Shown here: piece after piece, positions 1 through 64,000 of the stretch | How positions within the stretch are numbered: position 1 is the stretch's first letter | Layout: every line of letters starts with the position of its first letter | NCBI GenBank assembly: GCA_046351535.1 | Contig: JAXLYG010000005.1 | Coordinates: forward strand, 357,334 to 421,333 | Length of the DNA stretch: 64,000 nucleotides | DNA from: Polyangiales bacterium | Lineage (GTDB): Bacteria > Myxococcota_A > Polyangia > Polyangiales > Ga0077539 | Direction: 5' to 3' | Notes under the pieces: generated by a model | What the model was told of the DNA's origin: nothing | What the model saw: only the letters and a program-made list of their open reading frames with translations | Database searches by the model: none | Position numbers and translations under genes: made by a program

Positions 1-1085
<1,085 letters not shown>

Positions 1086-1089
<4 letters not shown>

Positions 1090-1415
1090 AGACGCTCGTG
1101 GGAATGTCGCTGGTGGTCGCGATGGCGCTCGGTCTCGCGGGGTGTGCCTCCACGGGCACCGCGCAGCACGCGACCGTCGCCGTCGGACGCGGTACCAACT
1201 ACGTCGCCTCGGGTCCTGTTCCCCAGGATCCGAATCCGCACGGCGTCGCGGTGGCGTCGTCTGAGAACCTCCGCTCGCTCGGCGACCCCGACCTTCACGG
1301 CGCGGGCGTCCCGACCCCCGAGCCCGCCGCGCCCGAGCACGAGATCCGCCTCGCCGGTCCGACGCCGCAGATCCCGATCCCCCGCAGCGGCGCGATGGCG
1401 ATCCCCGTCGACTGA
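1086..1415 (+). CDS. Small lipoprotein (hypothetical)
   Basis: ATG overlaps the upstream stop (ATGA). Signal peptide with lipobox LGLAGC. Pro/Gly-rich mature part with no recognisable domain. Confidence 0.45.
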
Positions 1416-1447
1416 GCCTCTCTCTTCACAGCCTCGCAGCGATCTAC

Positions 1448-1478
1448 GGCCCGTTGAGAGCGATGACTCCAACGGGCC
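1448..1478 (+). terminator. Hairpin downstream of the lipoprotein gene (9-bp stem ggcccgttg/caacgggcc, 13-nt loop). Possible terminator or regulatory stem-loop.
   Basis: Perfect inverted repeat seen directly in the sequence. No downstream T-tract, as expected at high GC. Confidence 0.25.
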
Positions 1479-1544
1479 GTTCGCATTTCCCAGTCCACGA
1501 TCCGAGGAGGCGCCGCGACGGGTGAACCGCGCGCGCGATGCACG

Positions 1545-2300
1545 ATGAGCGAAGAGACACTCAATCGACGAGCCTTCAGCGCCGGCGTCGCAGCGACCGT
1601 GGCCGCGGCCGCGCTGCTCAAGGACGAGCGCGCCGAGGCGCAGCAGCGCACGGCCGCGCCGGTCCCGATGACGCTCCTCGCGACGCCGGCCGAAAAGGCC
1701 GTGGTGCCGCTCCCCTACGCGCCCGGCGCGCTCACGGGGCTCTCGGAGCGCCTGGTGCGCTCGCACCACGAGAACAACTACGCGGGCGCCGTCCGCAAGC
1801 TCAACGAGATCCGCCGTCAGCTCGCGAGCGCCGACCCCGATCAGTCGGGCGGCTACTGGAGCCTCTACGGCTCGCTTCGCGCCGCGGAGCTCTCCGCGCG
1901 CAACAGCGCGCACCTCCACGAACTGTACTTCTCGAACCTCGCGGCGCCTCCCGCGGGCGACGCGGGCGTGACGCCGTCGGCGGGCGTGGCGGCGGTGCTC
2001 TCGGCGCGCTTCGGCTCCGTCGATCGCTTTCAGGCGCAGCTTCGGGGCGCGGCGAAGGCGTCGAACGGATGGGTGGCGCTCGTCGTCGACCCCGCGTCGC
2101 GCACGCTCGAGCTCGTGCAGACCGAGGGACACGCCTTCGGCGCGTGGGAGGCGTCGCCGCTCGTCGTGCTCGACATGTACGAGCACGCGTACGCGATCGA
2201 TTTCGGCGCCGACAAGGGCGCGTACCTCACGGCCTTCTGGCGCTGCCTCCACTGGGCCGAGGTCGAGCGACGGCTCAACCGCGCGCTCACGAGGGCGTGA
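1545..2300 (+). CDS. Fe/Mn superoxide dismutase-family protein with twin-arginine (Tat) signal peptide; partly degenerate metal site
   Basis: N-terminal RRAFSAGVAATVAAAA Tat motif. SOD signatures LPYAPGAL...HHENNY...KLNEI and C-terminal DMYEHAYAIDF...AFW (Asp/His ligands present). The second HH of HHxKHH and the H81-equivalent are not conserved. Confidence 0.6.
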   Translation: MSEETLNRRAFSAGVAATVAAAALLKDERAEAQQRTAAPVPMTLLATPAEKAVVPLPYAPGALTGLSERLVRSHHENNYAGAVRKLNEIRRQLASADPDQSGGYWSLYGSLRAAELSARNSAHLHELYFSNLAAPPAGDAGVTPSAGVAAVLSARFGSVDRFQAQLRGAAKASNGWVALVVDPASRTLELVQTEGHAFGAWEASPLVVLDMYEHAYAIDFGADKGAYLTAFWRCLHWAEVERRLNRALTRA

Positions 2301-2354
2301 GCGGAACGCGCGTCCCGGTCAGTCGCGGGAAGCGACCGTTGCCACCGCGACGCC

Positions 2355-2500
2355 TCTCGACGCCGCATCGCAGCCCATCGACGCGACGGCGAAGCCCATC
2401 GACGCCGCATCGCAGCCCATCGACGCGACGGCGAAGCCCATCGACGCCGACGCGAAGCCCATCGCCATCACCGCAGAGCCCCTCGACGCGAGCGCGGAGC
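2355..2500. repeat. Tandem array of about seven 21-bp direct repeats (cgacgcSNNNcRNagcccat)
   Basis: Direct inspection: cgacgccgcatcgcagcccat / cgacgcgacggcgaagcccat alternate, then degenerate copies. Intergenic, between the SOD-like gene and a hypothetical gene. Confidence 0.7.
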
Positions 2501-2854
2501 ACGACACCGCGCGTCGATCGCTCTCGCGGCCGCGTCGAGGGCCCTCGTTCGCGCGTCGACGGGCCTTCGTCGCGCCGCCGGTGGCCTGAAATCGCGCGCA
2601 AGTGGGCTCCGCGTCGTCGTCGATGTCCTCCGTGGTGGCGGTCGAAGCCTCCGCGCTGACGACCGAAGCACCCCGACGCGTCGATCGTCCCCGCACCGTC
2701 AAATCTGACGCCCTCGTCCGCAGAAATTGACGCCTCACGCGCGGAGCTTCGACGTTCGTTCGCTTCGCCTCTCGACGCCCGCGGCAAGCCGCAGGGACGG
2801 CGAAATCATCGTCGGCACACGCCGTGGAAAGCGTCCCCGTCCACGAGGTGATGG

Positions 2855-3703
2855 ATGGCGAAGACGAAGACGACCCCGAGGCTGAAGCGCGACACACGGA
2901 CCGTCACGGCGAACGAGCGCGCGAAGGCGACGCCGTCGGTGCTTCCCCCTTCGCCCGCGGAGGACGAGCCCACGGTGACCGTCGGCGCTGAGACGCTCGA
3001 CGCGACGCCCGTGCGGCTGATGCTCCTGCTCCGCGGGATCGGCACGCTGAAGGCGGTACGCGAGACGCTCCGCGGCTGCGGGTACACGGCGAAGGAGCAC
3101 GCCCGCGGGTGGCAGCTCCTCCACGCCTGCTCGGGCTTCGTCGAGGGAACCGAGACCGAAGACACGGCCGTGGCCGAGACCATCGCCGAGATCGACGCGT
3201 GGGACGAGCCCACCTACTCGATCGCCGATGCGTCGCTGAAGCACCGCCACCCGGCGCAGCACGCGTTCGTGTTTCAGGACCTCAAGGCGTCGCGCGGCGT
3301 GGCCGCGGTGGTGGGCGTGCACGCGTTCCTCGCGCGCCTCGACGCGCTCGAAGCGTCACCCGACCGCGCGGCGACGCGGGCCGCCGATCACGCCGCGCTC
3401 GCGACGCTCTCCGAGCGCGGCATCACCGCCGACGAGCGGGCGCGCGTGTGGAAGCTCGTCCGCAAGGCCGAGGCGCTCACCGAAGACGCGAGCTCCGACG
3501 CGAAGCAGCTCAGCGCCGCGGAGCAGACGAGCCGCCTCCGCGAAGCGCGCGCGTTCTTCGAGGAGTGGTCGCAGATCGCGCGCACGCTCATCACGCGTCG
3601 CGACCTGCTGATCCGGCTGGGTCTCGCGCAGCGCAAGGCGCCGGGCGTCAGCGACGACACGCCCGTCACGCCGACGGAGAAGCGCGAGCCGAAGCCCGCG
3701 TGA
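2855..3703 (+). CDS. Hypothetical protein (no recognisable domain), immediately upstream of the ATPase/HNH pair
   Basis: ATG start with balanced amino-acid composition. The antisense ORFs over this region are Arg-rich artefacts. 66 nt upstream of the ATPase gene. Confidence 0.5.
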   Translation: MAKTKTTPRLKRDTRTVTANERAKATPSVLPPSPAEDEPTVTVGAETLDATPVRLMLLLRGIGTLKAVRETLRGCGYTAKEHARGWQLLHACSGFVEGTETEDTAVAETIAEIDAWDEPTYSIADASLKHRHPAQHAFVFQDLKASRGVAAVVGVHAFLARLDALEASPDRAATRAADHAALATLSERGITADERARVWKLVRKAEALTEDASSDAKQLSAAEQTSRLREARAFFEEWSQIARTLITRRDLLIRLGLAQRKAPGVSDDTPVTPTEKREPKPA

Positions 3704-3769
3704 CGCGCTCGGCCCACGAGGCCGCGTTGCTCGCAGCGGAGGCGTGGCGGCTGATATGCTCCGCCCGCA

Positions 3770-5002
3770 ATGCGGCTGCACTCGCTCACACTGACGAACA
3801 TCGGCCCCTTCGACGAAGCGAGCATCGAGTTCCTCGCGGACGGTGACACCTCGGGCAACGTGACGCTGCTCACGGGCGCGAACGGCACCGGCAAGACGAT
3901 CATCCTCGACGCGATTCGAACGCTCTTCGGCTCCGAGTTCGCGACTGTGGAGCGCGACATCTGGCGCAAGGGCGCAGTCGGCGGGATTCGCGGTGACTTC
4001 TCGGAGCCCGTCGAAGGCCGCCAGTCTCGGTTCTCCATCGGCGTCGGGCCCGCCGCGCCTCCGTACTACCCCGTTGGCTTGTCGGTGGAGGTCGCGACCA
4101 ACGTCGGGCGCGGCGCACACCCTCCCCCGTGGGTCGTCGACTTCTGGCGCTCTCAACTGGCGAACGATGCGTACGCCATTACCTCACTCGCAGCGATCAA
4201 TCACCGCGCGCTGTTCAAGGGAGCGCTTCAGGGGGTATCGAGCAACGCGTCGGTGACGCAGCTCCTCTGTCACTTCGACTACCTGCGCGACAGTCGCAAC
4301 GCCCGCGAGCGCGCCACGGGGGAGGCGCTCTACGCGCTCGCGCAGAAGATCGTGCAGATGAGCCTCCTCGACGGCGAGCTCAAGGAGATCGAGCGGCTCA
4401 CCTTCACGCCCATCGTCCGTCAGGGCGGGCACGACGTTCCGCTCGCGAGCATCAGCAGCGGCAACGCCTACCTCGTGCAGCGCATGATCACGCTCCTCGG
4501 GCGCATGTACTCGCTCCACGTGCTGCGTGACGGCGACCCCGCGAAGCTCCACGAGGCTTCTGGACTGCTCCTCATCGACGAGGCCGAGAACCACCTTCAC
4601 CCCTCGTGGCAGAAGAGCCTGCTGCCCAATGTGAGAGAGGTCTTTCCCAACCTCCAGATCATCGCCGCGACGCACTCACCCTTCGTCGTGGCGTCGGTGC
4701 GCGACGCGCGCGTCTACGTCTGCCACTACGACCCGACCACGCGTCGCACGACGGTGCGCGAAGAGACCGCGATCTATCAGAACAAGCCCGTCGACGAGAT
4801 CCTCATGTCGCCCGCGTTCGATCAGACGGCGCCCTTTGGAGAACCCATCAGCACGCTCCTCGCAGATCGCCGCCTCGCGATGGCGAAGGGAGACGTTGCG
4901 ACGCGCGACGAGATCGAACGGCGGCTCGTCGATCTCAACCCCACGTACTTCGGCTACCTCGACCTCGATCGGAAGATCGAGGCGCTGCGCAAGGCGGGCT
5001 GA
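3770..5002 (+). CDS. ABC-type AAA ATPase (AAA_15/AAA_21-like), Septu PtuA-like
   Basis: Walker A GANGTGKT at N-terminus, Walker B LLLIDEAENHLHP, and ATHSP motif near C-terminus. Stop overlaps the start of the HNH gene by 1 nt. Confidence 0.8.
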   Translation: MRLHSLTLTNIGPFDEASIEFLADGDTSGNVTLLTGANGTGKTIILDAIRTLFGSEFATVERDIWRKGAVGGIRGDFSEPVEGRQSRFSIGVGPAAPPYYPVGLSVEVATNVGRGAHPPPWVVDFWRSQLANDAYAITSLAAINHRALFKGALQGVSSNASVTQLLCHFDYLRDSRNARERATGEALYALAQKIVQMSLLDGELKEIERLTFTPIVRQGGHDVPLASISSGNAYLVQRMITLLGRMYSLHVLRDGDPAKLHEASGLLLIDEAENHLHPSWQKSLLPNVREVFPNLQIIAATHSPFVVASVRDARVYVCHYDPTTRRTTVREETAIYQNKPVDEILMSPAFDQTAPFGEPISTLLADRRLAMAKGDVATRDEIERRLVDLNPTYFGYLDLDRKIEALRKAG

Positions 5003-5655
5003 TGGTTCCGCTGGTGCGTGGGCCGACGCCGCGTCCCCTCGCGGAGCACGGGGCTCGTTGGACCTTGGCCTTCGTCGCGGAGCGCGCCGCGAACCCGTCG
5101 AAGCGTCCGCTCCGGGAGCGTTATGGCCACCCCGAGGTGCGCGTCGAGCTTCGTCGCATGAGCCTGGGGAAGTGCTTCTACTGCGAGCGCAAGCACACCG
5201 ACGGCGAGCAGGAGGTCGACCACCACATCGAGGTCGCCGAGCGCCCCGACCTCGCGTTCGCGTGGGAGAATCTCTATCTGTCGTGTAGAGCGTGCAACGG
5301 GAAGGCGCCGAACACGCAGATCCCCGTCGCCTCGTGCGTCGATCCGTGTGCTCCGAGCGCCTCGCCGAACGCGCATCTGACGTTTCACGGCGAGTGCATC
5401 CAACCGCGCGCGAACTCCTCGCACGGGCGCGAGACCATCGAGAAGTACAGGCTCCATCGCGATGAGCTCGACCTCGCGCGCGCTCGCGCGCTCCGCGAGT
5501 TCGATGGGGCGTACATCGCCGTGCTGCGCAGCATGAACGCGTCGGGCCGAAAGGAGCCTTCCGTCGAGGAGCGAGAGTTTCTTCGCGACTTCGCGGACCC
5601 AGCGCGCCCGTTCTCACTGATGATGGCGACGTATCTGAAGCGCCTGGGACTGTGA
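5002..5655 (+). CDS. HNH endonuclease (retron-type/TIGR02646-like), Septu PtuB-like
   Basis: CFYCERKHTDGEQEVDHHIEVAERPDLAFAWENLYLSCRACNGKA is an HNH motif with paired Cys and His/Asn catalytic residues. ATG overlaps the ATPase stop (TGATG). Confidence 0.8.
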   Translation: MVPLVRGPTPRPLAEHGARWTLAFVAERAANPSKRPLRERYGHPEVRVELRRMSLGKCFYCERKHTDGEQEVDHHIEVAERPDLAFAWENLYLSCRACNGKAPNTQIPVASCVDPCAPSASPNAHLTFHGECIQPRANSSHGRETIEKYRLHRDELDLARARALREFDGAYIAVLRSMNASGRKEPSVEEREFLRDFADPARPFSLMMATYLKRLGL

Positions 5656-5688
5656 GCGAACGAAGCCCGCGTGACCCGTCGCCCGCGC

Positions 5689-6606
5689 TCACCCCGCGTC
5701 GGGGTCGTACCGGATGTCTCCGCTGTGTGACGGATCGTAGCCCGGCACGCCCGACAGCATCGCGCGCAGCTCCGCCGACTGCGCCACCTCGCAGAGCCGC
5801 ACCACCGCGGGCGTGCCGAGATCGGCGCTCCGCACGAGCAGCCCGTAGCGCTCGCTGGCGATCAACTGGAACGCGAGCCCGAAGCGCGCCGCCAGCGCGT
5901 GCGTCGTGAGGCCCACCTCGGCCTCCGCGCGCTGCACGGTCTCGCAGACCTCCGCGTGCGACGCGCACACGATCGCGCCCGAGAGCGCCTGCTTGTGATC
6001 GACCTTCGCGGCGCGCAGCGCTTCGATCAGGTGACCGTACACGCCCGCCGTGCTCGGCCTCGACGCGACCTGAACGCGATGCAGCCCCTTGAGCGAGGGA
6101 AAGCGCTCGCCCGGCCGCACCGCGAGACCCACCTCGCGCTCCACGAGGTGAATCCGCGCGAGCCTCGCCTCGCCCGCGCGCGACGGAGGGAGGCCGCCGT
6201 GACTGCCCGCGGCCGTCACCATCCCCTCGGCGAGCCAGCGGAGCGCGAGCGAGCGGTCGGATTGCACGAAGCCCCACAGCGTCTTTGCGCCCGCGTTGAG
6301 GCGCTCCATCAGCATGCGCACCACCACGTCTCCGTTCGCGGCGAGGAGCGGCGGCGGGCGCGCGGAGACCTCGTCTGCGACCGGACGCACGCTCGCAGAG
6401 GGCGCTTCGGGGAGCGCCTCGGCGCCGCGCGACCAGGCCAGCACCTCGTCGCGGCGAAAGCGCCACTCGCCGCCGACGCGACGTCCGGGCAGTCCGCGCT
6501 TGAGCAGGCGGTAGATGTGCTTCGGGTGCACGCGGAGAAGCTCCGCGACGTCGCGACTCGTGAGCAGCGGCGCGTCGTCGGTGTGCGTCGTCATCGCGCG
6601 GAGCAT
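5689..6606 (-). CDS. Transcriptional regulator: excisionase/MerR-type HTH plus PBP-like (molybdate-binding-like) substrate-binding domain
   Basis: LLTSRDVAELLRVHPKHIYRLLKRG HTH at N-terminus. The real start is probably the internal ATG at 6606 (MLRAMTTH); the longer ORF to 6942 is Arg-rich. Divergent from the transporter gene. Confidence 0.6.
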   Translation of the reverse strand: MLRAMTTHTDDAPLLTSRDVAELLRVHPKHIYRLLKRGLPGRRVGGEWRFRRDEVLAWSRGAEALPEAPSASVRPVADEVSARPPPLLAANGDVVVRMLMERLNAGAKTLWGFVQSDRSLALRWLAEGMVTAAGSHGGLPPSRAGEARLARIHLVEREVGLAVRPGERFPSLKGLHRVQVASRPSTAGVYGHLIEALRAAKVDHKQALSGAIVCASHAEVCETVQRAEAEVGLTTHALAARFGLAFQLIASERYGLLVRSADLGTPAVVRLCEVAQSAELRAMLSGVPGYDPSHSGDIRYDPDAG

Positions 6607-6829
6607 CGCCCCAAATCCACCCCGGCAGGAACCTCCGACGTGTGGGCCTCGAAAGGAAACCAGTTGCAACGAGATGGAACCATCGGTAGCAACGCGGGAG
6701 CTCAATGAGACCTTTCGGGCCACCAACGCCTCTCCGCGCGCGTCCGCCCGGCGCCTCGCGTGGGCCGCTGTCACCCGCCCGCGCCGCGCACCCCTCGACG
6801 CGCGTCTGCGACTCGATGCGCGAACCCCG

Positions 6830-8026
6830 GTGGCACCGTTGAACTCGTCGAACCTCTCCTCCAGGCTCCGCTTCGATCGGCACGAGCTCGCGGGCGCCTT
6901 CGGAGACATCGGGACCGACCTCCCGCTGCTCATCGCGCTCATCGCGACGTGCGGACTCGACGCGGCGAGCGTCTGCGTGATGTTCGGGCTGCTCCAGATC
7001 GCGACGGGGATCCTCTACGGGATCCCCATGCCCGTGCAGCCGCTCAAGGCAATGGCCGCGATCATGCTCGCGCAGCGCCTCTCCGCGGGGACCCTCGCGG
7101 GCGGCGGTCTCGTCATCGGCGTGTCGATGTTCCTCCTCGCGGTGACGGGGCTCCTCGACACGCTCGTTCGCGTGGTGCCCAGGGAGGTCGTCCGCGGGAT
7201 CCAGTTCGGCCTCGGCGTGACCCTCGCGACGCTCGCGCTCAAGGAGTACGCGCGCGCCGACGGCCTCCCCGGCTACGCGCTCGCGCTCGTGTCGGTGGTC
7301 GCGCTGCTCGTGTTGCGGAGGCAGCAGCGCGTGCCCGCGCCGCTCGTCGTGATGGCCCTCGGGCTCGCCTACGCCGTCACGGTGAAGCTCGGCGACGGGT
7401 CGTTCCACGGCGCCGTGGGGCTGCGGCTGCCGTCGTTCCACACGCCGACGCGCGCGGAGATCACGCAGGGGGCGCTGCTCCTCGCGCTCCCGCAGATCCC
7501 CTTGTCGCTTGGCAACTCGGTGATCGCCACGAGCCAGACGACGCGAGACCTCTTTCCCCAGCGCGCGGTGTCGGTGCGAAAGATCGGCTTCACCTACGCG
7601 GCGATGAACCTCATCGCGCCGTGGTTCGGTGGGGTTCCCGTCTGTCACGGCTGCGGCGGCCTCGTGGGCTTCTACGGCTTCGGCGCGCGCACGGGGGGAG
7701 CGCCCGTGCTCTACGGCGCGATGTACCTCGTCCTCGGTCTCTTCTTCGCGCCCGGGTTCGCGCGCGTCGTCCACGTCTTTCCGATGCCGCTGCTCGGCGT
7801 GGTGCTGCTCTTCGAAGCCGTCGCGCTCATGACGCTCGTGCGCGACGTGGCGAACGAGTCGAGCTCGCTCTGGGTCGCGCTCGCGGTCGCCGCCGTGGTG
7901 GTGGGGCTCCCCTACGGCTACCTCGTGGGCCTCGTCGCGGGCACGCTCATCGTCTGGGGCGTGCGCCGCGGATGGGTGAAGACCCCCTCGATCGCCGTCT
8001 CCGACACGACGCCGTCGACGGGGTGA
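6830..8026 (+). CDS. MOT1/SulP-like family membrane permease (putative molybdate/sulfate transporter)
   Basis: Hallmark N-terminal motif ELAGAFGDIGTDLPL (MOT1-type GDLGT). About 10 predicted TM helices. Start is uncertain: GTG 6830 or ATG 6671. Confidence 0.55.
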   Translation: MAPLNSSNLSSRLRFDRHELAGAFGDIGTDLPLLIALIATCGLDAASVCVMFGLLQIATGILYGIPMPVQPLKAMAAIMLAQRLSAGTLAGGGLVIGVSMFLLAVTGLLDTLVRVVPREVVRGIQFGLGVTLATLALKEYARADGLPGYALALVSVVALLVLRRQQRVPAPLVVMALGLAYAVTVKLGDGSFHGAVGLRLPSFHTPTRAEITQGALLLALPQIPLSLGNSVIATSQTTRDLFPQRAVSVRKIGFTYAAMNLIAPWFGGVPVCHGCGGLVGFYGFGARTGGAPVLYGAMYLVLGLFFAPGFARVVHVFPMPLLGVVLLFEAVALMTLVRDVANESSSLWVALAVAAVVVGLPYGYLVGLVAGTLIVWGVRRGWVKTPSIAVSDTTPSTG

Positions 8027-8036
8027 GGGGGCGTGC

Positions 8037-8897
8037 TCACCGACCGCTGTTGACGTAGCGCCAGCCGAAGCGCCCCTTGATGCAGAGGTGTCCGTTGGTC
8101 ACCGACGACTCGACGGGCGACGTGACCTTCACCACCTGATCGTCTTGCACGTGCAGCGTCACGGCGCAGCCGACGCCGCAGTACGGGCACACCGTCGTGG
8201 TCGCCGTCTGCCGCTCGGGCGCCCAGGTCCCCTCGGCGCGCATCCGATGCTCGTCGCGGAACATCAGCGCTCCCGTGGGACACACCCCCACGCAGTTGCC
8301 GCAGAACACGCACGCCGACGCGGGGAGGCCCACTTCGAACTCCGTCGCGATGCGCGCTTCGAAGCCGCGTCCCGCGACGGAGATCGCGAAGGTGTTCTGC
8401 GCGTCGTCGCCGCACGCCTCGACGCATTTGTAACAGAGCACGCACTTCGAATAGTCGCGGACGAAGAGGTCGTTGTCGTCCTTCACGGGCTGCGCGACGG
8501 TGGCGCCGTCGAAGCGTTCGGGGGCGGCGCCGTAGCGCGCTCCCCACGTGCGCAGCGTGTCGGAGAGGGCCGTGTCGACGGACGACGCGAGGAGCTCGAT
8601 CACGACCTTGCGCGAGACGCGCACGCGCTCGGAGTCGGTGCGGACGACCATGCCGGGCTCGGCCTTTCGCGAGCACGACGCGACGAGGGTGCGAGCGCCT
8701 TCGAGCTCGACGACGCACACGCGGCACACGTTCACGGGCGTGAGGTTGTCGGCCTGACAGAGCGTCGGCACGTCGATGCCGAGGGCCCTGCACGCGTCGA
8801 GGATGGTCGCCCCTTCGGGGACGCGCGCGACCCTGCCGTCGATGCTGAGCTCGACGACGCGATCGACGGAGTGCGTGACGATGGGGAGATGCTTCAT
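8037..8897 (-). CDS. NuoG-N-terminal/HoxU-like iron-sulfur subunit (2Fe-2S, two 4Fe-4S, MopB-type 4Fe-4S) of NAD-linked formate dehydrogenase
   Basis: 2Fe-2S ferredoxin Cys pattern, CxxCxxCxxxCP motifs, and C-terminal CPYCGVGC...GHLCIKGRFGW (the N-terminal cluster domain normally fused to FdhA). Confidence 0.8.
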   Translation of the reverse strand: MKHLPIVTHSVDRVVELSIDGRVARVPEGATILDACRALGIDVPTLCQADNLTPVNVCRVCVVELEGARTLVASCSRKAEPGMVVRTDSERVRVSRKVVIELLASSVDTALSDTLRTWGARYGAAPERFDGATVAQPVKDDNDLFVRDYSKCVLCYKCVEACGDDAQNTFAISVAGRGFEARIATEFEVGLPASACVFCGNCVGVCPTGALMFRDEHRMRAEGTWAPERQTATTTVCPYCGVGCAVTLHVQDDQVVKVTSPVESSVTNGHLCIKGRFGWRYVNSGR

Positions 8898-9300
8898 GAG
8901 AGGCCCCCTCCCCGTCCCTCCCCCGCGAAGCGGGGAGGGATGCTGAGAGGCCCCCTCCCCGTCCCTCCCCCGCGAAGCGGGAGGTGCCTGTTGGTAGCTG
9001 GCATGCCCTCACCCCGGCCCTCTCCCGCCGAGGCGGGAGAGGGAGGCTCGGCGAGAGGCAGCGGCGCACGGCGCCCAGGCACCTCGTTGCATCGAAATCA
9101 CCTCTCGCCTCAGCCCCTCGCCCGTTCGCACGTCTGCTCGCACGTCTGCCCACTCCTTCGCCCGCTCGCCCGCCCGCACCCCCGCGCCCTCGTGGCACCC
9201 GTGCGCTCCCTCTCCCGCCTCTGGCGGGGAGCAGGGCGGGGCATTCCAGCTACCAACAGGCACCCTCTCCCGCTTCGCGGGGAGGGACGAGAGGGGCTCG
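8898..9300. repeat. Cluster of REP-like palindromic elements forming a large inverted-repeat structure (MITE-like)
   Basis: Two tandem copies of gagaggccccctccccgtccctcccccgcgaagcggggaggg (8899-8984). tgcctgttggtagctggcatgccc (8985-9008) is inverted at 9238-9262. Further palindromes ctctcccgccgaggcgggagaggg and ccctctcccgcttcgcggggaggg lie on the right arm. Confidence 0.65.
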
Positions 9301-11109
9301 ACGCCCCTCCAGGCCAGAGCGCGAGCTTCACGACGGCGGACTCCACGGCGCTCGACGCGGTCTGTCCGAGGCCGCAGATCGACGCGTCGCGCATGCACGC
9401 GGAGAGCTCTCGCAGCAGCGCGAGGTCTGTGTCTCGCTGCGCGCGTCGATCGGGGCGCGCGAGGCGCTCGATGAGCTCGTGCTGGCGCACGGTGCCCACG
9501 CGACAGGGCGTGCACTGGCCGCACGACTCCTCGCGGAAGAAGCGCGCGATGCGCGCGAGCACGGGGCCGATGGAGACCGAATCGTCGAGCACGAGCACCA
9601 CGCCCGAGCCCAGCGTCGTGCCGCGCGCGCGCGCGTCTTCGAGGGTGAGCGGCATGTCGAGGTGCTCGGCCGTGACGAAGGTGCCCGCGGCGCCGCCGAG
9701 CAGGATCGCCTGCAGCGAGCGGCCCTCGCGGAGCCCGCCCGCGGCCTCGACGAGCGCGCCGAGCGTGACGCCGAAGGGCAGCTCGTACACGCCCGGCGCG
9801 CGCACGCCGAGACGCAGAAGAGCCTCGTGCCGGGCGATCCCTTCGTGCCGAGCGCGCGGTACGCGGCGGCGCCCTCGCGCACGATGACGGGCACGTTGAG
9901 CAGCGTCTCGACGTTGTGAATGAGCGTCGGCTGACCGAAGAGGCCTTCGTCGACGGGAAAGGGCGGCTTCGTCCGGGGCTCTCCGCGGTAGCCCTCGATG
10001 GAGTTGAGCAGCGCCGTCTCTTCGCCGCAGATGTACGCGCCCGCGCCGATCCTGAGGTCGATGTCGAAGCGCGCGCCGCGCCCCATCACGTCGTCGCCGA
10101 GGAGGCCCATCGACCGCGCCTGCGCGATGGCGTTCGCGAGGCGCTCGCGGGCCAGCGGGTACTCGCCGCGGAGGTAGATCCAGCCCTTCTCGGCGCCGAC
10201 GGTGACGCCCGCGAGGGTCATCGCTTCGACGAGCGCGAAGGGGTCGCCTTCGAGGAGCGCGCGGTCTTTGAACGTCCCGGGTTCAGACTCGTCGGCGTTG
10301 CAGACGACGTGCTTCACGCGGCCCGCGGCCTTCGCCACGGCCATCCACTTTCGCCCCGCGGGAAAGGCCGCGCCGCCGCGTCCCGAGAGCCCCGACTCGT
10401 CGAGCTCGCGCATCACCCACGCGGCGCCGACCTCGAATGCTCGACGGAGCGCCGCATAGCCGCCGTGCGCGCGGTACGCGTCGAGGCTCTGCGGGTCGAC
10501 CTCGCCCACGCGCGCGAGGAGCCTCACCGCGGAGCGATCGGTCTGCGGCGTCGGCGCGCGCTCGGGGATCGCGACGTGACGCGTTCGAAGCGCCGCGCGC
10601 ACCGACGCTTCGGTGGCGTGACCGAAGCTGCGTTCGAAGGGGCTCTCGCCCGCGGAGACGAGCATCGCCGCGGGCGCCTGCTCGCACATCCCGAGGCACG
10701 GCGAGCGGTGCCAGGTCGTCGCGGGGTCGTCGTGTGACGGCGCGCCGTGGTGTCCGACGGAGCGTTCGAGCGCGTGGCAGAGGTCCTCTGCGCCCGCGGC
10801 GAGGCAGGCGACGTCGTCGCAGACGTGCGCCACGACGGGGGGGCGCTCGGCGAGCGCGAAGAGCGCGTAGAAGCTCGCCACGCCGTAGGCCTCCGCGGGC
10901 GGAACGTGGAGCTTCTGGCACGCGTAGCCGAGGGCGCTCGGAGAGATCCACCCGAAGCGCCCTTGAATGGCGTGGAGCGTCGGGAGGAGGAGGTGACGGC
11001 GTGCGCGCGCGCTTCGAAGCGAGACGCGGTCATCGAGGGGGCCGAGCGAGGCGTCGATGAGGGCGCGCTCGTCGTCGGTGGCTTCGGTTGCGATGGGGCG
11101 GAGGTCCAC
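9110..11109 (-). pseudogene. NuoE-NuoF fusion (HoxF/FdsGB-like NAD(H)-binding diaphorase subunit) with an apparent frameshift near 9805-9840
   Basis: NuoE-like 2Fe-2S region, then NuoF motifs (GRGGAAFPAGRKW, CNADESEPGTFKDR, GAGAYICGEETALLNS...). Frame breaks after GTRLFCVS and resumes in ORF 9110..9805 with RAPGVYELPFGV...ESCGQCTPCRVG...ICGLGQTA. The C-terminus reads into the REP cluster. Confidence 0.7.
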
Positions 11110-11133
11110 GGGGGGCGCTTCTGCGGGTGTGAG

Positions 11134-13047
11134 TCAGACGGCGGTTGCAGACGCTTCGGAGGCGGCGCGCTCGACGCGAACGGCGGCGGCCTTGAACTCC
11201 GCGGTGCCCGAGCGGGGGTCCGTCGCGTCGATCGTGAGCGCGTTCGTGTCGACCTCGTCGGGAAAGTGAAAGGTCATGAACACGAGCCCGTCGCGCAGCC
11301 CGTGATCGACGCGGAGGGGCGCGACCACGGAGCCTCTGCGAGAGACGACGCGCACGCGCTCTCCGTCACGGAGGCCGAGGCGCTTCGCGTCGCCGGGAGA
11401 CATGTCGACGGTCTCGCCGCGACGGAGCGGAGACGAGAGCGCCGCGGTCTGCACGCCGGTGTTGTACGAGTCGAGCCGACGGCCCGTCGTGAGCGTGAGG
11501 GGGAACTCCGGCGAGAGGTGCTCCACGGGGCCCTCGTTGAGCACCACGGAGAACGGCGCCGCGGGGCCCACCCTCGGCTCGGCCCAGAGCCGCGCGTGAA
11601 GGAAGGGCGTCCCCGGGTGCGTCTCGTCGGGGCACGGCCACTGGATCCCGCCGAGCTCCTCGAGCCGCGCGTAGCTCATCCCGTGGTGCATGGGGCTCAG
11701 CGATCGCATCTCGTCCCAGAGCGCTTCGGGCGATGCCGGTCCGAGGTCGCGCCCCATCCTCCGCGCGATCTCCGCGATGATCGTGACGTCGTCCTTCGCG
11801 CTCCCCGGCGGACGCATCGCGGCCCTGACCCGTTGCACCCTGCGCTCGGAGTTGGTGACCGTCCCCTCGCTCTCGCTCCAGCTCGACGAAGCCGGGAGCA
11901 CGACGTGGGCGAGCTCCGCGGTGGCCGTTCGAAACACGTCTTGCACGACGACGAAATCGACGCCGCCGATGAGCCGCCGCGCGCGGTGCCCGTCGGCCTC
12001 GCTCTGCGCGGGGTTCTCGCCGATGATGTAGAGCGCGCGCATCTCGCCGCGCTCCATCGCGTGGAACATCTCCGTGAGGTGCCAGCCCTTCTTCGGCGGG
12101 ATGGTGCAGCCCCAGAGCGCGCCGTAGCGGCCGCGCACGGCGTCATCTTCGACGTCTTGAAAGCCAGGGAGCTTGTGCGGGAGCGCGCCCATGTCTCCGC
12201 CGCCCTGGACGTTGTTCTGTCCGCGCAGGGGGTTGAGCCCCGCGCCCCAGCGCCCGACGTTCCCCGTGGCGAGGCCGAGGTTGATGAGCGAGAGCACGTT
12301 GTCGACGGCGTTGTGGTGCTCGGTGATCCCGAGCGTCCAGCAGATCATCGCGCGGTCGGCCTTCGCGTACTCCCGCGCCATGCGCGTGATGAGCTCCCGC
12401 GGGACCCCCGTCACCTGCTCGGCGCGCTCCAGCGTCCACGGGAGCACCGAGGCCCGCCACGCTTCGAAGCCCACCGTCGCGTTACGGATGAAGCTCTCTC
12501 GCACCAGGCCCTCGGTCACGATCACGCGACCCACCGCGCACGCGAGCGCGATGTCGCTGCCCACCCGCAGCGGGAGCCACCCCTCGGCCCAGCGCGCCGA
12601 CGAGGTCTCCCGCGGATCGACGACGTAGAGCCTCGCGCCGCGGTGCACCGCCTTGAGCACGTGGTGAAAGAAGATGGGGTGCGTCTCGCGGGCGTTGGAG
12701 CCCCAGAGGATCACCACGTCGGTGTCCTCGACCTCGCGGTACGAGCTCGTGCTCCCGCCCGCTCCGAATACCGTCGCCAGACCGACGACGCTCGGGGCGT
12801 GTCAGGTTCTGTTGCAACTGTCGATGTTGTTGCTGCCCATCACCGCGCGGGTGAACTTCTGCGCGAGGTAGTTCACCTCGTTGGTCGCCTTCGAACAGCT
12901 GAACACCCCGAAGGCGTTGCCGCCGTGATTGTCGCGCGCCGCGCGAAAGCCCTCGGCGACGCGCGTGAGGGCCTCGTCCCAGGTCGCGGGTCGAAGCGCG
13001 CCGTCGGCGTCGCGAACGAGGGGCTCGGTGATGCGTGCGAGGGTCAT
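11134..13047 (-). CDS. fdhA: Formate dehydrogenase catalytic (molybdopterin) subunit, selenocysteine-containing (in-frame TGA near 12802-12804)
   Basis: Two ORFs (12802..13047 and 11134..12717) joined by TGA in the conserved motif NIDSCNRT-U-HAPSVVGLATVFG (compare E. coli FdhF CARV-U-HGPSVAGL). Molybdopterin oxidoreductase motifs follow. Strong AAGGAG RBS before the ATG at 13047. Confidence 0.85.
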
Positions 13048-13352
13048 GGAGGCTCCTTCGAGGGGCGATCCTACACCCGCGCAAAGCCCTGAAAAGAAGC
13101 GATTCCCTGACGCGGCAGGTCAACCCGTGACGCGACCCTCTCGGACCCATCGGAGGGACCCGACGCCCCCGGCGACCCGCGTGACATCCGCCAGAAGGGC
13201 TCGAACCCCACCATGAAAGGGGCGTATCGTGCGCGGGCGGCGCTTCGTGCGTGAACACGGAGCGCGCGGTGGCGGGCACATCAACGCACGGCTTTCTCTG
13301 TGAAACGGTCCCGATCTTGCGAACGATCGCGCCCCGCAAGGAGAGGTTCCCG

Positions 13353-16045
<2,693 letters not shown>

Positions 16046-16049
<4 letters not shown>

Positions 16050-16672
16050 CCGACGAGGGACCGAAGCTCAACGGTCCCGATCGCTACCGCAAGCGCTCGC
16101 CGCGCCTCGTTCTCGAGGAGCACTCGCACTGCGAGGTGCCGGCGGGCTGCGGCGGCGTGGTCCTCCGCTGGATCAACGCCGACCGCGAAATCACCGTACA
16201 GATAAGGCTCTACGCGACGGTCGAGGGCGCGACGCTCACGATCGACGGCGCCGCGCCGTCGAGCTCGCGCATGCTCCTCGCGCGGGGCGATCACGTGCTC
16301 GCCATCCACGCGCGCGGCGGCGCGGTGATGTGCAGCGTGCGCTTCGAAGAGAAGGGCTACGACCGCCGCGTGTCGCGCGCGACGGGCCTCACCTTCGCGT
16401 GCGACTCCGCCGACGATGGGACCTGGCGCGCGACCGCGGAGCCGCCCGACGGGTCACGCTGGCGCGACGATCCCTTCGACGACGCGTCGTGGGCGGTCGC
16501 GCGCGCCGTGACGATCGCCGCGCCGCCCGAGCGCGACGCCGCGGCGTGGCACCACCGCAACCTCACGAACGACGGCGTGATCGCGATCGGCATCCCCGAC
16601 CACGACGGGGCGTTCTGGCTGCGAAAGCGCTTCCGCATCCCCCTCGTGGGCGAGCCCGGAGGGGGCGCGTGA
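16046..16672 (+). CDS. Hypothetical protein (208 aa, beta-rich, 5 Cys), translationally coupled to ppdK
   Basis: GTG start overlapping the ppdK stop (GTGA). Balanced composition compared with other frames. No recognisable domain. Confidence 0.45.
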
Positions 16673-17820
16673 CCGACCTCGAAGACCTCGCGTGGGTGCT
16701 CTCCGTCGACGCGCTCGACCGCTCGTGGCGCGAGCTCATGGAGGCGGGTGTGATCTTCGAGGCCGCGGGCGAGCTGCGCCTCGCGGCGAGCGCCTACGAC
16801 CTCGCGTACGGGGCCGCGCCCGACGAGGCCATCGTGGTCGCCGCGCGGCGTCGCGTGCTCGATCAGCTCGTGGTGCGAGAGCACGGGCTGGTGTTCCGCT
16901 ACGTGCCCGCGGGCGCCTTCGTGATGGGCAACGACGAGGGCGAGCCCGACGAGCGACCGGCGCACCGCGTCACGCTCGGCGGCTTCTGGATCACCGACGT
17001 GCCCATCACGTGGGCCGCGTACTGTCGGCTCATGGGCTGGGCGTCGCCGCCTGACGGCGTACCGCCCGAGATCGCCGAGCGCGAGACCGCGACGAGGGAC
17101 GACGACGACGCCTTCGACCGCGCCGCGTTCAGCCTCTACGAGGACAACAAGATCCGCTTGCAGTACTGCGAGTCGCACACGACGGGCGCCGCCGACTGGC
17201 ACGCGCACCTCGCGATCACGCCCGAGAGCGGGCTGCGCGACCTCTTTCCCGAGCCTCCGAGAGACGACGTCGAGGCCCCCGAGAGCTGGGATGACAAGCC
17301 CATGGTCGCCGTGGGCTGGTACGACGCCGAGGCGCTCACCGAGCACCTCTCGACCTCCGACGTTCACTACTGGCTCCCCTCGGAGGCCGAGTGGGAGAAG
17401 GCCGCGCGCGGCGGACTCCGCGGCTGCCTCTACCCCTGGGGAGCGGAGCCTCCGAGCGCGGCGCGGTGTGATTTCGGCGCGCTCGAGCGCGTGTCGATCA
17501 ACGTGCCGCGCGCCTACGCGCCCAACGGCTACGGCCTCCACGCGATGGTCGGCACCGTGTGGGAGTGGACCCACGACTGGTACGACGCCGACGCCTACGA
17601 ACACGCCACGGAGAGCGACCCCGAGGGCCCGCCCGACGGCCAGCAGAAGGTGCTCCGCGGCGGCTCGTGGACCGACTGCGAAGACGTGTGCACCGTGACC
17701 TGGCGCATGGGCCTCGCGCCCTCGACCTGGCGCGACGGACGCGGCGATCACAGCAACCCCAACATCGGCTTTCGCATCGTGCGTCACGACACGCGCGCGC
17801 ACGGCGTCGAGCGTCCGTGA
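16669..17820 (+). CDS. Formylglycine-generating enzyme (FGE/SUMF1) family protein
   Basis: Motifs GGFWITDVPITWAAY, WLPSEAEWEKAARGG, GTVWEWTHDWYD, VLRGGSW, with a C-terminal Cys pair CEDVC. GTG start overlaps the upstream stop. Confidence 0.8.
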   Translation: MTDLEDLAWVLSVDALDRSWRELMEAGVIFEAAGELRLAASAYDLAYGAAPDEAIVVAARRRVLDQLVVREHGLVFRYVPAGAFVMGNDEGEPDERPAHRVTLGGFWITDVPITWAAYCRLMGWASPPDGVPPEIAERETATRDDDDAFDRAAFSLYEDNKIRLQYCESHTTGAADWHAHLAITPESGLRDLFPEPPRDDVEAPESWDDKPMVAVGWYDAEALTEHLSTSDVHYWLPSEAEWEKAARGGLRGCLYPWGAEPPSAARCDFGALERVSINVPRAYAPNGYGLHAMVGTVWEWTHDWYDADAYEHATESDPEGPPDGQQKVLRGGSWTDCEDVCTVTWRMGLAPSTWRDGRGDHSNPNIGFRIVRHDTRAHGVERP

Positions 17821-19115
17821 GCGCGCGTCCGCCGCTGGTGCTCGTCGCGCAGCACTTCGGCGCGACGGTCTTCGATCGGCGCACCTCGCGCTACGCGCCC
17901 TTCGATCACGAGGGGGCGAGGCTCCTCCGAGAGACGCTCGAAAAGCCCTTCTACGCGGTCATTTCGGCGTGCGAAGACCCCGACGATCGCGCCGCCGTGA
18001 CGGACTTCTTCGAAGACCTCGAGGCGCGCGGCTACTTCGATCTGCAAGGTCGCCTCGCGGGCGTCGCGCTCGACGTGAGAGACGTTCCGCCCGATCACCT
18101 CGTGGGGCCGCTCGCGGTGCATCAGGAGGTGGTCGCCGCGTGCAACCTCACCTGCGCGCACTGCTTCGCGGGGGAGCTCCCGCGCCGCGCGTCGCCCCTC
18201 ACGCTCTCGGAGCTCGACGCGCTCTTCGCCGACCTCGCCGCGCTCGGCAGCTTTCGCCTCGGAATCACGGGCGGCGAGCCGCTCTTACGGAAGGACTTAT
18301 TCGAAGTCCTCGACGCCGCGACGGCGCGCGGTCTGCACCCCTGCGTGACGACCAACGCGCTGCTCATCGACGACCGCATCGCGCGGGAGTTCGGCCGTCG
18401 CGAGCTCGTGTGGCTCAACGTGAGCCTCGACGGCGCCACGGCCGCGAGCAACGACCGCGTGCGCGGTCAGGGCGTCTTCGATCGCGTGCGGGAGCGCCTC
18501 GTCACGCTCGGCCGTCACGCGCGCTTCACGCTGGCCTTCACGGTGATGCGCCACAACGCCGCCGAGGTCGAAGACTGCGCGCGCCTCGCGGCCGAGGTGG
18601 GCGCGCACACGGCCGTGTTCCGTCCGCTCTACCCCGTGGGCGTCGCGCGCGAGCACCCCGAGCTCATGCCCTCATTCGAAGACTACGCCGGCGCGCTCAC
18701 GCGCCTCTCGTCGATGACCGCGCTCGACCTCGGGGAGCACGACCTCCGCGCGGTCGATCCCTTCAGCCCCACGAGTCGTGACGCGGGGCGCGCGACGGCG
18801 GTCGATGACCTCGCGTGCGGCGCCGGCGCGACGGTGTGCTCGGTGTCGGTCTCGGGCGACGTGAACCCGTGCAGCTTTCTCGGCGACGATTTCGTCGCGG
18901 GCAACGTGCGAGCGCGCCCCTTCGCGACGATCTGGCGCGCGTCCGAGACGATGCGTCGGATGCGCGTCCCCTCCGCCGGACAGCACGGCTGCAGGGCCCG
19001 CTCGCTCGCCTTCGCGGGCGACGTCGACGCGCCCGATCCGTGGGTGACCGACGGCGCCGCGCACCCCGAGGCGATGCACCCGCTCGTGGTGCTGCGCACC
19101 TCTCCCCGCCGCTGA
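17817..19115 (+). CDS. Radical SAM/SPASM-domain enzyme with N-terminal PqqD-like RRE domain (peptide/protein maturase-like)
   Basis: CNLTCAHCF (CxxxCxxC) at about residue 110. C-terminal SPASM Cys cluster CGAGATVCSVSVSGDVNPCSF. N-terminal ~100 aa resemble PqqD/RRE (RYAPFDHEGARLLRETL...DFFEDLEARGYF). GTG overlaps the FGE stop. Confidence 0.8.
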   Translation: MSARPPLVLVAQHFGATVFDRRTSRYAPFDHEGARLLRETLEKPFYAVISACEDPDDRAAVTDFFEDLEARGYFDLQGRLAGVALDVRDVPPDHLVGPLAVHQEVVAACNLTCAHCFAGELPRRASPLTLSELDALFADLAALGSFRLGITGGEPLLRKDLFEVLDAATARGLHPCVTTNALLIDDRIAREFGRRELVWLNVSLDGATAASNDRVRGQGVFDRVRERLVTLGRHARFTLAFTVMRHNAAEVEDCARLAAEVGAHTAVFRPLYPVGVAREHPELMPSFEDYAGALTRLSSMTALDLGEHDLRAVDPFSPTSRDAGRATAVDDLACGAGATVCSVSVSGDVNPCSFLGDDFVAGNVRARPFATIWRASETMRRMRVPSAGQHGCRARSLAFAGDVDAPDPWVTDGAAHPEAMHPLVVLRTSPRR

Positions 19116-19184
19116 TTCCGCGGATGCGAACGGGGGCGCGGGGGCGCGCCACGCGGAGGCCCCGCCCGCGCTCGCGGATCATAC

Positions 19185-19235
19185 TTGCATCCATCCGTAT
19201 GAACGGATATAAGACTCCCTGCATGGATGCACCGC
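19185..19235. promoter_or_regulatory. Palindromic operator-like site (atccgtatgaacggat, nested in gcatccat...atggatgc) at the start of the ArsR-family gene
   Basis: Perfect 16-bp palindrome seen directly, overlapping the ATG of the ArsR-HTH gene. Typical autoregulatory ArsR/SmtB operator arrangement. Confidence 0.4.
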
Positions 19236-20277
19236 CGACCGAGAGCGCCGCGCCGCGAGGCCGCTGGGAGCTGTACCGGCTCCTCGCGGAGCCCTCGCGC
19301 CTGCGGCTGATGGCGCTCGCGGGCGAAGACGAGCTCGCCGTCGGGGAGCTCGCGGAGCTTCTCGGCGAGGTGCAGCCCACGGTCTCGCGGCACGTCGCGG
19401 CGCTCCGTCAGGCGGGCGTCGTGGGCGTGCGTCGGCAGGGGACGTGGACGCTCGTGCGGCTCTCGGCGACGGCGCACGACGACGCCGTGGTGGCCGACGC
19501 GCTCGCGACGGGGCGTTCGCTCTGTGAGCGCGACGGGAGCCTCACGCGCGTGGCCGAGGTGATCCGCGCGCGGGAGAGCACCACGCGGGAGTTCTTCTCT
19601 CGTCCGGGGCGCAACGGGGCGCAGCCCGGTCCGCCGTCGGAGCTCGCGGCCTACCTCGCCGCGGTGGCGCCGCTGCTCCCCGATCGCGCGCTCGCGGTCG
19701 ACGCGGGGACGGGCGACGGGCGTCTGCTCGAAGTGCTCGCGCCGCTCTATGAGCGCGTGGTGGCGGTCGATCGCTCGGCGGCGCAACTCGCCATCGCGGC
19801 CGATCGCGTGGCGCAGCGCGGCTTCGAGAACGTCGACCTCATCGAGGACGAGCTCGACGGCGCGAAGGTGCAGCGCGCGGTGCGGCAGCGGTCGAAGCGC
19901 GGCGCCGACGCGGTGTTCGCGGCGAGGGTGCTCCACCACGCGCCGAGGCCCGCGGAGACGCTCAAGGCCATCGCGTCGCTGGCCCGTCCGGGCGGCGCGA
20001 TCACGGTGATCGACTACGAGCGCCACGAGGACGAGGCCCTGCGCGCGCAGCAGGCCGACCTCTGGCTCGGCTTCGAAGCGACGGAGCTCCGCAGGGCGGC
20101 GCGCGACGCGGGGCTCGAAGAGATCCACTTCACGAAGGTGCCGGCGCTGTGGTGCGGAGGCGGCGTCGACCGCCACGTCCCCTGGGCCGTGATGACCGCG
20201 AGGGCGCCCGAGGCGACCCCCGCGAGCGATGACAGCAAGGCCGCGCCGAAGGGGCGCGCACACAACGGAGCGAAGCG

Positions 20278-20281
<4 letters not shown>
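19223..20281 (+). CDS. ArsR-family HTH regulator fused to a class I SAM-dependent methyltransferase domain
   Basis: ArsR wHTH ([41 protein letters not shown]). MTase motif [16 protein letters not shown]. Stop overlaps the ahcY ATG. Confidence 0.8.
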
Positions 20282-21600
<1,319 letters not shown>

Positions 21601-21616
21601 GCGACACCGTTTCGTA

Positions 21617-21668
21617 CACCCTCCGCGCAACCCCGAGCACCGTCGGGGGCTCCGCGCGGAGGGTGATT
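21617..21668 (+). terminator. Stem-loop downstream of ahcY (12-bp stem caccctccgcgc/gcgcggagggtg with nested hairpin)
   Basis: Perfect inverted repeat 17 nt after the ahcY stop. Likely intrinsic terminator-like structure. Confidence 0.35.
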
Positions 21669-21742
21669 CGTCGCTCCGTCCACGCTGTTCGATTGCGTGG
21701 TGCTTGCAGAAGCGACACCGAAAGTCGCACAATCGCGACCCT

Positions 21743-23374
21743 ATGATGAAAGGGGACGGTACCCCCCTCCAGGAGAGCCCGCCGTCGCTCGGTGGCGTGC
21801 GGGTCGGGCTACAGCTCGGGCGCTATGAGCTGCTCCATGAGATCGCCACGGGCGGCATGGCCACGGTGTATCTCGCGAGGGCGCGCAGCGTCGCGGGCTT
21901 CGAGCGCGTCGTCGCGATCAAGGTGTGCCACCCCCACCTGCGCCACGAGGAGGAGTTCTCGTCGATGTTCCTCGACGAGGCCCGGCTGGCGGCGAGGATC
22001 CACCACCCCAACGTGGTGAGCACCCTCGACGTCGGCGAGGCCGAGCAGCTCTACCTCGTGATGGAGTACATCGAGGGAGACCGCATCTCGGGGCTCATCA
22101 AGGCCGCGGCGCGTCGGGGCGAGCGCGTGCCCGTGCCCATCACCCTGCGCATCATGATCGACGTGCTCTCGGGCCTCCACGCGGCCCACGAGCTGAAAGA
22201 TCACCAGGGCCATCCGCTCAACATCGTCCACCGCGACGTGTCTCCGCAGAACATCCTCGTCGGCGTCGACGGGGTGACGCGCATCACCGACTTCGGCATC
22301 GCGAAGGCCGAGGCCCGCCTCACCGTCACCCGCGAGGGACAGGTGAAGGGCAAGATGTCGTACATGGCGCCCGAGCAGCTCTCGTCGACGAACGTCAACC
22401 GACGCGCCGACGTGTACGCCGCGGGCGTCGTGCTCTGGGAGGCCCTCACGGGCCGTCGCCTCTTTCGCGCCGACACCGAGGCCGAGACGCTCAACCTCGT
22501 GCTCCACGGCGTCGTGCTCGCGCCCTCGACGGTGGCCCCCGAGATCGTGCCCGAGGTCGACGCGGTGCTTCGCAAGGCCCTCGAGCGCGACCCCGACAAG
22601 CGCTTTCAGTCTGCGGCGGAGTTCGCCGACGCGCTCGAGAACCTCGACGTGCTCAAGGTCGCCACGACGCGCGCCGTGGCCGCGTACATCTGCGAGCTCC
22701 TCGCCGAGCCCATCCAGAAGCGCCGCGAGCTCGTCCGCAAGTTCAGCGAGGGCGCGCCGTTGCCCCTGCCCGTCGAGCACTCCGGCGTGCGCGCGACCTC
22801 GGACATCCAGAACCCCTTCGCCCACGGCGGATCGACGCGGACCAACGTCCCGCCGCTCCCCGGCGCGCTCTCGGCGCCGATGCTCCCGACGCCCGTCGCG
22901 GGCGACGCCTCGGTGCTCGAGATCGAGCCCGAAGACCCCACGTCGTCAAGGGCCCTACGCCGCCGCGGCCGCCGTGCTCCTGCTCCTCGTCGTCGACGCC
23001 CGGGAGCGCGACGCGATGCGCAACGGCCGCGCACCTCGGTGAACGCGCCGCCGCCGGGCACCAACGCGGTGCTTCGCGCGGCCCCGCCGACGCCTGCGCC
23101 GCCGACACCCGCGCCGCCCGTGGCGCAGCCCGCGCCAGAGACGCAGCCCGCGGTCGTGGCGCAGCCCGCGCCCGAGACGCAGCCCGCGGTCGTCGCCGAG
23201 ACGCAGCCCGCGCAGACCGACGACCAGGCGCAGCCGCGCGGACATCACCCGCCGCGCGCCCCGCGCGCCCCGCGGGCCCCGCGCGTCGGCGCCGGTCACG
23301 CAGAGACGACCCCCGCGCTCCCGCCCGCGCAGCCCCAGCAGGGCGGCGGAGAGTTTCGCCCGAGCGGGATCTGA
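21743..23374 (+). CDS. Ser/Thr protein kinase with Pro/Ala-rich repetitive C-terminal tail
   Basis: Hanks kinase motifs: GGMATVY, VAIK, HRDVSPQNILVG, DFGIAK, SYMAPE. C-terminal PAPPTPAPPVAQPAPETQPAVVAQPAPETQPAVV repeats. Confidence 0.85.
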   Translation: MMKGDGTPLQESPPSLGGVRVGLQLGRYELLHEIATGGMATVYLARARSVAGFERVVAIKVCHPHLRHEEEFSSMFLDEARLAARIHHPNVVSTLDVGEAEQLYLVMEYIEGDRISGLIKAAARRGERVPVPITLRIMIDVLSGLHAAHELKDHQGHPLNIVHRDVSPQNILVGVDGVTRITDFGIAKAEARLTVTREGQVKGKMSYMAPEQLSSTNVNRRADVYAAGVVLWEALTGRRLFRADTEAETLNLVLHGVVLAPSTVAPEIVPEVDAVLRKALERDPDKRFQSAAEFADALENLDVLKVATTRAVAAYICELLAEPIQKRRELVRKFSEGAPLPLPVEHSGVRATSDIQNPFAHGGSTRTNVPPLPGALSAPMLPTPVAGDASVLEIEPEDPTSSRALRRRGRRAPAPRRRRPGARRDAQRPRTSVNAPPPGTNAVLRAAPPTPAPPTPAPPVAQPAPETQPAVVAQPAPETQPAVVAETQPAQTDDQAQPRGHHPPRAPRAPRAPRVGAGHAETTPALPPAQPQQGGGEFRPSGI

Positions 23375-23383
23375 GAACCCACG

Positions 23384-24370
23384 ATGCGAGCCACGACAGT
23401 TCTACTCACCCTCTCGCTGCTCGCGGCGCCCGCGGCGGCCTCCGCGCAGGACAACACCGCCTTCGCGCAGCAGCGCTTCTCGCAGGGCTCCGCGCTCTAC
23501 GACCAGCGCCAGTGGGAGCCCGCCCTCGCGGAGTTCCGCCAGTCGATCTCGCTCTACAACTCGCCCAACACGCGGCTCTACATCGCGCGGTGTCTGCGCG
23601 AGCTCGGCCGCTTCGACGAGTCGGTGGTGGAGTTCGAACGCACCGCCCGCGAGGCCGGTGACCGCGCCGCGTCAGACCCGCGCTACGCCACCACGCGCGA
23701 CGTCGCCAACAGCGAGCTCACCGCGGTCAGGCCGCGCGTCGGCAGGCTCACGGTCACCGTCCCCGAGCTCCCGCCGAACGCCGTGGTGCGCGTGAACGGG
23801 CGCGACATTCCCCGCGAGGGCGTCGGCGTCGCGATGCCCGTGATGCCCGGTCACATCACCGTGCACGTCGAGTCGCCCGAGTTCTTCCCCGAGGACCGCG
23901 AGTCCGACGTGGTCGCGGGCGGCGAGGCCACCGTGGGGATTCCCCTGCGCCGAAGGCCCGTGCTCGAAGGCCACACCGAGGTCGCGCGGCCCCTCCGCAC
24001 GACGCCCGTCGTGGTCGCGCCGCCGCCGAGGGGGGGCATCCCCCGCAGCTACGGCTGGATCGGCGTGGGCGTGGGCGCCGCCGGGATCGTGGGCTTCGCG
24101 GCCTTCGGGGCCCTCGCGAGCGCGCGCTTCAACGACATCTCGTCGCGCTGCGGCGGCGCCGTCGCCTGCTCGCAGGAGGACCTCTCGCTCCGCGACGGCG
24201 GCAAGACCCTCACGACGCTCGCCAACGTCTCGCTCGGCGTCGGCATCGCGGGCGCCGTGGCCGCGACGGTGCTCTTCCTCGTCGGTCGCCCCGCGCAGGA
24301 GCAGCCTCCCGCGCCGACCGTCACCGTGGGCCTCTCGGGCAACGGCGTCTCGCTCGGCGGAGTGTTCTGA
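23384..24370 (+). CDS. Secreted TPR-like/PEGA-like domain protein with C-terminal transmembrane segment
   Basis: Signal peptide LLAAPAAASAQD. TPR-like helical N-terminal region, beta-rich middle, TM helices near the C-terminus (GWIGVGVGAAGIVGFAAFGAL). Confidence 0.5.
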   Translation: MRATTVLLTLSLLAAPAAASAQDNTAFAQQRFSQGSALYDQRQWEPALAEFRQSISLYNSPNTRLYIARCLRELGRFDESVVEFERTAREAGDRAASDPRYATTRDVANSELTAVRPRVGRLTVTVPELPPNAVVRVNGRDIPREGVGVAMPVMPGHITVHVESPEFFPEDRESDVVAGGEATVGIPLRRRPVLEGHTEVARPLRTTPVVVAPPPRGGIPRSYGWIGVGVGAAGIVGFAAFGALASARFNDISSRCGGAVACSQEDLSLRDGGKTLTTLANVSLGVGIAGAVAATVLFLVGRPAQEQPPAPTVTVGLSGNGVSLGGVF

Positions 24371-26784
24371 TGCGCTCGCACAACCTTCTCTTCCTCTGCG
24401 CCGCGGCCGCGCTCCTCGGCGCCTGCTCGTTCAACTGGGACACCTTTCAGGGCCCGCACGGCAACGCGGACGTGCCCAAGTCCACCGACGTCTCCGACGC
24501 CTCGATGGACACGCCCGACACGGCCCCCGAGTGCACCCCCGCGAGCGACACGTGCCCCGTCGGGCAGTACTGCTCTCCCGGGCTCAACCAGTGCGTCTCG
24601 GGCTGTCGCAACGACACCGACTGCGCGGGCATGAGCGACGGCGGGGCGGGCTCGCTCCACTGCGCCACGGCCTCGCACATGTGCGTGCCCTGCGTCACCG
24701 ACACGCACTGCCCGCTCGGGCAGCTCTGCATGGGGAGCACCTGCGTCGAGGGCTGCAACGCCTCGCACGCGTGCCCCTCGGGTCGCGCGTGCTGCGCGGG
24801 CGGGTGCGTCGACACGCAGGCGAACGCCGCCCACTGCGGCGCCTGCGGGAGCGCGTGCAGCACGCCCAACGGGACGCCCACGTGCATCGGCGGCGCGTGC
24901 GCCATCGAGTCGTGCCGCGCGGGCTTCGGCGACTGCGACCGCAGCGCCAACAACGGCTGCGAGACCGACACCACCACGTCGCTCGCCCACTGCGGCGGCT
25001 GCGGGATGGCGTGCACGCCTCCGGCCCACGCCGCCGCGGTCTGCACGATGGGTCGATGCGGGATGGGGATGTGCGACGCGGGCTACGCCGACTGCGACGG
25101 CAACCCGATGAACGGCTGCGAGGTGAACCTCCGCACCGACACGTCGAACTGCGGCACCTGCGGGACGGTGTGCAACTTCCCCGGCGCGACGGCGGCGTGC
25201 GCGCTCGGCGCGTGCGTTCGGACGATGTGCTCCGCGGGCATGGGCGACTGCGACGGCAACCCCGCCGCCTGCGAGGTCACCTTCGCCACCGACGTGAACA
25301 ACTGCGGCCGCTGCGGGAACATGTGCGCCTTTCCCCACGCGACGGCCTCGTGCGCCGCGGGGACCTGCGCCATGACCCGCTGCGACACGGGCTTCGGCGA
25401 CTGCGACGGCAACCCCATGAACGGCTGCGAGACCGACCTCACGTCGAGCCTCGCGAACTGCGGCACCTGCGGCAACGTCTGCGTCTTCGCGGGCGGAACG
25501 GGCGTGTGCCGCGCCGGGGCCTGCGCGCTCGCCGCGTGCGACACGGGCCGCGACAACTGCGACGGCATGGCCTCCAACGGCTGCGAGGTCGACCTCCGCT
25601 CGAACCTCTCGAACTGCGGCTCGTGCGGGCGTCCCTGCGCGCCGCGGCCCAACAGCACCTCGTTCTGCTCGTCGATGGTCTGCGGCCTCACGTGCGCGTC
25701 GGGCTTCGAGAACTGCGACGCCGCCGAGGCCAACGGCTGCGAGACCGACGTGGGCACCAGCCTCTCGAACTGCGGCGGCTGCGGCCGCTCCTGCGCGCCG
25801 CCCCTCGCTACCGGCGCGTGCCGCGCGGGCGTGTGCACCGTCGCGAGCTGCAACGCCAACTTCGGCAACTGCGACGCCATCGACGGCAACGGCTGCGAGA
25901 CCGACCTCCGCACGACGCTGGCGCACTGCGGCGCGTGCGGCCGCGCGTGCAATCCGCCCAACGCGACGGGCATCTGCGCGGCGGGCACGTGCCGCGTCGA
26001 CGCGTGCACGAGCGGGCTCATCCTCAACTGCGATGGGCTCGACGCGAACGGCTGCGAGGCCGACCTCAGGGTCGACAACACGAACTGCGGCTCGTGCGGA
26101 AACCGCTGCGCCGCAGGGCGAACGTGCGTGCTCGGGCGCTGCACCACGCCGGGCTTCGCGGGCTACACCCAGACCGTGCCGCCGGCGGGCGTCGCGTGGA
26201 TCGACGCGTGCGCGCTCCCGGGGCGCGAGGTCGTGCTCACCTTCGAAGACGACAACGCGTGGGTGGGGACGCTGCCCTTCCCCGTGGAGTTCTGGGGCGC
26301 GACGAACACCGACTACGTCGTCCAGACCAACGGCTTCGTCGGCTTCGGGAACATCTTCTACAACTACCGCCCCGACGCGTTCCCCTCGACGGGCGCGCTG
26401 CGCAACTGGGGGCGCCTGCCGACCACGACGGGCTTCGCGCCCGGCGCGTACCTCTTCGGCTCCGACCTGGTGATGTCGTCGTCGGGCGTCTGCATCGCCT
26501 CCACCGGCGCCGCGCCCAACCGCACGTGGATCGCCGAGTTCGCCGCGGCGCACAGCTACACGAGCGCCATCGGCTTCACGTCGTTCACCTTCGAGATCCT
26601 CGCCTACGAGACCGTGCGCAGCGTCGACTTCCTCTACAACACGCTCACGCTCCCGGCGCCGCTCACGGCGAGCTCGCCGGACCTCGTCACCATCGGCATC
26701 CAGGATCACTTCGCCACGCCCCACGCGTCGCTCTACAGCGGCACCGTGACCTCGGGCTCGCGCATCCGCTTCCAGCCCAACTGA
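24370..26784 (+). CDS. Lipoprotein with about 12 tandem myxococcal-type cysteine-rich repeats (NCGxCGxxC...GxCxxxxCxxGxxDCDGNxxNGCE) plus a C-terminal domain
   Basis: Lipobox LLGACS. A ~40-aa Cys-rich module repeats regularly through residues ~60-560. ATG overlaps the upstream stop. Confidence 0.75.
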   Translation: MRSHNLLFLCAAAALLGACSFNWDTFQGPHGNADVPKSTDVSDASMDTPDTAPECTPASDTCPVGQYCSPGLNQCVSGCRNDTDCAGMSDGGAGSLHCATASHMCVPCVTDTHCPLGQLCMGSTCVEGCNASHACPSGRACCAGGCVDTQANAAHCGACGSACSTPNGTPTCIGGACAIESCRAGFGDCDRSANNGCETDTTTSLAHCGGCGMACTPPAHAAAVCTMGRCGMGMCDAGYADCDGNPMNGCEVNLRTDTSNCGTCGTVCNFPGATAACALGACVRTMCSAGMGDCDGNPAACEVTFATDVNNCGRCGNMCAFPHATASCAAGTCAMTRCDTGFGDCDGNPMNGCETDLTSSLANCGTCGNVCVFAGGTGVCRAGACALAACDTGRDNCDGMASNGCEVDLRSNLSNCGSCGRPCAPRPNSTSFCSSMVCGLTCASGFENCDAAEANGCETDVGTSLSNCGGCGRSCAPPLATGACRAGVCTVASCNANFGNCDAIDGNGCETDLRTTLAHCGACGRACNPPNATGICAAGTCRVDACTSGLILNCDGLDANGCEADLRVDNTNCGSCGNRCAAGRTCVLGRCTTPGFAGYTQTVPPAGVAWIDACALPGREVVLTFEDDNAWVGTLPFPVEFWGATNTDYVVQTNGFVGFGNIFYNYRPDAFPSTGALRNWGRLPTTTGFAPGAYLFGSDLVMSSSGVCIASTGAAPNRTWIAEFAAAHSYTSAIGFTSFTFEILAYETVRSVDFLYNTLTLPAPLTASSPDLVTIGIQDHFATPHASLYSGTVTSGSRIRFQPN

Positions 26785-26794
26785 TCGCGCGAAC

Positions 26795-26822
26795 GAGCGC
26801 AGCTCGACGGTCCCGCGGAGTC
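26795..26822. terminator. Hairpin (cccgcgg-agtcg-ccgcggg) between convergent genes
   Basis: Perfect 7-bp stem with 5-nt loop in the 110-bp gap between convergent CDSs. Possible bidirectional terminator. Confidence 0.3.
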
Positions 26823-26895
26823 GCCGCGGGGCCATCGAGGCGTCGTTGTGTGGGATGTGTTCGGGGGCGCGGAGAGAGGACGAGAGGCCGTCGCG

Positions 26896-28704
26896 TCAGC
26901 GCGCGCGGCCGTGGGCGACGTACATCTGCGGCGTGCCCGTACGCGTGTCGCTCCAGGTGGCCCAGAGGGCGCCCTGCGGCGAGAGCGTGAGGCCGAGGTA
27001 GTCGCCGTGCCACGTGCGGGGGTCGCGGCTCGTCGTGAACGTGAACCTGTCGTCGCTCACGGCCTCGTTGGCGCCGCAGGGCATCGACGGGTCGCCGGGG
27101 CAGCGCGCGTAGGCCACGGCCCCGTCGCCGAAGCGGTTCTCGAGCCAGATCGCGTGCACGACGTGGGTCGTCGTGTCGACCACGATCGCGGGGAACGCGT
27201 GCGTCGCGCACGAGTCGGGCTCGTCGTTGACCTTGCGGTGTGTCCACGTGGCGCCGCGGTCGGTGCTCGTCGCGAGGATGAGGTCCCACGCGGCGGTGGC
27301 GTTGCCCGAGGGGTAGAGCACGTGCACCGTGTCGCCGTCGATCGCGACGGGGGGCTGCACGTACACGGGCGAGTCCGTGGGCCGCGACACGACGCGCAGC
27401 GAGTCCTGCGTGCGGAAGCCGTCGCCCGAGCGGCGGAAATAGATGTGGTTCTCCGGCGAGCCGAAGCGCACCGCGCCGTCGGCGCCCGCCGCCATGCCCA
27501 CGGGGAGCCCCACCCACGCCGCGGCGATCTCGCCGGGCCGACCCACCGCGAACTGGATCAGGTTGGGCGTCGTGGGCGTGCCCGCGGAGTAGCGTCCGAT
27601 GGTGATGGGCGCCGACCATGTGCGGCCGCCATCGTCAGAGCGCTGCACCGTGAGGTTCACCGCGGTCATCGTCTGCACGACGTAGCCGATGTAGACCGCC
27701 TCGGTGCCCGCGGTCATGCCGGGCCCCGTGATGATCCACGGCTTGTCGCAGATGCCGCCCTGGTTGCAGAAGTTCGTCGGCTCGATGGCGCGGGGGTCGG
27801 CCCACGTGCGCCCCGAGTCGGTGCTCTCGGTGATGCGCACCGTGGAGCCCTGCACCTGGCCGAGCGTGTTGCGCCGCAGGCCGATGAAGGTCATGCGCAG
27901 GGCGCCGTTGCTCGCGGCGTAGTCGAGCACCGGGTCGCTCGCGCTGCCGAGGGGATCGGCGACGCTGCCCCACTCCCAGGTCGTGCCGCCGTTGGTGCTC
28001 ACCGACACGCCCATGAAGGCCGAGCTGCGGCCCACGGCGATGTACGAGCTCGCCACGTTGCCGTTCGTCGGGTGGATCGCGATGTTGCCCTCGGCCGCCG
28101 CGGCGAGGTCGCGACGACCCGACGAGACCGACGCGTTGGCGCCCATGAAGGTGCGGCGGGGGAGGGCCGCGAGCTGGTGCGGTCCGGCCGCGGTGGTGAA
28201 GCACGCGGAGCCGTCGGCGCGCGCGCCGATGGGGGCGTCGTTGACCGAGCAGACGCGGCGACCGGCGGTGGTGCTCGGCGCGCAGACGTAGCCCTCGGCG
28301 GTGCGACAGTCGGCGTTGGCGGCGCACGTGCGGAGGCACACGGGGAAGCCCTGGAGCGTCGAGCAGGTCGAGTCGGAGGGGCAGCGCGCGCCGCCGTTGC
28401 ACACCGCGACGCAGTACCCGCCGTTGAACCCGATGGCGTCGTTCAGGCAGATCTGCCCGGCCGCGCAGGAGCCCTGCGCGAACATCTGGTCGGTCTCGCA
28501 GGGCGTCCCGATGCCGCTCGCGGGCGGGGGCTTGTCGGGCGGAGGCGCGACGTCGACGACGGGCTCGTTGTCGACCGCGACGTCGGCGGGGGCGTTGTCG
28601 ATGGCGACGTCGCGCGGGCCCGCGTCGGTCCCTTCGACCGTAGAGCCGCAGGCCCCGAGGGCCGCGAGGAGTAGCAGGTCACGAACCGGTCGAACGTCGC
28701 GCAT
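26896..28704 (-). CDS. BNR/Asp-box repeat lipoprotein (sialidase-like beta-propeller fold) with Cys-rich N-terminal module
   Basis: Lipobox LAALGACGS. Asp-box motifs STDSGRTW, SDDGGRTW, STDRGATW. The sense-strand ORF over the same region is Arg/Gly-rich nonsense. Confidence 0.7.
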   Translation of the reverse strand: MRDVRPVRDLLLLAALGACGSTVEGTDAGPRDVAIDNAPADVAVDNEPVVDVAPPPDKPPPASGIGTPCETDQMFAQGSCAAGQICLNDAIGFNGGYCVAVCNGGARCPSDSTCSTLQGFPVCLRTCAANADCRTAEGYVCAPSTTAGRRVCSVNDAPIGARADGSACFTTAAGPHQLAALPRRTFMGANASVSSGRRDLAAAAEGNIAIHPTNGNVASSYIAVGRSSAFMGVSVSTNGGTTWEWGSVADPLGSASDPVLDYAASNGALRMTFIGLRRNTLGQVQGSTVRITESTDSGRTWADPRAIEPTNFCNQGGICDKPWIITGPGMTAGTEAVYIGYVVQTMTAVNLTVQRSDDGGRTWSAPITIGRYSAGTPTTPNLIQFAVGRPGEIAAAWVGLPVGMAAGADGAVRFGSPENHIYFRRSGDGFRTQDSLRVVSRPTDSPVYVQPPVAIDGDTVHVLYPSGNATAAWDLILATSTDRGATWTHRKVNDEPDSCATHAFPAIVVDTTTHVVHAIWLENRFGDGAVAYARCPGDPSMPCGANEAVSDDRFTFTTSRDPRTWHGDYLGLTLSPQGALWATWSDTRTGTPQMYVAHGRAR

Positions 28705-28837
28705 GAAGCCTCATGAAGAAGGGAGTGCCGGGTGTCTCTGGCGCGCGGCATCCTCTTTGGTGAGACGCGCCCTGTCAACGCGGCGAAGCGCCGACGCAGG
28801 GGTTGCGCGATGCGTCGTCCGCTACGCAGCGACGCGC

Positions 28838-29566
28838 TCAGCGGTGCTTGTCCGAGCGGGCGAGCTCGCTCAGCACGGCCACGAGCGAGGGGCGCTCGGG
28901 CTCGGGCATGAAGCGCGCGCCGAGGCCCAGGTCTCGCGTCCGCGACACGGCGCGGAGGTCCTCGAGAAAATCGTGGAGGGTCGCGCTGGCGTCGCGCCGT
29001 CGGAGGCCCTCCCTGATCGCGTAGGCCATGCCCGGGGTGTTGGGGCGGCCGAAGGCCTCGATGGCCCAGGTCATCCAACGGTCGAGCGCGTCGCGGAAGG
29101 GCTCCGCGGTGTCGCTCGCGTGGGCCACGTCTGCCGCGGCGCCCTCGATGAGGCTCTGCCGCGCGTCGAGCTCCGAGACCGCGCGGGCCACGAGCTCCCG
29201 ATACGGCGCGTAGGAGCACTGCTGGTGCTCGTGGAGCTGCCACCGGCACTGGCGTCCCGCGACGAGCTGCGCGGCCACGGCCTCGGGCCACGACGCGGGC
29301 GCCGCGGGGAGCTTCGGGTGCTCGATGGAGCGCGACGGCGGCGCGAGCCCGACGCCGTCGTTCACCGCTTCGTAGATGGCCGAGAGCGACGCGAAGAGGG
29401 CCGTGAGCTCGCGCACCTGACCGCCGCAGAAGCGCAGCCACGCCGACGTGGGCGCGTAGCGGAGCCCCGCCGAGACGGTGACCGCGCAGTGAAACACGCG
29501 CGCCCCGTGCGACTCGATCATGCGGCACACGGTCGATCGGTAGAGCTCGTCGGAGACGTCGGTCAC
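28838..29566 (-). CDS. Hypothetical protein, last gene of the CoA-ligase operon
   Basis: GTG start overlaps the creatininase-family stop (GTGA). No recognisable domain. Confidence 0.45.
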   Translation of the reverse strand: MTDVSDELYRSTVCRMIESHGARVFHCAVTVSAGLRYAPTSAWLRFCGGQVRELTALFASLSAIYEAVNDGVGLAPPSRSIEHPKLPAAPASWPEAVAAQLVAGRQCRWQLHEHQQCSYAPYRELVARAVSELDARQSLIEGAAADVAHASDTAEPFRDALDRWMTWAIEAFGRPNTPGMAYAIREGLRRRDASATLHDFLEDLRAVSRTRDLGLGARFMPEPERPSLVAVLSELARSDKHR

Positions 29567-30318
29567 GGCGCGCGCGCTCCTTCGATGGACTCGCGCACCT
29601 CGGTGACGATCATCGTGGCGAGGCGGTCGTAGAGGCCCTCGCCCTCGTCGCGCGTGGCCGCGGTGGGGGTGCCGAAGTACGCGCGGTCGGCGCCCATCTC
29701 GAGGAAGGTGTGCCGGCCCTCGCGGATCGCGACGGAGAGCGAGATGGGCACCGGGGCGAGGGTTGCGCGGATCTCTTCGCGCACGAGGTCGGGGCGCGCG
29801 GCGAGCACGAGCGAGGTCTCGTAGGAGCCCGCGTGACAGTCTCCGCGGCGGAACTCGTCGGAGAGCGTGCGCCCCCAGCGCCGCGTGAGCTGGTTCGCGA
29901 AGAGCGCGCCGGGGACCTTCGCCACGGCGCGCGCGAGGGCCTCGACGTGCGCGGGTTCGAGGTGGTTGTTCACCACGCAGACGCGTTCGAATCCAGCGGA
30001 GATCCAGGCCGTCGAGAGCTCTTCGAGGATGCGCTCGGTGGTCTCGGGCGAGAGGCTCACGGCGCCCGCGAAGCCCGCCGCGTAGCGCGTCACGCCGTAG
30101 GGGAGGGCGGGCGCGACGACGGCGTTGATGTTGGCCTCACGCAGTCTCGATGCGGCCACCTCGCACGCGCGCTCCGAGAGGATCGCGTCGGTCGCGAGGG
30201 GCAGGTGCGGCCCGTGCGGCTCGGTGCTCCCCACGGGCAGGAGCACGACGGGATGCGGCGCGCGGAGCAGCGCGGCGCACTCTTCGGTGGTGAGCTCTCC
30301 GAGTCGGAGCGAGGTCAT
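29563..30318 (-). CDS. Creatininase-family amidohydrolase
   Basis: Creatininase-family motifs VLLPVGSTEPHGPHLPLATD and NNHLEPAH. Internal ATG at 30318; upstream ORF extension is Arg-rich. Confidence 0.75.
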   Translation of the reverse strand: MTSLRLGELTTEECAALLRAPHPVVLLPVGSTEPHGPHLPLATDAILSERACEVAASRLREANINAVVAPALPYGVTRYAAGFAGAVSLSPETTERILEELSTAWISAGFERVCVVNNHLEPAHVEALARAVAKVPGALFANQLTRRWGRTLSDEFRRGDCHAGSYETSLVLAARPDLVREEIRATLAPVPISLSVAIREGRHTFLEMGADRAYFGTPTAATRDEGEGLYDRLATMIVTEVRESIEGARAP

Positions 30319-30341
30319 GGCCGCGAGCGTATCAGCAGGGC

Positions 30342-31973
30342 TCACGCCCCGCGGAGCCTCTTGCGGTCGACCTTGCCGCGGTCGTTCTTGGGGAGCTCGC
30401 TGCGGAAGGTCACGGCGCGGGGGTACTTGTGCTTCGCGAGGCGGCTCTTGGCGAAGTCCTGGATGTCTCGCGCGAGGTCGTCTCCGGCGGTGAATCCGTC
30501 GCGGACGACGACGTGCGCGAGCGTGCGCATGAGGCCCTCCTCTTCGACGCCGACGACGGCCACCTCGGCGATCGCGGGGTGCGACAGCAGGCAGTCTTCG
30601 ACCTCGAGGAGCGACACCCAGAGGCCCGAGACCTTGAGCAGGTCGTCGGCGCGTCCCGCGAACCAGAGGTACCCGTCGGCGTCGAGGCGAAAGAGGTCGC
30701 TCGTGCAGCACCAGCGGCCGTGAAAGGTCTGCCAGCTCTTCTCGCGGTCGCCGTGATACCCGAGGGCGACGCTGTCACCCGCGACCCAGAGCGTGCCCAC
30801 CTCGCCGGGCGCGACGGGCTCGGCGCCGGGCTCCGTCGCGTCGCGCGGGAGCACCTTCACGGTGTAGCCGTCGACCACGCGGCCGAGGGAGCCGGGCTTG
30901 ATGTCTCCCGGTCGGTTGGTGACGTAGATGTGAAACATCTCCGCCGAGCCGATGCCGTCGTACACGTCGACGCCGAAGCGCTCGGTCCATCGCGAGAGCA
31001 GCGTCGGGGGGAGCGCCTCGCCCGCCGAGAGGCAGAAGCGAACGCTCGACACGTCGAGGCCCGCAGCGCCGCTCGCACGCGCCGTCGCGTCGTGCTCGAG
31101 GAGCTTGCCGATCATCGTCGGGACGTTGGTGAGCACCGTCGGTCGGTAGCGCGTGATGGCCTCGGTGAGCGAGGCCACGGTGGGGCGCTCGGAGAACATC
31201 CCCACGGAGGCGCCGACCCTGAACGGGAACATGAGGTTGGTGCCCGTGGCGTAGCCGAAGAAGAGCCTCGGGACGCTCACGCAGATGTCTCCGCGGCGGT
31301 ATCCCACGGTGCCGATCGCGTAGACCTCGGTGTTGAACGCGAAGTCGCGGTGCGTGTGAATCGCCGCCTTGGAGCGCCCCGTGGAGCCCGAGGTGAAGAG
31401 CCACACGGCCGGGTCGTCGCGGCGCGTGGGGAGGGGCTTCTCGCGCTCGGGCGAGGCCGTCGCGATGACGCGCGTGAGCGACTCGACGCGGGGCGCGCCG
31501 CCCGTGGCGGGGAGCGCGACGAGGGCCTCGGGGTCTTCGCCCGTGGCGGTGTCGGCGGTGACGAGCACGGCGCGGAGCCACGGAGAGCGCTCGATGGGGT
31601 CGCGCAGCGACTCGACGACGCGGCGCACGGTGACGAGGCACGACGCGCGCGTGTATTCGAGGAGGTACTCGAGGTCGTGCGTGGGCGCGTCGGGGTTGCC
31701 CATCGCGACGACGGCGCCGGCCTTCAAGACGCCGAAGAAGGTCCACGCGAAGGGGGGCAGGTCGGGGAGCACGATGAGGACGCGCTCCTCCGCGCGCACG
31801 CCGCGGGCGACGAGGGCCGAGGCGAGGGCCGCGGTGCGGCGCGCGACGTCGTCGAAGGTGTACGTGAGCGCCCCGTAGCGCAGCGCGACCTCGCCGCCGA
31901 GGCCGTCTGCGATGCGGTCGAAGAGGAAGTAGTCCGCGAGGTTGAACACGTCGGGGAAGGTCACGCTGTGCAC
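30342..31973 (-). CDS. AMP-dependent acyl-CoA ligase (benzoate-CoA ligase family-like)
   Basis: AMP-binding motif LFTSGSTGRSKAAIHTHRD, GEVGTLWVAGDSVALGY, C-terminal GKVDRKRLR. Confidence 0.8.
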   Translation of the reverse strand: MHSVTFPDVFNLADYFLFDRIADGLGGEVALRYGALTYTFDDVARRTAALASALVARGVRAEERVLIVLPDLPPFAWTFFGVLKAGAVVAMGNPDAPTHDLEYLLEYTRASCLVTVRRVVESLRDPIERSPWLRAVLVTADTATGEDPEALVALPATGGAPRVESLTRVIATASPEREKPLPTRRDDPAVWLFTSGSTGRSKAAIHTHRDFAFNTEVYAIGTVGYRRGDICVSVPRLFFGYATGTNLMFPFRVGASVGMFSERPTVASLTEAITRYRPTVLTNVPTMIGKLLEHDATARASGAAGLDVSSVRFCLSAGEALPPTLLSRWTERFGVDVYDGIGSAEMFHIYVTNRPGDIKPGSLGRVVDGYTVKVLPRDATEPGAEPVAPGEVGTLWVAGDSVALGYHGDREKSWQTFHGRWCCTSDLFRLDADGYLWFAGRADDLLKVSGLWVSLLEVEDCLLSHPAIAEVAVVGVEEEGLMRTLAHVVVRDGFTAGDDLARDIQDFAKSRLAKHKYPRAVTFRSELPKNDRGKVDRKRLRGA

Positions 31974-32037
31974 ATCGGCCTCGGTGGTGTGGGTGGAGAG
32001 ACGCTGGACCGTGGTGGGTGCGCCCTGCGAAGCGCGC

Positions 32038-33221
32038 TCAGGTCTTCGCGGCGTGCTCCGCGAGGAGCTGCGTCGCGATGACGAGCCGCTGGATCTCGGT
32101 GGTGCCCTCGTAGATGCGCAGCGCGCGCACCTCGCGGTAGAGCCGCTCGACGGCGTTGCCGCGCACGACGCCCGTTCCCCCGTGGAGCTGGAGCGCGCGG
32201 TCGATGATGCGCTGCGCGGCCTCCGTCGCGTACATCTTGCCCATGGCGGCTTCGAGCGAGACGCGGGGCGCGCCGCCGTCCTTCGCGTGGGCGGCGCGGT
32301 AGACGAGCAGCCGCGCGGCGTCGAGCTCCGTGGCCATCTCCGCGAGGTACGCCTGCGTCGACTGGAACTCCGCGAGCGCCTTGCCGAACTGCCTCCGCGA
32401 GGTCACCCGCGAGAGGGCCTCGTCGAGCGCCCTGCGGGCCATGCCGAGGGCCGCGGCGCCGACGGTGCTGCGGAACACGTCGAGCGTCGACATCGCGATC
32501 TTGAAGCCCGCGCCGACCTCTCCGAGGAGGCGATCGCCCGCGAGGCGGCACCCTTCGAAACGGATCGTCCCGAGGGGGTGATCGGCCATCATCGGGAGCT
32601 CGCCCGCGAAGACGAAGCCGGGGTCGTCGGGGCGCACGATGAAGGCCGTGATCCCGCGGCGTCCGAGCGACGGGTCGGCGTTCGCGAAGACCACGTAGTG
32701 ACCGGCGATCCCCGCGTTGGAGATGAAGGTCTTGGCGCCGTCGAGGACCCAACCGTCGCCGTCGCGGCGGGCCGTGGTGCGCATCGAAGACACGTCGCTC
32801 CCGGCCTCCTCCTCGGTGATCGCGAAGGCCGCGAGCGAGGTGCCGTCGGCCACCGCGGGGAGGAAGGTCTTCTTCTGCGCCGCCGTGCCCGCGAGCACGA
32901 TGGGGTAGCTCCCGAGGCCCTGCATCGCGAAGGTGGTGTCCGCGAGGCCGCTCGCCCACGCGAGGGTCTCGCGCACGAGGCACACCGCGCGCACGTCGAT
33001 GCCGTCGGGCTCACGCGCGGGGAGCCCGCCCACCGACGCGGGGACGCACGCCCGCAAGAGGCCCTTCTCCGCCAGAAGCGCCGCGAGCGCGCGGGGATCG
33101 TGCGACTCGACCTCGGGCGAGAGCGCCACGGCGCGCGCCACCCCGGCGATGGTCGCGTGGGAGGCATCGAAGAAGAACCCGAGGTCGTCGGTGCTGAGCC
33201 CGCAGCGTCGGCGCGCGGTCA
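32038..33221 (-). CDS. Acyl-CoA dehydrogenase
   Basis: ACAD C-terminal signature [16 protein letters not shown]/CoA-binding middle region. GTG start overlapping the hydratase stop. Confidence 0.85.
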
Positions 33222-34022
33222 CGGGGCGCCTCGGAACTTCGGCGCGCGCTTCGCGACGATGGCGTCGTAGGCCTCGCGAAAATCGGGGTGCTGCATGCAG
33301 ATGGCCTGCGCCTGCGCCTCGGCCTCGATGGCCTCTTCGAGCGACATCGTGTGCTCGGCCTCGATCATCTGCTTGGTCATCGTGTGCGCGAAGGCGGGGC
33401 CCTCGGAGAGCTTCTTCGCGAACTCCGTCGCCGCGGAGACCACCTCGGCGCGGGGCACGACGCGGTTCGCGAGGCCGATGCGGTACGCCTCCTGCGCGTC
33501 GACGAGCTCGCCCGAGAAGAGCAGCTCCGACGCGCGGCCGAGGCCCACGACGCGGGGCAGGAGGTAGGCCGCGCCCATGTCCGCGCCGCACAGGCCCACC
33601 TTCGGGAAGATGAACCCGAAGCGCGCGTCGTCGGCGGCGATGCGCACGTCGCACGCGAGCGCGATGACGGCCCCGGCGCCCACGGCCACGCCGTTGACCG
33701 CGGCGATCACGGGCCTGCGCACGCGACGGATGTTCCGGATGAGCGCGCCGGTGATGCGGGTGAAGTCGACGAGGCCCTGCATGTCGCGCTCGAAGAGCCG
33801 CGCGATGATGTCGTGGCGGTCGCCGCCGGAGCAGAACCCGCGGCCCGCGCCCGTGATGACCAGCGCGCGCACCTCGGGGTGCTTCTCGATGGCGACGAAG
33901 AACTCGCCGAGCTCGACGTAGCTGTCGAAGGTGAGGGAGTTCAGGCGCTCGGGGCGGTCGAGGGTGATCGTGCCGACGCCTGCGACGAGTTCGAAGCGAA
34001 AGTTCTCGGGCGAGAGGGTCAC
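33219..34022 (-). CDS. Enoyl-CoA hydratase/isomerase (crotonase family)
   Basis: [31 protein letters not shown] crotonase oxyanion-hole region. GTG start overlaps the RidA stop. Confidence 0.85.
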
Positions 34023-34423
34023 CGGGGCTGCTCCGTGATGTGTGCGATGGCTTCGATCTCGACCTTCGCCTCGCGCTCGACGAGGCCCGTCACGCCCACC
34101 AGCGCCATCGCCGGAAAGTGCTTGCCGAGCCGCGCGCGCCACGCCGCGCCGACGCCGCGGAGGTTCGAACGGTAGGCGTCGAGATCCGTGACATAGACCG
34201 TCATCTTCACGACGTCGGAGGCGGCGCCGCCCGCGGCCTCGACGATCGTCACGACGTTGGCGAGCGCCTGGTCGAACTGCGCGACGAAGTCGTCGGAGAC
34301 GAAGCGCTGCGACGCGTCCCAGCCGATCTGACCGGCGACGTAGACCGTGCGGCCGCCTTCGCAGACGACGCCGTTCGCATAGCCCTTCGCGGGCGCCCAC
34401 CCCTCGGGTTGAACCGTCTTCAC
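34019..34423 (-). CDS. RidA/YjgF-family reactive intermediate deaminase
   Basis: RidA-like pattern [20 protein letters not shown]...VYVAGQIG...[13 protein letters not shown] start overlaps the SDR stop. Confidence 0.7.
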
Positions 34424-35217
34424 GCCGTCTGTCCTCCGTCGATCGCGATGCACTGACCGTGGATGCCCCGCGCCTCATGCGGCAGGAGCGACCACACCGC
34501 GTGGGCGACCTCGTCGGCGGTCATCAGCCGCCGCTGCGGCGAGAGCGCTTCGAGGGCGGCGCGGGCGTCGTCGGCGCTGCGCTTCGTCGTGGCCGAGATG
34601 CGCTCGACGGAGCGCGCGGCCATGTCGGTGTCGACGAAGCCCGGGCACACGGCGTTGATCGTGACGCCCGAGCGCGCGTACTCGACGGCGAGCGAGCGCG
34701 TGAGGCCCACGAGGGCGTGCTTGCTCGCGCAGTACGCGGCCGTGTAGGCGTAGCCGCGGAGGCCGGCGTTGGAGGCGACGTTGACCACGCGGCCCCAGCG
34801 GCGCTTCGCCATCGCGGGGATGAGCCTGCGCGAGAGGCGAAAGGGGGCCGTGACGTTGAGGGCCATGGCGCGCTCCCACGCGGCGTCGTCGGTGCGCTCG
34901 AAGGGGAGCGACTCGGCGAGGCCCGCGTTGTTGACGAGCACCTCGATGGGGCCGAGCGAGTTCTCGACGAGGGAGACGGCGGCTTCGAGGGCGCTCGCGT
35001 CGGTCACGTCGCACTGCGCGGCGAATCCATCGAGCTCCTTCGCGACGCGCGTGAGCTCGTCGAGGGAGCGACCCATGACCGCGACGCGCAGGCCCTCGCG
35101 CGCGAGGCGCCGTGCCACCGCCTCGCCGATGCCTCGCCCGCCGCCGGTGACCAGCGCGACCCTACCGTGAAGGCTCTCCACGCGGGTCGTGTACACGCAG
35201 CGCGCGCGCTCCCGCAA
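34420..35217 (-). CDS. Short-chain dehydrogenase/reductase (3-hydroxyacyl-CoA dehydrogenase-like)
   Basis: VALVTGGGRGIGEAVA Rossmann motif. NNAG. Catalytic YTAAYCASK (YxxxK). Confidence 0.8.
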   Translation of the reverse strand: MRERARCVYTTRVESLHGRVALVTGGGRGIGEAVARRLAREGLRVAVMGRSLDELTRVAKELDGFAAQCDVTDASALEAAVSLVENSLGPIEVLVNNAGLAESLPFERTDDAAWERAMALNVTAPFRLSRRLIPAMAKRRWGRVVNVASNAGLRGYAYTAAYCASKHALVGLTRSLAVEYARSGVTINAVCPGFVDTDMAARSVERISATTKRSADDARAALEALSPQRRLMTADEVAHAVWSLLPHEARGIHGQCIAIDGGQTA

Positions 35218-35308
35218 GGGGATGCCGCGCCGTCGTTCGGGGCCGCGGGCGAGAATTCGCCGTCAGGGGGCGGCGGTGATTGGTGGTAGGGTCGCGGCCG
35301 AGGCCTCG

Positions 35309-36202
35309 ATGCGATACCGGGTCACCTACGCGCGCCGCGACGATCTGCGCAAGGACCTCGAAGCGCAGCTCTCGCGCGGCGGGATCTTCGTGAACGTCCC
35401 TCCGCCCGACGACCTGTCCTACGGCGTGCGGCACCGCCTCGACCTCGTGGCCCCCGACGGGACGGTGGCCAAGAGCGACGGCGAGGTGCTCGCCGCGGTG
35501 CCGGGGGTGGGCATCGCGCTGTCGGTTCCGCCCGAGGCCGTCGCGATGCTTCGGGCCGCGCTCGATCGGCTCACCTTCGACAAGGGAGACGGCGCTCCGC
35601 CGCGTCACGAGCGTATCGATGACGCCGCGCGCCTGACGCCTCCCTCGGTGGCGCCGGTGTCTGCTTCGAAGCCCACGACCGCGACGGGATCGAGCTCGCC
35701 CGCGCAGCCCGCGACCCCGCAGCCCGCGACCCCGCAGCCTGCGACCGCGCAGCCCGCGACCGCGCAGCCCGCGACCGCGCAGCCCGCGACGCGTGTGCAG
35801 CCGACGGCCGACGCGCAGTCGTGGGACTCGCTCTCGCCCGCGGACAAGATGCGCCTCGCGCAGCACGGGGACCGCGACGAGCGCGGCGCCGCGCTGAGAG
35901 ACAAGAACCGCACGCTGCACCCGCACGTGCTGAAGAACCCTCGCATCACCATCGAGGAGGTTGTGGCAATCGCGCGCAATCCGCAGAGCGCGCCGGACCT
36001 CCTCAAGCTCGTCGCCGAGCGCTCGGAGTGGATGGGGCGCTCGCAGATCGCCGAGGCGCTGGCGAGAAACCCCAAGTCACCGAACGACGTGGGGATCCGC
36101 GCGCTCGCGGGGTGCTCCGCGGAGGCGCTGAGGCAGATGGCCAAGGGTACGGGCGCGCCACCGCATGTCATCCAGGCCGCACGCAAGCGCGTTCTCGGCT
36201 AG
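35309..36202 (+). CDS. Hypothetical protein with PilZ-like N-terminal domain, Pro-rich PATPQ repeat linker and helical C-terminal domain
   Basis: N-terminal MRYRVTYARRDDLRKDLEAQLSRGGIFVNVPPPDDLSYG resembles myxobacterial PilZ-type domains. Six 15-bp tandem repeats encode PATPQ/PATAQ. Confidence 0.45.
   Translation: MRYRVTYARRDDLRKDLEAQLSRGGIFVNVPPPDDLSYGVRHRLDLVAPDGTVAKSDGEVLAAVPGVGIALSVPPEAVAMLRAALDRLTFDKGDGAPPRHERIDDAARLTPPSVAPVSASKPTTATGSSSPAQPATPQPATPQPATAQPATAQPATAQPATRVQPTADAQSWDSLSPADKMRLAQHGDRDERGAALRDKNRTLHPHVLKNPRITIEEVVAIARNPQSAPDLLKLVAERSEWMGRSQIAEALARNPKSPNDVGIRALAGCSAEALRQMAKGTGAPPHVIQAARKRVLG
35701..35790 (+). repeat. 15-bp tandem repeat x6 (cagcccgcgaccccg variants) inside the CDS, encoding a (PATxQ)n linker
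   Basis: Direct inspection of the sequence. Confidence 0.7.
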
Positions 36203-36366
36203 ACGCGGAGCGCGTGTCGCGCTGAAAAGAAAGGTGTTTCACGCGAGCGCTCGCGCGCTCGAAACCTTGTTCTTCGACCGAAGTTCGGAGAGAGTCGTGG
36301 TCATCAAGATCCAAGGCTCGCCCACCGCGATCGTCGCGGGCTCACGCGGCGTGCCTCGCAAGGTCG

Positions 36367-37629
36367 ATGAGTCCGAAGAAGAAGAAACCATCGCGCGCGA
36401 CGCGGTCACCGTCGACACCTGCGCGTCCCGCCCCTGAGGCTCCGGTCGCCCCTCCGACCTCTCGGAGTTTCGGGTTCGTGGTGCTCTTCGCGCTCCTCGC
36501 GGCGGTCTATTTTCTGGGTCGCGCGCGGGCTCCCGAGAGCCGCCGCGCGCCGCGCCTCGACACGTCGCCCAACCGACCTTCGGTGCACATCTCCGAGGGC
36601 GCCGCGACGCCGGGCGCGCTCGTCGAGCGGGTCATCCCGCTGCCGCTCCCGGCGGGCGCGTTCACCGCCGAGGACTGCCTCCGCGACGTCGAGGCGTGGC
36701 GATTCGCGGGGCGCGACCTCGACGGCGTCGACGCCTTTCTGCGATGGGCCGGCGTGTCGTCGCAGCAGGTGGCGCGCGTGCGCGCGGTGGCCCGTTGCGA
36801 GGCCGACGGCTGCACCGTGGTGCCCGACATCGAGCTGCTCGGATCGCTGAGCCGCGAGGCGCGCGGCGCGGTCTACCGCGAGCTCGCGAAGTACTCGGAG
36901 AACCGGCTCCAGATGTTCCCCGCGTACCGGCCCGTGGAGCTCGGGGCGTGGGGGGCGATCGCGAGCGTGAGCCCGCGGGTGAGGGCGCTCCTCGACGCGG
37001 GCACCTGGATCGACGGCGACCACTACGCCTTCTCCGACCTCCCGTGGGTGTGCTCCGCGGTGTCGACCGACGCCGAGCGCGTCGAGGCGCTCACCACCCT
37101 CCGCACGCGCTACGGCATCGACGCCTCGGTGCGCGTGCCCGACGGCGACATCGAGCCGCTCGTGCGCTACTGGTCGACGGGGAGCGACCCCGACGAGATC
37201 CGCCGCACGCTCCTCGACGCGCGCCGCCGCGACGGACTCGCGCCCGTGGCGGACCTCCTGCCCGCGATGGCGCGCGCCCGCATCAACCGCTACCCCCGCG
37301 CCACGGACCCCGAGTACGACTGCTTCTGGAGCGCGATGAACTTCTTCGAGGGCCCCACGCCGTCGAGCCAGCCCGTCGTGCCGCAGAGCGTGGCGCCGCT
37401 GCTCCGAGACGCCTACGTCGAAGTCCCCGCGGAGTCCGCGCGCCTCGGCGACGTGGTGGCCTTCCGCGCGGTCGACGGGCGCGTCGCCCACGCGTGCAAC
37501 TTCATCGCGCGCGAGCTGCATTTCTCCAAGAACGGACGCACCCACCGCCGTCCCTGGTCGATCGTCACCGAGGCGGACCTCGCGCGCGAGTACCCCCACA
37601 CCACGCGCCACGTCTATCGCCTGCGCTGA
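36367..37629 (+). CDS. Membrane-anchored protein with C-terminal NlpC/P60-like (papain-fold) cysteine peptidase/amidase domain
   Basis: Single N-terminal TM (FGFVVLFALLAAVYFLG). C-terminal YDCFWSAMNFF (Cys nucleophile context like YDCSGLV) and GDVVAFRAVDGRVAHACNFIARELHFS (compare NlpC/P60 GDLVFF...HVGIYIG...IHAS). Confidence 0.5.
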   Translation: MSPKKKKPSRATRSPSTPARPAPEAPVAPPTSRSFGFVVLFALLAAVYFLGRARAPESRRAPRLDTSPNRPSVHISEGAATPGALVERVIPLPLPAGAFTAEDCLRDVEAWRFAGRDLDGVDAFLRWAGVSSQQVARVRAVARCEADGCTVVPDIELLGSLSREARGAVYRELAKYSENRLQMFPAYRPVELGAWGAIASVSPRVRALLDAGTWIDGDHYAFSDLPWVCSAVSTDAERVEALTTLRTRYGIDASVRVPDGDIEPLVRYWSTGSDPDEIRRTLLDARRRDGLAPVADLLPAMARARINRYPRATDPEYDCFWSAMNFFEGPTPSSQPVVPQSVAPLLRDAYVEVPAESARLGDVVAFRAVDGRVAHACNFIARELHFSKNGRTHRRPWSIVTEADLAREYPHTTRHVYRLR

Positions 37630-37727
37630 CCTCCGCGCCGCGCGCGTGCCGATGGGGGTTGAAAGCACGGCGGACCTCGCGGTACCCGAAGAGGTGTCTA
37701 CGCGACCACGCGCCGCACAGGGAGCCG

Positions 37728-38591
37728 ATGAGCCCGTTCAAAACGTTGAGCCAGGACTTCGAGGCGTTTCGCAAGGGACTCGAGGCGACCGAGGCCCCGC
37801 CTGAGGGGATCCTTCAGCGTCAACGCGTCCGCGAGCACCTCGCGAGCGCGTGGCAGCCCGCCCAGGAGTCGGTGATCGGCTCGTACCGCCGCGGGACGAA
37901 CCTCCGCCCCACGCGCGAGCTCGACTACCTCTTCGTGCTCGGGGCGCGGCACCAGCCGTACCTCACGGCGGACCCGGCGAAGGTGCTCGACGACGTGGCC
38001 GCGCGCGTCGGGGTCACCTGGTATCAGGCCCGGACGCGCAAGGCGCCGCACGGCCTCGCGGTGACCTTCCACGACATGACCGTGGTGCTGATCCCGGCGT
38101 TTCCGAAGCACGGCGGCGGGGTGTTCATCCCCGACACGGAGCTCCGTCGCTGGCTGCCGACGGACCCCGACGCCCACGCGCGCGTCGTGGCCGAGGCGAA
38201 CAAGCGGACCCACAACCTCGCCGCCGCGGTGGTGCGCGCGCTCAAGTGCTGGCGCCGCGCGCGGCAGGTGCCCGTGCGGTCGTTTCACCTCGAGACCATG
38301 GCCCTGCGCGCGCTCACGGCGGCGCCCGACGACCTGCTCGCGGGCTGCATCGCGGCGCTCGACGGCGTCGCCGCGGCGGTGAAGGTGCGCTGCGCGCCGC
38401 CGTGCCCCGTCGGCGACGACGTGGACATGTACCTCGCGCTCGACCCGGCCCGCCGCGCCGCCATCGCGACCGCCGCGGGCGACGCCGCCGACGCGCTGCG
38501 TGACGCCGCCGCGCACGACGCGGAGCGCTCGAACGAGGCCGCGTGCGCCGCGGCGCGTGCGGTGTTCGGAGCGCCCTTTCCCGAGGGTTGA
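37728..38591 (+). CDS. cGAS/DncV-like (SMODS-type) nucleotidyltransferase, Pol-beta superfamily
   Basis: GSYRRGTNLRPTRELDYLFVL matches the GS...[DE]h[DE] NTase core (compare CD-NTase GSYARGT...SDIDLLV). Putative third acidic strand VTFHDMTVVLIPAF resembles OAS/cGAS FDVLPAF. GGGAG RBS upstream. About 288 aa. Confidence 0.5.
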   Translation: MSPFKTLSQDFEAFRKGLEATEAPPEGILQRQRVREHLASAWQPAQESVIGSYRRGTNLRPTRELDYLFVLGARHQPYLTADPAKVLDDVAARVGVTWYQARTRKAPHGLAVTFHDMTVVLIPAFPKHGGGVFIPDTELRRWLPTDPDAHARVVAEANKRTHNLAAAVVRALKCWRRARQVPVRSFHLETMALRALTAAPDDLLAGCIAALDGVAAAVKVRCAPPCPVGDDVDMYLALDPARRAAIATAAGDAADALRDAAAHDAERSNEAACAAARAVFGAPFPEG

Positions 38592-38600
38592 GCGAAGGCG

Positions 38601-39659
38601 TTGTCAATCGCCCCGGGGGCGTCGTATAGCGCCGCCGCGATGAGCCAGACCGACACCCAGGGACCGTCCGCGGAGCTCCCTCGCGAGCTCCTCGTGCGCA
38701 TGCACGAACTGATGCTCAAGGGCCGCGTGCTCGAGGAGCGCCTCATCACGATGTGGCGCCAGGGCGACGGCTACTTCTGGATCGGCGGTCCGGGCGAGGA
38801 GGCGTTCAACGTTCCCCTCGGGTTGCAGGTCGACAAGGGCCGCGGGCTCGACCACGATTTTCTGCACCTGCACTACCGCTCGAGCGCGACGCTCCTCGCG
38901 ATGGGGGCCGACCCCGTCGACTCGCTGCGGCAGATGAAGAACACCGCGACGGACCCCTACTCGGGCGGTCGCAACTTCGTCGGGCACTACTCCTGGCGCG
39001 CGATGAACGTGGTCCCCGTGTCGTCGCCCATCGAGGTGCAGTTCTCGATGGCGCCCGGCACCGCGATGGCCCAGAAGCGCCACGGCGGCAGGGCCATCAC
39101 CATCGTGCAGGGCGGCGACGCGGGCACCGCCGAGGCCGACTTCTACGCCGGACTCCTCTGGAGCTCGCGCAAGGGCCACGAGCTCCCCGTGCTGCTCATC
39201 GTGACCAACAACCAGTGGGGCATCTCGACGGCCTACGACGGGCAGCACCCGGCCACGACGCGCATCGCCGACCTGGGCCGCGCCTTCGGGATGCCCTCCG
39301 AGGTGGTCGACGGCAACGACCCCGAGGTCGCCTGGCACGCCATCGCGAAGGCCATGGAGTACGTGCGCACCGAGCGGAAGCCCTACCTCATCGAGGCGAT
39401 GGTGTCGCGCCTTCGCGGGCACTCGTCGGCCACGGGCGCGGCCTTCATCAAGAGCGAGACCGACTGCCTGGCGCGCTTCGAAGAGCGCCTCGAGGCGCGG
39501 GGCTACCTCACGCGGGCGCACATGGACGAGATGCGCGCGCGCTTCACCGCGGAGCTGCTCGAGGCTTCGAAGCGCGTGATCGCCGAGGCCCAGCCCGACC
39601 CGTCGACCATCTGGAACAACGTGTTCGCGACGAGGAACCTCGTCGGAGAGGGCCGCTGA
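38601..39659 (+). CDS. Thiamine-diphosphate-dependent 2-oxoacid (pyruvate/acetoin) dehydrogenase E1 alpha subunit
   Basis: TPP-binding region GDAGTAEADFYAGLLWSSRKGHELPVLLIVTNNQWGIS. The ORF-track start is TTG at 38601; an ATG at 38640 (MSQTDT) is an alternative start. Confidence 0.85.
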   Translation: MSIAPGASYSAAAMSQTDTQGPSAELPRELLVRMHELMLKGRVLEERLITMWRQGDGYFWIGGPGEEAFNVPLGLQVDKGRGLDHDFLHLHYRSSATLLAMGADPVDSLRQMKNTATDPYSGGRNFVGHYSWRAMNVVPVSSPIEVQFSMAPGTAMAQKRHGGRAITIVQGGDAGTAEADFYAGLLWSSRKGHELPVLLIVTNNQWGISTAYDGQHPATTRIADLGRAFGMPSEVVDGNDPEVAWHAIAKAMEYVRTERKPYLIEAMVSRLRGHSSATGAAFIKSETDCLARFEERLEARGYLTRAHMDEMRARFTAELLEASKRVIAEAQPDPSTIWNNVFATRNLVGEGR

Positions 39660-39660
39660 C

Positions 39661-40722
39661 ATGACCACCATCGCGCAGGCGATCAGGCTCGCGCTCCACG
39701 TCGGTGAGGAGCGTCACGGCGTCACGGACATCTTCGGCGAGGACGTGGGCGCGCCCCTCGGCGGCGTCTTCACCTGCACGCAGGGCCTCCGCACGGCGTG
39801 GAACTCGCCGCTCGACGAGCGCGGGATCGTGGGCGCCGCGATCGGCCTCGCGCTCGCGGGGCAGAAGCCCGTGTGCGAGGTGCAGTTCAGCGACTACTCC
39901 TACAACACCATCGAACTCCTCAAGCTCGCGGGCGGAATGCACTGGTCGTCGAACGGCGACTGGAACTGCCCCATGGTGCTCATGACCCCCACGGGCGCGG
40001 GCATTCGCGGGAGCCTCTACCACTCGCACAGCTTCGACGCGACGGCGACGCACCTGCCGGGCTGGCGCGTGGTGATGCCGTCGAACCCGCGCGACGCGTA
40101 CGGGCTCATGCTCACGGCGATCCGCGAGCCGAACCCCGTGCTCTTTCTCGCGCCCAAGGCGCTCATGCGCTACCGCGGCGAGGAGGGCGAGGACGTTCCG
40201 GGCGTTCCTGATCAGAAGGCGCTCGACGACCTCATCAACAAGCCCGTGACCGGCGAGCAGTCGCAGTGGGCCGCGCGCTGGCCCGAGACGCCCGACCTGT
40301 TCATCCCGTTCGGCGAGGCCCGCACGGTGCGCCGCGGGCGCGACGTGACCGTGGTCACCTACGGCCGCCACGTCATCATCGCGCGCGACGCCTGCGCCGA
40401 GCTCGCGAAGGAGGGCGTCGAGGCCGAGCTCCTCGACCTGCGCTCGCTGGCTCCCTACGACTGGCCCGCGATCGTCGAGAGCGTGAAGCGCACGCACCGC
40501 GTGGTCTTCGTGAACGAGGAGCTCGACGTGACCAACTTCGGCGAGCACCTCATCCGCCGCGTGGTGACCGAGCTCTTCTACGAGCTCTACGCGCCGCCGC
40601 GTCTCGTGGCGGGCGCGATGGTCCCGGGCATCGGCCTGTCGGACAACCTCGAGCGCGCGAGCGTGCCGCAGCGCGACGACCTCGTGCGCGCGATCCGCGA
40701 GACCGCGAAGCACCAGCCGTAG
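39661..40722 (+). CDS. 2-oxoacid dehydrogenase E1 beta subunit (transketolase-like)
   Basis: Pyrimidine-binding domain motifs (DIFGEDVG...GVFTCTQGL) and C-terminal transketolase domain. Starts 2 nt after the E1 alpha stop. Confidence 0.9.
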   Translation: MTTIAQAIRLALHVGEERHGVTDIFGEDVGAPLGGVFTCTQGLRTAWNSPLDERGIVGAAIGLALAGQKPVCEVQFSDYSYNTIELLKLAGGMHWSSNGDWNCPMVLMTPTGAGIRGSLYHSHSFDATATHLPGWRVVMPSNPRDAYGLMLTAIREPNPVLFLAPKALMRYRGEEGEDVPGVPDQKALDDLINKPVTGEQSQWAARWPETPDLFIPFGEARTVRRGRDVTVVTYGRHVIIARDACAELAKEGVEAELLDLRSLAPYDWPAIVESVKRTHRVVFVNEELDVTNFGEHLIRRVVTELFYELYAPPRLVAGAMVPGIGLSDNLERASVPQRDDLVRAIRETAKHQP

Positions 40723-40727
40723 CGCGC

Positions 40728-40815
40728 TTTCATCGGGGCCGGTGAACGCCATCATCGGGCCCGGTGAACGCCATCATCGGCCCCGGTGAACGCCATCATC
40801 GGGCGTCGGTGAACC
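40728..40815. repeat. Four tandem copies of a 22-bp unit (catcatcgggcccggtgaacgc) between convergent genes
   Basis: Direct inspection: ggccggtgaacgccatcatcgggcccggtgaacgccatcatcggccccggtgaacgccatcatcgggcgtcggtgaacc. Confidence 0.7.
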
Positions 40816-40819
40816 GGCG

Positions 40820-41311
40820 CTACTGGTTGCGCACGCGATCGGCGGGGACCCACTCCTCGCGGCCGTCGAGGAAGCGCACGCACACGAGCGCGCCGTCGCG
40901 GGCGAGGGGCGTCGCGGGGTACGACGTCCCGTCGGGCGCGTAGACGCGCACGAGCGTGCTCGGCGGAGGCGCCTGGAACGCGGCCATCTGCTGCTGCTGC
41001 TGCGGACGCGGGAGCGTCGCCATGAAGCGCGCCGTGTGGTCGGTGCCGCCCGTGAGGTTCTGCAAGATCGCGATGGGCGTGAAGATCAGCCCGAAGGGAA
41101 AGCCCCACCACCCGAAGAAGAGCGACAGGAGGAGGTAAGGCGCCGCCGCGCTCATCGCGCTCTCGCCGGGCCGCACGAAGACGATCGCCGAGCGACGGAA
41201 CGTGACCACCAGCACTGAGATGCAGTAGCTGAACTCCACGACGCGGCCGCCGCGCTGGAGCTCGTAGGCGAACTCCTGCGGCGAGAGGTTCTCGGCCCCT
41301 TTGATCTCCAT
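40820..41311 (-). CDS. Hypothetical small membrane protein (two TM segments)
   Basis: ATG start. Hydrophobic stretches LLLSLFFGWWGFPFGLIFTPIAIL. No domain recognised. Confidence 0.4.
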   Translation of the reverse strand: MEIKGAENLSPQEFAYELQRGGRVVEFSYCISVLVVTFRRSAIVFVRPGESAMSAAAPYLLLSLFFGWWGFPFGLIFTPIAILQNLTGGTDHTARFMATLPRPQQQQQMAAFQAPPPSTLVRVYAPDGTSYPATPLARDGALVCVRFLDGREEWVPADRVRNQ

Positions 41312-41377
41312 GCTCAGCCGCTATCATGGCGCCCGACGCGTCGCAACGACGCCCCGACGCGAGGTCCCACAGCATCG

Positions 41378-42831
41378 ATGAGCGCGAGCACCTACGACGA
41401 CCTCCCCTACGAAGACTACTGCTTCGCGCGCACCCACCCCGAGCACCTCTTCGCCGTGTCGGCGCTCTGCGCGCGGAGCGCCCCGCACTTCACCCGCTGC
41501 CGCGTGCTCGAGCTCGGCTGCGCGCGCGGCGCGAACCTCATCCCGATGGCGCTCGACCTGCCCGCGAGCGAGTTCGTCGGCGTCGACCTCTCGGCGCGGC
41601 AGATCGACGAGGGGCGCGCGCGCGTCGACGCCCTCGGCCTCGCGAACATCAAGCTGCGCGAGGGCTCCATCGTCGACGTCGACGAGGCCGACGGGACCTT
41701 CGACTACGTCATCTGTCACGGCGTGTACTCGTGGGTGCCCGCCGACGTGCGCGATGCGATCCTGCGCGTGTGCCGAGCGCGCCTGCGACCCGACGGCGTC
41801 GCCTACGTGAGCTTCAACGCCCTGCCCGGGTGGAACGCCGCGCGGACCGTGCGGGAGTTCCTCGCGATGCACGTTCCTTCAACGGGGAGCGCGTCGCAGC
41901 GGCTCGCGCGCGCGAGGGATGCCCTCGCGGTGCTCGCCGAGGCGGTTCAAAGCGCGAGACCCCGTCGGCCCGCTGGATGCGCGCCGAGCTCACCGCCATC
42001 GCCGCGGCCGACGACAGCTACGTCTTTCACGAGTACCTCGAGGCCGTGAACGACGCGGCCTACCTCACGGACTTCGTCGCCGCCGCGCGCGCGCATCGCC
42101 TCGCGCACCTCGCCGACGCCGACCTCACCGTGGCCGCGCCGGGCCTCCGCCCCACCGAGGGGGACCCCATCGCGCTCGCGCAGGCTGTCGACTTCGCCGT
42201 CGATCGACGCTTCCGCGCGGCGCTGCTCGTTCACGAAGAGACCGCGGCCGAGCGGGCCGACCCCGCGTGCCTCGCGAGGCTCCTGCTCTCGACGCGCGCG
42301 GAGTTCGACGGCGCCGCCGTGAAGCTCGACGGGCGCGCCGTCACGCTGCAAGACCCGTGGCTCACCGCCGCGCTCGTCGCGCTCGTCGAGGCCGAGCGCC
42401 GACCGACCTCGTACTCGACGCTCGTCGCCGTCGCGGGCGCGCGCCTGGGCCTCGACGCGAAGCGCTCGCTCCACCTCGCCGCGTCGCGCTGCGGCGCCGT
42501 GCTTGAGCTCGTGTACGAGGGGCTCTTCGAGATCCACGGGGGCGAGGCCCGCTACGCCTCCGACGCGGGGATCAGACCCGTGGGCTCGCGCCTCGCGCGG
42601 TCTCAGTGCGCCGAGGGCGAGACCGTGACGACGCTGCGGCACACGCGCCTCGACGTGCCCGACTTCGAACGCGCCACGCTCGCGCTCCTCGACGGGACGC
42701 GCGACCGCGGGGCGCTCGTCGACGCGCTCTGGACGCACCCTGAAGGGCAGGGCCTGCACCGCGGCGAGCTCGCGGGGCGCGTCGAAGACGCCCTCGACTG
42801 GCTCGCGCGAAACGCGCTCCTCACGCGCTGA
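41378..42831 (+). pseudogene. Class I SAM methyltransferase with C-terminal methyltransferase-regulatory domain; apparent frameshift near 41948-41966
   Basis: MTase motif I VLELGCARGANL and DYVICHGVYSWVP in frame 2 (41378..42049). The regulatory-domain-like continuation (ARWMRAELTAIAAADDSYVFHEYLE...) is in the frame of ORF 41326..42831. A single +/-1 nt shift joins them. Confidence 0.6.
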
Positions 42832-42843
42832 TCACGGGTTCTT

Positions 42844-45357
42844 TTGTGGCAGACTCGGCGCCCTCCAATGCGCGCCTACCGCGTCTTCGCCGCCTCGCTC
42901 CTCGCCCTCGGTTGCACCTCGAACCCCTCGGCGCCGTCGCCCGACGCGTTCGATGACGACGCCGTCGAAGACGCGCCGAAGGTCGACGCGCCCGCCTCCG
43001 ACACGCCCCTCTCCGACGTGATCGATGCGCCCTCGATGGACGCGCTCGACGTGCCTCGCGTCGACGCGCCCCCGGTCGATGGTGGCGGCGACGCGCCCGC
43101 CGATGGGACCGTCGACGTGCGCACCGACGCGCCTTCGATGGACGCGCCCGACGTCGCGCCCGACGTCGCGCTCGACACGCCCGCGCTCGACGCGTCCGCG
43201 CTCGACACGCCCGCCGCCGACGCGCCCGCGGAGCTGCGGTGTCCGACGACGTTCCGGTACGTTCCGCCCGCGGGGCGCGCGGTGTCTCGCGTCGAGGTGA
43301 CGGGCGAGTGGAGCATGTGGTCGAACCCCGGCGCCGCGATGCGCGCCGACGGACGCGGCGGCTACACCGTCGACCTCTCGCTCGCGCCGGGCCTCCACGC
43401 GTACAAGCTCCTCATCGACGGCAACTGGGAGCTCGACCCCGACGCCGCGCGACGAAAGTACGTCGGCGGCCTCGAGAACTCGGGCGTGCTCGTGCGCGAC
43501 TGCCGCCCGCCGAGGCTCGCGCTCGTCTCGGGCGCCGCCTCGCGCGCCTCGATGGGCAACGGCGCGTATCGCGCGGAGGTCTCGATCACGCCGGGCGTCG
43601 ATGCGGTCGCGGTCGATCCTGCGACGGTGCGCGCGACGCTCCGTCACGATGCGAGCTCGCGCGCGCTCACGGGCGTGACCTTCGACGCCGCGACGGGGCG
43701 CGCCACGCTCGAAGCGACGGGCCTCGCCGACGGCAAGTACACCGTGACCGTCACCGCGTCGGATCGCATGGGACGCGCCGCGGAGCCGCTGCGCCTCGTG
43801 TTCTGGGTCGAGGCCGAGGCCTTCACCTGGCAGGGCGCGACGATCTACATGGCGATGATCGACCGCTTCGCCGACGGAGACCGCACGAACAACCCCGCGC
43901 GGACCTCGGGCGTCGACGCGCGGGCCGACTATCAGGGCGGAGACTTTCAGGGCCTCCGCGCGCGCATCGCCGACGGGACGCTCGATCGCCTCGGCGTGCG
44001 CGCGATCTGGGTCGCGCCGGTGAACCGCAACGCCGACGGCGCGTACCTCGCGTCTGACGGCGTGCACCGCGTGATGGGCTACCACGGGTACTGGCCCATC
44101 CGAGCGCGCGAGGTCGAGCCGCGGCTCGGCGGACCCGACGCGCTCGCGGCGATGATCACCGAGGCTCATGCGCACGGGATCCGCGTGCTGCAGGACTTCG
44201 TGGTGAACCACGTCCACCGCGACCACGAGTATTTCCGCGACCACCCCGACTGGTTCCGTACGGGCTGCGTGTGCGGCACGGGGGGCTGCGACTGGACGGC
44301 GCGGCGCCTCGACTGCCTCTTCACCGACTACCTCCCCGACGTGAACTGGTCGGTGCCCGCGGTCTCCGAGCAGCTCGCGTCGGACGCGTCGTTCTGGATC
44401 GACCGCTTCGACTTCGACGGCCTCCGCGTCGACGCCGTGAAGCACGTCGAGGACATCGCCGTGTACAACCTCCGCGCGCGGCTCCACGACGACTTCGAAG
44501 CGACCGGGGCGCGCGTCTTTCTCACGGGCGAGACCGCGATGGGCTGGAGCGACTGCGGCGTCGCCTGCAACCGCGGCGAGTACGACACCATCTCGCGCTA
44601 CATCGGCCCCCGCGCGCTCGACGGCCAGGCGGACTTCGTCCTCTATCACGCCGTGCCCTACCGGGCTTTCTCCTCGGACGCGCGCGGCATGCTCCACGTC
44701 GACTACTGGACGCAGCAGAGCCAGCTCCAATACCCCGCGGGTTCGGTGATGACGCCCTACGTGGGCAGCCACGACACCGCGCGCTTCACCACGCTCGCGA
44801 CCTACCGCGGACAGGGCCCCGGCCTCGACCCGGGCATCCCCGGACGTCAGTGGGACGGCGTCGCCGAGGCGCCCACGACGAGCGATCCCTACGCGCGTCA
44901 TCGCCTCGCGATGAGCTGGGTGCTCACGATCCCCGGCGCGCCGCTGCTCTACTACGGTGACGAGTACGGCGAGTGGGGCGGGGCCGATCCCAACAACCGG
45001 CGCATGTGGCGCGACCCCGCGGCGCTGTCGGCCAACGAGTCCGCGACGCTCACGCAGATCCGCGCGCTCGGCGCCGCGCGCAGGGAGCTCGTCGCGCTGC
45101 GCAGGGGCAACTACGTCTCCCTCGACGCCACGGAGGAGACGCTCGTGTTCGCGCGCGTCTTCGAAGGCCGCGCCGCCCTCGTGGGGCTCTCGCGCGCGTC
45201 GGCGCCGAGGACGGTGACCGTGCGACTGCCGGGAGGATTTCCCCTCGCGGACGGGGCGACGCTGCGGGACCGGCTCGGCGGCGCGAGCGTGCGCGTGATG
45301 GGCAACGCGGTCACCGTCACGCTCGGCGCGTGGGGCGCGGCGGTGCTCGCGGAGTGA
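42844..45357 (+). CDS. Secreted alpha-amylase family (GH13) lipoprotein with N-terminal E-set/CBM48-like domain
   Basis: Lipobox LLALGCTS. D/P/A-rich linker. CBM48-like VEVTGEWSMW...YKLLIDGNW. GH13 regions GIRVLQDFVVNH, GLRVDAVKHV, GETAMGW, GSHDTARF. Confidence 0.85.
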   Translation: MWQTRRPPMRAYRVFAASLLALGCTSNPSAPSPDAFDDDAVEDAPKVDAPASDTPLSDVIDAPSMDALDVPRVDAPPVDGGGDAPADGTVDVRTDAPSMDAPDVAPDVALDTPALDASALDTPAADAPAELRCPTTFRYVPPAGRAVSRVEVTGEWSMWSNPGAAMRADGRGGYTVDLSLAPGLHAYKLLIDGNWELDPDAARRKYVGGLENSGVLVRDCRPPRLALVSGAASRASMGNGAYRAEVSITPGVDAVAVDPATVRATLRHDASSRALTGVTFDAATGRATLEATGLADGKYTVTVTASDRMGRAAEPLRLVFWVEAEAFTWQGATIYMAMIDRFADGDRTNNPARTSGVDARADYQGGDFQGLRARIADGTLDRLGVRAIWVAPVNRNADGAYLASDGVHRVMGYHGYWPIRAREVEPRLGGPDALAAMITEAHAHGIRVLQDFVVNHVHRDHEYFRDHPDWFRTGCVCGTGGCDWTARRLDCLFTDYLPDVNWSVPAVSEQLASDASFWIDRFDFDGLRVDAVKHVEDIAVYNLRARLHDDFEATGARVFLTGETAMGWSDCGVACNRGEYDTISRYIGPRALDGQADFVLYHAVPYRAFSSDARGMLHVDYWTQQSQLQYPAGSVMTPYVGSHDTARFTTLATYRGQGPGLDPGIPGRQWDGVAEAPTTSDPYARHRLAMSWVLTIPGAPLLYYGDEYGEWGGADPNNRRMWRDPAALSANESATLTQIRALGAARRELVALRRGNYVSLDATEETLVFARVFEGRAALVGLSRASAPRTVTVRLPGGFPLADGATLRDRLGGASVRVMGNAVTVTLGAWGAAVLAE

Positions 45358-45363
45358 AGAGAC

Positions 45364-48300
45364 TCAGTGGTGCGCAGGCGTCGGGTGGAGCCCGTGACGG
45401 ATCTCCGCCGCGTCGACCCGGAGGCTCGACGGGAGCTCGTCGTCCTCCGTCGGCACCACGACTTCGAAGGTGATGAGCGAGCCCGAGAAGACCGCCGCGA
45501 TGTGCGTCGCGTCGACGAAGGCCACGGCGCGCACGTCGTGACGAGGCAGGGCCGTGCCCGGCGCGTTGAGGAGGTACGGCGCGCGACGCACGCGCGTGAA
45601 GAGCCACAGGTCGTCGCCGTGCGCGAAGAGGGTCATCGCGCCGTCGGGTGACACCGCGACGCCCGGAGGCGCAGCGCCGCCACGCCAGGGGAGCGCCTGC
45701 GCGCGGTGATCGGCGCGTCCGCACGAGAGGGGGAGGGTGGTCTCCCAGAGGCTCCCGCCGCGCGCGAAGACGAGGTGAACGGGCTCCGCGGGGACGCCGC
45801 CGTCGAGCAGCACGTCGCCGTGCGGATGGAGCCACAGCGGCCTCGGCGGCGACGGGTCGAGCGGCGACGTGTGCGTCTCGCATCCCGGCAACGGATCGTC
45901 GGAGCGCGGCACCACCACGGAGCACCGGTGCCCGTCGCGTTCGAAGCGCAGGCGATCGAACTGACACCCGCGCGCCATGTCGACGACGCGCACGGGGCCG
46001 AGCGCGAGGGGGTCGGTCCACGTGGGGGCGGGGCGGTCGCCGCGACCGACGACGCGCGCCGCGCCCAGCTCGACGGCGATGGCGACGCCGCGGTGATTGC
46101 CCGCCGGCGTGGTGGATTGAACGTTTACCTGGAGCGCCCCCGTGAAGCTCTGCCCGAGCGTGGTGTCGAGCGAGCCGACCTCGGTGGCGCAGCCCGAGTA
46201 CGGGTGCGCGGTGATCGCGCGCCACACGAGCGGCGTGAGCGAGGGCTCCTCGATCGCGAAGGAGGCCGCGCGCGTGGGGGCGCCGTTCGAGAAGCGCGCG
46301 CAGTGATGCACGATGGCGCCCGCGCGACGGTCGAGGCCGAGGCCCGTGAAGACGTCGAGCACGTCGACGGTGTCGGTGACGAGGGGGCCGTCGTCGGCGT
46401 CGAGGATCGTGCGCACGATGAGCCCGGGGCCGAACTCCGAGAACTCGAAGGTCGAGATGCGCGCGTGCGGCGACGAGGCCGACGAGAGCCACACGCGGCG
46501 CGTACCGAGGAGGCGTCCGTCGGTGGGCGGGGCGACGTCGACGGGGACGCCCGCGTCGCCGCGCGCGGCCTCGTTGTCACCCGAGAAGAGCGCGACGAAG
46601 CCCGCGACGAGGGAGCCGTTGGCGCCGTCTCCGACCACGTCGTCGTGGGCCGCGGTGGGGCAAGGGTGGTCCGAGGCGACGGCGCGGCAGGGCGTGTGTC
46701 CGTAGGCGTACTCGATCGCGACGATGGGGTCGGGGAGGCCGTCGTCGTCGAAATCCGGCGGGTCATCCCAGCGCCCGAGCGAGCGCGCGCCGCCGAAGGT
46801 CACGCGCGGGAGCCGACGCCACGCGCCGGGCGTCGCATGCCGTGGCGCGGGGGGAGGCGTCACCGCGTTCGCCGTCGCGGCGACAGGCGCGACAGCCGCC
46901 GCGCGACGTTGCTGCTCGGCGATGCGCTGCTGCTCCGCGAGCCGCGCCTGCTCCGCGCGCTGTGCTGCGATGCGCTGCTGCTCCGCGACACGTGCCTGCT
47001 CGGCGCGCTGCGCTGCGATGCGCTGCTGCTCCGCGACGCGTGCCTGCTCCGCGCGTTGCGCTGCGATGCGCTGCTGCTCCGCGACGCGTGCCTGTTCGGC
47101 GCGCTGCGCTGCGATGCGTGCCTGTTCCGCCAGTCGGGCCTGCGCCGCGCGCTCCGCGGCGATCCGTTGTTGCGCTGCGAGACGGGCCTGCTCCGCGCGC
47201 TCTGCGGCGATGCGTGCCTGCTCGGCGCGTTGCTGCTCGGCCGCGCGTCGTTCCTCCGCCGCGCGCTGGTCTGCGAGGCGCCGCTGCTCGGCCGCGCGCT
47301 GCTGCGCTGCGAGGCGTTGCTGTTCGAGGCGTTGCTGCTCCGCGAGTCGCTGTTCGGCGCGCTGCTGCTCTGCGCGCTGCTGCTCGGCGAGGCGTTGCTG
47401 CGCGGCGCGCTGTTGCTCCGCGAGGCGCTGCTCGGCCGCGCGCTGCTGCTCGGCGCGACGCTGCGCCGCGAGGCGCTCCTGGGCCGCCTGCGTCTGCTGT
47501 TCTGCGCGCTGCGCCTCGGCGAGTCGCTGCGCTTCGGCGAGTCGAAGACGCTCCGCGCGCTGCTGCTCGGCGAGCCGCTGGGCCGCGCGTTGTTCTTCGG
47601 CCTGTCGTTGCGCCGCGAGACGCTCGGCCGCCACCCGCTGCGCTTCGGCGAGCCTCTGTCGCTCCGCGGCGCTGCGTTGCTCCGACGCCCTGAGCGCGGC
47701 GCGCTCCTGTTCGGCACGCTGCTCTGCCGCGCGTTGCTGCTCTGCCGCGCGTTGCTGCTCGGCCTGCCTCCGTTGCGCCGCTGCGCGCTCGGCGGCGAGA
47801 CGCTCTCGCGCCGCCCGCTCGGCTGCGAGGCGCTGCTGCTCGGCCTCGCGCTGCGCCGCGACCCGTCGCTGCTCCGCGAGCCGCTCGGCCGCGAGTCTCT
47901 CCTGCTCCGCGCGCTGCGCCGCGGCAACGCGCGCCTGCTCTGCGACGCGTGCTTCTTCTGCGCGTCGTCGCGCCGTCTCACGTTGCGCCGCAGCGGCGCG
48001 CGCCTCCTCCGCGCGTTGTTGCGCGGCGAGTCGCTCCGCTTCCGCGCGTTGCGCCGCGGCGGCGCGCGCCTCTTCCGCACGTTGCCGGGCCGCGAGGCGT
48101 TCCTGCGCGGCGAGTCGCGCCTGCTCCGCGCGCTGCGCGTCGATGCGTTGCTGCGCGGCGGCCCGCTCGGCGGCGACGCGTTCGGCTTCTGTGCGTCGAA
48201 GCGCCTCAGCCGCCCGTTGCGCTTCGGCCCGTTCGGCTGCGACGCGTTCGGCCTCTGCGCGTCGAAGCGCCTCGGGCGACGGCGTCGCCGCGGCGTCGGC

Positions 48301-48681
48301 CTCGGGCGTCGCGACCACGGGTTCGGGCGCTGCGCCGTCCGCGGGCGCAGACGCGTCCGCGGGCTGCGCGAGGAGCGCCGCGAGGTCGATGGAGATCGCG
48401 ACGTTGAGCCCTCCGCCGTCGGCCGGTCGCGCAGTGTTTTCGACGGGCCGCGCGGGCGCGACGGGCTCGCCGGGCGCGGCGTCGGCGAGCTGCGCCCGCT
48501 GCGCGGCGAGCACGCGGAGGTACGCCTGCTCGGCCTCGTCGCCGTCGACGCTCGCGTCCGACGCGGTGAGCGAGATCCCGATCGCGACCGAGGGGACGCT
48601 CGGGACGTCTTCGACAGCGCGGTCTTTTCCGCACGCCATCGCGAGAGTGAAGGCTGCGAGTGTGGCGGGGAGCGGACGCAT
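45364..48681 (-). CDS. Lipoprotein with about 550-aa Ala/Gln/Arg/Glu coiled-coil region (16-aa repeats) and a ~450-aa C-terminal globular domain
   Basis: Lipobox FTLAMACGK. IAAQRAEQARVAEQQR x4 is encoded by 48-bp tandem repeats. The sense-strand ORF over the same region is nonsense. Confidence 0.6.
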   Translation of the reverse strand: MRPLPATLAAFTLAMACGKDRAVEDVPSVPSVAIGISLTASDASVDGDEAEQAYLRVLAAQRAQLADAAPGEPVAPARPVENTARPADGGGLNVAISIDLAALLAQPADASAPADGAAPEPVVATPEADAAATPSPEALRRAEAERVAAERAEAQRAAEALRRTEAERVAAERAAAQQRIDAQRAEQARLAAQERLAARQRAEEARAAAAQRAEAERLAAQQRAEEARAAAAQRETARRRAEEARVAEQARVAAAQRAEQERLAAERLAEQRRVAAQREAEQQRLAAERAARERLAAERAAAQRRQAEQQRAAEQQRAAEQRAEQERAALRASEQRSAAERQRLAEAQRVAAERLAAQRQAEEQRAAQRLAEQQRAERLRLAEAQRLAEAQRAEQQTQAAQERLAAQRRAEQQRAAEQRLAEQQRAAQQRLAEQQRAEQQRAEQRLAEQQRLEQQRLAAQQRAAEQRRLADQRAAEERRAAEQQRAEQARIAAERAEQARLAAQQRIAAERAAQARLAEQARIAAQRAEQARVAEQQRIAAQRAEQARVAEQQRIAAQRAEQARVAEQQRIAAQRAEQARLAEQQRIAEQQRRAAAVAPVAATANAVTPPPAPRHATPGAWRRLPRVTFGGARSLGRWDDPPDFDDDGLPDPIVAIEYAYGHTPCRAVASDHPCPTAAHDDVVGDGANGSLVAGFVALFSGDNEAARGDAGVPVDVAPPTDGRLLGTRRVWLSSASSPHARISTFEFSEFGPGLIVRTILDADDGPLVTDTVDVLDVFTGLGLDRRAGAIVHHCARFSNGAPTRAASFAIEEPSLTPLVWRAITAHPYSGCATEVGSLDTTLGQSFTGALQVNVQSTTPAGNHRGVAIAVELGAARVVGRGDRPAPTWTDPLALGPVRVVDMARGCQFDRLRFERDGHRCSVVVPRSDDPLPGCETHTSPLDPSPPRPLWLHPHGDVLLDGGVPAEPVHLVFARGGSLWETTLPLSCGRADHRAQALPWRGGAAPPGVAVSPDGAMTLFAHGDDLWLFTRVRRAPYLLNAPGTALPRHDVRAVAFVDATHIAAVFSGSLITFEVVVPTEDDELPSSLRVDAAEIRHGLHPTPAHH
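46950..47150 (-). repeat. 48-bp tandem repeat x~4.5 inside the coiled-coil lipoprotein CDS
   Basis: gcgatgcgctgctgctccgcgacgcgtgcctgctcggcgcgctgcgct repeated head-to-tail with a few substitutions. Confidence 0.7.
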
Positions 48682-48754
48682 CGACGGCTTCGACAGGGGA
48701 CGCCGATGGTTTCACGAAGACCCCTCGGTGACCAAATACCCTGCCGTCGCGCTC

Positions 48755-49546
48755 CTATCCCCCGGCGCTCGTGTACTTCGAGATGCTGCGCGTCCAGACG
48801 ACGCGCGAGGTCGCGACGAAGACCGTCGCGAGGCCGAGGGCGCCGAGGCCGTGCGCGAGGTCGAGGCGACCGAGCACCGCGAGCGCGGGATAGGTGGTCA
48901 TCACCGAGAGGGGGATGATCAGGGTGAAGATCCACGAGAGCGCGCCGCGCCACACCGACGAGGGCCAGCGCGCGGCGTCGAAGGTGCTCCCCAGGAGGAA
49001 CACCAGGTTGTCGACCTTCACGGTCACGAAGGCGAGCGCCACCACGATGATCCAGAGCGAGTGCAGGATCGCCACCGAGGCCACGAGCACGAGCCCCGCG
49101 GTCACGCACTCCCAGAGCGACGGCGCGCGGTCGAGCCCGTGCGCGGCGTAGGCGAGCAGCGCGGCGCCGCCCACGACGTCCGTCGCGCGCCACGGCTCGA
49201 GCTTCGTCGTGCTCACGAGGAACTCCGCGTCGGCGGGCTTGAGCAGCACGAAGTCGAGCGTTCCCTTGCGAAGGTGCGCGACGGTGTTGGTCACCGACGG
49301 CTCGATGGCGCCCTGGATCACGCCCTTGAGCGCGGTGAAGAAGCCCACCACGAGGAGCGCCTCGGCGCGCGACCACCCCCCGAGCGTGCGGTGGCGGTCG
49401 TAGAGCACCATGAGCGGCGTCACGGCGGTGGCCGTCCAGAACACGCTGATGACCGCGCCGAGCATGAAGTCGACGCGGTACTGCGCGGCCTGCGACACCG
49501 AGGTCCGCAACTGCACCGCGAGGAGCCGGAGGTAGCGCATCGGCAT
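48755..49546 (-). CDS. ABC-2 family transporter permease
   Basis: Six-TM ABC-2 permease pattern. ATG overlaps the upstream permease stop by 1 nt (ATGA). Confidence 0.75.
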   Translation of the reverse strand: MPMRYLRLLAVQLRTSVSQAAQYRVDFMLGAVISVFWTATAVTPLMVLYDRHRTLGGWSRAEALLVVGFFTALKGVIQGAIEPSVTNTVAHLRKGTLDFVLLKPADAEFLVSTTKLEPWRATDVVGGAALLAYAAHGLDRAPSLWECVTAGLVLVASVAILHSLWIIVVALAFVTVKVDNLVFLLGSTFDAARWPSSVWRGALSWIFTLIIPLSVMTTYPALAVLGRLDLAHGLGALGLATVFVATSRVVWTRSISKYTSAGG

Positions 49547-50343
49547 CACCCTCCGAAGGACTCGTAGCGCTTGAGCCCGCGTCGCCAGAGCGTCGTCGCC
49601 GACGCGCTGAACACCGTCGCCCACGCGAGCTGAAGCGCGATGCCGCGCATCGTCTCGCGACGGTCGATGAGGCCCACGATCGACTCGACGGGCAGCGCCA
49701 GCGTCGCGCGCCACGGGAGCCACTGCGCGAGGCGCCGCACCGTCTCGGGGAGCAGCTCCAGCGGGGCGAGGTAGCCCGAGAACACGTAGCCTGCGGCCAT
49801 CCAGAGCTCCCACACCGAGAGGGCCGAGTCGGCGAAGAACGAGAGCGACGCCACCGTGAGCATCGCGCTGTAGAGCACGGCCCACGAGCCCGCGAGCGCG
49901 ATCGGCACGAGGGCCCACTGCACGGGGTCGCGCGAGAGTCCCGCGGGGCCCGCGACCACGTAGAGCGTCGCCGCGATGGGCGTCGCCACCACGAGCCGCA
50001 GGGGCATCTGCGCGAGGTTCTCGGCGGCGTAGTGCGCGAAGGGGTGCAGCGGGCGCATGAGCCGCGTCTGGAGCGAGCCGTCACGGATCGCGAAGGTGAG
50101 CTCCCACACGACCCAGCTCCCCGTGAGAAAGCGCACGAGAAGAACCGTGAGGAAGTACCCCGCGAAGCCGCGACCGTCGAAGCGCCCCACGGGGCCGTCG
50201 GCGGCGACGCGCGTCCACAGCGCGATCATCACGAGCGGCATGTTCGTCGTGAGGATCCACACGAGGAACTCCCCGCGGTACGCGAGCGCCGCCGCCGCGC
50301 CCACGCGCATCACGCTCGCGACCTTGGTCAGCCACGCCCTCAC
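49546..50343 (-). CDS. ABC-2 family transporter permease
   Basis: Polytopic membrane protein paralogous to the next permease. Start overlaps the ATPase stop. Confidence 0.75.
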   Translation of the reverse strand: MRAWLTKVASVMRVGAAAALAYRGEFLVWILTTNMPLVMIALWTRVAADGPVGRFDGRGFAGYFLTVLLVRFLTGSWVVWELTFAIRDGSLQTRLMRPLHPFAHYAAENLAQMPLRLVVATPIAATLYVVAGPAGLSRDPVQWALVPIALAGSWAVLYSAMLTVASLSFFADSALSVWELWMAAGYVFSGYLAPLELLPETVRRLAQWLPWRATLALPVESIVGLIDRRETMRGIALQLAWATVFSASATTLWRRGLKRYESFGG

Positions 50344-51356
50344 GTCGCAGCGCCCTCCGCGGCCTCGCGCTCCGTGCGAGAGCGCGCGAAGAGCTCCGCG
50401 AGCACCTCGTCGAGGGGCGGCTCCTCGACGGCGAGGTCGCTCGTCTCACAGCGCGCGAGGGCCAGCGAGACCACCGCCGAGAGCGCCTCCTGCGGCACCT
50501 GGAGCACCAGCTCCGATTCCGTGACAGATGACACCTTCGCGCCTGCGCGCTCGATGGCCTCGATGGCCTCGGGGCTCGCCGCGGTCGCGAGGCGCATCAG
50601 CACGCGCCGCCCCGGTCGCACGCGCGCCACGAGGGCCTCGCGCGAGCCGTCGTACACGATGCGCCCGTGATCGATCACGAGGATGCGCGGGCAGAGCGCC
50701 GTGACGTCGTCCATCGCGTGCGACGTGAGGATCACCGTGGCCCCGTGGCGCTCGTTGTAGTCCTTCACGAAGCGACGCACGGCCGACTGCATCACCACGT
50801 CGAGGCCCACGGTGGGCTCGTCGAGAAAGAGCACCTTGGGCCGGTGGAGCAGCGCCGCCGCGAGCTCGCACTTCATCCGCTCGCCGAGCGAGAGCTGACG
50901 CACGGGCTTGTCGAGCACGTCGCCGAGGTCGAGCAGTTTCTTCAGTTCGTCGAGCGTGTCGCGGTACGCGCGCTCGGGCACCTCGTAGATGGCGCGGTTG
51001 AGCGCGAAGGTCTCGGCCGCGGGGAGGTCCCACAGGAGCTGCTGCTTCTGCCCCGCGACGAGCGTGATCGTGCGGAGAAAGGCGGGCTCCCTGCGCGCCG
51101 GGTCGTGGCCGTCGACGCGCACCACGCCCGAGGTCGGCGTGAGCAGGCCCGCCATGCACTTGAGCGTCGTGGTCTTGCCCGCGCCGTTGGGGCCGAGAAA
51201 GCCCACGCGCTCACCCGCCGCGAGGTCGAGGTCGATGCCGCCCACGGCGGTCACCGTGCGGTGCTCGCGCTTCACGAGCGCCTTGAGCGCCGCGACGAGC
51301 CCCGGCGGACGCACGGGGACCCGATACTCCTTCACGAGTCCGCGGACCGAGATCAT
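50340..51356 (-). CDS. ABC transporter ATP-binding protein
   Basis: Walker A GPNGAGKTT, signature LSLGERMK, Walker B VLFLDEPT, H-loop. Confidence 0.9.
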   Translation of the reverse strand: MISVRGLVKEYRVPVRPPGLVAALKALVKREHRTVTAVGGIDLDLAAGERVGFLGPNGAGKTTTLKCMAGLLTPTSGVVRVDGHDPARREPAFLRTITLVAGQKQQLLWDLPAAETFALNRAIYEVPERAYRDTLDELKKLLDLGDVLDKPVRQLSLGERMKCELAAALLHRPKVLFLDEPTVGLDVVMQSAVRRFVKDYNERHGATVILTSHAMDDVTALCPRILVIDHGRIVYDGSREALVARVRPGRRVLMRLATAASPEAIEAIERAGAKVSSVTESELVLQVPQEALSAVVSLALARCETSDLAVEEPPLDEVLAELFARSRTEREAAEGAAT

Positions 51357-51398
51357 AGGGGGGATGTTCGTTACCAGCGCGCGCCCGCCGCGTCGACC

Positions 51399-52286
51399 TC
51401 AGTCGCCCTCGGGCGGCGCAGGATCGAAGGTCGCGCCGAGGCCCGAGAGGTCCTTTCGCGTGCGGTCGAGCACCATGCGCCAGAACGTGAGGCTCACCTC
51501 GGGCGCGAGGCGGTCCATGAGCCACAGGGCCTTCCACCAGCGGGGGATCACGATCACGGCCTCGTCGCGCAGCACCGCGTCGAGGGCCTCGCGCGCGAAC
51601 ACGGGCGGGTCGAGGGGACGCAGCCGCTCCCACACCTTCAAGATGTCCGCGTCGCCGAGGCCGAGGTTCGCGCGGCCGTAGCGCCCCCCCGTGAGGATCG
51701 CCGTGCGCACCACGCCGGGGCACAGCGCCGAGACCTTCACCCCGTGGCGCCTCGCCTCGACGCGCAGGCTCTTCGAGAGCCCCACCACGGCGTGCTTCGA
51801 AGCCACGTAGCTCACCTCGCCGGGCGTGGGCATGAGACCCGCGACCGAGGCCGTGTTCACGATGTGCCCCGACCCCCGCGCGACCATCCATCGGTAGACG
51901 GCCTGCACGCCGTTGGTCACGCCGCGGACGTTCACGTCGACGACGTCGTCCCAGTCGGCGGGGGTGTAGCGCGCGACCTCGCCGCCGACGCCGATGCCCG
52001 CGTTGTTGAAGAGGTAGTCGATGCCGCCGGCGCGCCTGCGCACGTCTCTCGCGACCGCGGTGAAGGCCGCGCCGTCGCGCACGTCGAGCTCGACCGCGTG
52101 GGCGCGCGCGCCCTTCGCGGTGAGCTCCGCGGCGGCCTCTTCGGCGAGCGCGCGCTGACGGTCTGCGAGCACGACCTCGCCGCCGCGCGCGCAGAACTCC
52201 GACGCGAGCGCGCGGCCGATGCCCGACGCGCCGCCCGTGATGAGCGCGACCTTGCCCGTGAGTGAGGCTTGTCCCCGTGTGCGCAT
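51399..52286 (-). CDS. SDR-family oxidoreductase
   Basis: VALITGGASGIGRALA, NNAG, YVASKHAV (YxxxK). Confidence 0.85.
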   Translation of the reverse strand: MRTRGQASLTGKVALITGGASGIGRALASEFCARGGEVVLADRQRALAEEAAAELTAKGARAHAVELDVRDGAAFTAVARDVRRRAGGIDYLFNNAGIGVGGEVARYTPADWDDVVDVNVRGVTNGVQAVYRWMVARGSGHIVNTASVAGLMPTPGEVSYVASKHAVVGLSKSLRVEARRHGVKVSALCPGVVRTAILTGGRYGRANLGLGDADILKVWERLRPLDPPVFAREALDAVLRDEAVIVIPRWWKALWLMDRLAPEVSLTFWRMVLDRTRKDLSGLGATFDPAPPEGD

Positions 52287-52333
52287 CGCGCGAGCGTATC
52301 ACCGGGGCGCGCGGTGACGGTATCGTCGCGCCG

Positions 52334-52627
52334 ATGTCCGACGCCCGATGGACCGTGTACCTCCTGCGATGCGCCGACGGATCGCTCTACGCGGGGATCA
52401 CCAACGACCTCGCCGCGCGCCTCGACGCGCACAACAAGGGACGCGGCGCGAAGTACACCCGCGCGAGGCTCCCCGTGGTCGTCGCGTGGAGCCGCGGGCG
52501 GCAGCACCCCACCGACGCGCGACGGCTCGAGCGCGCGATCAAGTCGCTCACCCGCGCGGAGAAGCTCCGGCTCACCGACGGAGACGAGGCCCTCTGGCGG
52601 AGGCTCCGACGCGCGACCCTCGGGTGA
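52334..52627 (+). CDS. GIY-YIG nuclease family protein (small UPF0213-type)
   Basis: WTVYLLRCADGSLYAGITNDLAARLDAHNKG is a GIY-YIG core (Y...Y, R, E, N). About 97 aa. Confidence 0.8.
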   Translation: MSDARWTVYLLRCADGSLYAGITNDLAARLDAHNKGRGAKYTRARLPVVVAWSRGRQHPTDARRLERAIKSLTRAEKLRLTDGDEALWRRLRRATLG

Positions 52628-52757
52628 TTCCGGCGCGCCGTCGAGGGCGCCTCGGGGGCGCCACTATCGGCTTGACCGGGTGGGCCCTCCTCGCGTCCCA
52701 TTCCCATGGGGGACGAGCGGGCATGTCACGCGTCCCACGTCAGGGAGGCGACCACCC

Positions 52758-55700
52758 ATGGACCGCATCGACTCGATCGGCAGGATCCTCGAAGACCTCG
52801 CGCGCACGCTCGACTCGCCAGACCTCGACCCCGACCCGTCGCGCGCCGACTGGTCGACCGTCGAAGGCCGCGTCGCGCAGGCCCGCGGCCTCGTGAACGA
52901 CAGGCTCTTTCTCGACTACGCGACGAAGCTCGACGAAGACGAGGCCCGCGGCACGCCCTCGGGCAACGCCCGCGACGCCGCCGCGTCGACGGTGGGCGAG
53001 CTCGTCGCGCTCTGCGCGGTGTCGGGGCACGGCGACGACGCGAAGACGCTCCTCGACGTCGCGCAGCGCCTCGCCCCGAAGAGCGGCCCCGTGCGGGATG
53101 AGCTCGACGCCGCGCGCTCGCACCTCGACGGCTACGCGATGCTGGTCCGCGCGCGCTGGCTCCTGCGGGCGCAGCGAGAGTCCGAGGGCGACAAGCTGCT
53201 CCGCTCGATCGTGAAGACCGTGACGGAGCCGCGGCTCCGGGAGCGGGCGCGCGTCACGCTCGACGGGCCTCGCTCGCTCAACGGCTCGGTGCCGTCGCTC
53301 TTTCGCATCAACGGCTTCGGCGTGGGGCTCTACGGCTCGCGCGACCCGTGGCCCGACGGGTCGTACGTCACCACGCTCTGCCTCTCGGCGCTGTTCATCC
53401 CGGTGTTTCCGCTGCGGTCGTACCGGGTGAAGCCCGACGCGCGGGGCTGGGTCTTCTTCGCGCGCCACCGCCTCTCGCGCTTCGCCCGCGGCGTTCAGGC
53501 CGTGGTGCTCGGGAGCGCGCTCGCGGGCGGCGCCGCGATGGGCTACCAGTCGTGGGCAGCGTCGCCCGAGCACATCGCCTCCGTCGCGTTCGACGCCGCG
53601 GCGGCCGCGGAGCGAGACCACCACGAGGATCAGGCCCTCCGCGCGTACGAGTCGCTGCTCCAGACGAGCGCGTCGCGGCTCTCGTCGGGCGACCTCGGCC
53701 GCGCCTCGGAGGGCTTCGCGCGCCTCGCGCTCCGCGGTGTTCACGAGCCCCTCGCGATCGCGGACGTCGACCACGCGGAGCGCGTCGTGCGGCGCTTCAC
53801 GTCGCTCCCCGTCGACGCGAAGACCCCGCGCGCCGAAGGGCTCTTCACCGCCGCCGTCACGCGCTGGATGGCGCAGGTCGGCGCCGCCTCGCCCGCCGCC
53901 ACGCAGGCGACGCTGCGGCTCGCCGAGCTCGGCGCGCGCGTCGCTGCGCCAGGCTATCGCACGCCCTTCGACGAGAAGCGCGTCGAGATGGAGCGCCGCA
54001 TCGCCGCGCGCTTCGGCGCCGCGTGGCCCCTCGAGGCGCTGCCGCACCTGATCGCCGTGGGGCCCTCGGCCGTGCAGGAGACCCGATCCCTGGTCGAGTC
54101 GGTGCTCGCGTCGCCCTCGCTCGCGCTCGCAGGCTTCGACGAGCTCCGCACGTGGCAGCGCGCCGTGCGAGACGAGCGCGATCCCGCGCTCGTGGCGCTC
54201 TCTCGTGACGTGACCGACAGGCTCACGCGGGCCGGGGAGCTCGCCGCGACGCCCGCGCGCAGGCAGGCGCTCGAGACCGGGCAGCGCCCCGCGCTCGAAG
54301 CGTGGGCGCAGGCGCACCCCGACGACCAGGAGGTGGTCGCGACCCTCGCGACGCAGCGTCGACGCGAGGGCGCCAACGCCGAGGCGCTCCAGATCATCAC
54401 CGCGATCGGCGCGCCGGGGCGCATGACCCCCGGGGTGCGCCTCGCCTACGCCGATCTGCTCGCGGACACGGGCCGCATCGCCGACGCCGACGAGGTGCTC
54501 TCGCGCACGCTCGAGACGCGGCTGCCCCGCTTTCAGGCCGCGCAGCGCGCGTGGGCAGAGGCCATCGAGCGCGTCGAGCAGGGCCTCGTCAGCACGGCGC
54601 GCAGCGGGGGTCTGCCGACGGACGTGCAGGAGCGCATGCGCGACAAGGCCGAGGCCGAGCAGCGGCAGATCTTCGGCGAGTGGGTGCGCGAGATGATGCG
54701 CAACGCGCCCGAGCTCAACGAGCCGCGCAGCGCGATGGAGCGCGTCTCCGACGTGGTGCCCACGGCGCTCACGCTCGGGATGATCAAGCTCCGACGGGCC
54801 AACGAGTTCGACGGAGACGAGCGGCGCCGCGCGCTCGGAGAGGCCGAGCGGCTCTTCCTCGCGATCCGCGATCAGGCCGAGGGGACGCCCGCGTTTCGCC
54901 TCGGCCTGGGCCAGGTCTATCACCGCCTCGGGCGCGCCGCCGAGGGTGACCGCGAGCTCAACGCGCTGCTCTCGGAGGGCGACGCGCAGCAGAAGCTCGC
55001 GGTGGCGTCGGTGTACCGCGACCTCGGGGTCACCGACCGCGCGCGCACCATCGCGCAGGGGGTCTTCGACGCGAGCGACGGCGACGCGAAGGGCGCCGCG
55101 GCGATGACGATGGCGCTCCTCGCCGACACGCTCGAAGACGAGGAGATGTGGCTGCGACGGGCGCCGGCGACGCTCCCGCGCCTGCACATCCGGCTGCGTG
55201 AGGTCGAGGCGAAGAAGCTCTTTCGCGACGGTCACCTCGCCGAGGCCGACCGGGCCTTCAGCGAGGTCGCGGCGGAGTACAGCCGCGACGCCTCGCACGA
55301 CGGCGCGTCGGCCAACAACGCCGCGATCGCGGAGTTCGCGCGCTTCGGGTGCACCGGCGACGTCGGGCGCGTCGACGCGGGCGTCGGTCTGCTGGAGCAG
55401 GCGCGGCGCCACTCGCCCGAGAGCTCCATCGTGGCGAGCAACCTCGCGGACGCGCTGCTCTTCCGCGGCGGGCTCCGGGTGCTCTCGGGCTTCGCGCGGG
55501 TGAGCGTGATGCGGCCCGAGACGAACGAGCTCGACGGGATGCTCGACGCCCTCTCGCACGGCGCGCAGCGCGAGGCGGCGCTCACGGCGCTGCGCCGTGA
55601 TCCGTCGATTCAGCAGGGGCTCGAGCTGCTCCGCCAGGCGACGGTGCTCTCGCCCGAGCGCGTGGAGCTCTACGCGCAGGAGCTCGACGTGCTCAGCCGC

Positions 55701-56429
55701 GTCGACGACGCCGCGGCGATGCTTCGGCTCCAGGGGCGCCTCCAGCGCGTCGAGCGCCTCGACACGAGCGCGCTCATGTCGCGCCTCCGCCGCTGGCAGG
55801 ACGGCCTCGAAGACGCGATGGTCCGTCAGACGGCCTCCTCGGGCGTGGCGCGCGCCGCGCACGCGGTCACCGAGGTCGAGCGGACCCACGACGCGCCCTC
55901 GCTCGCCCTCACGCTCGAGAACCACGCCCGCGCGCTGCTCTACCGGGCCCGCGTCACCGGCAGCGCCGACGACGCGCGCGCCGCCGCGGACCTCCGTCGT
56001 CGCGCGGCGTCGACGTGGGACGGCGTGGCCGACCCCAGGGCGCTCGCGTCGGCGCTCCTTGAGGCGGCGGTGCTGGCGAGCGTCGGCTCCGACGAGACGC
56101 TTCGACGGGCGCGCGACGCAGACTGGCGCATGTACCCCACGGACCAGTCGCTCCTGCGGCTGCGTCAGTCGGGTGCCGACGGCGTCGCGGCGCTCGCGAG
56201 GCTGCGCGCGCGCCCCGAGGTCGGGGAGGCCCTCACGCTGCTTCGCGCGGCCTCCGCGCGGGAGCCCGGGAGCTCGGACCTCATCCTCGCGCGCGCCTTC
56301 GCCGACGAGGCGCTCCTCTCGACCGCGCAGGGCGCGGCGTCGCGTGACGTCGTGACGCTCGCGCTCGCCATCGAGGCGATCCTCCGACCGACCTCCGCGT
56401 CGAGGGAGCGCGTCTCCGCCGTGCGCTGA
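52758..56429 (+). CDS. Large (~1220 aa) alpha-helical TPR-like repeat protein with an N-proximal transmembrane/hydrophobic module
   Basis: ATG 52758 in frame with the long ORF. Hydrophobic segment TTLCLSALFIPVFPL and AVVLGSALAGGAAMG. Rest is a helical repeat architecture. The antisense 1275-aa ORF is Arg-rich nonsense. Confidence 0.55.
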   Translation: MDRIDSIGRILEDLARTLDSPDLDPDPSRADWSTVEGRVAQARGLVNDRLFLDYATKLDEDEARGTPSGNARDAAASTVGELVALCAVSGHGDDAKTLLDVAQRLAPKSGPVRDELDAARSHLDGYAMLVRARWLLRAQRESEGDKLLRSIVKTVTEPRLRERARVTLDGPRSLNGSVPSLFRINGFGVGLYGSRDPWPDGSYVTTLCLSALFIPVFPLRSYRVKPDARGWVFFARHRLSRFARGVQAVVLGSALAGGAAMGYQSWAASPEHIASVAFDAAAAAERDHHEDQALRAYESLLQTSASRLSSGDLGRASEGFARLALRGVHEPLAIADVDHAERVVRRFTSLPVDAKTPRAEGLFTAAVTRWMAQVGAASPAATQATLRLAELGARVAAPGYRTPFDEKRVEMERRIAARFGAAWPLEALPHLIAVGPSAVQETRSLVESVLASPSLALAGFDELRTWQRAVRDERDPALVALSRDVTDRLTRAGELAATPARRQALETGQRPALEAWAQAHPDDQEVVATLATQRRREGANAEALQIITAIGAPGRMTPGVRLAYADLLADTGRIADADEVLSRTLETRLPRFQAAQRAWAEAIERVEQGLVSTARSGGLPTDVQERMRDKAEAEQRQIFGEWVREMMRNAPELNEPRSAMERVSDVVPTALTLGMIKLRRANEFDGDERRRALGEAERLFLAIRDQAEGTPAFRLGLGQVYHRLGRAAEGDRELNALLSEGDAQQKLAVASVYRDLGVTDRARTIAQGVFDASDGDAKGAAAMTMALLADTLEDEEMWLRRAPATLPRLHIRLREVEAKKLFRDGHLAEADRAFSEVAAEYSRDASHDGASANNAAIAEFARFGCTGDVGRVDAGVGLLEQARRHSPESSIVASNLADALLFRGGLRVLSGFARVSVMRPETNELDGMLDALSHGAQREAALTALRRDPSIQQGLELLRQATVLSPERVELYAQELDVLSRVDDAAAMLRLQGRLQRVERLDTSALMSRLRRWQDGLEDAMVRQTASSGVARAAHAVTEVERTHDAPSLALTLENHARALLYRARVTGSADDARAAADLRRRAASTWDGVADPRALASALLEAAVLASVGSDETLRRARDADWRMYPTDQSLLRLRQSGADGVAALARLRARPEVGEALTLLRAASAREPGSSDLILARAFADEALLSTAQGAASRDVVTLALAIEAILRPTSASRERVSAVR

Positions 56430-56443
56430 GCGCGCGCGACGCC

Positions 56444-57298
56444 CTATCCGCGACGTCCGAGTCCGAAGAGGCGACCGGGGCCCGCGTCGACGTGGCACCC
56501 CATGCACGCCGCGATGCGCCCCGACGAGGTGACCTCGCCTTCGGGCGAGACCGTCCCGTAGATCCATCCACGGTCGGAGCGCGGATCGCGCGCGTCAACG
56601 CGCATCATCACGAAGAGCCCCGCGGGCTGATCGGGCTCCACGGTGGCGCCCTCGGGGGTGCGCGCGACGAGGTGCGCGGCGTGGACCTGGGTGGCGTGCG
56701 CGAGGTCGACGGGGCGGTGCGTCCACGACTCCTTCACGATCACCTGGAGCCTCGACGCGGTGCGCGCGAGGTACGCCGTTCGGTCTCGCGCATAGAGGAA
56801 ATAGACCGTCTGCGTGGGCCCGCCCGACGCGGCGGCGCTGAGCCTCGGGAGGCTCGGCCGGGGCTGTCGACAGAGCCACGGGGCCCATCGGAGCTCGTCG
56901 TCGACGCGTCCCCACGCCACGTACTCGCGCGCGATGGCCGCGAGGCGATCATGCAAGGGCCCCTCGTCGAGCGCGGCTTCCGGCGTGACGTCTTGATGAT
57001 CGGGGCCGAGCGTCCGCGGCGAGGTCTGCCCGCGCAGCCACGGGTGCGCGCGGAGCTCGGCCTCGCTCCACCCCGTGCGTACGAACGGCGCTGCGGGGAC
57101 CACGGGCGCTGCGGGGACCACGGGCGCTGCGGGGACCACGGGCGCTGCGGGGACCACGGGTTGCTGCGCGGGGGCGCCCGCGTCGAAGGTGAGCACGCGG
57201 GGCGCGGGGATGGTCTGCGTGGACGCCGTGCGGGCGTTGATGGCGAGGGCGGCGCACAGGGCCGTGAGGGCCGCGCGAGAGAGCTGCGAGCGGTGCAT
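56444..57298 (-). CDS. Secreted c-type heme protein, possibly cytochrome P460-like, with PAAPVV x4 repeat
   Basis: Signal peptide LTALCAALAINARTAS. Single CXXCH (CMGCH) near the C-terminus as in cytochrome P460 family. 18-bp tandem repeats at about 57088-57160. Confidence 0.45.
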   Translation of the reverse strand: MHRSQLSRAALTALCAALAINARTASTQTIPAPRVLTFDAGAPAQQPVVPAAPVVPAAPVVPAAPVVPAAPFVRTGWSEAELRAHPWLRGQTSPRTLGPDHQDVTPEAALDEGPLHDRLAAIAREYVAWGRVDDELRWAPWLCRQPRPSLPRLSAAASGGPTQTVYFLYARDRTAYLARTASRLQVIVKESWTHRPVDLAHATQVHAAHLVARTPEGATVEPDQPAGLFVMMRVDARDPRSDRGWIYGTVSPEGEVTSSGRIAACMGCHVDAGPGRLFGLGRRG

Positions 57299-57366
57299 CG
57301 AGACTCCGTTGTCGGGTGTGGCGCATTGCAACGGACGAGCTCGGCGGGAGTTCTTCGCGGCGTAGC

Positions 57367-57596
57367 TCTACTGTCCCGGATGAAGCCTGGGCCTTCACGC
57401 CGCGTGTTGGAAACACGCGGCAGGAAACATTTTGTGAGCATCCTGCGAAAAGTCCCGCTTCGCAGGACTCCCAATCGGAGCCTCGTGCGCGAGTCCCGCG
57501 GAGCGGGACTTCATTCAGATCGATCTCGAACTGCCTTCCCTGCCGCGTGTTTCAACACGCGGCGTGGGGGCGCAGCGCTCGTCCGGGACAGTAGAG
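57367..57596. mobile_element. MITE-like element (~230 bp) with perfect 15-bp terminal inverted repeats and internal palindromes
   Basis: TIRs ctctactgtcccgga / tccgggacagtagag. Near-identical subterminal palindromes gccgcgtgttggaaacacgcggc and gccgcgtgtttcaacacgcggc. Central hairpins cctgcgaa...ttcgcagg and gtcccgc-gga-gcgggac. Confidence 0.5.
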
Positions 57597-57657
57597 GTAG
57601 AAAGACGCGCGGGCGGCCGCGCTTCATCACGCGAGGCGCGGCGCGCGACCGCCGCGG

Positions 57658-58044
57658 TCAGGCCTGGCGAGCCTGGTCCTCGCGGCGCGCGCGGAGCGTG
57701 CCGGCGGTGAACGCGACGACGCTCGCGAGGTAGAGCATCGCGGCGATGCCGCCGAACACGGCCGTGGCGTTCATCGCGTTCGAGATCGACCGGGCGAGCA
57801 TCTCGGCCTTGCGCGACGGATCGACGTTGCCGAGCGCCCCGAAGCTCCGCACGAGGAACACCGCCGTGAGCGCGACGCCCAGGAACTCGCTCGCGACCGC
57901 GACGAGCGGGAGCATCGCGGCGCGCTGCCACCACGCGCCCCCGAGGCGGGCGGCGACGCGGCGGCCCCAGGCGTAGAGCGCGACCACCACGCCGATGTGA
58001 ACGGCGAAGCCGAGGAGCGCGGGGAGCGCAGCGAGGACCTCCAT
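57658..58044 (-). CDS. Small membrane protein (MotA/TolQ/ExbB-C-terminal-like?), hypothetical
   Basis: Internal ATG at 58044 (MEVLAALPALLGF...). Three hydrophobic helices. The upstream ORF extension is Arg-rich. Confidence 0.4.
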   Translation of the reverse strand: MEVLAALPALLGFAVHIGVVVALYAWGRRVAARLGGAWWQRAAMLPLVAVASEFLGVALTAVFLVRSFGALGNVDPSRKAEMLARSISNAMNATAVFGGIAAMLYLASVVAFTAGTLRARREDQARQA

Positions 58045-58145
58045 GCGCGCGAGGATACACACTCGCGGCCCCGCGCGGCGCCGCCGTCTGCGCGCGCGAA
58101 CGACCCGCTTCCCCCGCCACGGCGCGCGGTGAGACACTCGCGCGC

Positions 58146-59546
58146 ATGCGAAACGCCAAGATCCTCGCCACGGTGGGACCCGCCAGCCGTGAGCCCGCGA
58201 TGCTCGACGCCCTCCTGGCCGCGGGGGTCAACGGCTTCCGCGTGAACTTCTCGCACGGACTCGCCGACGAGCACCGCGCCACCGTCGCCAACATCCGCGA
58301 GGCCGCGAAGCGCGCGGGCCGTCACGTCGCCATCCTCGGCGACCTCTCGGGCCCCAAGATCCGCTGCGGCACCTTCGCCGGTGGCCCCGTCAACCTCGTC
58401 GAGGGGCAGACCTTCACCCTCACCACGCGCGCCGTGAAGGGAGACGCCTCGGAGGTCTGGTGCACCTATCCGCTCGCCAACGACCTCAGGCCCGGCGACG
58501 CGGTGCTCCTCGACGACGGGCTCCTGCGCTTCAGCGTCAAGGAGGTGCACGGCGAAGACGTGGTGTGCGTGGTCGAGGTGGGCGGGACGCTCTCCGATCG
58601 CAAGGGCATCAACGTGCCCGGCGCGCGCCTCTCGGTGCCCGCGCTCACCCCGAAGGATCACGTCGACGCGAAGCTCGCGATGGAGCTCGGGGTGGACTAC
58701 CTCGCGCTCTCGTTCGTGCGTCGCCCGAGTGACCTCGACGAGGCGCGCGCCCTCATCGGCGAGGGGATCCCCATCATCGCGAAGATCGAGAAGCCCGAGG
58801 CCGTCGAGAACCTCGTCGCCATCATCGACCGCTGCGAGGGGATCATGGTCGCGCGCGGCGACCTCGGCGTCGAGCTCGGCCCCGAGAAGGTCCCCCTCGT
58901 GCAGAAGGAGGCCATCAAGCTCGCCAACGAGCGCAGCAAGCTGGTCATCACCGCGACGCAGATGCTCGACTCGATGATCCGCTCGCCGCGCCCCACGCGC
59001 GCCGAGGCCGCCGACGTCGCCAACGCCGTGCTCGACGCCTCCGACGTGCTCATGCTCTCGGGCGAGACCGCCTCGGGCCGGTACCCCGTCGAGGCCGTGA
59101 AGATGATGGACTCCATCATCCGCGAGATCGAGTCGTCGGCCCTCTACCGCTCCGTCGTCGCCCACGCGCCGCAGTCGATGGGGTGGGACTTCGCCAGCGC
59201 CTGCGCGGCCTCGGCGGCGATCACGTCGCGCCACGCGACGCTCGCGGGCATCGTGGTGTTCTCGCACTCGGGGCGCACGGCCGACCTCGTGGCCGAGTTC
59301 CGCCCCGCGGCGCCCATCGTGGCGGTGACGCCGACGGAGGCCATCGCGCAGCGGCTCGCGCTCCAGTGGGGCGTGATCCCCGTGTGCGCGACGATGCCCG
59401 CGAACCCCAACGACGCGCTGCACGCGGCCGAGGCGATCGCCCGCGAGACGCTCAAGGCGCGCGACGGAGACACCGTGGCCATCGTCGTGGGGAGCCAGAA
59501 GCACTCGGGCAACAAGAGCTTCGTGCTCGACACCCTCGGGCGATGA
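58146..59546 (+). CDS. pyk: Pyruvate kinase
   Basis: MRNAKILATVGPAS...GVNGFRVNFSHG, catalytic Lys/Glu regions, MVARGDLGVE. Confidence 0.95.
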   Translation: MRNAKILATVGPASREPAMLDALLAAGVNGFRVNFSHGLADEHRATVANIREAAKRAGRHVAILGDLSGPKIRCGTFAGGPVNLVEGQTFTLTTRAVKGDASEVWCTYPLANDLRPGDAVLLDDGLLRFSVKEVHGEDVVCVVEVGGTLSDRKGINVPGARLSVPALTPKDHVDAKLAMELGVDYLALSFVRRPSDLDEARALIGEGIPIIAKIEKPEAVENLVAIIDRCEGIMVARGDLGVELGPEKVPLVQKEAIKLANERSKLVITATQMLDSMIRSPRPTRAEAADVANAVLDASDVLMLSGETASGRYPVEAVKMMDSIIREIESSALYRSVVAHAPQSMGWDFASACAASAAITSRHATLAGIVVFSHSGRTADLVAEFRPAAPIVAVTPTEAIAQRLALQWGVIPVCATMPANPNDALHAAEAIARETLKARDGDTVAIVVGSQKHSGNKSFVLDTLGR

Positions 59547-60748
59547 CCGCGGCGCCTCGATGCCCGCGCTGTCAGGTCGCGTTCGAGCCCTTCGCGTTCG
59601 ACGCCGCGACGACGCTCGACCTCTGCCCGCGGTGCAACGGCGCGTGGTTCGACGCGGGAGAGCTCGCGCAGGTGCTCAACACCGCGCGCGACCTGAGGGA
59701 CGTGCCCGATGAGCTCCCCGCGGCGGCGCCCGACGCGCCGCTGTGCCCGCGGTGTCCCGGCGTGTGCCTCGTGAGCGTCGCGTACGCCGAGGTTCCGGGC
59801 GCGCCGCACCTGCTCCGTTGCCCGTATTGTGAAGGCCATTTCGCGCCGCTCTCGTCGCTCGCGGCGATGCGCGCGATCAACGCCGCGGCGCCGCGCACGA
59901 AGCCTCGCACCGAGGCCGTCGTCGCCGTGAGACCGCCGCCCGCGGTGCCCGCGTCGGTCACCGAGGCCGTGGCGGTGCCCATCCCGAAGGTCGATCCCGA
60001 CGTGCACGTCGACCAGGGGATGACCCTGCGCCAGTGCCTCCTCGGCGTGCCCGTGTCGTTCGCGGTCGTCGCCGTCGTGCGCACGACGGGCATCGGGAAC
60101 CTCCTGCTCCACGGCATCCGCGTGTCGCTCCACGAGCTCGGGCACGCCTCCGCCGCGTGGGCGTGCGGAAACATGTCGGTGCCGCTCCCCATCGGCGTCA
60201 CGTACACCACGCCGGGCAGGAGCCTCTTCGTTCACTTCGTGGTGCTCGCCCTGAGCGGCGCGGGCGTGTGGGCGGGGCTGCGCGCGAAGACCCTGGCGCC
60301 CGTGCTCGCGTGCGGCGCGTACGGCGTCGCGTCGCTCGTGTGCACGTGGGGTTTGAGCGAGGCCACGCAAGACACCGTGCGGGTGTTCATGGGCTGCGGC
60401 GGCGAGCTGGTGCTCGGCGCGCTCCTGGTCGTGCTGGCGCACTGGGAGATGCCGCCGAGGCTCCAGTGGGGGCGCTTCCGCTGGGTGGTGCTCGCGCTCG
60501 GGGCGTGCTGCTTCGTGTCGGCCTCGCTCTTCTGGCGCGAGGCCGCGCGCGACTGGGACCTCATCCCCTGGGACGCCGCCCTCGCCGACACCGGCGACAT
60601 GACCAGGCTCCGCGACGACCACGGGTGGAACGAGGCGAAGATCACCGCGCGCTACACCGCCCTCTCGTGGGCCTGCCTCGCGGCGATCGTCGTCGCGCAG
60701 CTCACGGCCGCCGCGCGCCTCTGGCGGAGGCGTCGCTTCGCGTCGTGA
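59543..60748 (+). CDS. Membrane protein with two N-terminal zinc-ribbon (TFIIB-type CPxC...CPxCxGxWFD) motifs and a polytopic HExxH domain (putative intramembrane/M50-like metalloprotease)
   Basis: CPRCQVAF...LCPRCNGAWFDAGEL and CPRCPGVC...CPYCEGHF. HELGHA in a TM helix. ATG overlaps the pyk stop (ATGA). Confidence 0.6.
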   Translation: MTAAPRCPRCQVAFEPFAFDAATTLDLCPRCNGAWFDAGELAQVLNTARDLRDVPDELPAAAPDAPLCPRCPGVCLVSVAYAEVPGAPHLLRCPYCEGHFAPLSSLAAMRAINAAAPRTKPRTEAVVAVRPPPAVPASVTEAVAVPIPKVDPDVHVDQGMTLRQCLLGVPVSFAVVAVVRTTGIGNLLLHGIRVSLHELGHASAAWACGNMSVPLPIGVTYTTPGRSLFVHFVVLALSGAGVWAGLRAKTLAPVLACGAYGVASLVCTWGLSEATQDTVRVFMGCGGELVLGALLVVLAHWEMPPRLQWGRFRWVVLALGACCFVSASLFWREAARDWDLIPWDAALADTGDMTRLRDDHGWNEAKITARYTALSWACLAAIVVAQLTAAARLWRRRRFAS

Positions 60749-60783
60749 CCTTTCGCGCGTCCTCCTCCAGAATCGCCCGTCGC

Positions 60784-61716
60784 ATGGCACGCGCGCTCAC
60801 CCGACTCGGCTTCGTCGCGGCGCTCGTCTGCGCGTGCTCGCCGTACCCCACGGCGCCCGGCCTCATGGTCACGCCGCCCGATCCGACGCGCGCGGGCGTG
60901 CTCGGGTTCGACGGGCCTCGCGGCGCCGCCGCCGTCGATTTCACCGCGCAGGCGAGGGTGACCGACGCGCTGAAGGTGCAGGTGGTCTTCCCCGCGCGCG
61001 TCGACGGGAGCCTCGAGGCCGAGAGCGCGCCGTACCCCGCCGTGGTGTTCGTGCAAGACGCGGCGGTCTCGCGCGGGCGGTACCGCTGGCTCGCGGCGCA
61101 CCTCGCCACGCGGGGCTACGTGGTGATCCTGCCCGACCACCCCTTCAACCTCGCGATGCTCGACGCCGACCACGCCGTGCTCGCGCTCCGCGCCGTGCGC
61201 GACGCCGCCGCCGAGACGGGGACGCTCCGCGGCGCCATCGACCCCTCGGCCCTCGCCGCGGTGATGGGCCACGGCCTCGGCGGCGTCGTGGCCGCGCGCC
61301 AGTGGGCGCACTACACCGACTTCAGCGCGGTGGCCGTTCTCGCGGCCTATCCCGCCGACGCCGACTACGACGCCATCCGCGCGCGCCGCGGCGCGCACGC
61401 GCTGCTCATGGCGGGCACGGCCGACGTCCCCACGGCGCTCACGCGCGTTCAGGGCGCGTTCACGACGGTCTTCGAAGACCCCAAGCTCTACGCGCAGGTC
61501 GACGCGCTCAACCACTTCGCGTGGACCGACGACCCCACGAACGACGAGCTCACGAGCGACGGCCCGCGGCCCCCGACGGCCGACGCGCGGGCCGAGACGC
61601 GCCGCGACGCCCTCACGGTCCTCGACCTGTGGCTCGACAGCGTGCTGCGCCGCGACGCCGACGCCACGATGAGCCTCGCCACCGGCACGTTTCACAACGT
61701 GACGCTCCTGCGATGA
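60784..61716 (+). CDS. Alpha/beta-hydrolase-fold lipoprotein (dienelactone hydrolase/chlorophyllase-like)
   Basis: Lipobox LVCACS. VVFVQDAAVSRGRYRWLAAHLATRGYVVILPDH and nucleophile-elbow-like MGHGLGG. Confidence 0.55.
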   Translation: MARALTRLGFVAALVCACSPYPTAPGLMVTPPDPTRAGVLGFDGPRGAAAVDFTAQARVTDALKVQVVFPARVDGSLEAESAPYPAVVFVQDAAVSRGRYRWLAAHLATRGYVVILPDHPFNLAMLDADHAVLALRAVRDAAAETGTLRGAIDPSALAAVMGHGLGGVVAARQWAHYTDFSAVAVLAAYPADADYDAIRARRGAHALLMAGTADVPTALTRVQGAFTTVFEDPKLYAQVDALNHFAWTDDPTNDELTSDGPRPPTADARAETRRDALTVLDLWLDSVLRRDADATMSLATGTFHNVTLLR

Positions 61717-62297
61717 CCGCCGCGCGCCGCACGTCGACCCTCGCGCTCGCGCTCCCCGCCGCGCTCCTCTGCGCGCGCGAGTGCCGCGCCGACCCGCTCG
61801 CGCTGCGCGCCCCCGTGGCCGGTCGCGTGGTGACGGCGACCTTCGGCACCCCCGAGCTCTCCGCGGGCGCGTGGCTCTCCGACCGCTTCGGCTTCGCCGT
61901 CGAGTGGCACCTCCCCGCGAGCGCCGTGGGCGGCTCCATCGCGACGCGCCGCACGCTCGTCGGCGAGCGCATGGGCTGGGGCGTCGACCTCACGCTCGCG
62001 GGCGGCCTGACGGTGCCGCTGATCTCCCTCGCGGGCGCGGTGAGCTTCACGCCCGCGCTCGTGGGGCGCTGGCGCAACGACTACGTGCACGTCGCGGCGA
62101 GCGTCGTGTCGCCGATGGTGCTGCGCGTCGTGCCCGACCCCGCGCTGCGGCTCCCGCTGCTGCTCGAGGTGTGGCTCATCGGGCACTACCGGCGCCTCTC
62201 GCTCGGCGTTCAGGGCTCCGTGGGCAGCGTCTTCGTGACGGGACTCTCGTGGGCCTACGCGATCCAGGCCTCGGGCTTCGTGGGGTGGGACCTCTGA
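61713..62297 (+). CDS. Hypothetical secreted protein (possible small beta-barrel/outer-membrane protein)
   Basis: ATG overlaps the upstream stop. Signal peptide LALALPAALLCARECRA. Beta-rich with C-terminal aromatic (VGWDL). Confidence 0.45.
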   Translation: MTAARRTSTLALALPAALLCARECRADPLALRAPVAGRVVTATFGTPELSAGAWLSDRFGFAVEWHLPASAVGGSIATRRTLVGERMGWGVDLTLAGGLTVPLISLAGAVSFTPALVGRWRNDYVHVAASVVSPMVLRVVPDPALRLPLLLEVWLIGHYRRLSLGVQGSVGSVFVTGLSWAYAIQASGFVGWDL

Positions 62298-62734
62298 TGA
62301 CACGACGCATGCGAACCATCACCCGGCTCCTCTCGGCGCTCGCGCTGGCGGCGCTGCTCTGCGCGTCGCTCGTCGCGCCGCGCGCGTCGATCGCCTCGCC
62401 CCACGACCCGAGCGCGCTCACGCTCACCGGGCAGACGACGGGCGGCTCCTTCGGCGGCTCCTCCTGGGGGAGCGGTTCGTCGAGTTCGTCATCGAGCTCG
62501 TCGTCGAGCTCGTCGTCGAGCTCGTCGAGCTGGTCGTCGGGTGGATCGTCGTCGAGCGGCGGATCGTCGTCGAGCGGCGGGTCGGGCTCGATCTTCGACC
62601 TCCTCGTGCTGATCTTCGAACTGGGGCGGCTCCTCGTGTGGGCCTACTCGGTCAACGTGTTCTTCGGCCTCGCGGTCACCGCGGCCATCCTCGGCTTCAT
62701 CGGCTGGGTGTTGTTCTCTCCTTCCAAGAAGTAG
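62297..62734 (+). CDS. Small secreted Ser/Gly-rich protein with C-terminal TM anchor
   Basis: ATG overlaps the upstream stop. Signal peptide, SSSSSSSSSSSSSSSS/GGSSSSGGS low complexity, C-terminal hydrophobic helix. Confidence 0.45.
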   Translation: MTRRMRTITRLLSALALAALLCASLVAPRASIASPHDPSALTLTGQTTGGSFGGSSWGSGSSSSSSSSSSSSSSSSSSWSSGGSSSSGGSSSSGGSGSIFDLLVLIFELGRLLVWAYSVNVFFGLAVTAAILGFIGWVLFSPSKK

Positions 62735-62741
62735 CCACGCC

Positions 62742-63173
62742 GTGTCTTCACCCACGCCCCCATCGCCGCCGCCCGAGCACGAGTTCTCGACCTCCGACGA
62801 GGCGGTCTTCGTCGACGTCGCCCGCGGGGCACGCTTCACGGGGAGCGTCGCCGTCGCCCTCGGCGCGCTCCTCGCGCTCGGCGGCCTCGCGGGCCTCGCG
62901 CGGCCCACGGCGATGCTCTCGGCGCGCGCCTCGCTCGCGGCCTCCGTCGCGGGCGTCGTCACCGGCGTCGCCGCGGCCTGGGCGGGCTCGCAGCTCGTGT
63001 CTGCGTCGCGCGACCTCCACGCCGTCGCCGGGACGCGCGGTCGCGACGTCGCCCATCTCATGCGCGGCGTCCGCGGGCTCCGAGGCGCCTTCGCGGCGGT
63101 GGCGGTGATGCTCGTCGTCGCGGTGGTCGCGGCGGCGCTCACGGCCCTCTCGCTCCTGCCTCACGGAGGCTGA
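62742..63173 (+). CDS. Hypothetical membrane protein (paralog 1)
   Basis: N-terminal EHEFSTSDEAVF motif, three hydrophobic segments. Confidence 0.4.
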   Translation: MSSPTPPSPPPEHEFSTSDEAVFVDVARGARFTGSVAVALGALLALGGLAGLARPTAMLSARASLAASVAGVVTGVAAAWAGSQLVSASRDLHAVAGTRGRDVAHLMRGVRGLRGAFAAVAVMLVVAVVAAALTALSLLPHGG

Positions 63174-63175
63174 CC

Positions 63176-63598
63176 ATGCGCGACGACAGCACGCCTTCGG
63201 GCTACGAGTTCTCGCCCGCCGACGGCCGTGACTTCGACGCGCTCGGCGCGGCCCTCGCGCGCGGCGGCGCGCTGCTCTACGTGCTCTCGCCGCTGCTCGT
63301 GGCGCTGGCCTTCGAGGCGCTCCTCACGCTGCGCGCGCTCGGCCCCGGCGCCTCGATCCTCGGGGTGCTCGCGGGCGCCTCGCTCGGCGCGGCCTTCATC
63401 GCCGCGGTGCTCGCGCGCTGGATGCGCCGCGCTGCGAAGCACTGCGTCGCCGTCGCGACGACCTCGGGTGACGACCTCACGCACGCGCTCGACGCGATGC
63501 GCTCGGTGGGCGCGGTGATGCGCGTGCTGCGCGGCGCCGTCGTCGCGGTGGGGGCGCTCATCGCGGTGGCGCTCGTGGCGCGGCTCACGCGGATGTGA
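63176..63598 (+). CDS. Hypothetical membrane protein (paralog 2 of the preceding gene)
   Basis: N-terminal GYEFSPADGRDF motif parallel to the preceding gene, same hydropathy layout. Start 3 nt after the preceding stop. Confidence 0.4.
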   Translation: MRDDSTPSGYEFSPADGRDFDALGAALARGGALLYVLSPLLVALAFEALLTLRALGPGASILGVLAGASLGAAFIAAVLARWMRRAAKHCVAVATTSGDDLTHALDAMRSVGAVMRVLRGAVVAVGALIAVALVARLTRM

Positions 63599-63607
63599 CG
63601 CGGGGCG

Positions 63608-64000
63608 CTACTTCAGCAGCGCCGAGAACGCGCTCGCCGCGGGGGAGAGCGGGCGCCCGAGCTTGCTGATCACCGCGAGCCTGCGGTGGATGGTGAGCCC
63701 GCGCACCTCGACCACCTCGACGCCCGTGTCGCGCCCCTCGACGCCGAGCTGGCTGACGAAGGCGAGGCTCTGCGTGTGGGCCACCATCTCGAGCGTGGCC
63801 GCGATGGAGCGGAGCTCCATCTGCACGTTGACCTCGACGTCGGCCTCGCGCAGCGCCGTGTCGATGAGCTGACGGATCGCGCTGCCCGCTTCGAAGCCCA
63901 CGAAGGCGTGGCCCGCGAGGTCTTTGACGTCGACGCGGCGACGGCGGGCGAGGGGGTGGTCGGGCGCCGCCACGAGCACGATGCGGTCGCGCCGCAGGGG
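63608..64000 (-). CDS. LysR-family transcriptional regulator, C-terminal substrate-binding domain only (gene continues beyond the window)
   Basis: LysR_substrate-like sequence (LVAAPDHPLARRRRVDVKDLAGHAFVGFEAGSAIRQLID...). ORF open to the window end. Confidence 0.7.
   Translation of the reverse strand, partial: PLRRDRIVLVAAPDHPLARRRRVDVKDLAGHAFVGFEAGSAIRQLIDTALREADVEVNVQMELRSIAATLEMVAHTQSLAFVSQLGVEGRDTGVEVVEVRGLTIHRRLAVISKLGRPLSPAASAFSALLK

What the first reader, a model, noticed from the sequence alone, without database searches (positions are those of the whole stretch)
3770..5655. Septu-like two-gene anti-phage module (ABC-ATPase plus HNH nuclease) with 1-nt translational coupling
A 410-aa ABC/AAA_15-type ATPase (Walker A GANGTGKT, Walker B LLLIDEAENHLHP, ATHSP) is immediately followed by a retron-type HNH endonuclease (CFYCE...DHHIE...NLYLSCRACNGK). 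The nuclease ATG overlaps the ATPase stop.

This pairing and domain order matches the Septu (PtuA/PtuB) defence system. It sits in an otherwise metabolic region, preceded by an uncharacterised 282-aa gene and a 21-bp tandem repeat array.
Basis: partly seen in the sequence, partly recalled or inferred. Interest (0 to 1): 0.55.

Follow-up and report, generated by a model that had tools for sequence, protein, structure and literature searches.

The report
Stand-alone Septu (PtuA/PtuB) defence cassette
This is an ordinary two-gene Septu anti-phage system (ATPase PtuA plus HNH nuclease PtuB) in a myxobacterial genome, sitting as a 2-kb insertion bracketed by a 15-base repeat and cleanly missing from a near-identical strain.

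Summary
ORF 3770-5002 (410 aa) and ORF 5002-5655 (217 aa) overlap by one base (TGATG). They match PADLOC PtuA and PtuB profiles end to end (E 3e-136 and 2e-33). Their AlphaFold models hit only solved PtuA/PtuB chains at the top of the PDB list, and all catalytic residues are conserved. No reverse transcriptase or retron RNA is present, so this is stand-alone (type I) Septu.

What I add:
- The pair is a 1,971-bp insertion (3705-5675) flanked by a perfect 15-nt direct repeat, CGAAGCCCGCGTGAC.
- A strain about 99% identical in the flanking genes (L008) lacks the pair and has one repeat copy. A more distant outgroup (L034) is also empty.
- Relatives at 89-95% identity carry the pair at the same site.
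- GC is 0.66-0.67, against 0.72 for the window.
- dN/dS is 0.15-0.32, so the genes are maintained.
- The upstream 282-aa gene and the 21-bp repeat array are also present in L008, which lacks PtuAB, so they are not part of the system.

The mechanism is inferred by homology. A PtuA oligomer holds PtuB in check, and infection releases nuclease activity (DNA nicking or tRNA-Tyr cleavage). This is a new member of a known kind and of low interest. How the cassette inserted without a recombinase gene is unresolved.

The parts
3690..3704 (.). Left copy of the 15-nt direct repeat CGAAGCCCGCGTGAC. It is the native 3' end (last codons plus TGA stop plus 1 nt) of the 282-aa gene.
   Evidence: Exact repeat found, with only two copies in 64 kb at <=1 mismatch and 0.11 expected. 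The same gene end is present in the empty sites L008 and L034.
3705..3769 (+). 65-nt leader carried inside the insertion. It is conserved in L002/L032 and partly in L001. No Shine-Dalgarno sequence or consensus sigma-70 promoter was recognised.
   Evidence: Absent from L008. Leaders compared. The promoter scan was empty.
3770..5002 (+). ptuA: 410-aa ABC-type ATPase (Walker A G36-K42, signature S229-S230-G231-N232, Walker B D270-E271, H-loop H302, three C-terminal helices).
   Evidence: PADLOC PtuA E 3e-136, full length. Pfam AAA_21/AAA_15/AAA_23. Invariant motifs in 50 homologues. Model pLDDT 89.6, with the top 50 PDB hits all PtuA. dN/dS 0.15-0.28.
5002..5655 (+). ptuB: 217-aa HNH (beta-beta-alpha-metal) nuclease (C58/C61, D73-H74, N90, C95/C98-N99) plus a helical C-terminal domain. 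Its start overlaps the ptuA stop by 1 nt.
   Evidence: PADLOC PtuB E 2e-33, full length. Pfam HNH. Invariant residues. Profile hits to solved PtuB chains. Model pLDDT 96.2, with the top 11 PDB hits all PtuB. dN/dS 0.24-0.32.
5661..5675 (.). Right copy of the 15-nt direct repeat, 5 nt after the ptuB stop. It marks the right end of the 1,971-bp insertion (3705-5675).
   Evidence: The copy is degenerate in L007/L032, and in L001-L003 it is separated from ptuB by an extra gene.

Best explanation
The locus is a stand-alone (type I) Septu anti-phage system. PtuA is an ABC-type ATPase and PtuB an HNH nuclease. They are translated from one transcript with coupled stop and start codons. By homology with the characterised E. 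coli systems, PtuA oligomerises and holds PtuB through its C-terminal helices. ATP-bound PtuA keeps the nuclease quiet. Phage infection (a phage protein trigger and/or a drop in ATP) releases nuclease activity, and PtuB then nicks DNA and/or cleaves host tRNA-Tyr, stopping phage production at a cost to the infected cell. What is shown here: family membership, intact catalytic motifs, purifying selection, the absence of a retron partner, and the pair's status as a discrete 1,971-bp insertion with 15-nt direct repeats that is absent from a near-identical strain. What is inferred: stoichiometry, trigger, substrate and the abortive-infection outcome. The insertion most likely arose in the ancestor of a small Polyangiales clade, right after the stop codon of a conserved 282-aa gene. 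It was later lost precisely, probably by recombination between the repeats, in the L008 lineage.
For: Sequence and fold:
- PADLOC gives full-length PtuA and PtuB matches. Pfam finds AAA_21/AAA_15/AAA_23 and HNH, with no extra domains.
- PDB sequence and profile hits go to PtuA (8ee4, 9vkz) and PtuB (22bv, 9vh1).
- Among structure hits, the top 11 for PtuB and the top 50 for PtuA are PtuB/PtuA chains, including E. coli Septu 8eea.
- Invariant K42, D270/E271 and H302 in PtuA, and H74 and N90 in PtuB, correspond to the residues K43, D316, H75 and N91 whose mutation abolishes Septu EcB88 defence (PMC13096335).

Gene order and partners:
- The PtuA-then-PtuB order is conserved down to 34% identity (L012-L014).
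- No Rfam hit was found in the window, or at E<=1 in 2200-7000. The upstream gene is not a reverse transcriptase.

Insertion:
- L008 is an empty site with one repeat copy, and its flanks are 98.9-99.3% identical to the window.
- The outgroup L034 is also empty.
- GC is 0.659 for ptuA and 0.673 for ptuB against 0.723 for the window.
- dN/dS is 0.15-0.32.

Mechanistic frame: PMC12640716 and PMC12819146.
Against: There is no functional data for this clade. The protein is only about 18-22% identical to the solved PtuA chains in the structural alignments, and PtuB 12-20%. PtuA is shorter than E. coli PtuA (410 against 465 aa), and its signature motif is SSGN rather than the LSDGQR of retron Ec78 PtuA, so oligomeric state, ATP regulation and substrate could all differ. 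The NCBIfam PtuA/PtuB equivalogs (retron Ec78 type) are matched far below cut-off. No promoter or ribosome-binding site was recognised. The insertion has no recombinase, no terminal inverted repeats and no tRNA target, so how it arrived is unexplained.
Confidence: 0.88

Rival explanations
1. The pair is the effector module of a retron (type I-A retron / type II Septu), and its reverse transcriptase and msr-msd RNA lie elsewhere or were missed.
For: The best sequence hits in the PDB are retron Ec78 PtuA chains. NCBIfam's only PtuA/PtuB models are retron Ec78 equivalogs, and both give weak hits.
Against: Scores are far below the equivalog cut-offs (94.5 against 500 bits; 32.5 against 150 bits). 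PtuA is 410 aa and lacks the N-terminal extension of the 550-aa retron PtuA that contacts the RT and ncRNA (PMC12819146). No Rfam retron RNA was found, even at E<=1. The insertion contains only the two genes. The upstream gene belongs to an unrelated family that also occurs without PtuAB.
Confidence: 0.03
2. The ATPase-nuclease pair is a selfish addiction or homing-like cassette, or serves in DNA repair or other housekeeping, rather than in phage defence.
For: It is a compact two-gene insertion with flanking direct repeats and no mobility gene. It includes an HNH nuclease, a domain also used by homing endonucleases. PtuAB from retron Eco7 is toxic when expressed alone (PMC12640716).
Against: Both proteins match the defence-family profiles full length, not homing-endonuclease or repair families. 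RecF, RecN and SbcC hits cover only the P-loop region, with E 1e-5 to 4e-4. Independent PtuAB loci show no flanking repeats above the null. No copy of the cassette above 70% identity was found at any other genomic site.
Confidence: 0.05
3. The module belongs to a different ABC-ATPase defence family (Gabija/OLD, PARIS AriA-AriB, or an AbiEii-like AAA_21 toxin system) and has been mislabelled as Septu.
For: Pfam's best hit is AAA_21, described as 'putative AbiEii toxin'. AriA is hit in PADLOC (5.5e-21, partial) and in the PDB (profile E 8e-11). An OLD-family chain is hit weakly (3e-6).
Against: Those matches cover only the shared ATPase core, whereas the PtuA profile covers 1-408 at E 3e-136. 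No TOPRIM or DUF4435 domain is present, and the partner is an HNH protein with the PtuB fold.
Confidence: 0.02

Closest known systems
Stand-alone Septu of E. coli (EcSeptu, PDB 8EE4/8EE7/8EEA/8SUX; Septu EcB88)
   Same: Both have the two-gene architecture with PtuA ahead of PtuB and no RT or RNA partner. PtuA has the ABC ATPase fold (TM 0.59-0.67 to 8ee4/8eea) and PtuB the HNH fold (TM 0.60 to 8eea_G). The catalytic residues K42/D270 and H74/N90 are equivalent to K43/D316 and H75/N91 of EcB88.
   Different: Identity in the structural alignments is only about 12-20%. PtuA is 410 aa here, against 465 aa in E. coli. The host is a high-GC myxobacterium. Oligomer (6:2), ATP inhibition, trigger (tail fibre) and substrate (plasmid nicking, tRNA-Tyr variable loop) are known only for the E. 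coli systems.
Retron type I-A effectors (Retron-Eco7/Ec78 and Eco4/Ec83 PtuAB; 'type II Septu')
   Same: The PtuA and PtuB are homologous. These are the best sequence hits in the PDB (E 1e-18 for PtuA; 2e-6 for PtuB by profile) and the best PtuB fold matches (TM up to 0.72).
   Different: The locus has no reverse transcriptase and no msr-msd RNA. PtuA lacks the N-terminal extension, helical flap and m-loop that bind the RT and msDNA (410 against about 550 aa). PtuB here keeps the second CxxC (C95/C98), which aligns to 'SCGD' in the retron PtuBs.
PADLOC PtuA model PDLC00309 / PtuB model PDLC00337 subfamily
   Same: The match is end to end at very high score, and the profile lengths (413 and 216) equal the protein lengths. 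This compact PtuA/PtuB subtype is therefore already catalogued as Septu.
   Different: No difference was detected at sequence level. No member of this subtype has been studied experimentally, as far as the papers searched show.

Membership tests
Septu type I (stand-alone PtuA/PtuB) | PtuA: ABC-type ATPase recognised full length by a PtuA profile | tested here: met
   PADLOC PDLC00309: E 3e-136, residues 1-408 on profile positions 1-412 of 413. Top 50 Foldseek PDB hits are all PtuA.
Septu type I (stand-alone PtuA/PtuB) | PtuA ATPase motifs intact (Walker A Lys, Walker B Asp/Glu, signature, H-loop) | tested here: met
   G36-x-N38-G39-x-G41-K42, S229-S230-G231-N232, D270-E271 and H302 are invariant or nearly so in 50 homologues. 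K43 and D316 are essential in Septu EcB88 (PMC13096335).
Septu type I (stand-alone PtuA/PtuB) | PtuB: HNH nuclease recognised by a PtuB profile, with catalytic His and Asn | tested here: met
   PADLOC PDLC00337: E 2e-33, full length. Pfam HNH at 28.2 bits, above the 21.4 cut-off. H74 and N90 are invariant. Top 11 PDB fold hits are all PtuB.
Septu type I (stand-alone PtuA/PtuB) | Adjacent, co-oriented genes in the order ptuA then ptuB | tested here: met
   1-nt overlap at 5002. The same order is seen in L001-L006, L012-L014 and L032.
Septu type I (stand-alone PtuA/PtuB) | No retron RT/ncRNA partner (separates type I from type II) | tested here: met
   No Rfam hit. The insertion holds only two genes. 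The neighbouring gene has no RT domain.
Septu type I (stand-alone PtuA/PtuB) | PtuA-PtuB complex (6:2 in E. coli) with ATP-inhibited nuclease activity | not testable with these tools
   Known for EcSeptu only (cited in PMC12640716 and PMC12819146). The predicted C-terminal helices of PtuA (358-409) are compatible with it, but no complex was modelled.
Septu type I (stand-alone PtuA/PtuB) | Protects against phage infection | not testable with these tools
   This needs plaque assays. Indirect support comes from variable presence between near-identical strains and purifying selection.
Retron type I-A (Ec78/Eco7, Ec83/Eco4; type II Septu) | Reverse transcriptase and msr-msd ncRNA adjacent to ptuAB | tested here: not met
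   No Rfam family was matched. The upstream ORF has no RT domain. The NCBIfam equivalogs NF041760 and NF041761 score 94.5 against a 500-bit cut-off and 32.5 against 150.
Gabija / OLD-family nucleases | ATPase fused to, or paired with, a TOPRIM nuclease domain | tested here: not met
   Pfam shows only AAA-type domains in the 410-aa protein, and the partner is an HNH protein. The OLD chain 6p74 is hit only at 3e-6, over the Walker B region.
PARIS (AriA/AriB) | AriA ATPase paired with an AriB TOPRIM/DUF4435 effector | tested here: not met
   The AriA match is partial (PADLOC 5.5e-21 on residues 211-308). No AriB-like gene is present; the partner has the PtuB fold.
Site-specific integrative element (genomic island with att repeats) | Flanking direct repeats, with a single copy in the empty site | tested here: met
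   The 15-nt perfect repeat lies at 3690-3704 and 5661-5675. L008 holds one copy and L034 the gene-end copy only.
Site-specific integrative element (genomic island with att repeats) | Element-encoded integrase/recombinase or transposase | tested here: not met
   The 1,971-bp insertion encodes only PtuA and PtuB. No terminal inverted repeats were evident by eye in the junction sequences printed; the repeat-finding tool was not run on the cassette ends.

The most novel reading that the evidence does not exclude
The two-gene Septu cassette might be a minimal mobile unit in its own right. It sits exactly behind the stop codon of a conserved gene, it duplicated 15 nt there, it can be lost precisely, and it carries no recombinase. 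This could reflect a cassette-type insertion mechanism acting in trans (an unlinked recombinase recognising the 15-nt core, or staggered-cut repair) that shuttles small defence modules into a myxobacterial variable locus. The same locus holds a D12 methyltransferase, NACHT/AAA_16 NTPases or other cargo in relatives.
Probability: 0.08. Interest if true: 0.6.

Novelty: new member of a known kind. Interest (0 to 1): 0.2.

Why it matters
As a Septu system the locus is routine: the subtype is already covered by PADLOC profiles, and it adds a myxobacterial (Polyangiales) example. It has modest extra value as a natural presence/absence pair. Two strains about 99% identical in the flanks differ by exactly this 2-kb cassette, with base-pair-resolved junctions. 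That documents gain, and precise loss, of a defence system without any linked mobility gene. It also marks the region around the conserved 282-aa gene as a variable locus in this clade. Experimentally, the compact 410-aa PtuA could serve as a minimal comparison for the E. coli structures.

Tried and rejected
- Retron association: the Rfam scan at gathering threshold on the whole window, and at E<=1 on 2200-7000, found nothing. Rejected.
- tRNA-linked island: no tRNA or tmRNA in the 64 kb.
- The 282-aa upstream gene as a third component: rejected. It occurs without PtuAB in L008, L009, L010, L011, L033 and L034, and PtuAB occurs without it in L004-L006 and in the P0005 contig. It has no Pfam, PADLOC or PDB match; the only signal is a recurrent sub-threshold NCBIfam 'PQLLE' hit.
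- The 21-bp array as part of the system: rejected. It is also present in L008, which lacks PtuAB, with one 42-bp unit fewer.
- Multi-system defence island in this genome: PADLOC on ten flanking proteins gave only generic domain hits, to a bEBP AAA+ domain, an HTH and a Ser/Thr kinase.
- Direct repeats as a general property of PtuAB cassettes: independent loci (L004, L012, L014) show nothing above the null.
- Promoter/terminator consensus scan: empty, and uninformative in a 72% GC genome.
- Close relatives on plasmids or phages: none above 27% identity.
- The genome-contig scan with the flanking regulator gave one locus (L007). It ends 292 nt past the regulator but still shows the ptuB 3' end.
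- The metagenome scan gave only three full-length, distant PtuA relatives.
- The paper by Li et al. 2024 on the EcSeptu structure is not held. Its findings are cited second-hand through PMC12640716 and PMC12819146.
Full report
**1. Observation**

The ORF table and the raw sequence confirm a 410-aa ORF at 3770..5002 (+) and a 217-aa ORF at 5002..5655 (+). The junction reads GGC-TGA-TGG, so the TGA stop (5000-5002) and the ATG (5002-5004) share one base.

The ORF tool lists a longer GTG-initiated reading frame (4606..5655). The ATG at 5002 is nevertheless the real start. M1, R6 and P10 are invariant or nearly invariant among 47 homologues. The identical stop/start overlap is also seen in the gene calls of L001, L002, L003, L005 and L032.

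**2. Family assignment**

Profile searches:
- PADLOC gives end-to-end matches. PtuA model PDLC00309 scores E 3e-136 (residues 1-408 on profile positions 1-412 of 413). PtuB model PDLC00337 scores E 2e-33 (1-214 on 1-210 of 216).
- Pfam sees only AAA_21/AAA_15/AAA_23-type ATPase domains and an HNH domain. It finds no TOPRIM or other extra domain.
- The NCBIfam models for PtuA and PtuB are equivalogs of the retron Ec78 proteins, and they are matched far below cut-off.

Comparison with solved structures:
- Sequence searches of the PDB hit retron Ec78/Ec83 PtuA, E. coli Septu PtuA (8ee4) and, more weakly, AriA.
- A profile of 47 PtuB homologues hits solved PtuB chains (22bv_F at 9e-7, 9vh1_F at 2e-6).
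- The AlphaFold2 models are confident: PtuB pLDDT 96.2 and PtuA 89.6.
- In Foldseek searches of the PDB, the first 11 hits for PtuB and the first 50 for PtuA are all PtuB or PtuA chains. These include the E. coli Septu complex 8eea.

Catalytic residues:
- The family alignments show invariant catalytic positions. PtuA has the Walker A (G36...K42), the signature S229-S230-G231-N232, Walker B D270-E271 and H-loop H302.
- PtuB has C58/C61, D73-H74, N90 and C95/C98-N99.
- These correspond to the residues whose mutation abolishes defence by Septu EcB88: PtuA K43 and D316, PtuB H75 and N91 (PMC13096335).

**3. Stand-alone, not retron-linked**

- No Rfam family is matched anywhere in the window at gathering threshold, nor at E<=1 in 2200-7000.
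- There is no tRNA in the window.
- The upstream ORF has no reverse-transcriptase domain.
- PtuA is 410 aa, whereas retron PtuA is about 550 aa. The extra N-terminal extension, flap and loops of retron PtuA bind the RT and msDNA (PMC12819146).
- The locus is therefore type I Septu in the nomenclature used by PMC12640716.

**4. Extent and history of the insertion**

The source is a Polyangiales MAG (P0001 and P0241 are 100% identical).

The empty site:
- Searching with the upstream 282-aa protein, which is unbiased with respect to PtuAB, recovered L008, an activated-sludge contig.
- In L008 the 282-aa gene abuts the HTH_17/PBP_like regulator directly.
- At DNA level, window 1-3707 and 5661-9241 align to L008 at 97.9% and 96.9%.
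- The three flanking genes are 98.9-99.3% identical.
- Window 3708-5660 is absent from L008.

The repeat:
- The junctions carry a perfect 15-nt direct repeat, CGAAGCCCGCGTGAC, at 3690-3704 and 5661-5675. L008 has a single copy.
- The 15-mer occurs only at those two places in the 64 kb even with one mismatch allowed, against 0.11 expected.
- It exceeds the 95th percentile (11 nt) of the longest repeat between random zone pairs with the same spacing.
- The left copy is the native end of the 282-aa gene (...P-K-P-A-stop). The same end is present in L034, an outgroup whose 282-aa protein is 70% identical. In L034 the gene is again followed directly by the regulator.

Polarity of the change:
- The empty state is therefore ancestral.
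- Relatives with 89-95% identical flanks (L001, L002/L003, L007, L032) all carry ptuAB at this site. L007 was found through the regulator, not through PtuA.
- The most parsimonious history is one insertion in the ancestor of this small clade, followed by a recent precise loss in the L008 lineage, probably through the repeats.
- Re-gain in the window lineage cannot be excluded.

Supporting measures:
- Composition agrees with foreign origin. GC is 0.659 for ptuA and 0.673 for ptuB, against 0.723 for the window, and GC3 is 0.87 and 0.84 against 0.89-0.95 for neighbours.
- dN/dS is 0.15-0.28 for ptuA and 0.24-0.32 for ptuB, similar to the neighbouring regulator (0.16-0.24). The genes are under purifying selection.
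- No close relative of PtuA is found on catalogued plasmids or phages; the best is 27% identity.

**5. What is not part of the system**

- The 282-aa gene belongs to a family of about 180 myxobacterial hypothetical proteins. The family occurs without PtuAB in six loci.
- PtuAB homologues at 64-70% identity lack it.
- The 21-bp (really 42-bp) array at 2344-2575 lies in the intergenic region upstream of the 282-aa gene. It is also present in L008, which lacks PtuAB, one 42-bp unit shorter.
- PADLOC on ten flanking proteins finds only generic domain similarity. In this genome the pair is a lone cassette between a SOD-like gene plus the 282-aa gene on one side and a molybdate-transport/formate-dehydrogenase-like cluster on the other.
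- The neighbourhood is variable among relatives. L001 has a D12 methyltransferase in place of the SOD-like gene. L033 has NACHT-pentapeptide and AAA_16 NTPases there. L001-L003 have a 1,069-1,111-aa gene between ptuB and the regulator. L001, L007 and L034 have three extra genes between the regulator and the transporter.

**6. Mechanism (inferred by homology)**

- In E. coli, PtuA and PtuB form a 6:2 complex.
- ATP binding inhibits the nuclease.
- The stand-alone system is reported to sense a phage tail-fibre protein and to nick plasmid DNA (PMC12640716 and PMC12819146, citing Li et al. 2024).
- I expect the same logic here: the ATPase oligomer restrains the HNH nuclease until infection.
- The low identity (12-22% in structural alignments), the shorter PtuA and the SSGN signature motif leave oligomer state, trigger and substrate open.

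**7. How the cassette inserted**

This is unresolved. A 15-nt duplication at the exact 3' end of a gene, with one copy in the empty site, looks like the core of a site-specific recombination site or an unusually long target-site duplication. However, the insert encodes no recombinase. No terminal inverted repeats were evident by eye in the junction sequences; the repeat-finding tool was not run on the cassette ends. Independent PtuAB loci show no comparable repeats. I rate a genuinely new cassette-mobility mechanism as unlikely (about 0.08) but not excluded.

**8. Verdict**

This is a new member of a known kind, of a subtype already represented in PADLOC. The presence/absence polymorphism is well documented but not surprising. 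Interest 0.2.

Noticed in passing
window 2344-2575: A minisatellite with a 21-nt period (better described as 42-nt units, 93% matches) lies in the intergenic region between the SOD-like gene and the 282-aa gene. The window has one 42-bp unit more than the ~99%-identical strain L008, and the array is diverged but recognisable in L001/L002. No ORF across it passes a GC3 coding test.
   Followed up: partly
window 2855-3703; L008-L011, L033, L034: The 282-aa gene belongs to a family of uncharacterised myxobacterial proteins: about 180 homologues, no Pfam or PDB match, and 33 of 48 members weakly hit NCBIfam 'PQLLE family' below cut-off. It sits in the middle of a variable region. Depending on the genome, its neighbours are PtuAB, a D12 methyltransferase, NACHT/AAA_16 NTPases, a type IIG restriction-modification enzyme (L010), or a WYL regulator plus a small HNH protein (L011). 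It may mark a hotspot for defence-type cargo.
   Followed up: partly
L004 11248-11904; L005 and L006 3635-4291: In a related Myxococcales lineage (PtuA 69% identical), ptuB is full length but carries a single in-frame stop at codon 69, just before the catalytic Asp-His. The stop appears in three separate assemblies, so it is an apparently inactivated nuclease next to an intact ptuA.
   Followed up: partly
L001 5239-8574; L002 3363-6572; L003 3271-6480 (minus strand): A gene of 1,069-1,111 aa (weak Pfam Stig1 hit, no PADLOC hit) lies between ptuB and the regulator in three relatives. It is absent from the window, L007, L032 and L008. A remnant of the 15-nt repeat (..CGCGTGAC|CCG..) lies on its far side.
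   Followed up: partly
window 6693-6785 versus L001 9751-13127, L007, L034 2261-5591: Three co-oriented genes (about 331, 395-404 and 372-375 aa; no Pfam or PADLOC hits) are present between the HTH_17/PBP_like regulator and the MFS_MOT1 transporter in some relatives. They are absent in the window, L002, L008 and L032.
   Followed up: no
window ~6650-6720: A conserved intergenic element (GAAAGGAAACCAGTTGCAACGAGATGGAACCATCGGTAGCAAC...) lies between the divergent regulator and molybdate-transporter genes and is shared with L008, L002 and partly L001. There is no Rfam match at E<=1. It could be an operator or an unmodelled leader RNA.
   Followed up: no
window 8898-9297: A cluster of GC-rich palindromic units (CCCTCTCCCGC...GCGGGAGAGGG), together with a 26-nt inverted-repeat pair (8983-9008 / 9239-9264, 96% complementary, 230 nt apart), lies between two formate-dehydrogenase-like genes. 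The ~400-bp segment is missing from L007 and L032 and only partly present in L008. It looks like a REP/MITE-type insertion.
   Followed up: partly
window 43-1089 and 21704-23374: Two ORFs give strong PADLOC hits that are probably generic. A sigma-54 activator, C-terminal part of an >=813-aa protein, matches RtcR_PspF2 (E 2e-108, but only over the AAA+/HTH part). A Ser/Thr kinase matches PD-T4-6 over the kinase domain (E 2e-74). Neither has the partner genes of a defence system nearby.
   Followed up: partly

Follow-up and report, generated by a model that had tools for sequence, protein, structure and literature searches.

We observed three genes on the minus strand of the window, the 64,000-nt stretch of DNA analyzed here, in the order fdhA core, nuoE-nuoF fusion (nuoEF) and Fe-S protein gene (Table 1). 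Inspection of the open reading frames and their translations placed all three where an earlier note on this DNA had put them. When compared to L086, the locus of a 94%-identical relative, all three genes show purifying selection, with dN/dS values of 0.06-0.14. A MOT1-type molybdate transporter adjoins the operon in the window and in L086, L087, L090 and L092. Within the 64-kb window we saw no fdhD, tRNA-Sec or other selenium gene, nor a tRNA of any kind, and an Rfam scan of the window at gathering thresholds gave no match, either to a Moco riboswitch or to any other RNA family. A promoter and terminator scan was uninformative in the window's 72% GC DNA.

Table 1 Features of the formate dehydrogenase locus, with window coordinates.
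Feature	Position	Strand	Details or basis
AAGGAG ribosome-binding site	13058..13053	minus	5 nt 5' of the fdhA-core ATG; read from sequence
fdhA core: catalytic Mo/W-bis-PGD subunit without the FS0 [4Fe-4S] domain	13047..11134	minus	637 codons including Sec82
In-frame TGA, read as selenocysteine codon (Sec82)	12804..12802	minus	context CNRT-U-HAPSV
SECIS-like hairpin	12764..12795	minus	RNA fold and conservation in relatives
nuoE-nuoF fusion (NADH/FMN diaphorase subunit), native extent	11109..9299	minus	interrupted by frameshift near 9809
4-nt deletion in nuoF, frame-shifting	9806..9812	minus	pairwise alignment with L086
401-bp insertion between nuoEF and the Fe-S gene	8898..9298	minus	comparison with close relatives
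Fe-S subunit: NuoG/FdsA-N-terminal module plus FS0	8897..8037	minus	286 aa; Pfam, models, alignment
FS0 (Molybdop_Fe4S4, PF04879) at the Fe-S subunit C-terminus	8046..8204	minus	residues 232-284, E 1.2e-18

Domains and cofactor sites of the three gene products

In the core, Pfam detected Molybdopterin (PF00384, residues 5-429, 3.7e-68) and Molydop_binding (PF01568, residues 517-621, 9.9e-29) and gave no match to Molybdop_Fe4S4. This agrees with the proposal of a catalytic subunit that lacks its Fe-S N-terminus and has its own ribosome-binding site; FS0 does not share a chain with the Mo domain in the core, nor in any related locus. Against the Fdh-alpha model TIGR01591 the core scored 651.4 bits over model positions 52-672, just below the cut-off of 666.25, because the first 51 model positions belong to the other protein. 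Taken together, the three models predict that the core is the alpha subunit of a Mo/W-bis-PGD formate dehydrogenase. The U-H...R catalytic triad is present, with U82 and H83 in CNRT-U-HAPSV and R275 in PLRGQNNVQG aligned to U140, H141 and R333 of FdhH. Among solved structures, the core matched T. kivui HDCR FdhF at 532 bits, E. coli FdhH at 470 and FdsA at 441.

The active-site codon is TGA in 67/67 related loci. It is followed by a SECIS-like hairpin with a 7-bp upper stem starting 11 nt past the UGA, a GGUCU apical loop and a 5-bp lower stem. In a comparison of 63 distinct sequences the loop never varied and pairing in the upper helix stood at 95.9%, with compensatory changes (C-G to G-C, and U-G / C-G / U-A exchanges) made via synonymous codons. 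An in-frame UGA at a Cys/Sec position together with a SECIS hairpin marks the core as a predicted bacterial selenoprotein.

The frame-corrected nuoEF product contains 2Fe-2S_thioredx (PF01257), Complex1_51K (PF01512), SLBB and NADH_4Fe-4S (PF10589) by Pfam, and it scored 432 bits against nuoF_fam. Its sites are of the N1a-type 2Fe-2S (Cys97/102/138/142) and N3-type 4Fe-4S (Cys530/533/536/579) kinds. This domain content supports the NuoE-NuoF fusion reported in the earlier note, but the gene is not one intact open reading frame in the window; L086 has an intact orthologue of 605 aa. Apart from the frameshift, the predicted protein has the NuoF-type FMN/NADH and NuoE-type 2Fe-2S modules of an FdsABG-type formate dehydrogenase. 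Almost nothing follows its NADH_4Fe-4S domain (residue 593 of about 605), and Pfam found none of the extra C-terminal Fer4 domains in NuoEF that would place it with the electron-bifurcating Bfu / HylABC-FdhF enzymes.

The third gene had been described as encoding a NuoG-N-terminal-like Fe-S protein of ~290 aa that ends in the MopB cluster domain, and both its length and its Pfam domains bear this out. Its C-terminus reads GHLCIKGRFGWRYVNSGR, followed by the stop. Besides the terminal FS0, Pfam found Fer2_4 (13-89) and two ferredoxin-type 4Fe-4S motifs. The ligands are Cys47/58/61/75 for the 2Fe-2S cluster, Cys152/155/158/162 and Cys196/199/202/206 for the two 4Fe-4S clusters, and Cys237/240/244/272 for FS0. 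Every one of these cluster ligands is conserved in the family. Lys274 is invariant in the alignment and corresponds to FdhH Lys44; since this electron-relay lysine is on the Fe-S subunit, it would act in trans. Pfam gave no match in the Fe-S subunit to PF10588, the His-Cys3 cluster (A4) of FdsABG-type enzymes, and ELLASSVD stands in place of the H-x3-C-x2-C-x5-C motif. This motif is absent in 120/120 family members, whereas PF10588 is present in fused relatives. An AlphaFold2 single-chain model of the Fe-S subunit, built from a 16-sequence alignment, reached a mean pLDDT of 58.9, and its ferredoxin and FS0 regions stayed below 50.

Tiling, gene order and relatives

We aligned the two pieces with fused alpha subunits. 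On TIGR01591, model positions 1-50 correspond to residues 235-284 of the Fe-S protein and positions 52-672 to residues 4-625 of the core. On R. capsulatus FdsA (6tg9_A), residues 25-303 are covered by Fe-S residues 15-282 and residues 308-933 by core residues 5-627. The pieces tile without overlap on both references, which confirms the earlier suggestion that the split is genuine and falls at a domain boundary. The order had also been called permuted relative to fdsGBA, and the same order is found in relatives from several phyla. From the sequence, we therefore consider it likely, at a probability of roughly 80%, that the three genes form an operon for a formate dehydrogenase that is NAD-linked, contains selenocysteine and has a naturally split catalytic (alpha) subunit.

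The layout is widespread. At least 586 species-level genomes have a close relative of the Fe-S protein, from phyla that include Acidobacteriota, Chloroflexota, Actinomycetota, Eremiobacterota and Myxococcota, and most carriers are soil MAGs of Acidobacteriota, Actinomycetota and Eremiobacterota. All related genomes that we retrieved are MAGs, and cluster look-ups for cultured carriers returned metagenome/MAG members only. The best 120 homologues of the Fe-S protein are 243-392 aa long, have the same domain set and end no more than 45 aa from FS0. The order core, nuoEF, Fe-S gene is kept in nearly all loci with enough flanking sequence, and a 4-nt overlap joins nuoEF and the Fe-S gene in the loci whose gene calls we inspected (L001, L002/L003, L004, L086, L089, L092). 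A nuoEF-FeS pair without an adjacent core occurs in L004, L006 and L051, and cis encoding of the partners is thus not universal. Two candidate fused intermediates, P0143 and P0144, were rejected; their tails past FS0 are Arg-rich read-through junk and not core sequence. Neighboring genes were counted by targeted tblastn, because antisense ORFs in the high-GC DNA blurred a clustering of conserved neighbors; this search placed FdhD beside the operon in 21 related loci and MobA in 9.

In principle, such a layout could also arise if a normal, fused fdsA had been inverted or rearranged in the window's contig. The segment 8898..9298 is repeat-rich, and the short-read contigs of near-identical strains (L087, L090, L091) are interrupted at this point. 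However, L086 shows the layout without any repeat, multi-megabase long contigs carry it (L001, L016, L047, L063, L068), and a synteny comparison recovered the same split and order in >60 independent assemblies from several phyla. Because the same genes and order recur in this way, the arrangement is not an assembly artefact, and we rate that explanation as having a negligible chance of being correct.

The layout had been termed unusual; it is not so in the sense of rare, as it belongs to a large conserved family. This family is a tight clade that shares the TGA and SECIS-like hairpin, the His-Cys3 loss and the relay lysine on the Fe-S subunit. The earlier note had not mentioned the cluster loss, the uniform use of selenocysteine or the breadth of the layout. 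In full-text searches of the freely accessible literature we found no description of a formate dehydrogenase with FS0 split off. The layout is an architectural variant, and the known formate dehydrogenase chemistry is unchanged.

Among characterized enzymes, FdsABG(D) of R. capsulatus (6tg9) and C. necator has the same cofactor chain and a NuoE/NuoF-type diaphorase (FMN, 4Fe-4S, 2Fe-2S), and the two split pieces are collinear with it, covering FdsA 25-933. Its alpha subunit is one chain of 958 aa, whereas here the boundary between FS0 and the Mo domain separates two chains. FdsA also differs in having cluster A4 at its dimer interface and Cys386 in place of Sec, and the operon here differs in its permuted gene order, its fused E and F and the absence of a visible fdsD. 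Methylobacterium extorquens FDH1 (Fdh1AB, 7e5z/7vw6) likewise has a NuoE-NuoF fusion as its beta subunit and an alpha with a NuoG-like N-terminus. That alpha is fused (989-995 aa) and the enzyme uses W and Cys; fused relatives keep the PF10588-type cluster motifs, unlike the split family. FdhF-type enzymes (E. coli FdhH, 1aa6; T. kivui HDCR FdhF, 7qv7) are the top sequence matches of the core, with a Sec-His...Arg active site and a SECIS position and loop comparable to the core's; in them FS0 and the relay Lys44 belong to the catalytic chain itself (residues 1-60), whereas here both are on another protein. A MopB catalytic unit on two polypeptides has a precedent in formylmethanofuran dehydrogenase, FwdB/FwdD and the M. 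wolfeii-type split (PMC7171172). What that split removes is domain IV at the C-terminus, whereas here it is FS0 at the N-terminus.

The earlier note read the locus as a split, Hox-type diaphorase arrangement grafted onto a formate dehydrogenase. In a fuller form of this reading, a hydrogenase-derived module (Fe-S protein plus NuoEF) would have been recruited to an FdhF-type core, with no splitting of an FdsA-type alpha subunit. The architectures are formally analogous: the HoxFU diaphorase of NAD+-reducing [NiFe] hydrogenases also pairs an E+F fusion flavoprotein with a small NuoG-N-terminal Fe-S protein. The three loci that have EF-FeS and no core fit a graft as well, as does a core that is nearer to the FdhF-type proteins than to FdsA. 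This last likeness does not discriminate, because the C-terminal 700 residues of RcFdsA are likewise most similar to FdhF (PMC7171172). The other comparisons point away from Hox. HoxU lacks the MopB FS0 domain and HoxFU is partnered by a hydrogenase instead of a Mo enzyme; among solved structures the Fe-S protein is matched best by the N-terminus of FdsA (6tg9_A, residues 25-303, E 5e-46), and it scored only 135 bits against the HoxU equivalog model NF005745 (cut-off 333). NuoEF is nearer to C. necator FdsB (367 bits) than to H. thermoluteolus HoxF (277 bits), and no hydrogenase genes adjoin any locus whose gene calls we inspected. A Hox graft thus appears improbable, and splitting and permuting an FdsA-type operon fits the data better. 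Relative to the canonical EF, (FeS-core) arrangement, the order core, EF, FeS is circularly permuted; in the simplest scenario, an fds-type operon would have been tandemly duplicated and then have lost both ends.

The frameshift and the insertion in the window

Two lesions in the window's copy went unmentioned in the earlier note, a frameshift in nuoF and a 401-bp insertion. The first is a 4-nt deletion, where L086 reads ...GTGTCGGGCGGCGTG... and the window ...GTCT----CGGCGTG..., and the two frames of nuoEF appear as ORFs 9328..11109 and 9110..9805. A programmed -1 frameshift was ruled out, since the reading frame is intact in relatives and what sets the window apart is the loss of 4 nt. The dN/dS of nuoF 3' of the shift is still 0.12 and the core and Fe-S genes are intact, which indicates that the lesion is either very recent or an assembly consensus error.

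The insertion falls exactly where, ancestrally, the nuoEF stop and the Fe-S gene start overlap in GTGA. It carries inverted-repeat arms of ~90 nt and, at the Fe-S end, a tandem duplication of 47 nt, and it is absent in L086 and L092 and present in L087, from a second sample. The insertion removes the nuoEF stop, so that the ORF continues to 9110, and it destroys the translational coupling of nuoEF and the Fe-S gene in the window. It also supplies the ATG of the Fe-S gene and leaves a G-rich, Shine-Dalgarno-like stretch ahead of it. We considered a multi-copy MITE and found no second copy within the window; the 19-nt inverted-repeat core gave six metagenome matches that share the seed only.

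Together, the frameshift and the insertion may impair expression in the window's genome. If the nuoF deletion is real, the window could hold a young pseudo-operon, with no functional diaphorase and an uncoupled Fe-S gene, while the family functions elsewhere. The frameshift relative to L086, the loss of the nuoEF stop codon and GTGA overlap, and the lack of an fdhD in the 64 kb all speak for this. Against it stand the constraint on nuoF past the shift, the intact core and Fe-S genes, the recreated ATG with its Shine-Dalgarno-like stretch, and the retention of the same insertion in the second sample. We regard decay of this copy as possible, at somewhat less than even odds.

Proposed electron path, physiology and implications

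We propose that the enzyme is a cytoplasmic, NAD(H)-linked Mo/W-bis-PGD formate dehydrogenase assembled from three polypeptides. The 637-aa core would hold the pterin cofactor, Sec82, His83 and Arg275 and no Fe-S cluster, and the proximal [4Fe-4S] (FS0) and relay lysine K274 would sit at the C-terminus of the separate 286-aa Fe-S subunit. This subunit would have to attach non-covalently to the core's N-terminal face and so rebuild MopB domain I. Electrons would then pass from formate through Mo/Sec, the pterin, FS0, the two ferredoxin-type 4Fe-4S clusters, the 2Fe-2S cluster, the N3-type 4Fe-4S cluster of NuoF and FMN to NAD+, with the N1a-type 2Fe-2S of the NuoE domain off the pathway; reverse flow would reduce CO2. 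The cluster lost in the split family is A4, which in FdsA sits at the dimer interface and lies outside the electron pathway of RcFDH (PMC7171172).

We also considered whether the complex acts physiologically as a CO2 reductase that feeds formate-tetrahydrofolate ligase (FTHFS) in reductive glycine or Wood-Ljungdahl-type assimilation, and not as an oxidizer. FTHFS is adjacent in 5 related loci, and Sec-containing FdhF-type formate dehydrogenases are reversible catalysts. Most loci, however, have no FTHFS link, most carriers are the soil MAGs named above, and the NAD+/NADH couple thermodynamically favors formate oxidation. A primary role in CO2 reduction is unlikely on this evidence.

Supply of FS0 in trans might be an adaptation tied to selenocysteine rather than neutral gene fission, an idea that we advance tentatively and hold to be rather unlikely. 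The core would be a separate, first-translated protein, and failed UGA decoding would yield only an 81-aa peptide. In a fused alternative, the same failure would release a ~360-aa Fe-S fragment with four clusters, possibly poisoning the diaphorase. A separate core might also be loaded with Mo-bis-PGD and sulfurated (FdhD) ahead of docking by the Fe-S module. If true, the family would represent a natural 'plug-in' catalytic cartridge, and it would be the first case in which a MopB enzyme obtains its proximal cluster and relay lysine from a different subunit.

Annotation pipelines label the pieces '2Fe-2S iron-sulfur cluster-binding protein' or 'YjgC' and break the core in two at the UGA, giving fragments of about 81 and about 526-551 aa. 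The ability to oxidize formate is therefore easily missed or misnamed in phyla that are abundant in soil (Acidobacteriota, Chloroflexota, Actinomycetota, Eremiobacterota). Selenocysteine in every member examined points to an unexpectedly broad selenium dependence in soil lineages, which we assume are not classical strict anaerobes. For enzymology, the family would show that the MopB proximal [4Fe-4S] and the pterin-contacting lysine can be supplied in trans, which is relevant to the design of modular CO2-reducing catalysts and to enzyme maturation.

The alpha subunit is encoded in two pieces

We found the formate dehydrogenase operon to consist of three genes: a catalytic piece of FdhA (the core), a NuoE-NuoF fusion (nuoEF) and a separate Fe-S protein (FeS). 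Once its frame is corrected, nuoEF joins a thioredoxin-like 2Fe-2S domain of the NuoE type to an FMN/NADH domain of the NuoF type, with SLBB and an N3-type 4Fe-4S motif. Pfam searches assign to FeS one 2Fe-2S domain, a pair of ferredoxin-type 4Fe-4S motifs and, at residues 232-284, a C-terminal Molybdop_Fe4S4 domain, the proximal cluster domain of MopB enzymes (FS0); its stop codon lies eight residues past KGRFGW.

Features of the operon and its surroundings, with the evidence for each (L-numbers are related loci; L086 is 94% identical)
Feature	Position	Strand	Basis
Three co-directional genes	8037..13047	minus	sequence reading
Core, 637 codons	13047..11134	minus	Pfam: Molybdopterin and Molydop_binding domains only
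Ribosome-binding AAGGAG	5 nt 5' of core ATG	minus	sequence reading
In-frame TGA within CNRT-U-HAPSV motif of core	12804..12802	minus	sequence reading
nuoEF, second gene	start 11109	minus	domains found after frame correction
FeS, third gene, 286 aa	8897..8037	minus	Pfam
4-nt deletion shifting nuoF out of frame	9806-9812 (near 9809)	minus	alignment with L086
401-bp insertion	8898..9298	minus	comparison with L086
Putative molybdate transporter, MOT1 family (PF16983)	~6800-8026	plus	annotation of syntenic relatives L086, L087, L090, L092
Adjoining HTH_17/PBP_like regulator	5689-6942	minus	annotation of the same relatives
Septu anti-phage system, PtuA (AAA ATPase)	3770-5002	plus	PADLOC PDLC00309, E 3e-136
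Septu PtuB (HNH nuclease)	~4999-5655	plus	PDLC00337, E 2e-33
Pyruvate phosphate dikinase	13251-16049	plus

The two alpha pieces tile without overlap. On TIGR01591, the NCBIfam equivalog for the alpha subunit (672 positions), FeS covers 1-50 and the core 52-672; on the solved Rhodobacter capsulatus FdsA (6tg9_A, 958 aa), they cover residues 25-303 and 308-933. This places the cut in the short stretch that links FS0 to the Mo domain, so that the split falls at a domain boundary, as the earlier note stated. All solved formate dehydrogenases returned by sequence searches carry both parts in one chain. The same note had read the locus as a Hox-type diaphorase grafted onto a formate dehydrogenase, a view that the sequence evidence does not support: FeS is closest to the FdsA N-terminus and well under the HoxU equivalog cut-off, and NuoEF is nearer FdsB than HoxF. 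HoxFU is a fair analogy in that it, too, pairs an EF fusion with a small Fe-S protein.

Conservation of the split across phyla

We compared the three window proteins with 85 fetched loci by tblastn. The order core-nuoEF-FeS, on a single strand, recurs in nearly all loci with sufficient upstream DNA, some of them on multi-megabase contigs. Gene calls were read for L001, L002/L003, L004, L086, L089 and L092, and in these the two genes nuoEF and FeS share a 4-nt overlap; gaps separate operon genes in L021, L058, L076 and L085. In L004 (which has fdhD ~5 kb upstream), L006 and L051, the nuoEF-FeS pair stands without a core in the fetched flanks; their core may lie elsewhere in the genome, or another partner may use the diaphorase-FS0 module. 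The best 120 database homologues of FeS all measure 243-392 aa and share one set of domains, and in each the chain ends no more than 45 residues from FS0. In comparison with L086, the core shows a dN/dS of 0.14, nuoEF 0.12-0.13 and FeS 0.06. Judged from these sequences, the recurring order, uniform homologues and low dN/dS indicate that the split and permuted order is genuine biology and not an assembly artefact.

With each species represented by one genome, we identified FeS relatives in at least 586 genomes. The best 80 of these carriers are all MAGs and comprise ~40 Acidobacteriota, 11 Actinomycetota, 10 Chloroflexota, 6 Eremiobacterota/Vulcanimicrobiota, 3 Myxococcota, 2 Dormibacterota, 2 Planctomycetota and a few others. 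Clustering at 50% leaves about two full-length representatives of the family, with 67% and 57% identity to the query, and the nearest relatives outside it are fused alphas at 37-44% identity. This tight clade suggests a single origin, possibly with spread between phyla. The split family is systematically mis-annotated. Sources name FeS "2Fe-2S iron-sulfur cluster-binding protein" or "YjgC", and in L001, L003, L086 and L089 gene callers cut the core at UGA into fragments of 81-86 and 525-551 aa.

Lesions and neighbourhood of the window copy

At the nuoF deletion site, L086 reads LFCVSGGVRAPG. Because the codons downstream of the frameshift remain under purifying selection (dN/dS 0.12), the deletion would be either a very recent lesion or an assembly consensus error. 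The 401-bp insertion falls precisely within GTGA, the ancestral stop/start overlap between nuoEF and FeS; it contains inverted-repeat arms of ~90 nt and a 47-nt tandem duplication. Its last base makes the FeS ATG, and the nuoEF frame now extends into it, to 9110. The insertion is polymorphic among close strains: L087, a second sample, has it, but L086 and L092 do not. In identical strains, short-read contigs end 32 nt before the FeS start. Searches of the window, and of metagenomes with a 19-nt seed, gave no second copy. The operon may be defective in this genome.

These enzymes need the sulfurtransferase FdhD, whose gene borders the operon in 21 related loci; MobA borders it in 9 and formate-tetrahydrofolate ligase in 5. 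Our searches of the 64-kb window yielded neither fdhD nor any tRNA or known RNA element. The putative molybdate transporter, convergent with FeS, and the adjoining regulator lie just downstream of the operon in the window and its closest relatives, which suggests that this neighbourhood may be under Mo-responsive control. The PtuA/PtuB pair also occurs in L090 and L092, and the dikinase, divergent from the operon, neighbours it in L086 as well.

Selenocysteine, clusters and a proposed heterotrimer

All 67 related loci that span the active-site codon, read here as selenocysteine, have TGA at this position. A hairpin begins 11 nt 3' of this codon; across 63 distinct sequences its GGUCU loop is invariant and its upper stem 95.9% paired, with stem exchanges (C-G to G-C, and U-G, C-G or U-A) made via synonymous codons.

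The His-Cys3 cluster of FdsA (A4, PF10588) is present in all fused relatives examined. Pfam did not find it in the split proteins, and a regular expression for H-x3-C-x2-C-x5-C matched 0 of 120 family members. In the R. capsulatus enzyme, A4 lies off the Mo-to-FMN pathway, at the FdsA-FdsA dimer interface (PMC7171172). Since A4 is off-pathway there, its loss should leave the electron chain whole; it also argues against an R. capsulatus-type dimer. At the former site of the lost domain (alignment columns ~165-195), an insertion of 20-30 aa, P..P...GERDAA.PGHHH.P, occurs in many members of the family; the window FeS lacks it at the corresponding residues ~128-132. All other cluster ligands are invariant in the family, as is K274 of C-I-K-G. 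We take K274 to correspond to FdhH Lys44, the bridge between FS0 and the pterin, and the relay lysine would thus be delivered in trans, by FeS rather than the core.

We propose a heterotrimer in which FeS would bridge NuoEF and the core, its FS0 completing core domain I non-covalently. Electrons would pass from Mo/Sec through the pterin, FS0, two 4Fe-4S clusters, the 2Fe-2S cluster, the NuoF 4Fe-4S cluster and FMN to NAD+. Because NuoEF has none of the additional ferredoxin domains seen in bifurcating Bfu enzymes, simple NAD coupling appears the likeliest mode of action. The order core-EF-FeS is a circular permutation of EF-(FeS-core) and may have arisen by a tandem duplication after which the two ends were lost; we found no intermediates of this process. 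In P0140 (1405 aa), one ORF holds two complete, fused alphas of the FdsA-like kind, one after the other (Fer2_4...FS0...Mo, twice). It is a candidate for the kind of tandem duplicate that the model requires, and possibly a gene-calling artefact.

FeS has no curated family, its best NCBIfam matches falling far under their cut-offs. Among the matches of sequence searches there was no solved structure with a split alpha, and full-text literature searches yielded no description of the split architecture. Neither the chemistry nor any of the domains is new; the novelty lies in the subunit architecture, the strict link to selenocysteine, the loss of A4 and the breadth in soil lineages.

Follow-up and report, generated by a model that had tools for sequence, protein, structure and literature searches.

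RESULTS

An FDH-like operon in a Polyangiales genome

The window analyzed here, a 64,000-nucleotide stretch of a contig from a soil myxobacterium of the Polyangiales with a G+C content of about 72%, contains a formate dehydrogenase (FDH)-like operon whose genes lie on the minus strand, which corrects an earlier account of the locus. We compared it with three other Polyangiales assemblies, L001 (GCA_052035985.1; 95.1% nucleotide identity to the window), L003 (GCA_964268295.1; 91.7%) and the more distant L002 (GCA_039809605.1; ~82%). The molybdopterin catalytic gene, recognized by Pfam domains and third-position GC, is present as two same-frame ORFs at 13047-12802 (81 amino acids [aa]) and 12717-11134 (about 526-527 aa). 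An in-frame TGA at 12802-12804 of the minus strand joins the two (...SCNRT*HAPSVVGL...), and the same split is found in L001, L002 and L003. The position of this TGA is that of the active-site selenocysteine or cysteine of formate dehydrogenases, and the codon probably specifies selenocysteine. The second gene is a NuoE-NuoF fusion (NuoEF; 9299 to 11109, minus strand) with the Pfam domains 2Fe-2S_thioredx, Complex1_51K, SLBB and NADH_4Fe-4S. Its homologs number in the thousands, are about 601 to 611 aa long and end in ...WPGGAS, and the closest of them come from Polyangiales metagenome-assembled genomes (MAGs). Downstream is a gene of 286 aa (8037 to 8897, minus strand) with Fer2_4, 4Fe-4S and Molybdop_Fe4S4 domains. 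Domains of the 2Fe-2S, 4Fe-4S and Molybdop_Fe4S4 types normally form the N terminus of FDH alpha, and this gene represents that Fe-S N-terminal part as a separately encoded protein.

The order of these genes, with the catalytic FDH part first, NuoEF second and the Fe-S N-terminal part last, is common to the window (8037-13047), L001 (4064-8675), L002 (736-5351) and L003 (3732-8371). The permuted FDH alpha genes adjoin a gene for a MOT1-type molybdate transporter and one for an HTH_17/PBP_like regulator. Between these two neighbors L001 carries an extra segment of ~3.4 kb (L001 9926-13344, against window 6692-6786) with genes of 377, 409 and 331 aa that have no Pfam hit on record; the segment is missing in the window and in L003. 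In L003, numerous single-base indels, as compared with L001 and the window, fragment the operon into many short ORFs, which looks like long-read assembly noise rather than biology.

The NuoEF gene of the window has a 4-nt deletion at 9806-9812 (minus strand) relative to L001 and L003, where GTGTCGGGCGGCGTG has become GTCT----CGGCGTG. The deletion, near 9810, splits NuoEF into two frames between the FMN-binding part and the SLBB/4Fe-4S part, and because of this shift the deposited protein, MFO0644922.1, is a frameshifted 593-aa product ending at 9328. Against L001, dN/dS is 0.06 to 0.19 for all genes of the cluster, 0.11 to 0.13 for NuoEF and 0.064 for the downstream 286-aa gene. Since the part of NuoEF after the frameshift still has a dN/dS of 0.11, the frameshift is either very recent or an assembly error. 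Decay of the operon was considered as an explanation for a tolerated insertion and rejected as a long-term state, given dN/dS values of 0.06 to 0.19 throughout.

Structure of a 402-bp foldback between NuoEF and the Fe-S gene

NuoEF and the downstream gene are separated by a noncoding foldback of 402 bp (134 x 3) at window positions 8897 to 9298, the limits being given by the blastn break against L001. Repeat and pattern searches resolved it into the layout A1-A2-B-C-center-C'-B'-A'. An A-A-B-C…C'-B'-A' organization had been proposed in the earlier note, and every part described there was recovered at its position. Dinucleotide shuffles of the window gave 0.00 to 0.06 expected chance matches for the repeat patterns against 2 to 5 observed, and 0 chance matches were expected for segment B in shuffled controls.

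Unit A1 (8897 to 8943, minus strand) is triplex-motif-like and reads CCCTCCCC-GCTTCGC-GGGGGAGGG-AC-GGGGAGGGGG. It is the tandem duplicate of unit A2 (8944 to 8984, minus strand), with a period of 47 bp (8897-8943 and 8944-~8990). A1 and A2 match perfectly over their first 35 nt, which suggests a recent duplication, and the 41-nt tandem cores (8898-8938 and 8945-8985) differ at 3 positions. Segment B (8983 to 9008) is a 26-nt arm, GGTGCCTGTTGGTAGCTGGCATGCCC, 96% complementary to segment B' (9239 to 9264), its inverted copy with 1 mismatch; the 24-mer at 8985-9008 within it has its inverted copy at 9239-9262, also with 1 mismatch. Unit C (9006 to 9046, minus strand) reads CCCTCTCCC-GCCTCGGC-GGGAGAGGG-CCG-GGGTGAGGG-C from 9043 to 9006, and the second palindrome, 9018-9043, is mirrored at 9206-9231 (85%). 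Unit C' (9206 to 9238, plus strand; CTCCCTCTCCCGCC-TCT-GGCGGGGAG-CA-GGGCGGGG) is a degenerate inverted copy of C, identified from this 85% inverted repeat and from the alignment of the arms. Unit A' (9263 to 9298, plus strand; CCCTCTCCC-GCTTCGC-GGGGAGGG-AC-GAGAGGGG) is an inverted copy of A found by the repeat search and the arm alignment. A1, A2 and C are thus oriented one way and C' and A' the opposite way, which is an inverted-pair arrangement. Alignment of the left arm to the reverse-complemented right arm spans 130 columns at 90% identity and includes several small indels. The center (9047 to 9205), 159 bp that lie outside the mirror, is G-rich on the minus, mRNA-sense strand (G at 77 of 159 positions) and includes a 12-bp tandem repeat at 9126-9149 and a G-quadruplex-type motif at 9161-9189.

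RNA folding, which had been suggested as a check, returned one long hairpin for the whole region (-303 kcal/mol, z = -10.3); the DNA fold had a z of -10.1, and 0 of 100 shuffles folded as well. The element contains 4 of the 12 G-quadruplex motifs in the entire 64 kb, all of them on the mRNA-sense strand, and A, C and their mirror units all fit the G-quadruplex pattern as well. The third-position GC periodicity of the flanking genes is lost between ~9300 and 8897, and the six-frame translation of the element, compared with 5.8 billion proteins in order to detect copies hidden under annotated ORFs, matched nothing at an E value of 10 or below. Scans of the element for terminators and promoters found no terminator-like or sigma-70-like site, and an Rfam search of 8000-10000 on both strands gave no family match, with two chance microRNA-level hits only. 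A group II intron, an integron attC site and a CRISPR array were rejected as identities for the element, as Rfam gave no support and the end motifs do not match. Terminal inverted repeats, a small size (402 bp) and a lack of coding content are features that the element shares with MITEs; to be called a MITE or REP family it would have to be multi-copy.

A second, unrelated inverted repeat lies at window positions 57363-57599, with 50-nt arms that are 82% complementary and 137 nt apart. Its surroundings are relatively A+T-rich and apparently intergenic and contain further small hairpins, and it may represent a further small foldback or else a regulatory region.

Repeat units of the BoxC/PIT/TMECO type

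BoxC, the PIT element and TMECO are names for one G/C-rich intrastrand triplex motif (Holder et al. 2015, NAR 43:10126, PMC4666352); that paper cites earlier work by Bachellier et al. and by Hoyne et al. The TMECO consensus is CCCTCNCCC-N3-6-GGGNGAGGG-N3-GGGNGAGGG, and 3610 copies were counted in 262 proteobacterial genomes, where they form inverted unit pairs, are exclusively intergenic and are unassociated with known mobile elements; the supplementary table has 1 copy in Myxococcus xanthus and many in Azospirillum (PMC4666352). The TMECO single strand forms a triplex in vitro, with none detectable in vivo, and TMECO sites show raised local variability between strains, the motifs being tied to local instability, slippage and repair (PMC4666352).

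Pattern matching to this consensus identified unit C as a type-B unit, with all three 9-mer blocks and the 3-nt second loop. Its first loop, GCCTCGGC, is 8 nt long and so exceeds the 3 to 6 nt of the consensus; four of the 8 bases extend the stem by two G:C pairs, so that the apical loop is 4 nt. None of the units A1, A2, A' and C' conforms to the strict 9-mer pattern. A1 corresponds to the variant CCCTCCCC..GGGGAGGG..GGGGAGGG, A1 and A2 both follow the pyrimidine-purine-purine plan with variant blocks, and A' and C' follow the same plan in the opposite orientation. The repeat unit is a longer-first-loop member of the described family.

When plasmid and chromid records were searched with the element by distant blastn, unit C alone was matched, in unannotated intergenic DNA, with matches in 20 Azospirillum records, 15 places on one Cupriavidus replicon and 13 in Mitsuaria, and others in Pantoea, Variovorax and Sphingomonas. 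Unit C is 90 to 95% identical to intergenic repeats of E. coli, Pantoea and Cupriavidus; in Cupriavidus, Mitsuaria, Azospirillum and Pantoea a replicon has many of these repeats, and the 43-mer of unit C was matched in 4397 of 5426 complete E. coli genomes, at a median of 5 places each. The E. coli units likewise occur in inverted pairs, and strains differ through their gain, loss or partial deletion. The BoxC pair between hrpB and mrcB is full in 3536 of the 5426 genomes and shorter in the rest; no clean empty site was found at this locus, the short alleles having diverged flanks or internal deletions between direct repeats.

On plasmid p3 of Azospirillum argentinense (L013, 395-480), the sequence GATGCCTTCTGGCGGCTGGC immediately upstream of a triplex-motif unit resembles segment B (GGTGCCTGTTGGTAGCTGGC), and GCCTTCTG recurs beyond that unit, on its other side. 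The neighbor sequence agrees with segment B at 17 of 23 bases, a likeness that we judged too weak for a claim of homology; a B-like sequence may accompany such units, or the likeness may be due to chance.

All five units are confined to one locus within the 64-kb window, and the loci of the relatives, ~35 kb in all, contain none of the unit motifs. A second copy of the composite was sought in the window and, by exact 19- to 20-mers, in the GTDB species representatives, the JGI metagenomes and IMG/VR, and none turned up; these collections do not include the source genome, as is evident from the lack of a self-hit in the genome collection. With the B core 19-mer, 185,579 species-representative genomes and the JGI metagenomes yielded chance hits only, and IMG/VR yielded none; one genome contig and six metagenome hits share the 19-mer only, several of them in the same unrelated high-GC context, and they were rejected as copies of the element. 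The A core, too, had no match in IMG/VR. Among plasmid and chromid records, no potential donor matched more than 16% of the element, and no transposase, Y1/RAYT types included, was found among the 45 supported ORFs of the 64 kb.

Filled and empty insertion sites

A comparison with orthologous loci had also been suggested, and L001, L002 and L003 all proved to be element-free. By blastn, L001 1-7815 corresponds to window 17109-9299 and L001 7816-9925 to window 8896-6786. L001 is collinear with the window over 17 kb with few indels, and the sole break, at 7815|7816, falls at window 9299|8896; L003 behaves likewise. At the empty sites of all three relatives (...GCGTC GTGA AGCAT...) the NuoEF stop overlaps the next start with nothing in between, and at the filled site the window reads GCGTCG-[402 bp]-TGAAGCAT, the ends of the element being AGCCCCTCTCG...GGGGGCCTCTCA. 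With three orthologous loci that lack it and have genes overlapping by GTGA, the view that this is an inserted, noncoding, REP/MITE-like palindrome cluster was borne out.

Aligning GCGTCG|TGAAGC with GCGTCG[402]TGAAGC leaves zero bases duplicated or lost, that is, no target-site duplication. Alternative boundaries, with a 400-bp element and a 2-bp TC duplication, also fit and require that a flanking G has changed to A; the base at this putative position is G in all three relatives. The insert is likewise missing from L002, the more distant relative, which makes it a gain in the lineage of the window and not a loss elsewhere. On the sequences compared, this was a single discrete insertion into the GTGA overlap, after the split from the relative with 95% identity. 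It appears to be recent, because the FDH genes have been under purifying selection for most of the divergence.

The earlier note had supposed that the element replaced the native 3' end of NuoEF. The protein is intact to ...LALWPGGAS and the 402 bp are a clean addition, so this part of the claim fails; the native TGA has indeed been displaced from the frame, and no native 3' codons have been lost.

An assembly artifact, such as a chimeric or foldback read consensus, would be in keeping with the MAG origin of the contig, with the suspicious 4-nt deletion in the same NuoEF gene and with the proneness of palindromes to assembly errors. Against it, the insert is unrelated to its flanks and is thus no local foldback, both junctions are base-exact, the remaining 17 kb are collinear with L001 with few indels, and the units are of a genuine and widespread biological repeat type. 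We consider an artifact very improbable.

The element had also been linked to the odd gene order of the operon, as a recombination hotspot that made the split, permuted FDH arrangement, and such repeats have been linked to local rearrangement in E. coli (PMC4666352). The same order in L001, L002 and L003, all of them element-free, refutes this proposal, to which we assign next to no probability. The split FDH gene order, unusual as it is, is ancestral, and the repeat did not bring it about by rearrangement.

Effects of the insert on the flanking genes

The insert falls between the last sense codon of NuoEF, TCG (Ser, 9299-9301), and its TGA. Translation would read through into a tail at 9110 to 9298 (minus strand) that consists of 62 element-encoded codons and a TGA stop at 9110-9112. 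The tail begins SPSRPSPRSGRGCLLVAGMP... and has no coding signature in the GC3 profile. That a NuoF-like ORF runs into the element, as noted before, is true for the frame that encodes the conserved C-terminal domains of NuoF (minus-strand ORF 9110-9805), and for annotation purposes the element explains this over-long ORF. Although the length of the insert is divisible by three, the internal stop blocks fusion to the downstream gene. Read from the DNA, the NuoEF-like frame has gained a 62-codon junk tail, and the stop/start overlap, hence potential translational coupling, has been abolished.

The native start context of the downstream gene, GGAGGA-N5-GTG, is now 402 bp away from it. The last base of the element turns the start codon from GTG to ATG (8895-8897), and an element-borne GGAGG (8907-8911, minus strand) lies 9 nt before this new ATG; the end of unit A1 is the source of both the GGAGG and the A. 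As judged from these motifs, the element donates a replacement GGAGG and ATG to the downstream gene, and structure prediction shows the region of the new ribosome-binding site base-paired. Insertion at a stop/start overlap would be survivable because the end of the element recreates a ribosome-binding site and a start codon.

These features raise the possibility of a functional REP/BIME-like element, whose hairpin would shield the upstream mRNA from 3' exonucleases or attenuate transcription or translation and would thereby reset the expression ratio of the catalytic and NuoEF subunits to the downstream Fe-S subunit. REP/BIME elements of E. coli do have mRNA-protecting or attenuating effects. 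The insert lies between two co-oriented operon genes, its predicted RNA hairpin is very stable, read-through transcription is plausible as there is no terminator T-run, GGAGG-N9-ATG is usable by the downstream gene, and that gene is under purifying selection (dN/dS of 0.064). However, the element is missing in the three relatives and, by protein length (601 to 611 aa), in essentially all homologs, so the operon works without it; it puts a junk tail on NuoEF; base pairing is predicted at the new ribosome-binding site; and BoxC/PIT units tested in E. coli had no promoter or terminator activity (literature summarized in PMC4666352). A selected function of this kind is unlikely in our judgment.

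DISCUSSION

We think it probable that the 402 bp are a non-autonomous, selfish palindromic element assembled from five units of the BoxC/PIT/"triplex-motif" type, together with a unique 26-nt inverted pair and a G-rich center. In this composite, three units point one way and two the other, and the terminal 47 bp would have been duplicated in tandem as A1 and A2 after insertion. The element consists almost wholly of hairpin and shows no clear target duplication, and for these reasons it most likely spread as a folded single strand, in a manner like that of REP/REPIN or IS200/IS605 elements, rather than by a cut-and-paste DDE transposase. We know of no mobilizing enzyme for BoxC-type units. This counts against the selfish reading, and so do the single copy of the composite in the collections searched, the lack of further units in the window and the relatives' loci, the absence of a transposase from the 64 kb, the rarity of the strict consensus motif in Myxococcota and the alternative boundaries with a 2-bp TC duplication. 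Through the insertion, the operon transcript would carry in its middle a very stable hairpin with G-rich non-B-DNA motifs, and the effects of the insertion on expression would be by-products that the cell tolerates rather than a selected function.

A different origin would be filler DNA, from break repair or template switching with snap-back synthesis, or a patch recombined from a foreign, proteobacterial source. The lack of a target duplication under the most parsimonious boundaries is compatible with this, as is the finding of one copy in the collections searched, which do not include the source genome. The strict consensus motif is rare in Myxococcota and abundant in Azospirillum and enterobacteria, and Holder et al. 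tie the motifs to local instability, slippage and repair (PMC4666352). Yet the arms are 90% identical with indels while the flanks are 5% diverged from L001, which is hard to square with recent snap-back; no plasmid or chromid record supplies a donor for more than 16% of the element; and the insertion is base-exact with no target sequence lost. We give filler or captured DNA a small but real chance.

BoxC/PIT/triplex-motif repeats were recognized in E. coli some 30 years ago, and to our knowledge there is still no agreement on where they come from, how they move or what they do. The locus described here provides a base-exact before and after, in which a cluster of such units arrives inside an operon as one 402-bp block. 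That the cluster came as one block, in a phylum where the motif is rare, argues that BoxC-type repeats spread by insertion and do not arise in place. As far as we know, the 402-bp composite, its occurrence in Polyangiales and a clean pair of filled and empty sites at a stop/start overlap are undescribed. A bolder reading, which we hold to be doubtful, is that BoxC units can build a genuinely mobile composite foldback that transposes whole without target duplication. If true, this locus would be the first clean snapshot of such transposition, single-strand mobilization machinery would be shared across phyla, and the elements would be able to mend the genes that they interrupt through a ribosome-binding site and an initial start-codon base that they carry themselves.

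Comparison with known systems

The preferred reading, that of a selfish palindromic element, can be set against several described families. REP, BIME and REPIN sequences are likewise imperfect palindromes, short and GC-rich, that cluster in alternating orientation; they lie between co-transcribed genes and give hairpin-forming transcripts. The REPINs of Gammaproteobacteria are mobilized by RAYT Y1 transposases, and no target duplication is expected of them. Unlike REPs and REPINs, the element does not have the GTAG/CGTC-tagged consensus, CGTC being present only in the native flank; there is no RAYT gene in the 64 kb, and in length the element far exceeds a REPIN doublet.

Long terminal inverted repeats are lacking in elements derived from IS200/IS605, which insert on the 3' side of a fixed tetra- or pentanucleotide. 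The element resembles them in the lack of a target duplication, in having hairpins at both ends and in the plausibility of a single-strand mechanism, and it differs from them in its long terminal inverted repeats and in the absence of a TnpA gene from the window.

The Correia elements of Neisseria, the ERIC/IRU sequences of enterobacteria and the Rickettsia palindromic elements share with it a small size, the absence of coding content, long terminal inverted repeats and location at transcribed sites. Rickettsia palindromic elements extend or alter ORFs and Correia elements bring expression signals; the element does the like, extending a neighboring ORF as the former do and bringing expression signals as the latter do. 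In contrast to these MITEs, it has no clear target duplication and no known related insertion sequence, and one copy has been seen.

The BoxC/PIT/TMECO repeats themselves share with the element the three 9-mers and type-B second loop of unit C, a location between genes, inverted pairs and a presence that varies among close relatives. The differences lie in details of the units and in their assembly. The first loop of unit C, at 8 nt with two extra G:C pairs, is longer than the usual 3 to 6 nt, and A, A' and C' use variant blocks (GGGGAGGG). Five units, a 26-nt inverted pair and a 159-bp G-rich center are fused here in a 402-bp foldback, in a host of the Polyangiales (Myxococcota), a phylum for which the 2015 survey has a single copy, in M. 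xanthus. Finally, this element was inserted into the stop/start overlap of an operon and not into a pre-existing spacer.

Follow-up and report, generated by a model that had tools for sequence, protein, structure and literature searches.

Probable decoding of an in-frame UGA as selenocysteine in a Polyangiales formate dehydrogenase with a split alpha subunit

The window, by which we mean the whole 64-kb stretch of Polyangiales DNA that was analysed (G+C content, 72%), contains on its minus strand a putative formate dehydrogenase operon with the gene order Mo subunit, NuoE–NuoF fusion, and Fe-S protein (Table 1). Exact protein matches, among them MFO0644924.1 (PPDK), MFO0644929.1, and MFO0644960.1, assign the window to a 712,230-bp contig of a Polyangiales MAG. 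The NuoE–NuoF gene ends at about position 9299, and a 400-bp spacer rich in REP-like palindromes lies between it and the Fe-S gene. Besides the molybdate transporter gene, a regulator of the HTH plus periplasmic-binding-like type also flanks the operon. No match to FdhD was found anywhere in the window; fdhD lies directly upstream in loci L001 and L002 and in eight other loci.

Table 1. Positions of the genes and features of the formate dehydrogenase locus in the window
Feature	Position	Strand	Basis
Gene for the Mo/W-bis-PGD catalytic subunit of formate dehydrogenase	11134..13047	-	Translation, Pfam, TIGR01591, PDB matches
In-frame UGA, codon 82, probably read as selenocysteine	12802..12804	-	Alignment to Sec140, conservation in relatives
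Shine-Dalgarno-like AAGGAG	13053..13058	-	5 nt before the ATG at 13047; direct sequence reading
Putative SECIS upper stem-loop, GUCGUC-GGUCU-GGCGAC, candidate SelB-binding element with G23 and U24 in the loop	12773..12789	-	Fold, covariation, synonymous-site suppression
Extended hairpin with lower stem, nt 6–45, less conserved	12760..12799	-	MFE structure, weak Rfam SECIS_3
NuoE–NuoF fusion gene (2Fe-2S thioredoxin-like and FMN/NAD(H)-binding 51K)	9299..11109	-	Pfam PF01257, PF01512
Fe-S subunit gene, 286 aa (2Fe-2S, two 4Fe-4S ferredoxin motifs, Molybdop_Fe4S4)	8037..8897	-	PF13510, PF12838, PF04879
Molybdate transporter gene MFS_MOT1, flanking the operon	6515–8026		Pfam

The Mo-subunit gene is a frame of 638 codons, and translation gave the TGA at codon 82 as its sole internal stop. 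The first-pass annotation had claimed that the ORF at 12802..13047, which encodes 81 aa from an ATG to this TGA, continues beyond it; this was borne out, the same frame being open to the stop at 11134. The quoted junction, NIDSCNRT followed by TGA, was likewise reproduced exactly by translation (...NNIDSCNRT*HAPSVVGLATVFGAGG...). With the stop bridged, the catalytic subunit has 637 residues before its terminal stop, and the putative selenocysteine (Sec) is residue 82. GC3 is 0.92 upstream and 0.93 downstream of the TGA, that is, the coding signature of the genome is found on both sides. Furthermore, among 138 distinct sequences the variability of the 40 codons upstream of the TGA is 3-periodic (0.60, 0.37, and 0.95 bits), and none of these sequences has a second stop in the 40 codons; thus, this region is apparently translated in the frame of the TGA gene. 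No second selenoprotein gene was found in the window, where the other five candidates with in-frame stops resemble ordinary boundaries of adjacent genes.

The joined protein matches the Pfam families Molybdopterin (PF00384, 3.7e-68) and Molydop_binding (PF01568, 9.9e-29), and its best solved structures are 7qv7_S (2e-158), 1aa6 (1.1e-139, phmmer against PDB), and 6tg9_A (9e-131). The phmmer alignment to 1aa6, Escherichia coli FDH-H, reproduces the proposed correspondence with the FdhF active site CARV-U-HGPSVAGL: the TGA codon is opposite X140 (Sec140) of the E. coli enzyme ('vdccarvXhgpsvagl' versus 'idscnrt-hapsvvgl'), and both the catalytic His83 following Sec82 and Arg275 in RGQNNVQG are conserved. 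The NCBIfam equivalog model TIGR01591 (Fdh-alpha) matches the Mo subunit over model positions 52–672 with 651.4 bits, just under the curated cut-off of 666.25, because profile positions 1–51 are encoded on the separate Fe-S protein. In fact, positions 1–50 of the model match residues 235–284 of that protein, its last 50, with 51.5 bits. The Mo subunit is thus without the 4Fe-4S domain normally found at the N-terminus.

The break in the alpha subunit falls exactly between the 4Fe-4S and Mo domains, and the Fe-S module is encoded two genes downstream. When Rhodobacter capsulatus FdsA (6tg9_A) is used as the reference, residues 15–282 of the Fe-S protein cover FdsA 25–303 and the Mo subunit covers 308–933; judged by these alignments, the Fe-S protein is the detached N-terminal module of a formate dehydrogenase alpha subunit. 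The order Mo subunit, NuoEF, Fe-S protein was found in 67 of the 68 TGA-type loci with enough downstream sequence (55 compact, 12 with inserted genes). Cys-type proteins of approximately 640 aa are also devoid of the Fe-S domain. On the strength of this recurrence and of the Cys-type proteins, the split architecture is to be read as a family trait, not as damage. Sec-type members of the split class occur in at least eight phyla and Cys-type members in actinomycetes.

TGA was found at the aligned codon in all 83 listed loci from species-representative genomes and lookups (65–99% protein identity), which include Myxococcota, Planctomycetota, Actinomycetota (Gaiellales and Solirubrobacterales), Chloroflexota, Acidobacteriota, Gemmatimonadota, Methylomirabilota, and others. 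A Cys-type query was used to fetch 80 metagenome loci, of which 61 have TGA at this codon and the other 19 have a Cys codon (TGC or TGT). In total, at least 144 other loci share the TGA, a recurrence at one codon that is far beyond what chance would be expected to produce. Two relatives with approximately 70% identity have the TGA in frame together with conservation of the upstream 80 codons. The closest homologues in a protein search (69–99% identity) are all 523–560 aa in length and cover only 82–85% of the query, which is the pattern expected from gene callers stopping at a Sec codon. An alignment to Cys-containing homologues, which had been suggested at the outset, places Cys exactly at the TGA column in the orthologues from Saccharopolyspora, Streptomyces, and Kutzneria; these are full length and 60–66% identical. 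The actinomycete orthologues, annotated as 'molybdopterin oxidoreductase family protein', share with the window protein the length of approximately 640 aa, co-linearity from the first residues, and the lack of an Fe-S domain. However, they have TGC or TGT in place of TGA, and the loop codon GGU and other frozen synonymous sites described below are not conserved in them.

The RNA following the UGA, in which the first-pass annotation had proposed to look for a bacterial SECIS, folds as a hairpin with −21.3 kcal/mol over 50 nt that starts 5 nt past the TGA. When nucleotides are numbered from the U of UGA, the upper stem of 6–7 bp pairs nt 16–21 with nt 27–32, and the apical loop is the 5-nt GGUCU at nt 22–26, 18 nt after the UGA. 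The bacterial SECIS model has a loop of 3–9 nt with G in its first two positions, an upper stem of 4–16 bp, a spacing of 16–37 nt, and an MFE of ≤ −7.5 kcal/mol (PMC13188914), and the hairpin agrees with all four constraints of that model. The stability of the hairpin is not greater than that of dinucleotide shuffles of this 72% GC sequence (z about −0.5, range −0.8 to 0.0), and the match to Rfam SECIS_3 at 12807–12749 is sub-threshold (13.8 bits versus 63, E = 6). The case for the SECIS thus comes from sequence comparison and not from folding energy.

The comparative support is as follows. In 130 distinct TGA-type sequences, the pairs of the upper stem vary mostly between pairing combinations, including a full compensatory swap at pair 18/30, and the loop is nearly constant (Table 2). 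An alignment of 79 sequences has 95.1% paired cells in the upper helix versus 78.5% in the lower helix, and its covariation score was reached by none of 500 shuffles. Fourfold degenerate sites within the top of the hairpin (sites 21, 24, and 27) are all but fixed in TGA-type genes, whereas they vary in Cys-type genes, which points to a constraint at the RNA level only where the codon is UGA. In TGA-type genes, fourfold sites just outside the hairpin top (9, 12, 36, 42, 45, and 48) have an entropy of 1.6–1.8 bits. We regard this comparison of synonymous sites between TGA-type and Cys-type genes, which carries its own internal control, as the strongest result in favour of the putative SECIS. Thus, the hairpin that had been proposed as a check was found with a GGUCU loop, fits the model, and is backed by covariation and by suppression of synonymous variation.

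Table 2. Base pairs, loop, and fourfold degenerate sites of the putative SECIS upper stem-loop (positions counted from the U of UGA)
Position	TGA-type sequences (n = 130)	Cys-type sequences (n = 19)	Remark
Pair 16/32	GC 129, GA 1		
Pair 17/31	UA 112, UG 17, UC 1		
Pair 18/30	CG 117, GC 13		Zero mismatches; full compensatory swap
Pair 19/29	GC 113, GU 17		
Pair 20/28	UG 85, CG 41, UA 4		
Pair 21/27	CG 130		Invariant
Loop 22–26	GGUCU in 129		
Fourfold site 21	C 130	C 12, G 7	
Fourfold site 24	T 129, G 1	G 10, C 8, T 1	
Fourfold site 27	G 130	G 14, C 5	

As for the Sec machinery, ARAGORN detected no tRNA gene in the 64-kb window and hence no tRNA-Sec, and a Pfam scan of approximately 39 ORFs detected no SelA, SelB, or SelD there. 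In related genomes, 11 loci have a tRNA-SeC, identified by ARAGORN, no more than 10 kb upstream of the orthologous gene; in one of these relatives (L015), a SelA gene (PF03841, 1.5e-80) and a gene for a SelD-like AIRS protein flank the tRNA-SeC. tblastn found selA or selD, mostly both, beside the orthologous operon in about 20 loci, and in the relatives of the Chloroflexota type, tRNA-Sec, selA, and selD adjoin the operon. Among bacterial selenoproteins, FdhA has the widest distribution, occurring in 67 of 75 Sec-using genomes, and its gene is often linked to sel genes; three selenoproteins of the FdhA family are recorded for the myxobacterium Anaeromyxobacter dehalogenans (PMC1794560).

Readthrough as Sec, which the first-pass annotation considered the most plausible reading of a TGA with coding conservation on both flanks, is supported on each count: the flanks have the GC3 values given above, the same aligned codon is TGA in 144 other loci, and the active-site alignment, the covariation of the SECIS, and the Cys-type control point in the same direction. 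Because of the active-site position of the codon, the conservation of TGA across phyla, the covarying stem-loop, and the control given by Sec-type versus Cys-type genes, the TGA at 12804–12802 very probably specifies Sec within the catalytic subunit of a metal-dependent formate dehydrogenase of the NAD-linked type. By analogy with E. coli fdhF, a complex of SelB, GTP, and Sec-tRNA(Sec) would bind the GGUCU loop (G23/U24) of the mRNA SECIS, and Sec-tRNA(Sec) would be brought to the UGA in the A site of the ribosome in successful competition with release factor 2; decoding of the UGA would then yield a single 637-residue protein. From the same analogy we infer the SelB and selenium steps of the decoding. 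In the enzyme, Sec82 would ligate the Mo or W of the bis-PGD cofactor and act with His83 and Arg275, and electrons would pass to the 4Fe-4S cluster of the separate Fe-S subunit, then through its further clusters to the FMN of NuoEF and to NAD+.

One alternative, to which we give a slim chance, is that the UGA is read through with another amino acid, either Cys carried on tRNA(Sec) or Trp inserted by near-cognate decoding, for example where selenophosphate synthesis has been lost. However, the SelB-type loop is strictly conserved, and TGA has been kept although it is one step from the TGC or TGT used by the actinomycete relatives. This retention of the loop and the TGA, despite a Cys codon one step away, argues for selection on Sec itself. 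The presence of selA and selD beside the operon in relatives also speaks against another amino acid.

The possibility that the gene is a pseudogene, or that TGA stands in place of TGC through an assembly or sequencing error, so that the codon is nonsense and the gene is dead in this genome, has to be weighed with the state of the adjacent gene. The NuoEF gene of the window has a 4-bp deletion between 9807 and 9806 (GGGCGGCG to GGCG) that shifts the frame, and its stop codon is lost (TG missing). The deletion site is intact in the DNA alignments to L083, L164, and L165, and the stop-codon site is intact in L083, whose NuoEF orthologue is an undamaged protein of 605 aa with SLBB and NADH_4Fe-4S domains. 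On the NuoE–NuoF product of the window, the NCBIfam models for NuoF and FdsG score below their cut-offs. Since the lesion occurs only in the window, some decay or a local assembly error in the operon is indicated; the lesion would stem either from faulty local assembly or from a mutation specific to the strain, and the NAD-linked complex may be inactive in the source genome because of it. No other obvious frameshifts were found among the window genes. The lesion has no bearing on the nature of the TGA. Against decay or error at the TGA itself, the identical codon and an intact, identical SECIS are present in four independent short-read contigs of near-identical strains with 97.6–98.8% DNA identity, namely L083 (activated-sludge metagenome) and L164–L166 (Logan assemblies). 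The Mo-subunit gene is co-linear with those of L083, L164, and L165, with zero indels over 638 codons, and has 11–26 synonymous versus 5–8 non-synonymous codon changes; this synonymous excess and the lack of indels point to purifying selection on the gene. In addition, the Cys-type relatives do not have the GGU loop codon. A pseudogene or a TGA-for-TGC error, which the first-pass annotation had named as the alternative should the sel genes and a SECIS-like hairpin be lacking, is effectively excluded by the 144 diverged loci and the four independent assemblies, and we regard it as most improbable.

It is equally hard to believe that the locus encodes two polypeptides, an 81-residue peptide ending at the TGA and a second product restarting at the GTG at 12717 or 12714 (81 aa plus 526 aa), even though automatic gene calls split the gene in this manner in every database contig. 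The 28 codons from the TGA to the first GTG, which contain the most conserved stretch of the family (HAPSVVGLATVFGAGG) with the catalytic His, would go untranslated, and no start codon or ribosome-binding site was found after the TGA. Moreover, the region is one continuous chain in the Cys-type orthologues and in the solved structures. Finally, a reassignment of TGA in the genetic code is ruled out, because TGA is the usual stop, terminating 29 of the 36 window ORFs; the code is thus standard and the recoding would be site-specific.

The Mo subunit can be compared with known formate dehydrogenases. It shares with E. coli FDH-H (FdhF; 1aa6, 1fdo) a catalytic domain homologous over FdhF residues 61–694, with Sec140, the His, and the Arg of RGQNNVQG. 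However, it is devoid of the N-terminal 4Fe-4S domain, which is borne by the separate Fe-S protein, and its partners are NuoE-, NuoF-, and NuoG-like modules, not hydrogenase 3. As for the SECIS, GGU CUG presumably also occupies nt 22–27 after the UGA in E. coli fdhF, and we take the U17/G23/U24 numbering to be that of the E. coli element; however, U17 of the window is base-paired (with A31 or G31 in the family), not bulged. The FdsABG(D) enzymes of the R. capsulatus and Cupriavidus type (6tg9) have the same modules, namely a NuoE-like 2Fe-2S, a NuoF-like FMN, a NuoG-like Fe-S, and a Mo-bis-PGD module. In contrast to the window, FdsA is a single chain, which would be cut at about its residue 305 to give the split alpha subunit, and the gene order in the window is permuted to Mo subunit, NuoE–NuoF fusion, and Fe-S module. 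Furthermore, the active-site residue is probably Sec in the window, whereas in FdsA we take it to be Cys, and the operon in the window has no FdsD or FdsC/FdhD gene next to it. The FdhF of the Thermoanaerobacter kivui HDCR (7qv7_S), the best solved-structure match (2e-158), shares the active-site motif, but has Cys at the TGA position in the alignment and a 4Fe-4S domain of its own, and is partnered by a hydrogenase module.

Full-text literature searches found no published description of the split alpha architecture, which is weak evidence of novelty; on Sec in Myxococcota, the literature gave general selenoproteome papers and nothing on a split enzyme class. Tentatively, and with more doubt than conviction, the enzyme might represent an uncharacterised, very widespread class of NAD-linked formate dehydrogenases in which the Mo/W subunit has no Fe-S cluster at all and the proximal 4Fe-4S domain is fused to the C-terminal end of a NuoG-like subunit, whose gene is the second one downstream. 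As for the decoding, the TGA gene is one more example of the commonest bacterial selenoprotein family, with the textbook SelB-mediated, SECIS-dependent mechanism, the only mildly unusual aspect being the split alpha subunit.

For annotation, our results mean that the public gene calls of 81 aa and 526 aa should be merged into one 637-residue selenoprotein and that the operon is best annotated as encoding a Sec-dependent formate dehydrogenase. For the family, the comparison of 130 sequences provides a clean natural control, in which the SECIS constraint at the RNA level is apparent in the UGA genes and absent from the Cys genes of the same family. For the organism, the finding implies that the Polyangiales population would need selenium together with molybdenum or tungsten; a molybdate transporter gene adjoins the operon.

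The alpha subunit of this formate dehydrogenase (FDH) is encoded in two pieces with a permuted gene order. The catalytic Mo subunit, in which the in-frame TGA is almost certainly read as Sec, lacks an Fe-S domain of its own; two genes downstream of it lies the gene for a NuoG-like Fe-S protein, which ends with the 4Fe-4S domain (positions 1–50 of the Fdh-alpha profile TIGR01591). Taken together, the two products cover residues 25–303 and 308–933 of FdsA, the alpha chain of the NAD+-dependent FDH of Rhodobacter capsulatus. Of 68 related loci, 67 share the order Mo subunit, NuoEF, Fe-S protein.

The NuoE–NuoF fusion gene between the two pieces is damaged in the window: a 4-bp deletion at 9806/9807 (GGGCGGCG to GGCG) shifts its frame, and its stop codon (about 9299) has lost the TG. 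DNA comparison showed that the gene is undamaged in the near-identical strains L083, L164 and L165. Either this strain carries a true mutation of its own, or the lesions reflect a local assembly error. Furthermore, nuoEF and the Fe-S gene, which overlap in the related loci L001 and L002, are separated in the window by a spacer of about 400 bp. This spacer is packed with REP-like palindromic units (CCCTCTCCCGC...GCGGGAGAGGG) and also holds a 47-nt tandem pair and a 26-nt inverted repeat with 96% complementarity; one of the repeat units contains the ATG of the Fe-S gene.

The operon adjoins genes for a molybdate transporter and a regulator, suggesting that the supply of Mo or W is controlled locally. 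The product of fdhD is a sulfurtransferase required for FDH maturation. In L001, L002 and eight other loci, fdhD immediately precedes the Mo subunit gene; none was found in the whole 64-kb window, where its place is taken by a divergent pyruvate,phosphate dikinase gene. Downstream of the latter follow a radical-SAM/SPASM gene and then genes for an ArsR-HTH methyltransferase fusion and S-adenosylhomocysteine hydrolase.

Locations of the features in the window and in related loci
Feature	Location	Strand	Remark
HTH_17 + PBP_like regulator	5689-7014	-	adjoins FDH operon
MFS_MOT1-family molybdate transporter	6515-8026	+	adjoins FDH operon
Fe-S protein gene	8037-8897	-	NuoG-like
Spacer, nuoEF/Fe-S gene	8898-9298
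NuoE–NuoF fusion gene	9299-11109	-
Mo subunit gene	11134-13047	-
Place of fdhD	13048-13250		dikinase gene
Radical-SAM/SPASM, ArsR-HTH methyltransferase fusion and S-adenosylhomocysteine hydrolase genes	17559-19115 and 18809-20281	+
fdhD	L001 8848-9681
fdhD	L002 8843-9658
Variant SECIS	L057 5259-5318		Methylomirabilota MAG
tRNA-SeC/selA/selD-like cluster	L015 1536-4528

Among the 130 distinct TGA-type sequences, only L057 has the SECIS loop GGGCU, which lacks U24, in place of GGUCU. Chloroflexota-type relatives carry a sel cluster 1.5–8 kb upstream of their Sec-FDH orthologue (L015; also L017, L021, L024, L032, L044, L047, L048, L055, L056 and L065): the gene for tRNA-SeC is directly followed by selA and accompanied by a divergent selD-like gene. 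The position of this sel cluster beside fdhA is consistent with the Sec trait and fdhA having been inherited together.

Follow-up and report, generated by a model that had tools for sequence, protein, structure and literature searches.

CD-NTases are usually taken as markers of CBASS anti-phage systems, and PADLOC cyclase models strongly flag one such gene in the 64-kb stretch of Polyangiales DNA analysed here (the window). The question raised by this locus is whether so clear a match announces an immune signalling pathway at all. The original prediction placed a cGAS/DncV-like nucleotidyltransferase (NTase) beside a PilZ-like protein and a membrane-anchored NlpC/P60-like protein, and proposed either a minimal or atypical signalling module or an orphan NTase. 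I will argue that, most likely, this protein is a relative of the immune cyclases put to another use, probably without catalysis, rather than an anti-phage signalling system. The gene, the element upstream of it and the residues at issue are:

37659..37688, + strand: NTase promoter-like element, TTGAAA (37659-37664), 18-nt spacer, TACCCG (37683-37688), from an alignment of 10 loci
37728..38591, + strand: CdnD-like CD-NTase (SMODS) homologue, 287 aa (Pfam, PADLOC, AF2, Foldseek)
37878-37883, + strand: G51-S52 (GS loop), kept (catalytic-column census, as for the next three)
37917-37919, + strand: E64, kept
37923-37925, + strand: D66, kept
38085-38087, + strand: Val120, in place of the third catalytic Asp

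The product of 37728-38591 is a genuine bacterial cGAS/CdnD-like protein of the SMODS/CD-NTase fold, 287 aa plus a stop codon (given earlier as 288). The Pfam profile suggested for checking it, SMODS (PF18144), scores 50.2 bits, above its gathering score of 26.5, the PADLOC cyclase model PDLC00823 matches over the full length (residues 6-286) at 6e-47, and the NCBIfam equivalog NF041117 (CBASS_cyclase_b) gives 127.8 bits, below its cut-off of 200. The AF2 model (pLDDT 91.1, pTM 0.89) contains both the Pol-beta-like catalytic lobe and the helical C-lobe of solved CD-NTases, and its best Foldseek matches are the Pseudomonas aeruginosa (Pa) CdnD structures 6p8u, 6p82 and 6p8j (TM 0.87, 26-27% identity), followed in order by CdnD02, CdnC, CdnB, CdnG, DncV and CdnE. 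The family assignment made at the outset was therefore sound, as was the GS...ELD core on which it was built, found as GSYRRGTNLRPTRELDYLFVL at residues 51-71. CdnD of P. aeruginosa ATCC27853 (PDB 6P82, 6P8J, 6P8U) belongs, as its CD-NTase, to a type III CBASS that also comprises HORMA1/2, TRIP13/Pch2 and NucC. It resembles the window protein in its two-lobed fold and in length, and the two share the IPD, W..TDP..H, K.W and F(H/L)(L/I)E motifs together with the GS loop and the first two acidic residues.

The two proteins part company at the third catalytic residue. In Pol-beta-fold NTases this third carboxylate coordinates the catalytic metal, and Pa CdnD carries it within VSVDAVPAF, whereas the window protein reads TVVLIPAF (M-T-V-V-L-I-P-A-F from M117), with Val120 in the Asp column and no acidic residue anywhere on the strand 117-126, so that the downstream hDhhhP strand originally reported is not there. 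Across the 161 nearest relatives the position-120 column holds D or E in 141, Pa CdnD included; V occurs in 14 sequences (the query and P0001, a database entry identical to it, are counted), all from the query's own clade, and T in clade member P0010, which means that the positional conservation of catalytic residues on which a signalling role had been made to depend fails, throughout the clade, at one of the acidic residues. D116, on the same face as Val120, is not conserved. The query clade is monophyletic in a neighbour-joining tree, and the canonical GS / DxD / D-or-E pattern is intact in all 12 of the sister sequences closest to it, so the loss of Asp120 was a single derived event in this Polyangiales clade. 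The clade departs from canonical positions elsewhere too (N176R, D224P, W276A), and sporadic decay is seen in S52, replaced by A in two members (P0005, P0007), and in E64, replaced by A in one (P0008). G51 and D66 are conserved in the clade, S52 and E64 mostly so, and the IPD, W142, TDP..H150, K173.W175 and E189 motifs are common to the clade and the active enzymes.

This is a stand-alone copy, vertically inherited within an uncultured Polyangiales lineage. Its clade is confined to Polyangiales/Myxococcota MAGs, with intact, full-length reading frames in at least 14 lineages down to 52% identity and 62 invariant columns in the alignment, and purifying selection acts on it (dN/dS of 0.19-0.20 versus 0.09-0.12 for the adjoining E1 genes, in pairs at 91-92% identity). 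The locus sits among metabolic genes in stable synteny, with none of the patchy, mobile or defence-island distribution associated with immune genes. Relatives at 65-100% identity adjoin E1 alpha/beta genes; at 59% the neighbours are Aminotran_5 and a 1545-aa protein, and at 54% they are Usp and VWA. The promoter-like element, part of an invariant GGTAC[CG]CG block, precedes the ATG by 39 nt, and that ATG has a GGGAG ribosome-binding site; the element is conserved in 10 of 10 aligned loci spanning 54-100% protein identity and four different upstream genes, and occurs once in the window, where chance would give 0.01. It moves with the NTase gene from one context to another.

Partners of the CBASS kind are missing. 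PADLOC and Pfam matched no CBASS effector among the neighbours, nor was one seen in at least 10 related loci, while Cap2/Cap3 and HORMA/TRIP13 are absent from the neighbours (PADLOC, Pfam) and from every context, the scope being the 64-kb window plus 7-17-kb flanks; type III components from locus L094, run by tblastn against the whole window, found no match at BLAST-level sensitivity. The lack of a canonical effector or Cap2/Cap3 had been noted from the start and is borne out here. The Pa CdnD operon, by comparison, brings HORMA, TRIP13 and a nuclease effector, and the window gene, chromosomal and vertically inherited, has none of these. A like contrast is seen with two canonical metagenome cyclases, full-length SMODS proteins at about 28-32% identity to the window NTase: P0020, in an AAA/Cap8/bacHORMA_2/SMODS operon, and P0016, whose SMODS + SMODS-AGS_C + S_4TM operon is on an integrative element. 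Both differ from the window gene in having an intact catalytic triad and in belonging to compact operons, in mobile or defence settings, that include effectors or ancillary genes.

Upstream on the same strand, and indeed adjacent as first described (35309-36202, 36367-37629, 37728-38591), are the two genes that had been enlisted into a module:

35309..36202, + strand: 297-aa protein of a widespread Myxococcota family (128 homologues)
35700-35790, + strand: PATAQ-repeat linker of the 297-aa protein, a 15-nt x 6 tandem repeat
36367..37629, + strand: 420-aa exported protein, signal-anchored, whose C-terminal domain (~residues 300-420) is a cysteine peptidase of NlpC/P60 fold

The 297-aa protein begins with a beta domain weakly similar to TIGR02266, a PilZ-related paralogous domain family, and ends in an LRV-type helical repeat (LRV_2 in 10 of 31 family members). 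Calling it PilZ-like went too far: Pfam PilZ matches 0 of 31 members, TIGR02266 matches 14 of 31 weakly (best 4e-4; the window's own copy has E 0.065 and 13.4 bits, short of the 68.7 cut-off), and the c-di-GMP motifs RxxxR and [DN]xSxxG are degenerate, with R4 lacking R8, and Q-x-x-[RK]-G-G in which the Ser is not conserved. The reading of the 420-aa protein as a membrane protein with an NlpC/P60-like Cys/His set fared better, since it has a hydrophobic helix at its N-terminus and a C-terminal domain of papain-like alpha+beta fold, with Cys319 at a helix N-terminus and His375 on a beta strand, both invariant in 25 homologues; the third catalytic residue is probably the Asn/Asp (Asn389/Asp383) of an F(S/T)KNG motif. 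Pfam returns no family for it at E<=1, NLPC_P60 included, and a PDB sequence-profile search gives no match, nor has the novel domain of ~220 residues that precedes the peptidase domain any PDB sequence match. The absent NLPC_P60 match, the probable Asn/Asp and this preceding domain set it apart from MepS, CwlO, LytE, SagA and RipA. It is probably a cell-wall hydrolase, and because distant members of the family have classical signal peptides, its peptidase domain is predicted to be extracytoplasmic, where it could not read a cytoplasmic nucleotide.

Downstream of the NTase lie:

38601..38630, + strand: E1-alpha/beta promoter-like element, TTGTCA, 18-nt spacer, TATAGC (comparison of NTase-linked loci)
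38640..39659, + strand: 2-oxoacid dehydrogenase E1 alpha, 339 aa from ATG 38640, BCKDH-like (Pfam E1_dh 1.9e-44)
39661..40722, + strand: 2-oxoacid dehydrogenase E1 beta, 353 aa (Pfam Transket_pyr + Transketolase_C)

These were named pdh genes and placed 9 nt after the NTase, and neither statement survives. A pyruvate dehydrogenase identity is rejected, as the pair falls far under the NCBIfam PDH equivalog cut-offs (E1-alpha, PDH_E1_alph_x, 166 bits versus 411; E1-beta, PDH E1 equivalog, 196 versus 321) and the closest solved structures are branched-chain 2-oxoacid dehydrogenase E1s (1um9 and 1qs0 for alpha; 1qs0_B, 2-oxoisovalerate dehydrogenase beta, for beta). The gap from the NTase stop codon to ATG 38640 is 48 nt; TTG 38601, taken for a start, belongs to the -35 hexamer of the conserved promoter-like element and is an ORF-calling artefact, its frame being closed by a stop codon in four related loci (L007, L018, L019, L024). 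The hexamers are identical in all NTase-linked loci with a spacer that varies, the element occurs once in the window (0 expected), and orthologues without an NTase (L025-L028) likewise have TATAG[GC] 8-10 nt ahead of the ATG. Since it ends 9 nt before ATG 38640, the element suggests a leaderless or near-leaderless mRNA.

The explanation that I consider rather probable is that the NTase descends from a type-III-CBASS-like (CdnD-type) cyclase and has been domesticated as a stand-alone gene, now encoding a non-catalytic pseudoenzyme in its own transcription unit. Such a cyclase would have become a chromosomal gene passed down vertically in uncultured Polyangiales, keeping the two-lobed fold together with the GS loop and the metal/triphosphate-binding E-x-D pair while losing the third catalytic carboxylate and all CBASS partners (HORMA/TRIP13, Cap2/3, effector); it would be expressed from the promoter-like element that travels with it. 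From these sequences we infer that the protein may still bind NTP and Mg2+, would no longer make a cyclic oligonucleotide, or only very poorly, and may have a regulatory role, binding nucleotides or serving as a scaffold without catalysis. Nucleotide binding without catalysis has a precedent, because the D62N/D64N form of Pa CdnD retains ATP binding, with a Kd of about 10 uM (bioRxiv 10.1101/694695). The orphan status offered as a fallback in the original prediction is thus the part that survives, and the orphan could also be active, producing a second messenger by means of E64/D66 with water or another residue, for a receptor encoded elsewhere and in housekeeping rather than defence. The conserved G51 and D66, the nearly always conserved S52/E64, the motifs held in common with active enzymes, the purifying selection and the dedicated promoter-like element are all in keeping with this, but every sister retains the third carboxylate, loss of S52 or E64 in individual members is hard to square with strict catalytic constraint, and no receptor gene is co-conserved in any context inspected, which makes an active enzyme unlikely. 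Some observations do count against a pseudoenzyme: the retained residues would equally fit a working enzyme with an altered metal site, another element may supply a compensating carboxylate (D136 and E138 are conserved in the clade, D136 in canonical enzymes too), and an unlinked receptor or effector could lie outside the window and the 7-17-kb flanks. There is only a very slim chance that the gene is the remnant of a decaying CBASS operon with no present function; missing partners and a missing catalytic residue would suit decay, but intact frames in so many lineages, the invariant columns, a dN/dS of about 0.2 and a conserved upstream element do not.

Two further readings look to the neighbours. 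That the NTase is the synthase, the PilZ-like protein the receptor and the membrane NlpC/P60 protein the effector of a minimal or atypical CBASS-like module gains something from the three genes being adjacent on one strand, in the window and in relatives at 84-100% identity, and from the confirmed NlpC/P60 fold and weak TIGR02266 similarity. Comparison of neighbourhoods has already largely refuted it: the 420-aa gene is a 194-aa fragment without the peptidase domain in L007/L019 and missing in L018, L001 and L020, while the 297-aa gene is missing in L001/L020 and in all relatives at 54-59% identity, and its family, which lacks PilZ motifs, reaches well beyond the NTase clade, with 128 hits in Polyangiales, Kofleriaceae and Myxococcaceae. 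The former is a variable neighbour and does not belong to an NTase system, the latter is not tied to the NTase, and neither is matched by PADLOC; with an exported peptidase domain, a lost catalytic Asp and a separate promoter-like element for the NTase, the module is highly improbable. A role as regulator or subunit dedicated to the BCKDH-like E1, such as that of a nucleotide-sensing modulator of 2-oxoacid flux, would account for NTase, E1-alpha and E1-beta being adjacent in every relative at 65-100% identity despite rearranged outer flanks (L001/L020 versus the window), and no terminator was found between NTase and E1 genes. It is nevertheless quite doubtful, given 69 orthologous E1 alpha/beta loci (52-78% identity) without an NTase upstream, NTase relatives at 54-59% identity that are not beside E1, and the spacer element also found in NTase-free orthologues, which argues for separate transcription units. 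Because the E1 genes have their own promoter-like element in the 48-nt spacer, the arrangement looks to be lineage-specific synteny and not operon fusion; the E1 pair is a neighbour, any functional link to the NTase being putative.

Under the domesticated-pseudoenzyme reading, a clear cyclase match can come from a vertically inherited, probably catalytically silent orphan, which defence-system censuses in Myxococcota should bear in mind. If the pseudoenzyme is functional, it would be a case of immune-gene domestication inside bacteria, parallel to Mab21/NF90 in animals, with immune NTases recruited into non-immune, non-catalytic roles in bacteria too, and the V120 clade and its D-containing sisters would form a tractable pair for studying what the CD-NTase fold does without catalysis. 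It is possible, as a tentative extension, that the protein is a bacterial counterpart of the "dead" cGAS-fold proteins Mab21 and NF45-NF90: a CBASS cyclase that the host chromosome captured, that lost its effector and one catalytic carboxylate, and that has persisted across tens of percent of sequence divergence as a nucleotide-binding regulator with its own promoter. Such a regulator may serve central or branched-chain 2-oxoacid metabolism or stress physiology (E1 alpha/beta adjoins it in one subclade, Usp in another). Some eukaryotic non-catalytic cGAS/OAS-fold proteins, MAB21L1/2 and NF45/NF90 among them, still bind nucleotides, and MAB21L1/2 and the NF45/NF90 DZF domains (PDB 4AT7/4AT8) keep the NTase fold with degenerate catalytic residues, as the window protein does. 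The likeness is a functional analogy alone, with no specific relationship, as more of the active site is lost in the eukaryotic proteins; the NF45/NF90 structures come at Foldseek ranks 42-49, with TM about 0.5.

The 287-aa nucleotidyltransferase (NTase) homologue belongs to the SMODS/CD-NTase fold superfamily, since it scores 50.2 bits against Pfam SMODS (threshold 26.5), PADLOC cyclase models match it over its full length (best 6e-47), and its nearest solved sequences are those of P. aeruginosa CdnD (1e-17), the CD-NTase of a type III CBASS. The AlphaFold model, built from 20 homologues, is confident (pLDDT 91), and P. aeruginosa CdnD chains lead its structural matches (TM 0.87), ahead of further CdnD, CdnC, CdnB, CdnG, DncV and CdnE structures. 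These profile and structural matches therefore bear out the family call of the original prediction, a cGAS/DncV-like SMODS protein; against the NCBIfam CBASS_cyclase_b equivalog the protein stays under the cut-off (128 vs 200). An identical 287-aa protein is recorded in a Polyangiales MAG (database copy P0001). The G+C content of the window is approximately 72%, and the locus is laid out as follows.

35309-36202, + strand: gene for a 297-aa protein
36367-37629, + strand: gene for a 420-aa protein
37659-37688, + strand: promoter-like element of the NTase gene (TTGAAA 37659-37664, 18 nt, TACCCG 37683-37688, the last of these inside an invariant GGTAC[CG]CG block)
37728-38591, + strand: NTase gene, 287 aa, with ribosome-binding site GGGAG
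38601-38630, + strand: promoter-like element of the E1 genes (TTGTCA 38601-38606, a variable 18 nt, TATAGC 38625-38630, and 9 nt more before the ATG at 38640), with DNA-level conservation of the spacer after the NTase stop
Downstream of the NTase gene, + strand: two 2-oxoacid dehydrogenase E1 genes (alpha and beta)

In the NTase both the GS loop (G51-S52) and E64-x-D66 are retained, and the hDhhhP strand that had been read downstream of them is instead M-T-V-V-L-I-P-A-F, so that the strand expected to bear the third catalytic carboxylate has no acidic residue. In an alignment of 161 sequences (the query, Pa CdnD, word-index matches and the best profile matches from 1.84 billion representatives), this column holds Asp in 136 and Glu in 5, and Val in 14 sequences, the query and P0001 among them, all from the query's own clade; a further clade member, P0010, has Thr. 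A neighbour-joining tree shows this V120 clade as monophyletic, with canonical nearest sisters (GS / DxD / D-or-E in 12/12), so the third carboxylate was lost in a single derived event. The clade also departs from its canonical relatives at further conserved positions (N176R, D224P and W276A), and S52 or E64 is lost as well in single members. A search along the catalytic strand found no compensating acidic residue; D116 lies on the same face of the strand, yet is not conserved. Among close relatives, just one more has no acid in the third column: P0033 from the representative library (GS / E-x-D / Cys), which is placed outside the clade and may represent an independent loss.

Enzymes of the Pol-beta fold such as cGAS, OAS and DncV hold their catalytic metal with the third carboxylate, the loss of which predicts little or no nucleotidyl transfer by the protein. 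This loss of catalysis is the key inference behind the reading that we lean towards, namely that the NTase descends from a CdnD-type cyclase and is now a domesticated orphan, no longer catalytic or, failing that, non-canonical, which would have kept the nucleotide-binding fold and be expressed alone. Nucleotide binding can survive such changes, a case in point being Pa CdnD D62N/D64N, which keeps ATP binding with a Kd of ~10 uM (bioRxiv 10.1101/694695). That it is an orphan synthase still active through a modified metal site strikes us as unlikely. A functionless relic is very improbable: the ORFs of the family stay full length even where identity falls to 52%, 62 columns being invariant, and dN/dS in pairs of 91-92% identity is 0.19-0.20 for the NTase vs 0.09-0.12 for the neighbouring E1 genes, a range that leaves out distant pairs, whose values climb to 0.4-0.6, because dS is compressed or saturated at GC3 >90%. 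These constraints mark it as a living gene. A literature search for inactive or orphan bacterial CD-NTases found nothing specific.

The remaining alternatives concern the neighbours, and were weighed by comparing the window with 23 loci carrying clade members and 69 E1 loci free of the NTase. That the NTase forms a three-gene signalling module with the 420-aa and 297-aa genes, as first proposed, is scarcely credible: the three genes do lie on one strand here, but the 420-aa gene is shrunk to a 194-aa fragment lacking the peptidase domain in L007 and L019 and missing from L018, L001 and L020, the last two of which are also missing the 297-aa gene. In contexts of relatives at 54-59% identity nothing but the NTase is shared with the window, the genes there including Aminotran_5 and a 1545-aa protein (L009) or Usp, VWA and TauE (L004, L021, L022). 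A role as regulator of the neighbouring E1 enzyme is quite improbable, though less so than the module: in relatives of 65-100% identity the NTase, E1-alpha and E1-beta are always side by side, and E1 alpha/beta orthologues at 52-78% identity occur without the NTase in 69/69 loci, ruling out that the E1 pair depends on it. The domesticated-orphan reading also agrees with the missing CBASS partners, since scans of both upstream neighbours and the downstream genes (PADLOC, Pfam, NCBIfam) found no effector, Cap2/3 or HORMA/TRIP13, and type III and type I CBASS components taken from related loci, when queried by tblastn, had no match anywhere in the window; on this point the original prediction stands. 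Canonical relatives, by comparison, lie in true CBASS operons, for example P0020 with AAA/Cap8/bacHORMA_2 (type III) and P0016 on an integrative element. The P0016 operon (L012 6001-9375) has tandem SMODS and SMODS-AGS_C followed by an S_4TM effector, and its element also bears ArdC, ParB and RES-Xre genes. The window's protein thus lacks the complete catalytic triad and every system-level feature of CBASS, making it a caveat for defence-system annotation and a possible bacterial instance of a 'dead' cGAS-fold protein.

Both promoter-like elements were found by phylogenetic footprinting and rest on consensus and footprint arguments. The NTase element occurs only once in the window and is kept in 10/10 aligned loci; as this holds whatever gene lies upstream, the conserved unit would be the element plus the NTase gene. 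Its -10-like hexamer does not end in the customary T, and an alternative sigma factor or a regulator could be what recognises the element. A sigma-70 scan found no promoters because it demands a T as the sixth base of the -10 hexamer, and the M. xanthus DdvS/CBASS paper offered no usable promoter consensus. The gap of 9 nt once noted between the NTase and the E1 gene is an artefact that arises when the ORF is drawn out as far as the -35 hexamer: a 1-nt indel in L007, L018, L019 and L024 closes the TTG-start frame with a stop codon, so 38601-38639 is non-coding and E1-alpha starts at ATG 38640. Translational coupling of the NTase to E1-alpha is ruled out by this broken frame and by the conserved promoter-like element in its place. 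NTase-free E1 orthologues carry TATAG[GC] 8-10 nt ahead of the ATG, which points to a leaderless-type promoter owned by the E1 genes. The E1-alpha element is sigma-70-like, its 9-nt distance to the ATG would imply a leaderless or near-leaderless mRNA, and many E1-alpha orthologues of other lineages have a TA-rich hexamer (TATAGG, TAAGAC, TAAAGA) 7-10 nt before the start. No riboswitch or structured RNA matched Rfam at E<=0.1 across 34000-42000.

Turning to the neighbouring proteins, the 420-aa protein has a confident model (pLDDT 87) and comes from a family in which C319, H375, G361-D362 and K388-N389-G390 are invariant; Pfam did not detect the NlpC/P60 domain. Distant members begin with classical signal peptides; the peptidase domain is therefore exported, and hydrolysis of the cell wall is the protein's most likely role. 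Ahead of that domain lies a confidently modelled, mixed alpha/beta region of ~220 residues (36610-37270, residues ~80-300) with no Pfam or PDB sequence match, of which residues ~95-235 persist as the stand-alone 194-aa gene in L007 and L019. For both the 420-aa and the 297-aa family, searching the PDB with sequence profiles was uninformative. With 128 matches, the family of the 297-aa protein is broad within Myxococcota, and its PilZ-like label was not confirmed: 14/31 members weakly match TIGR02266, a family described as PilZ-related, in the N-terminal domain, but none of 31 matches Pfam PilZ and the c-di-GMP-binding motifs are not conserved. LRV_2 is found in the C-terminal half of 10/31. 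A 15-nt tandem repeat at 35700-35790 (6.1 copies, 94% matches) encodes its PATAQ/PATPQ linker, whose length varies widely between homologues. The E1 genes had been called pdh; the pair falls far under the NCBIfam PDH equivalog cut-offs, and among solved structures it matches branched-chain 2-oxoacid dehydrogenase E1 best.

Directly upstream of the locus is a catabolic run at 30342-35217 on the - strand (AMP-dependent ligase, acyl-CoA dehydrogenase, enoyl-CoA hydratase, RidA-like and SDR genes), which underlines the metabolic, non-defence setting, and synteny of its RidA and SDR genes extends to L007, L016 and L018. Further downstream, a SAM-dependent methyltransferase gene at 41378-42831 (Methyltransf_25, then a regulatory C-terminal domain) is broken between two frames near 41950, either as a frameshift/pseudogene or through a MAG assembly error, and its orthologue in L006 is intact at 484 aa. 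A predicted 163-aa membrane protein without a family match (40820-41311, - strand) is kept downstream of E1-beta in L006 and L016, which are the closest relatives, at 93-98% identity.
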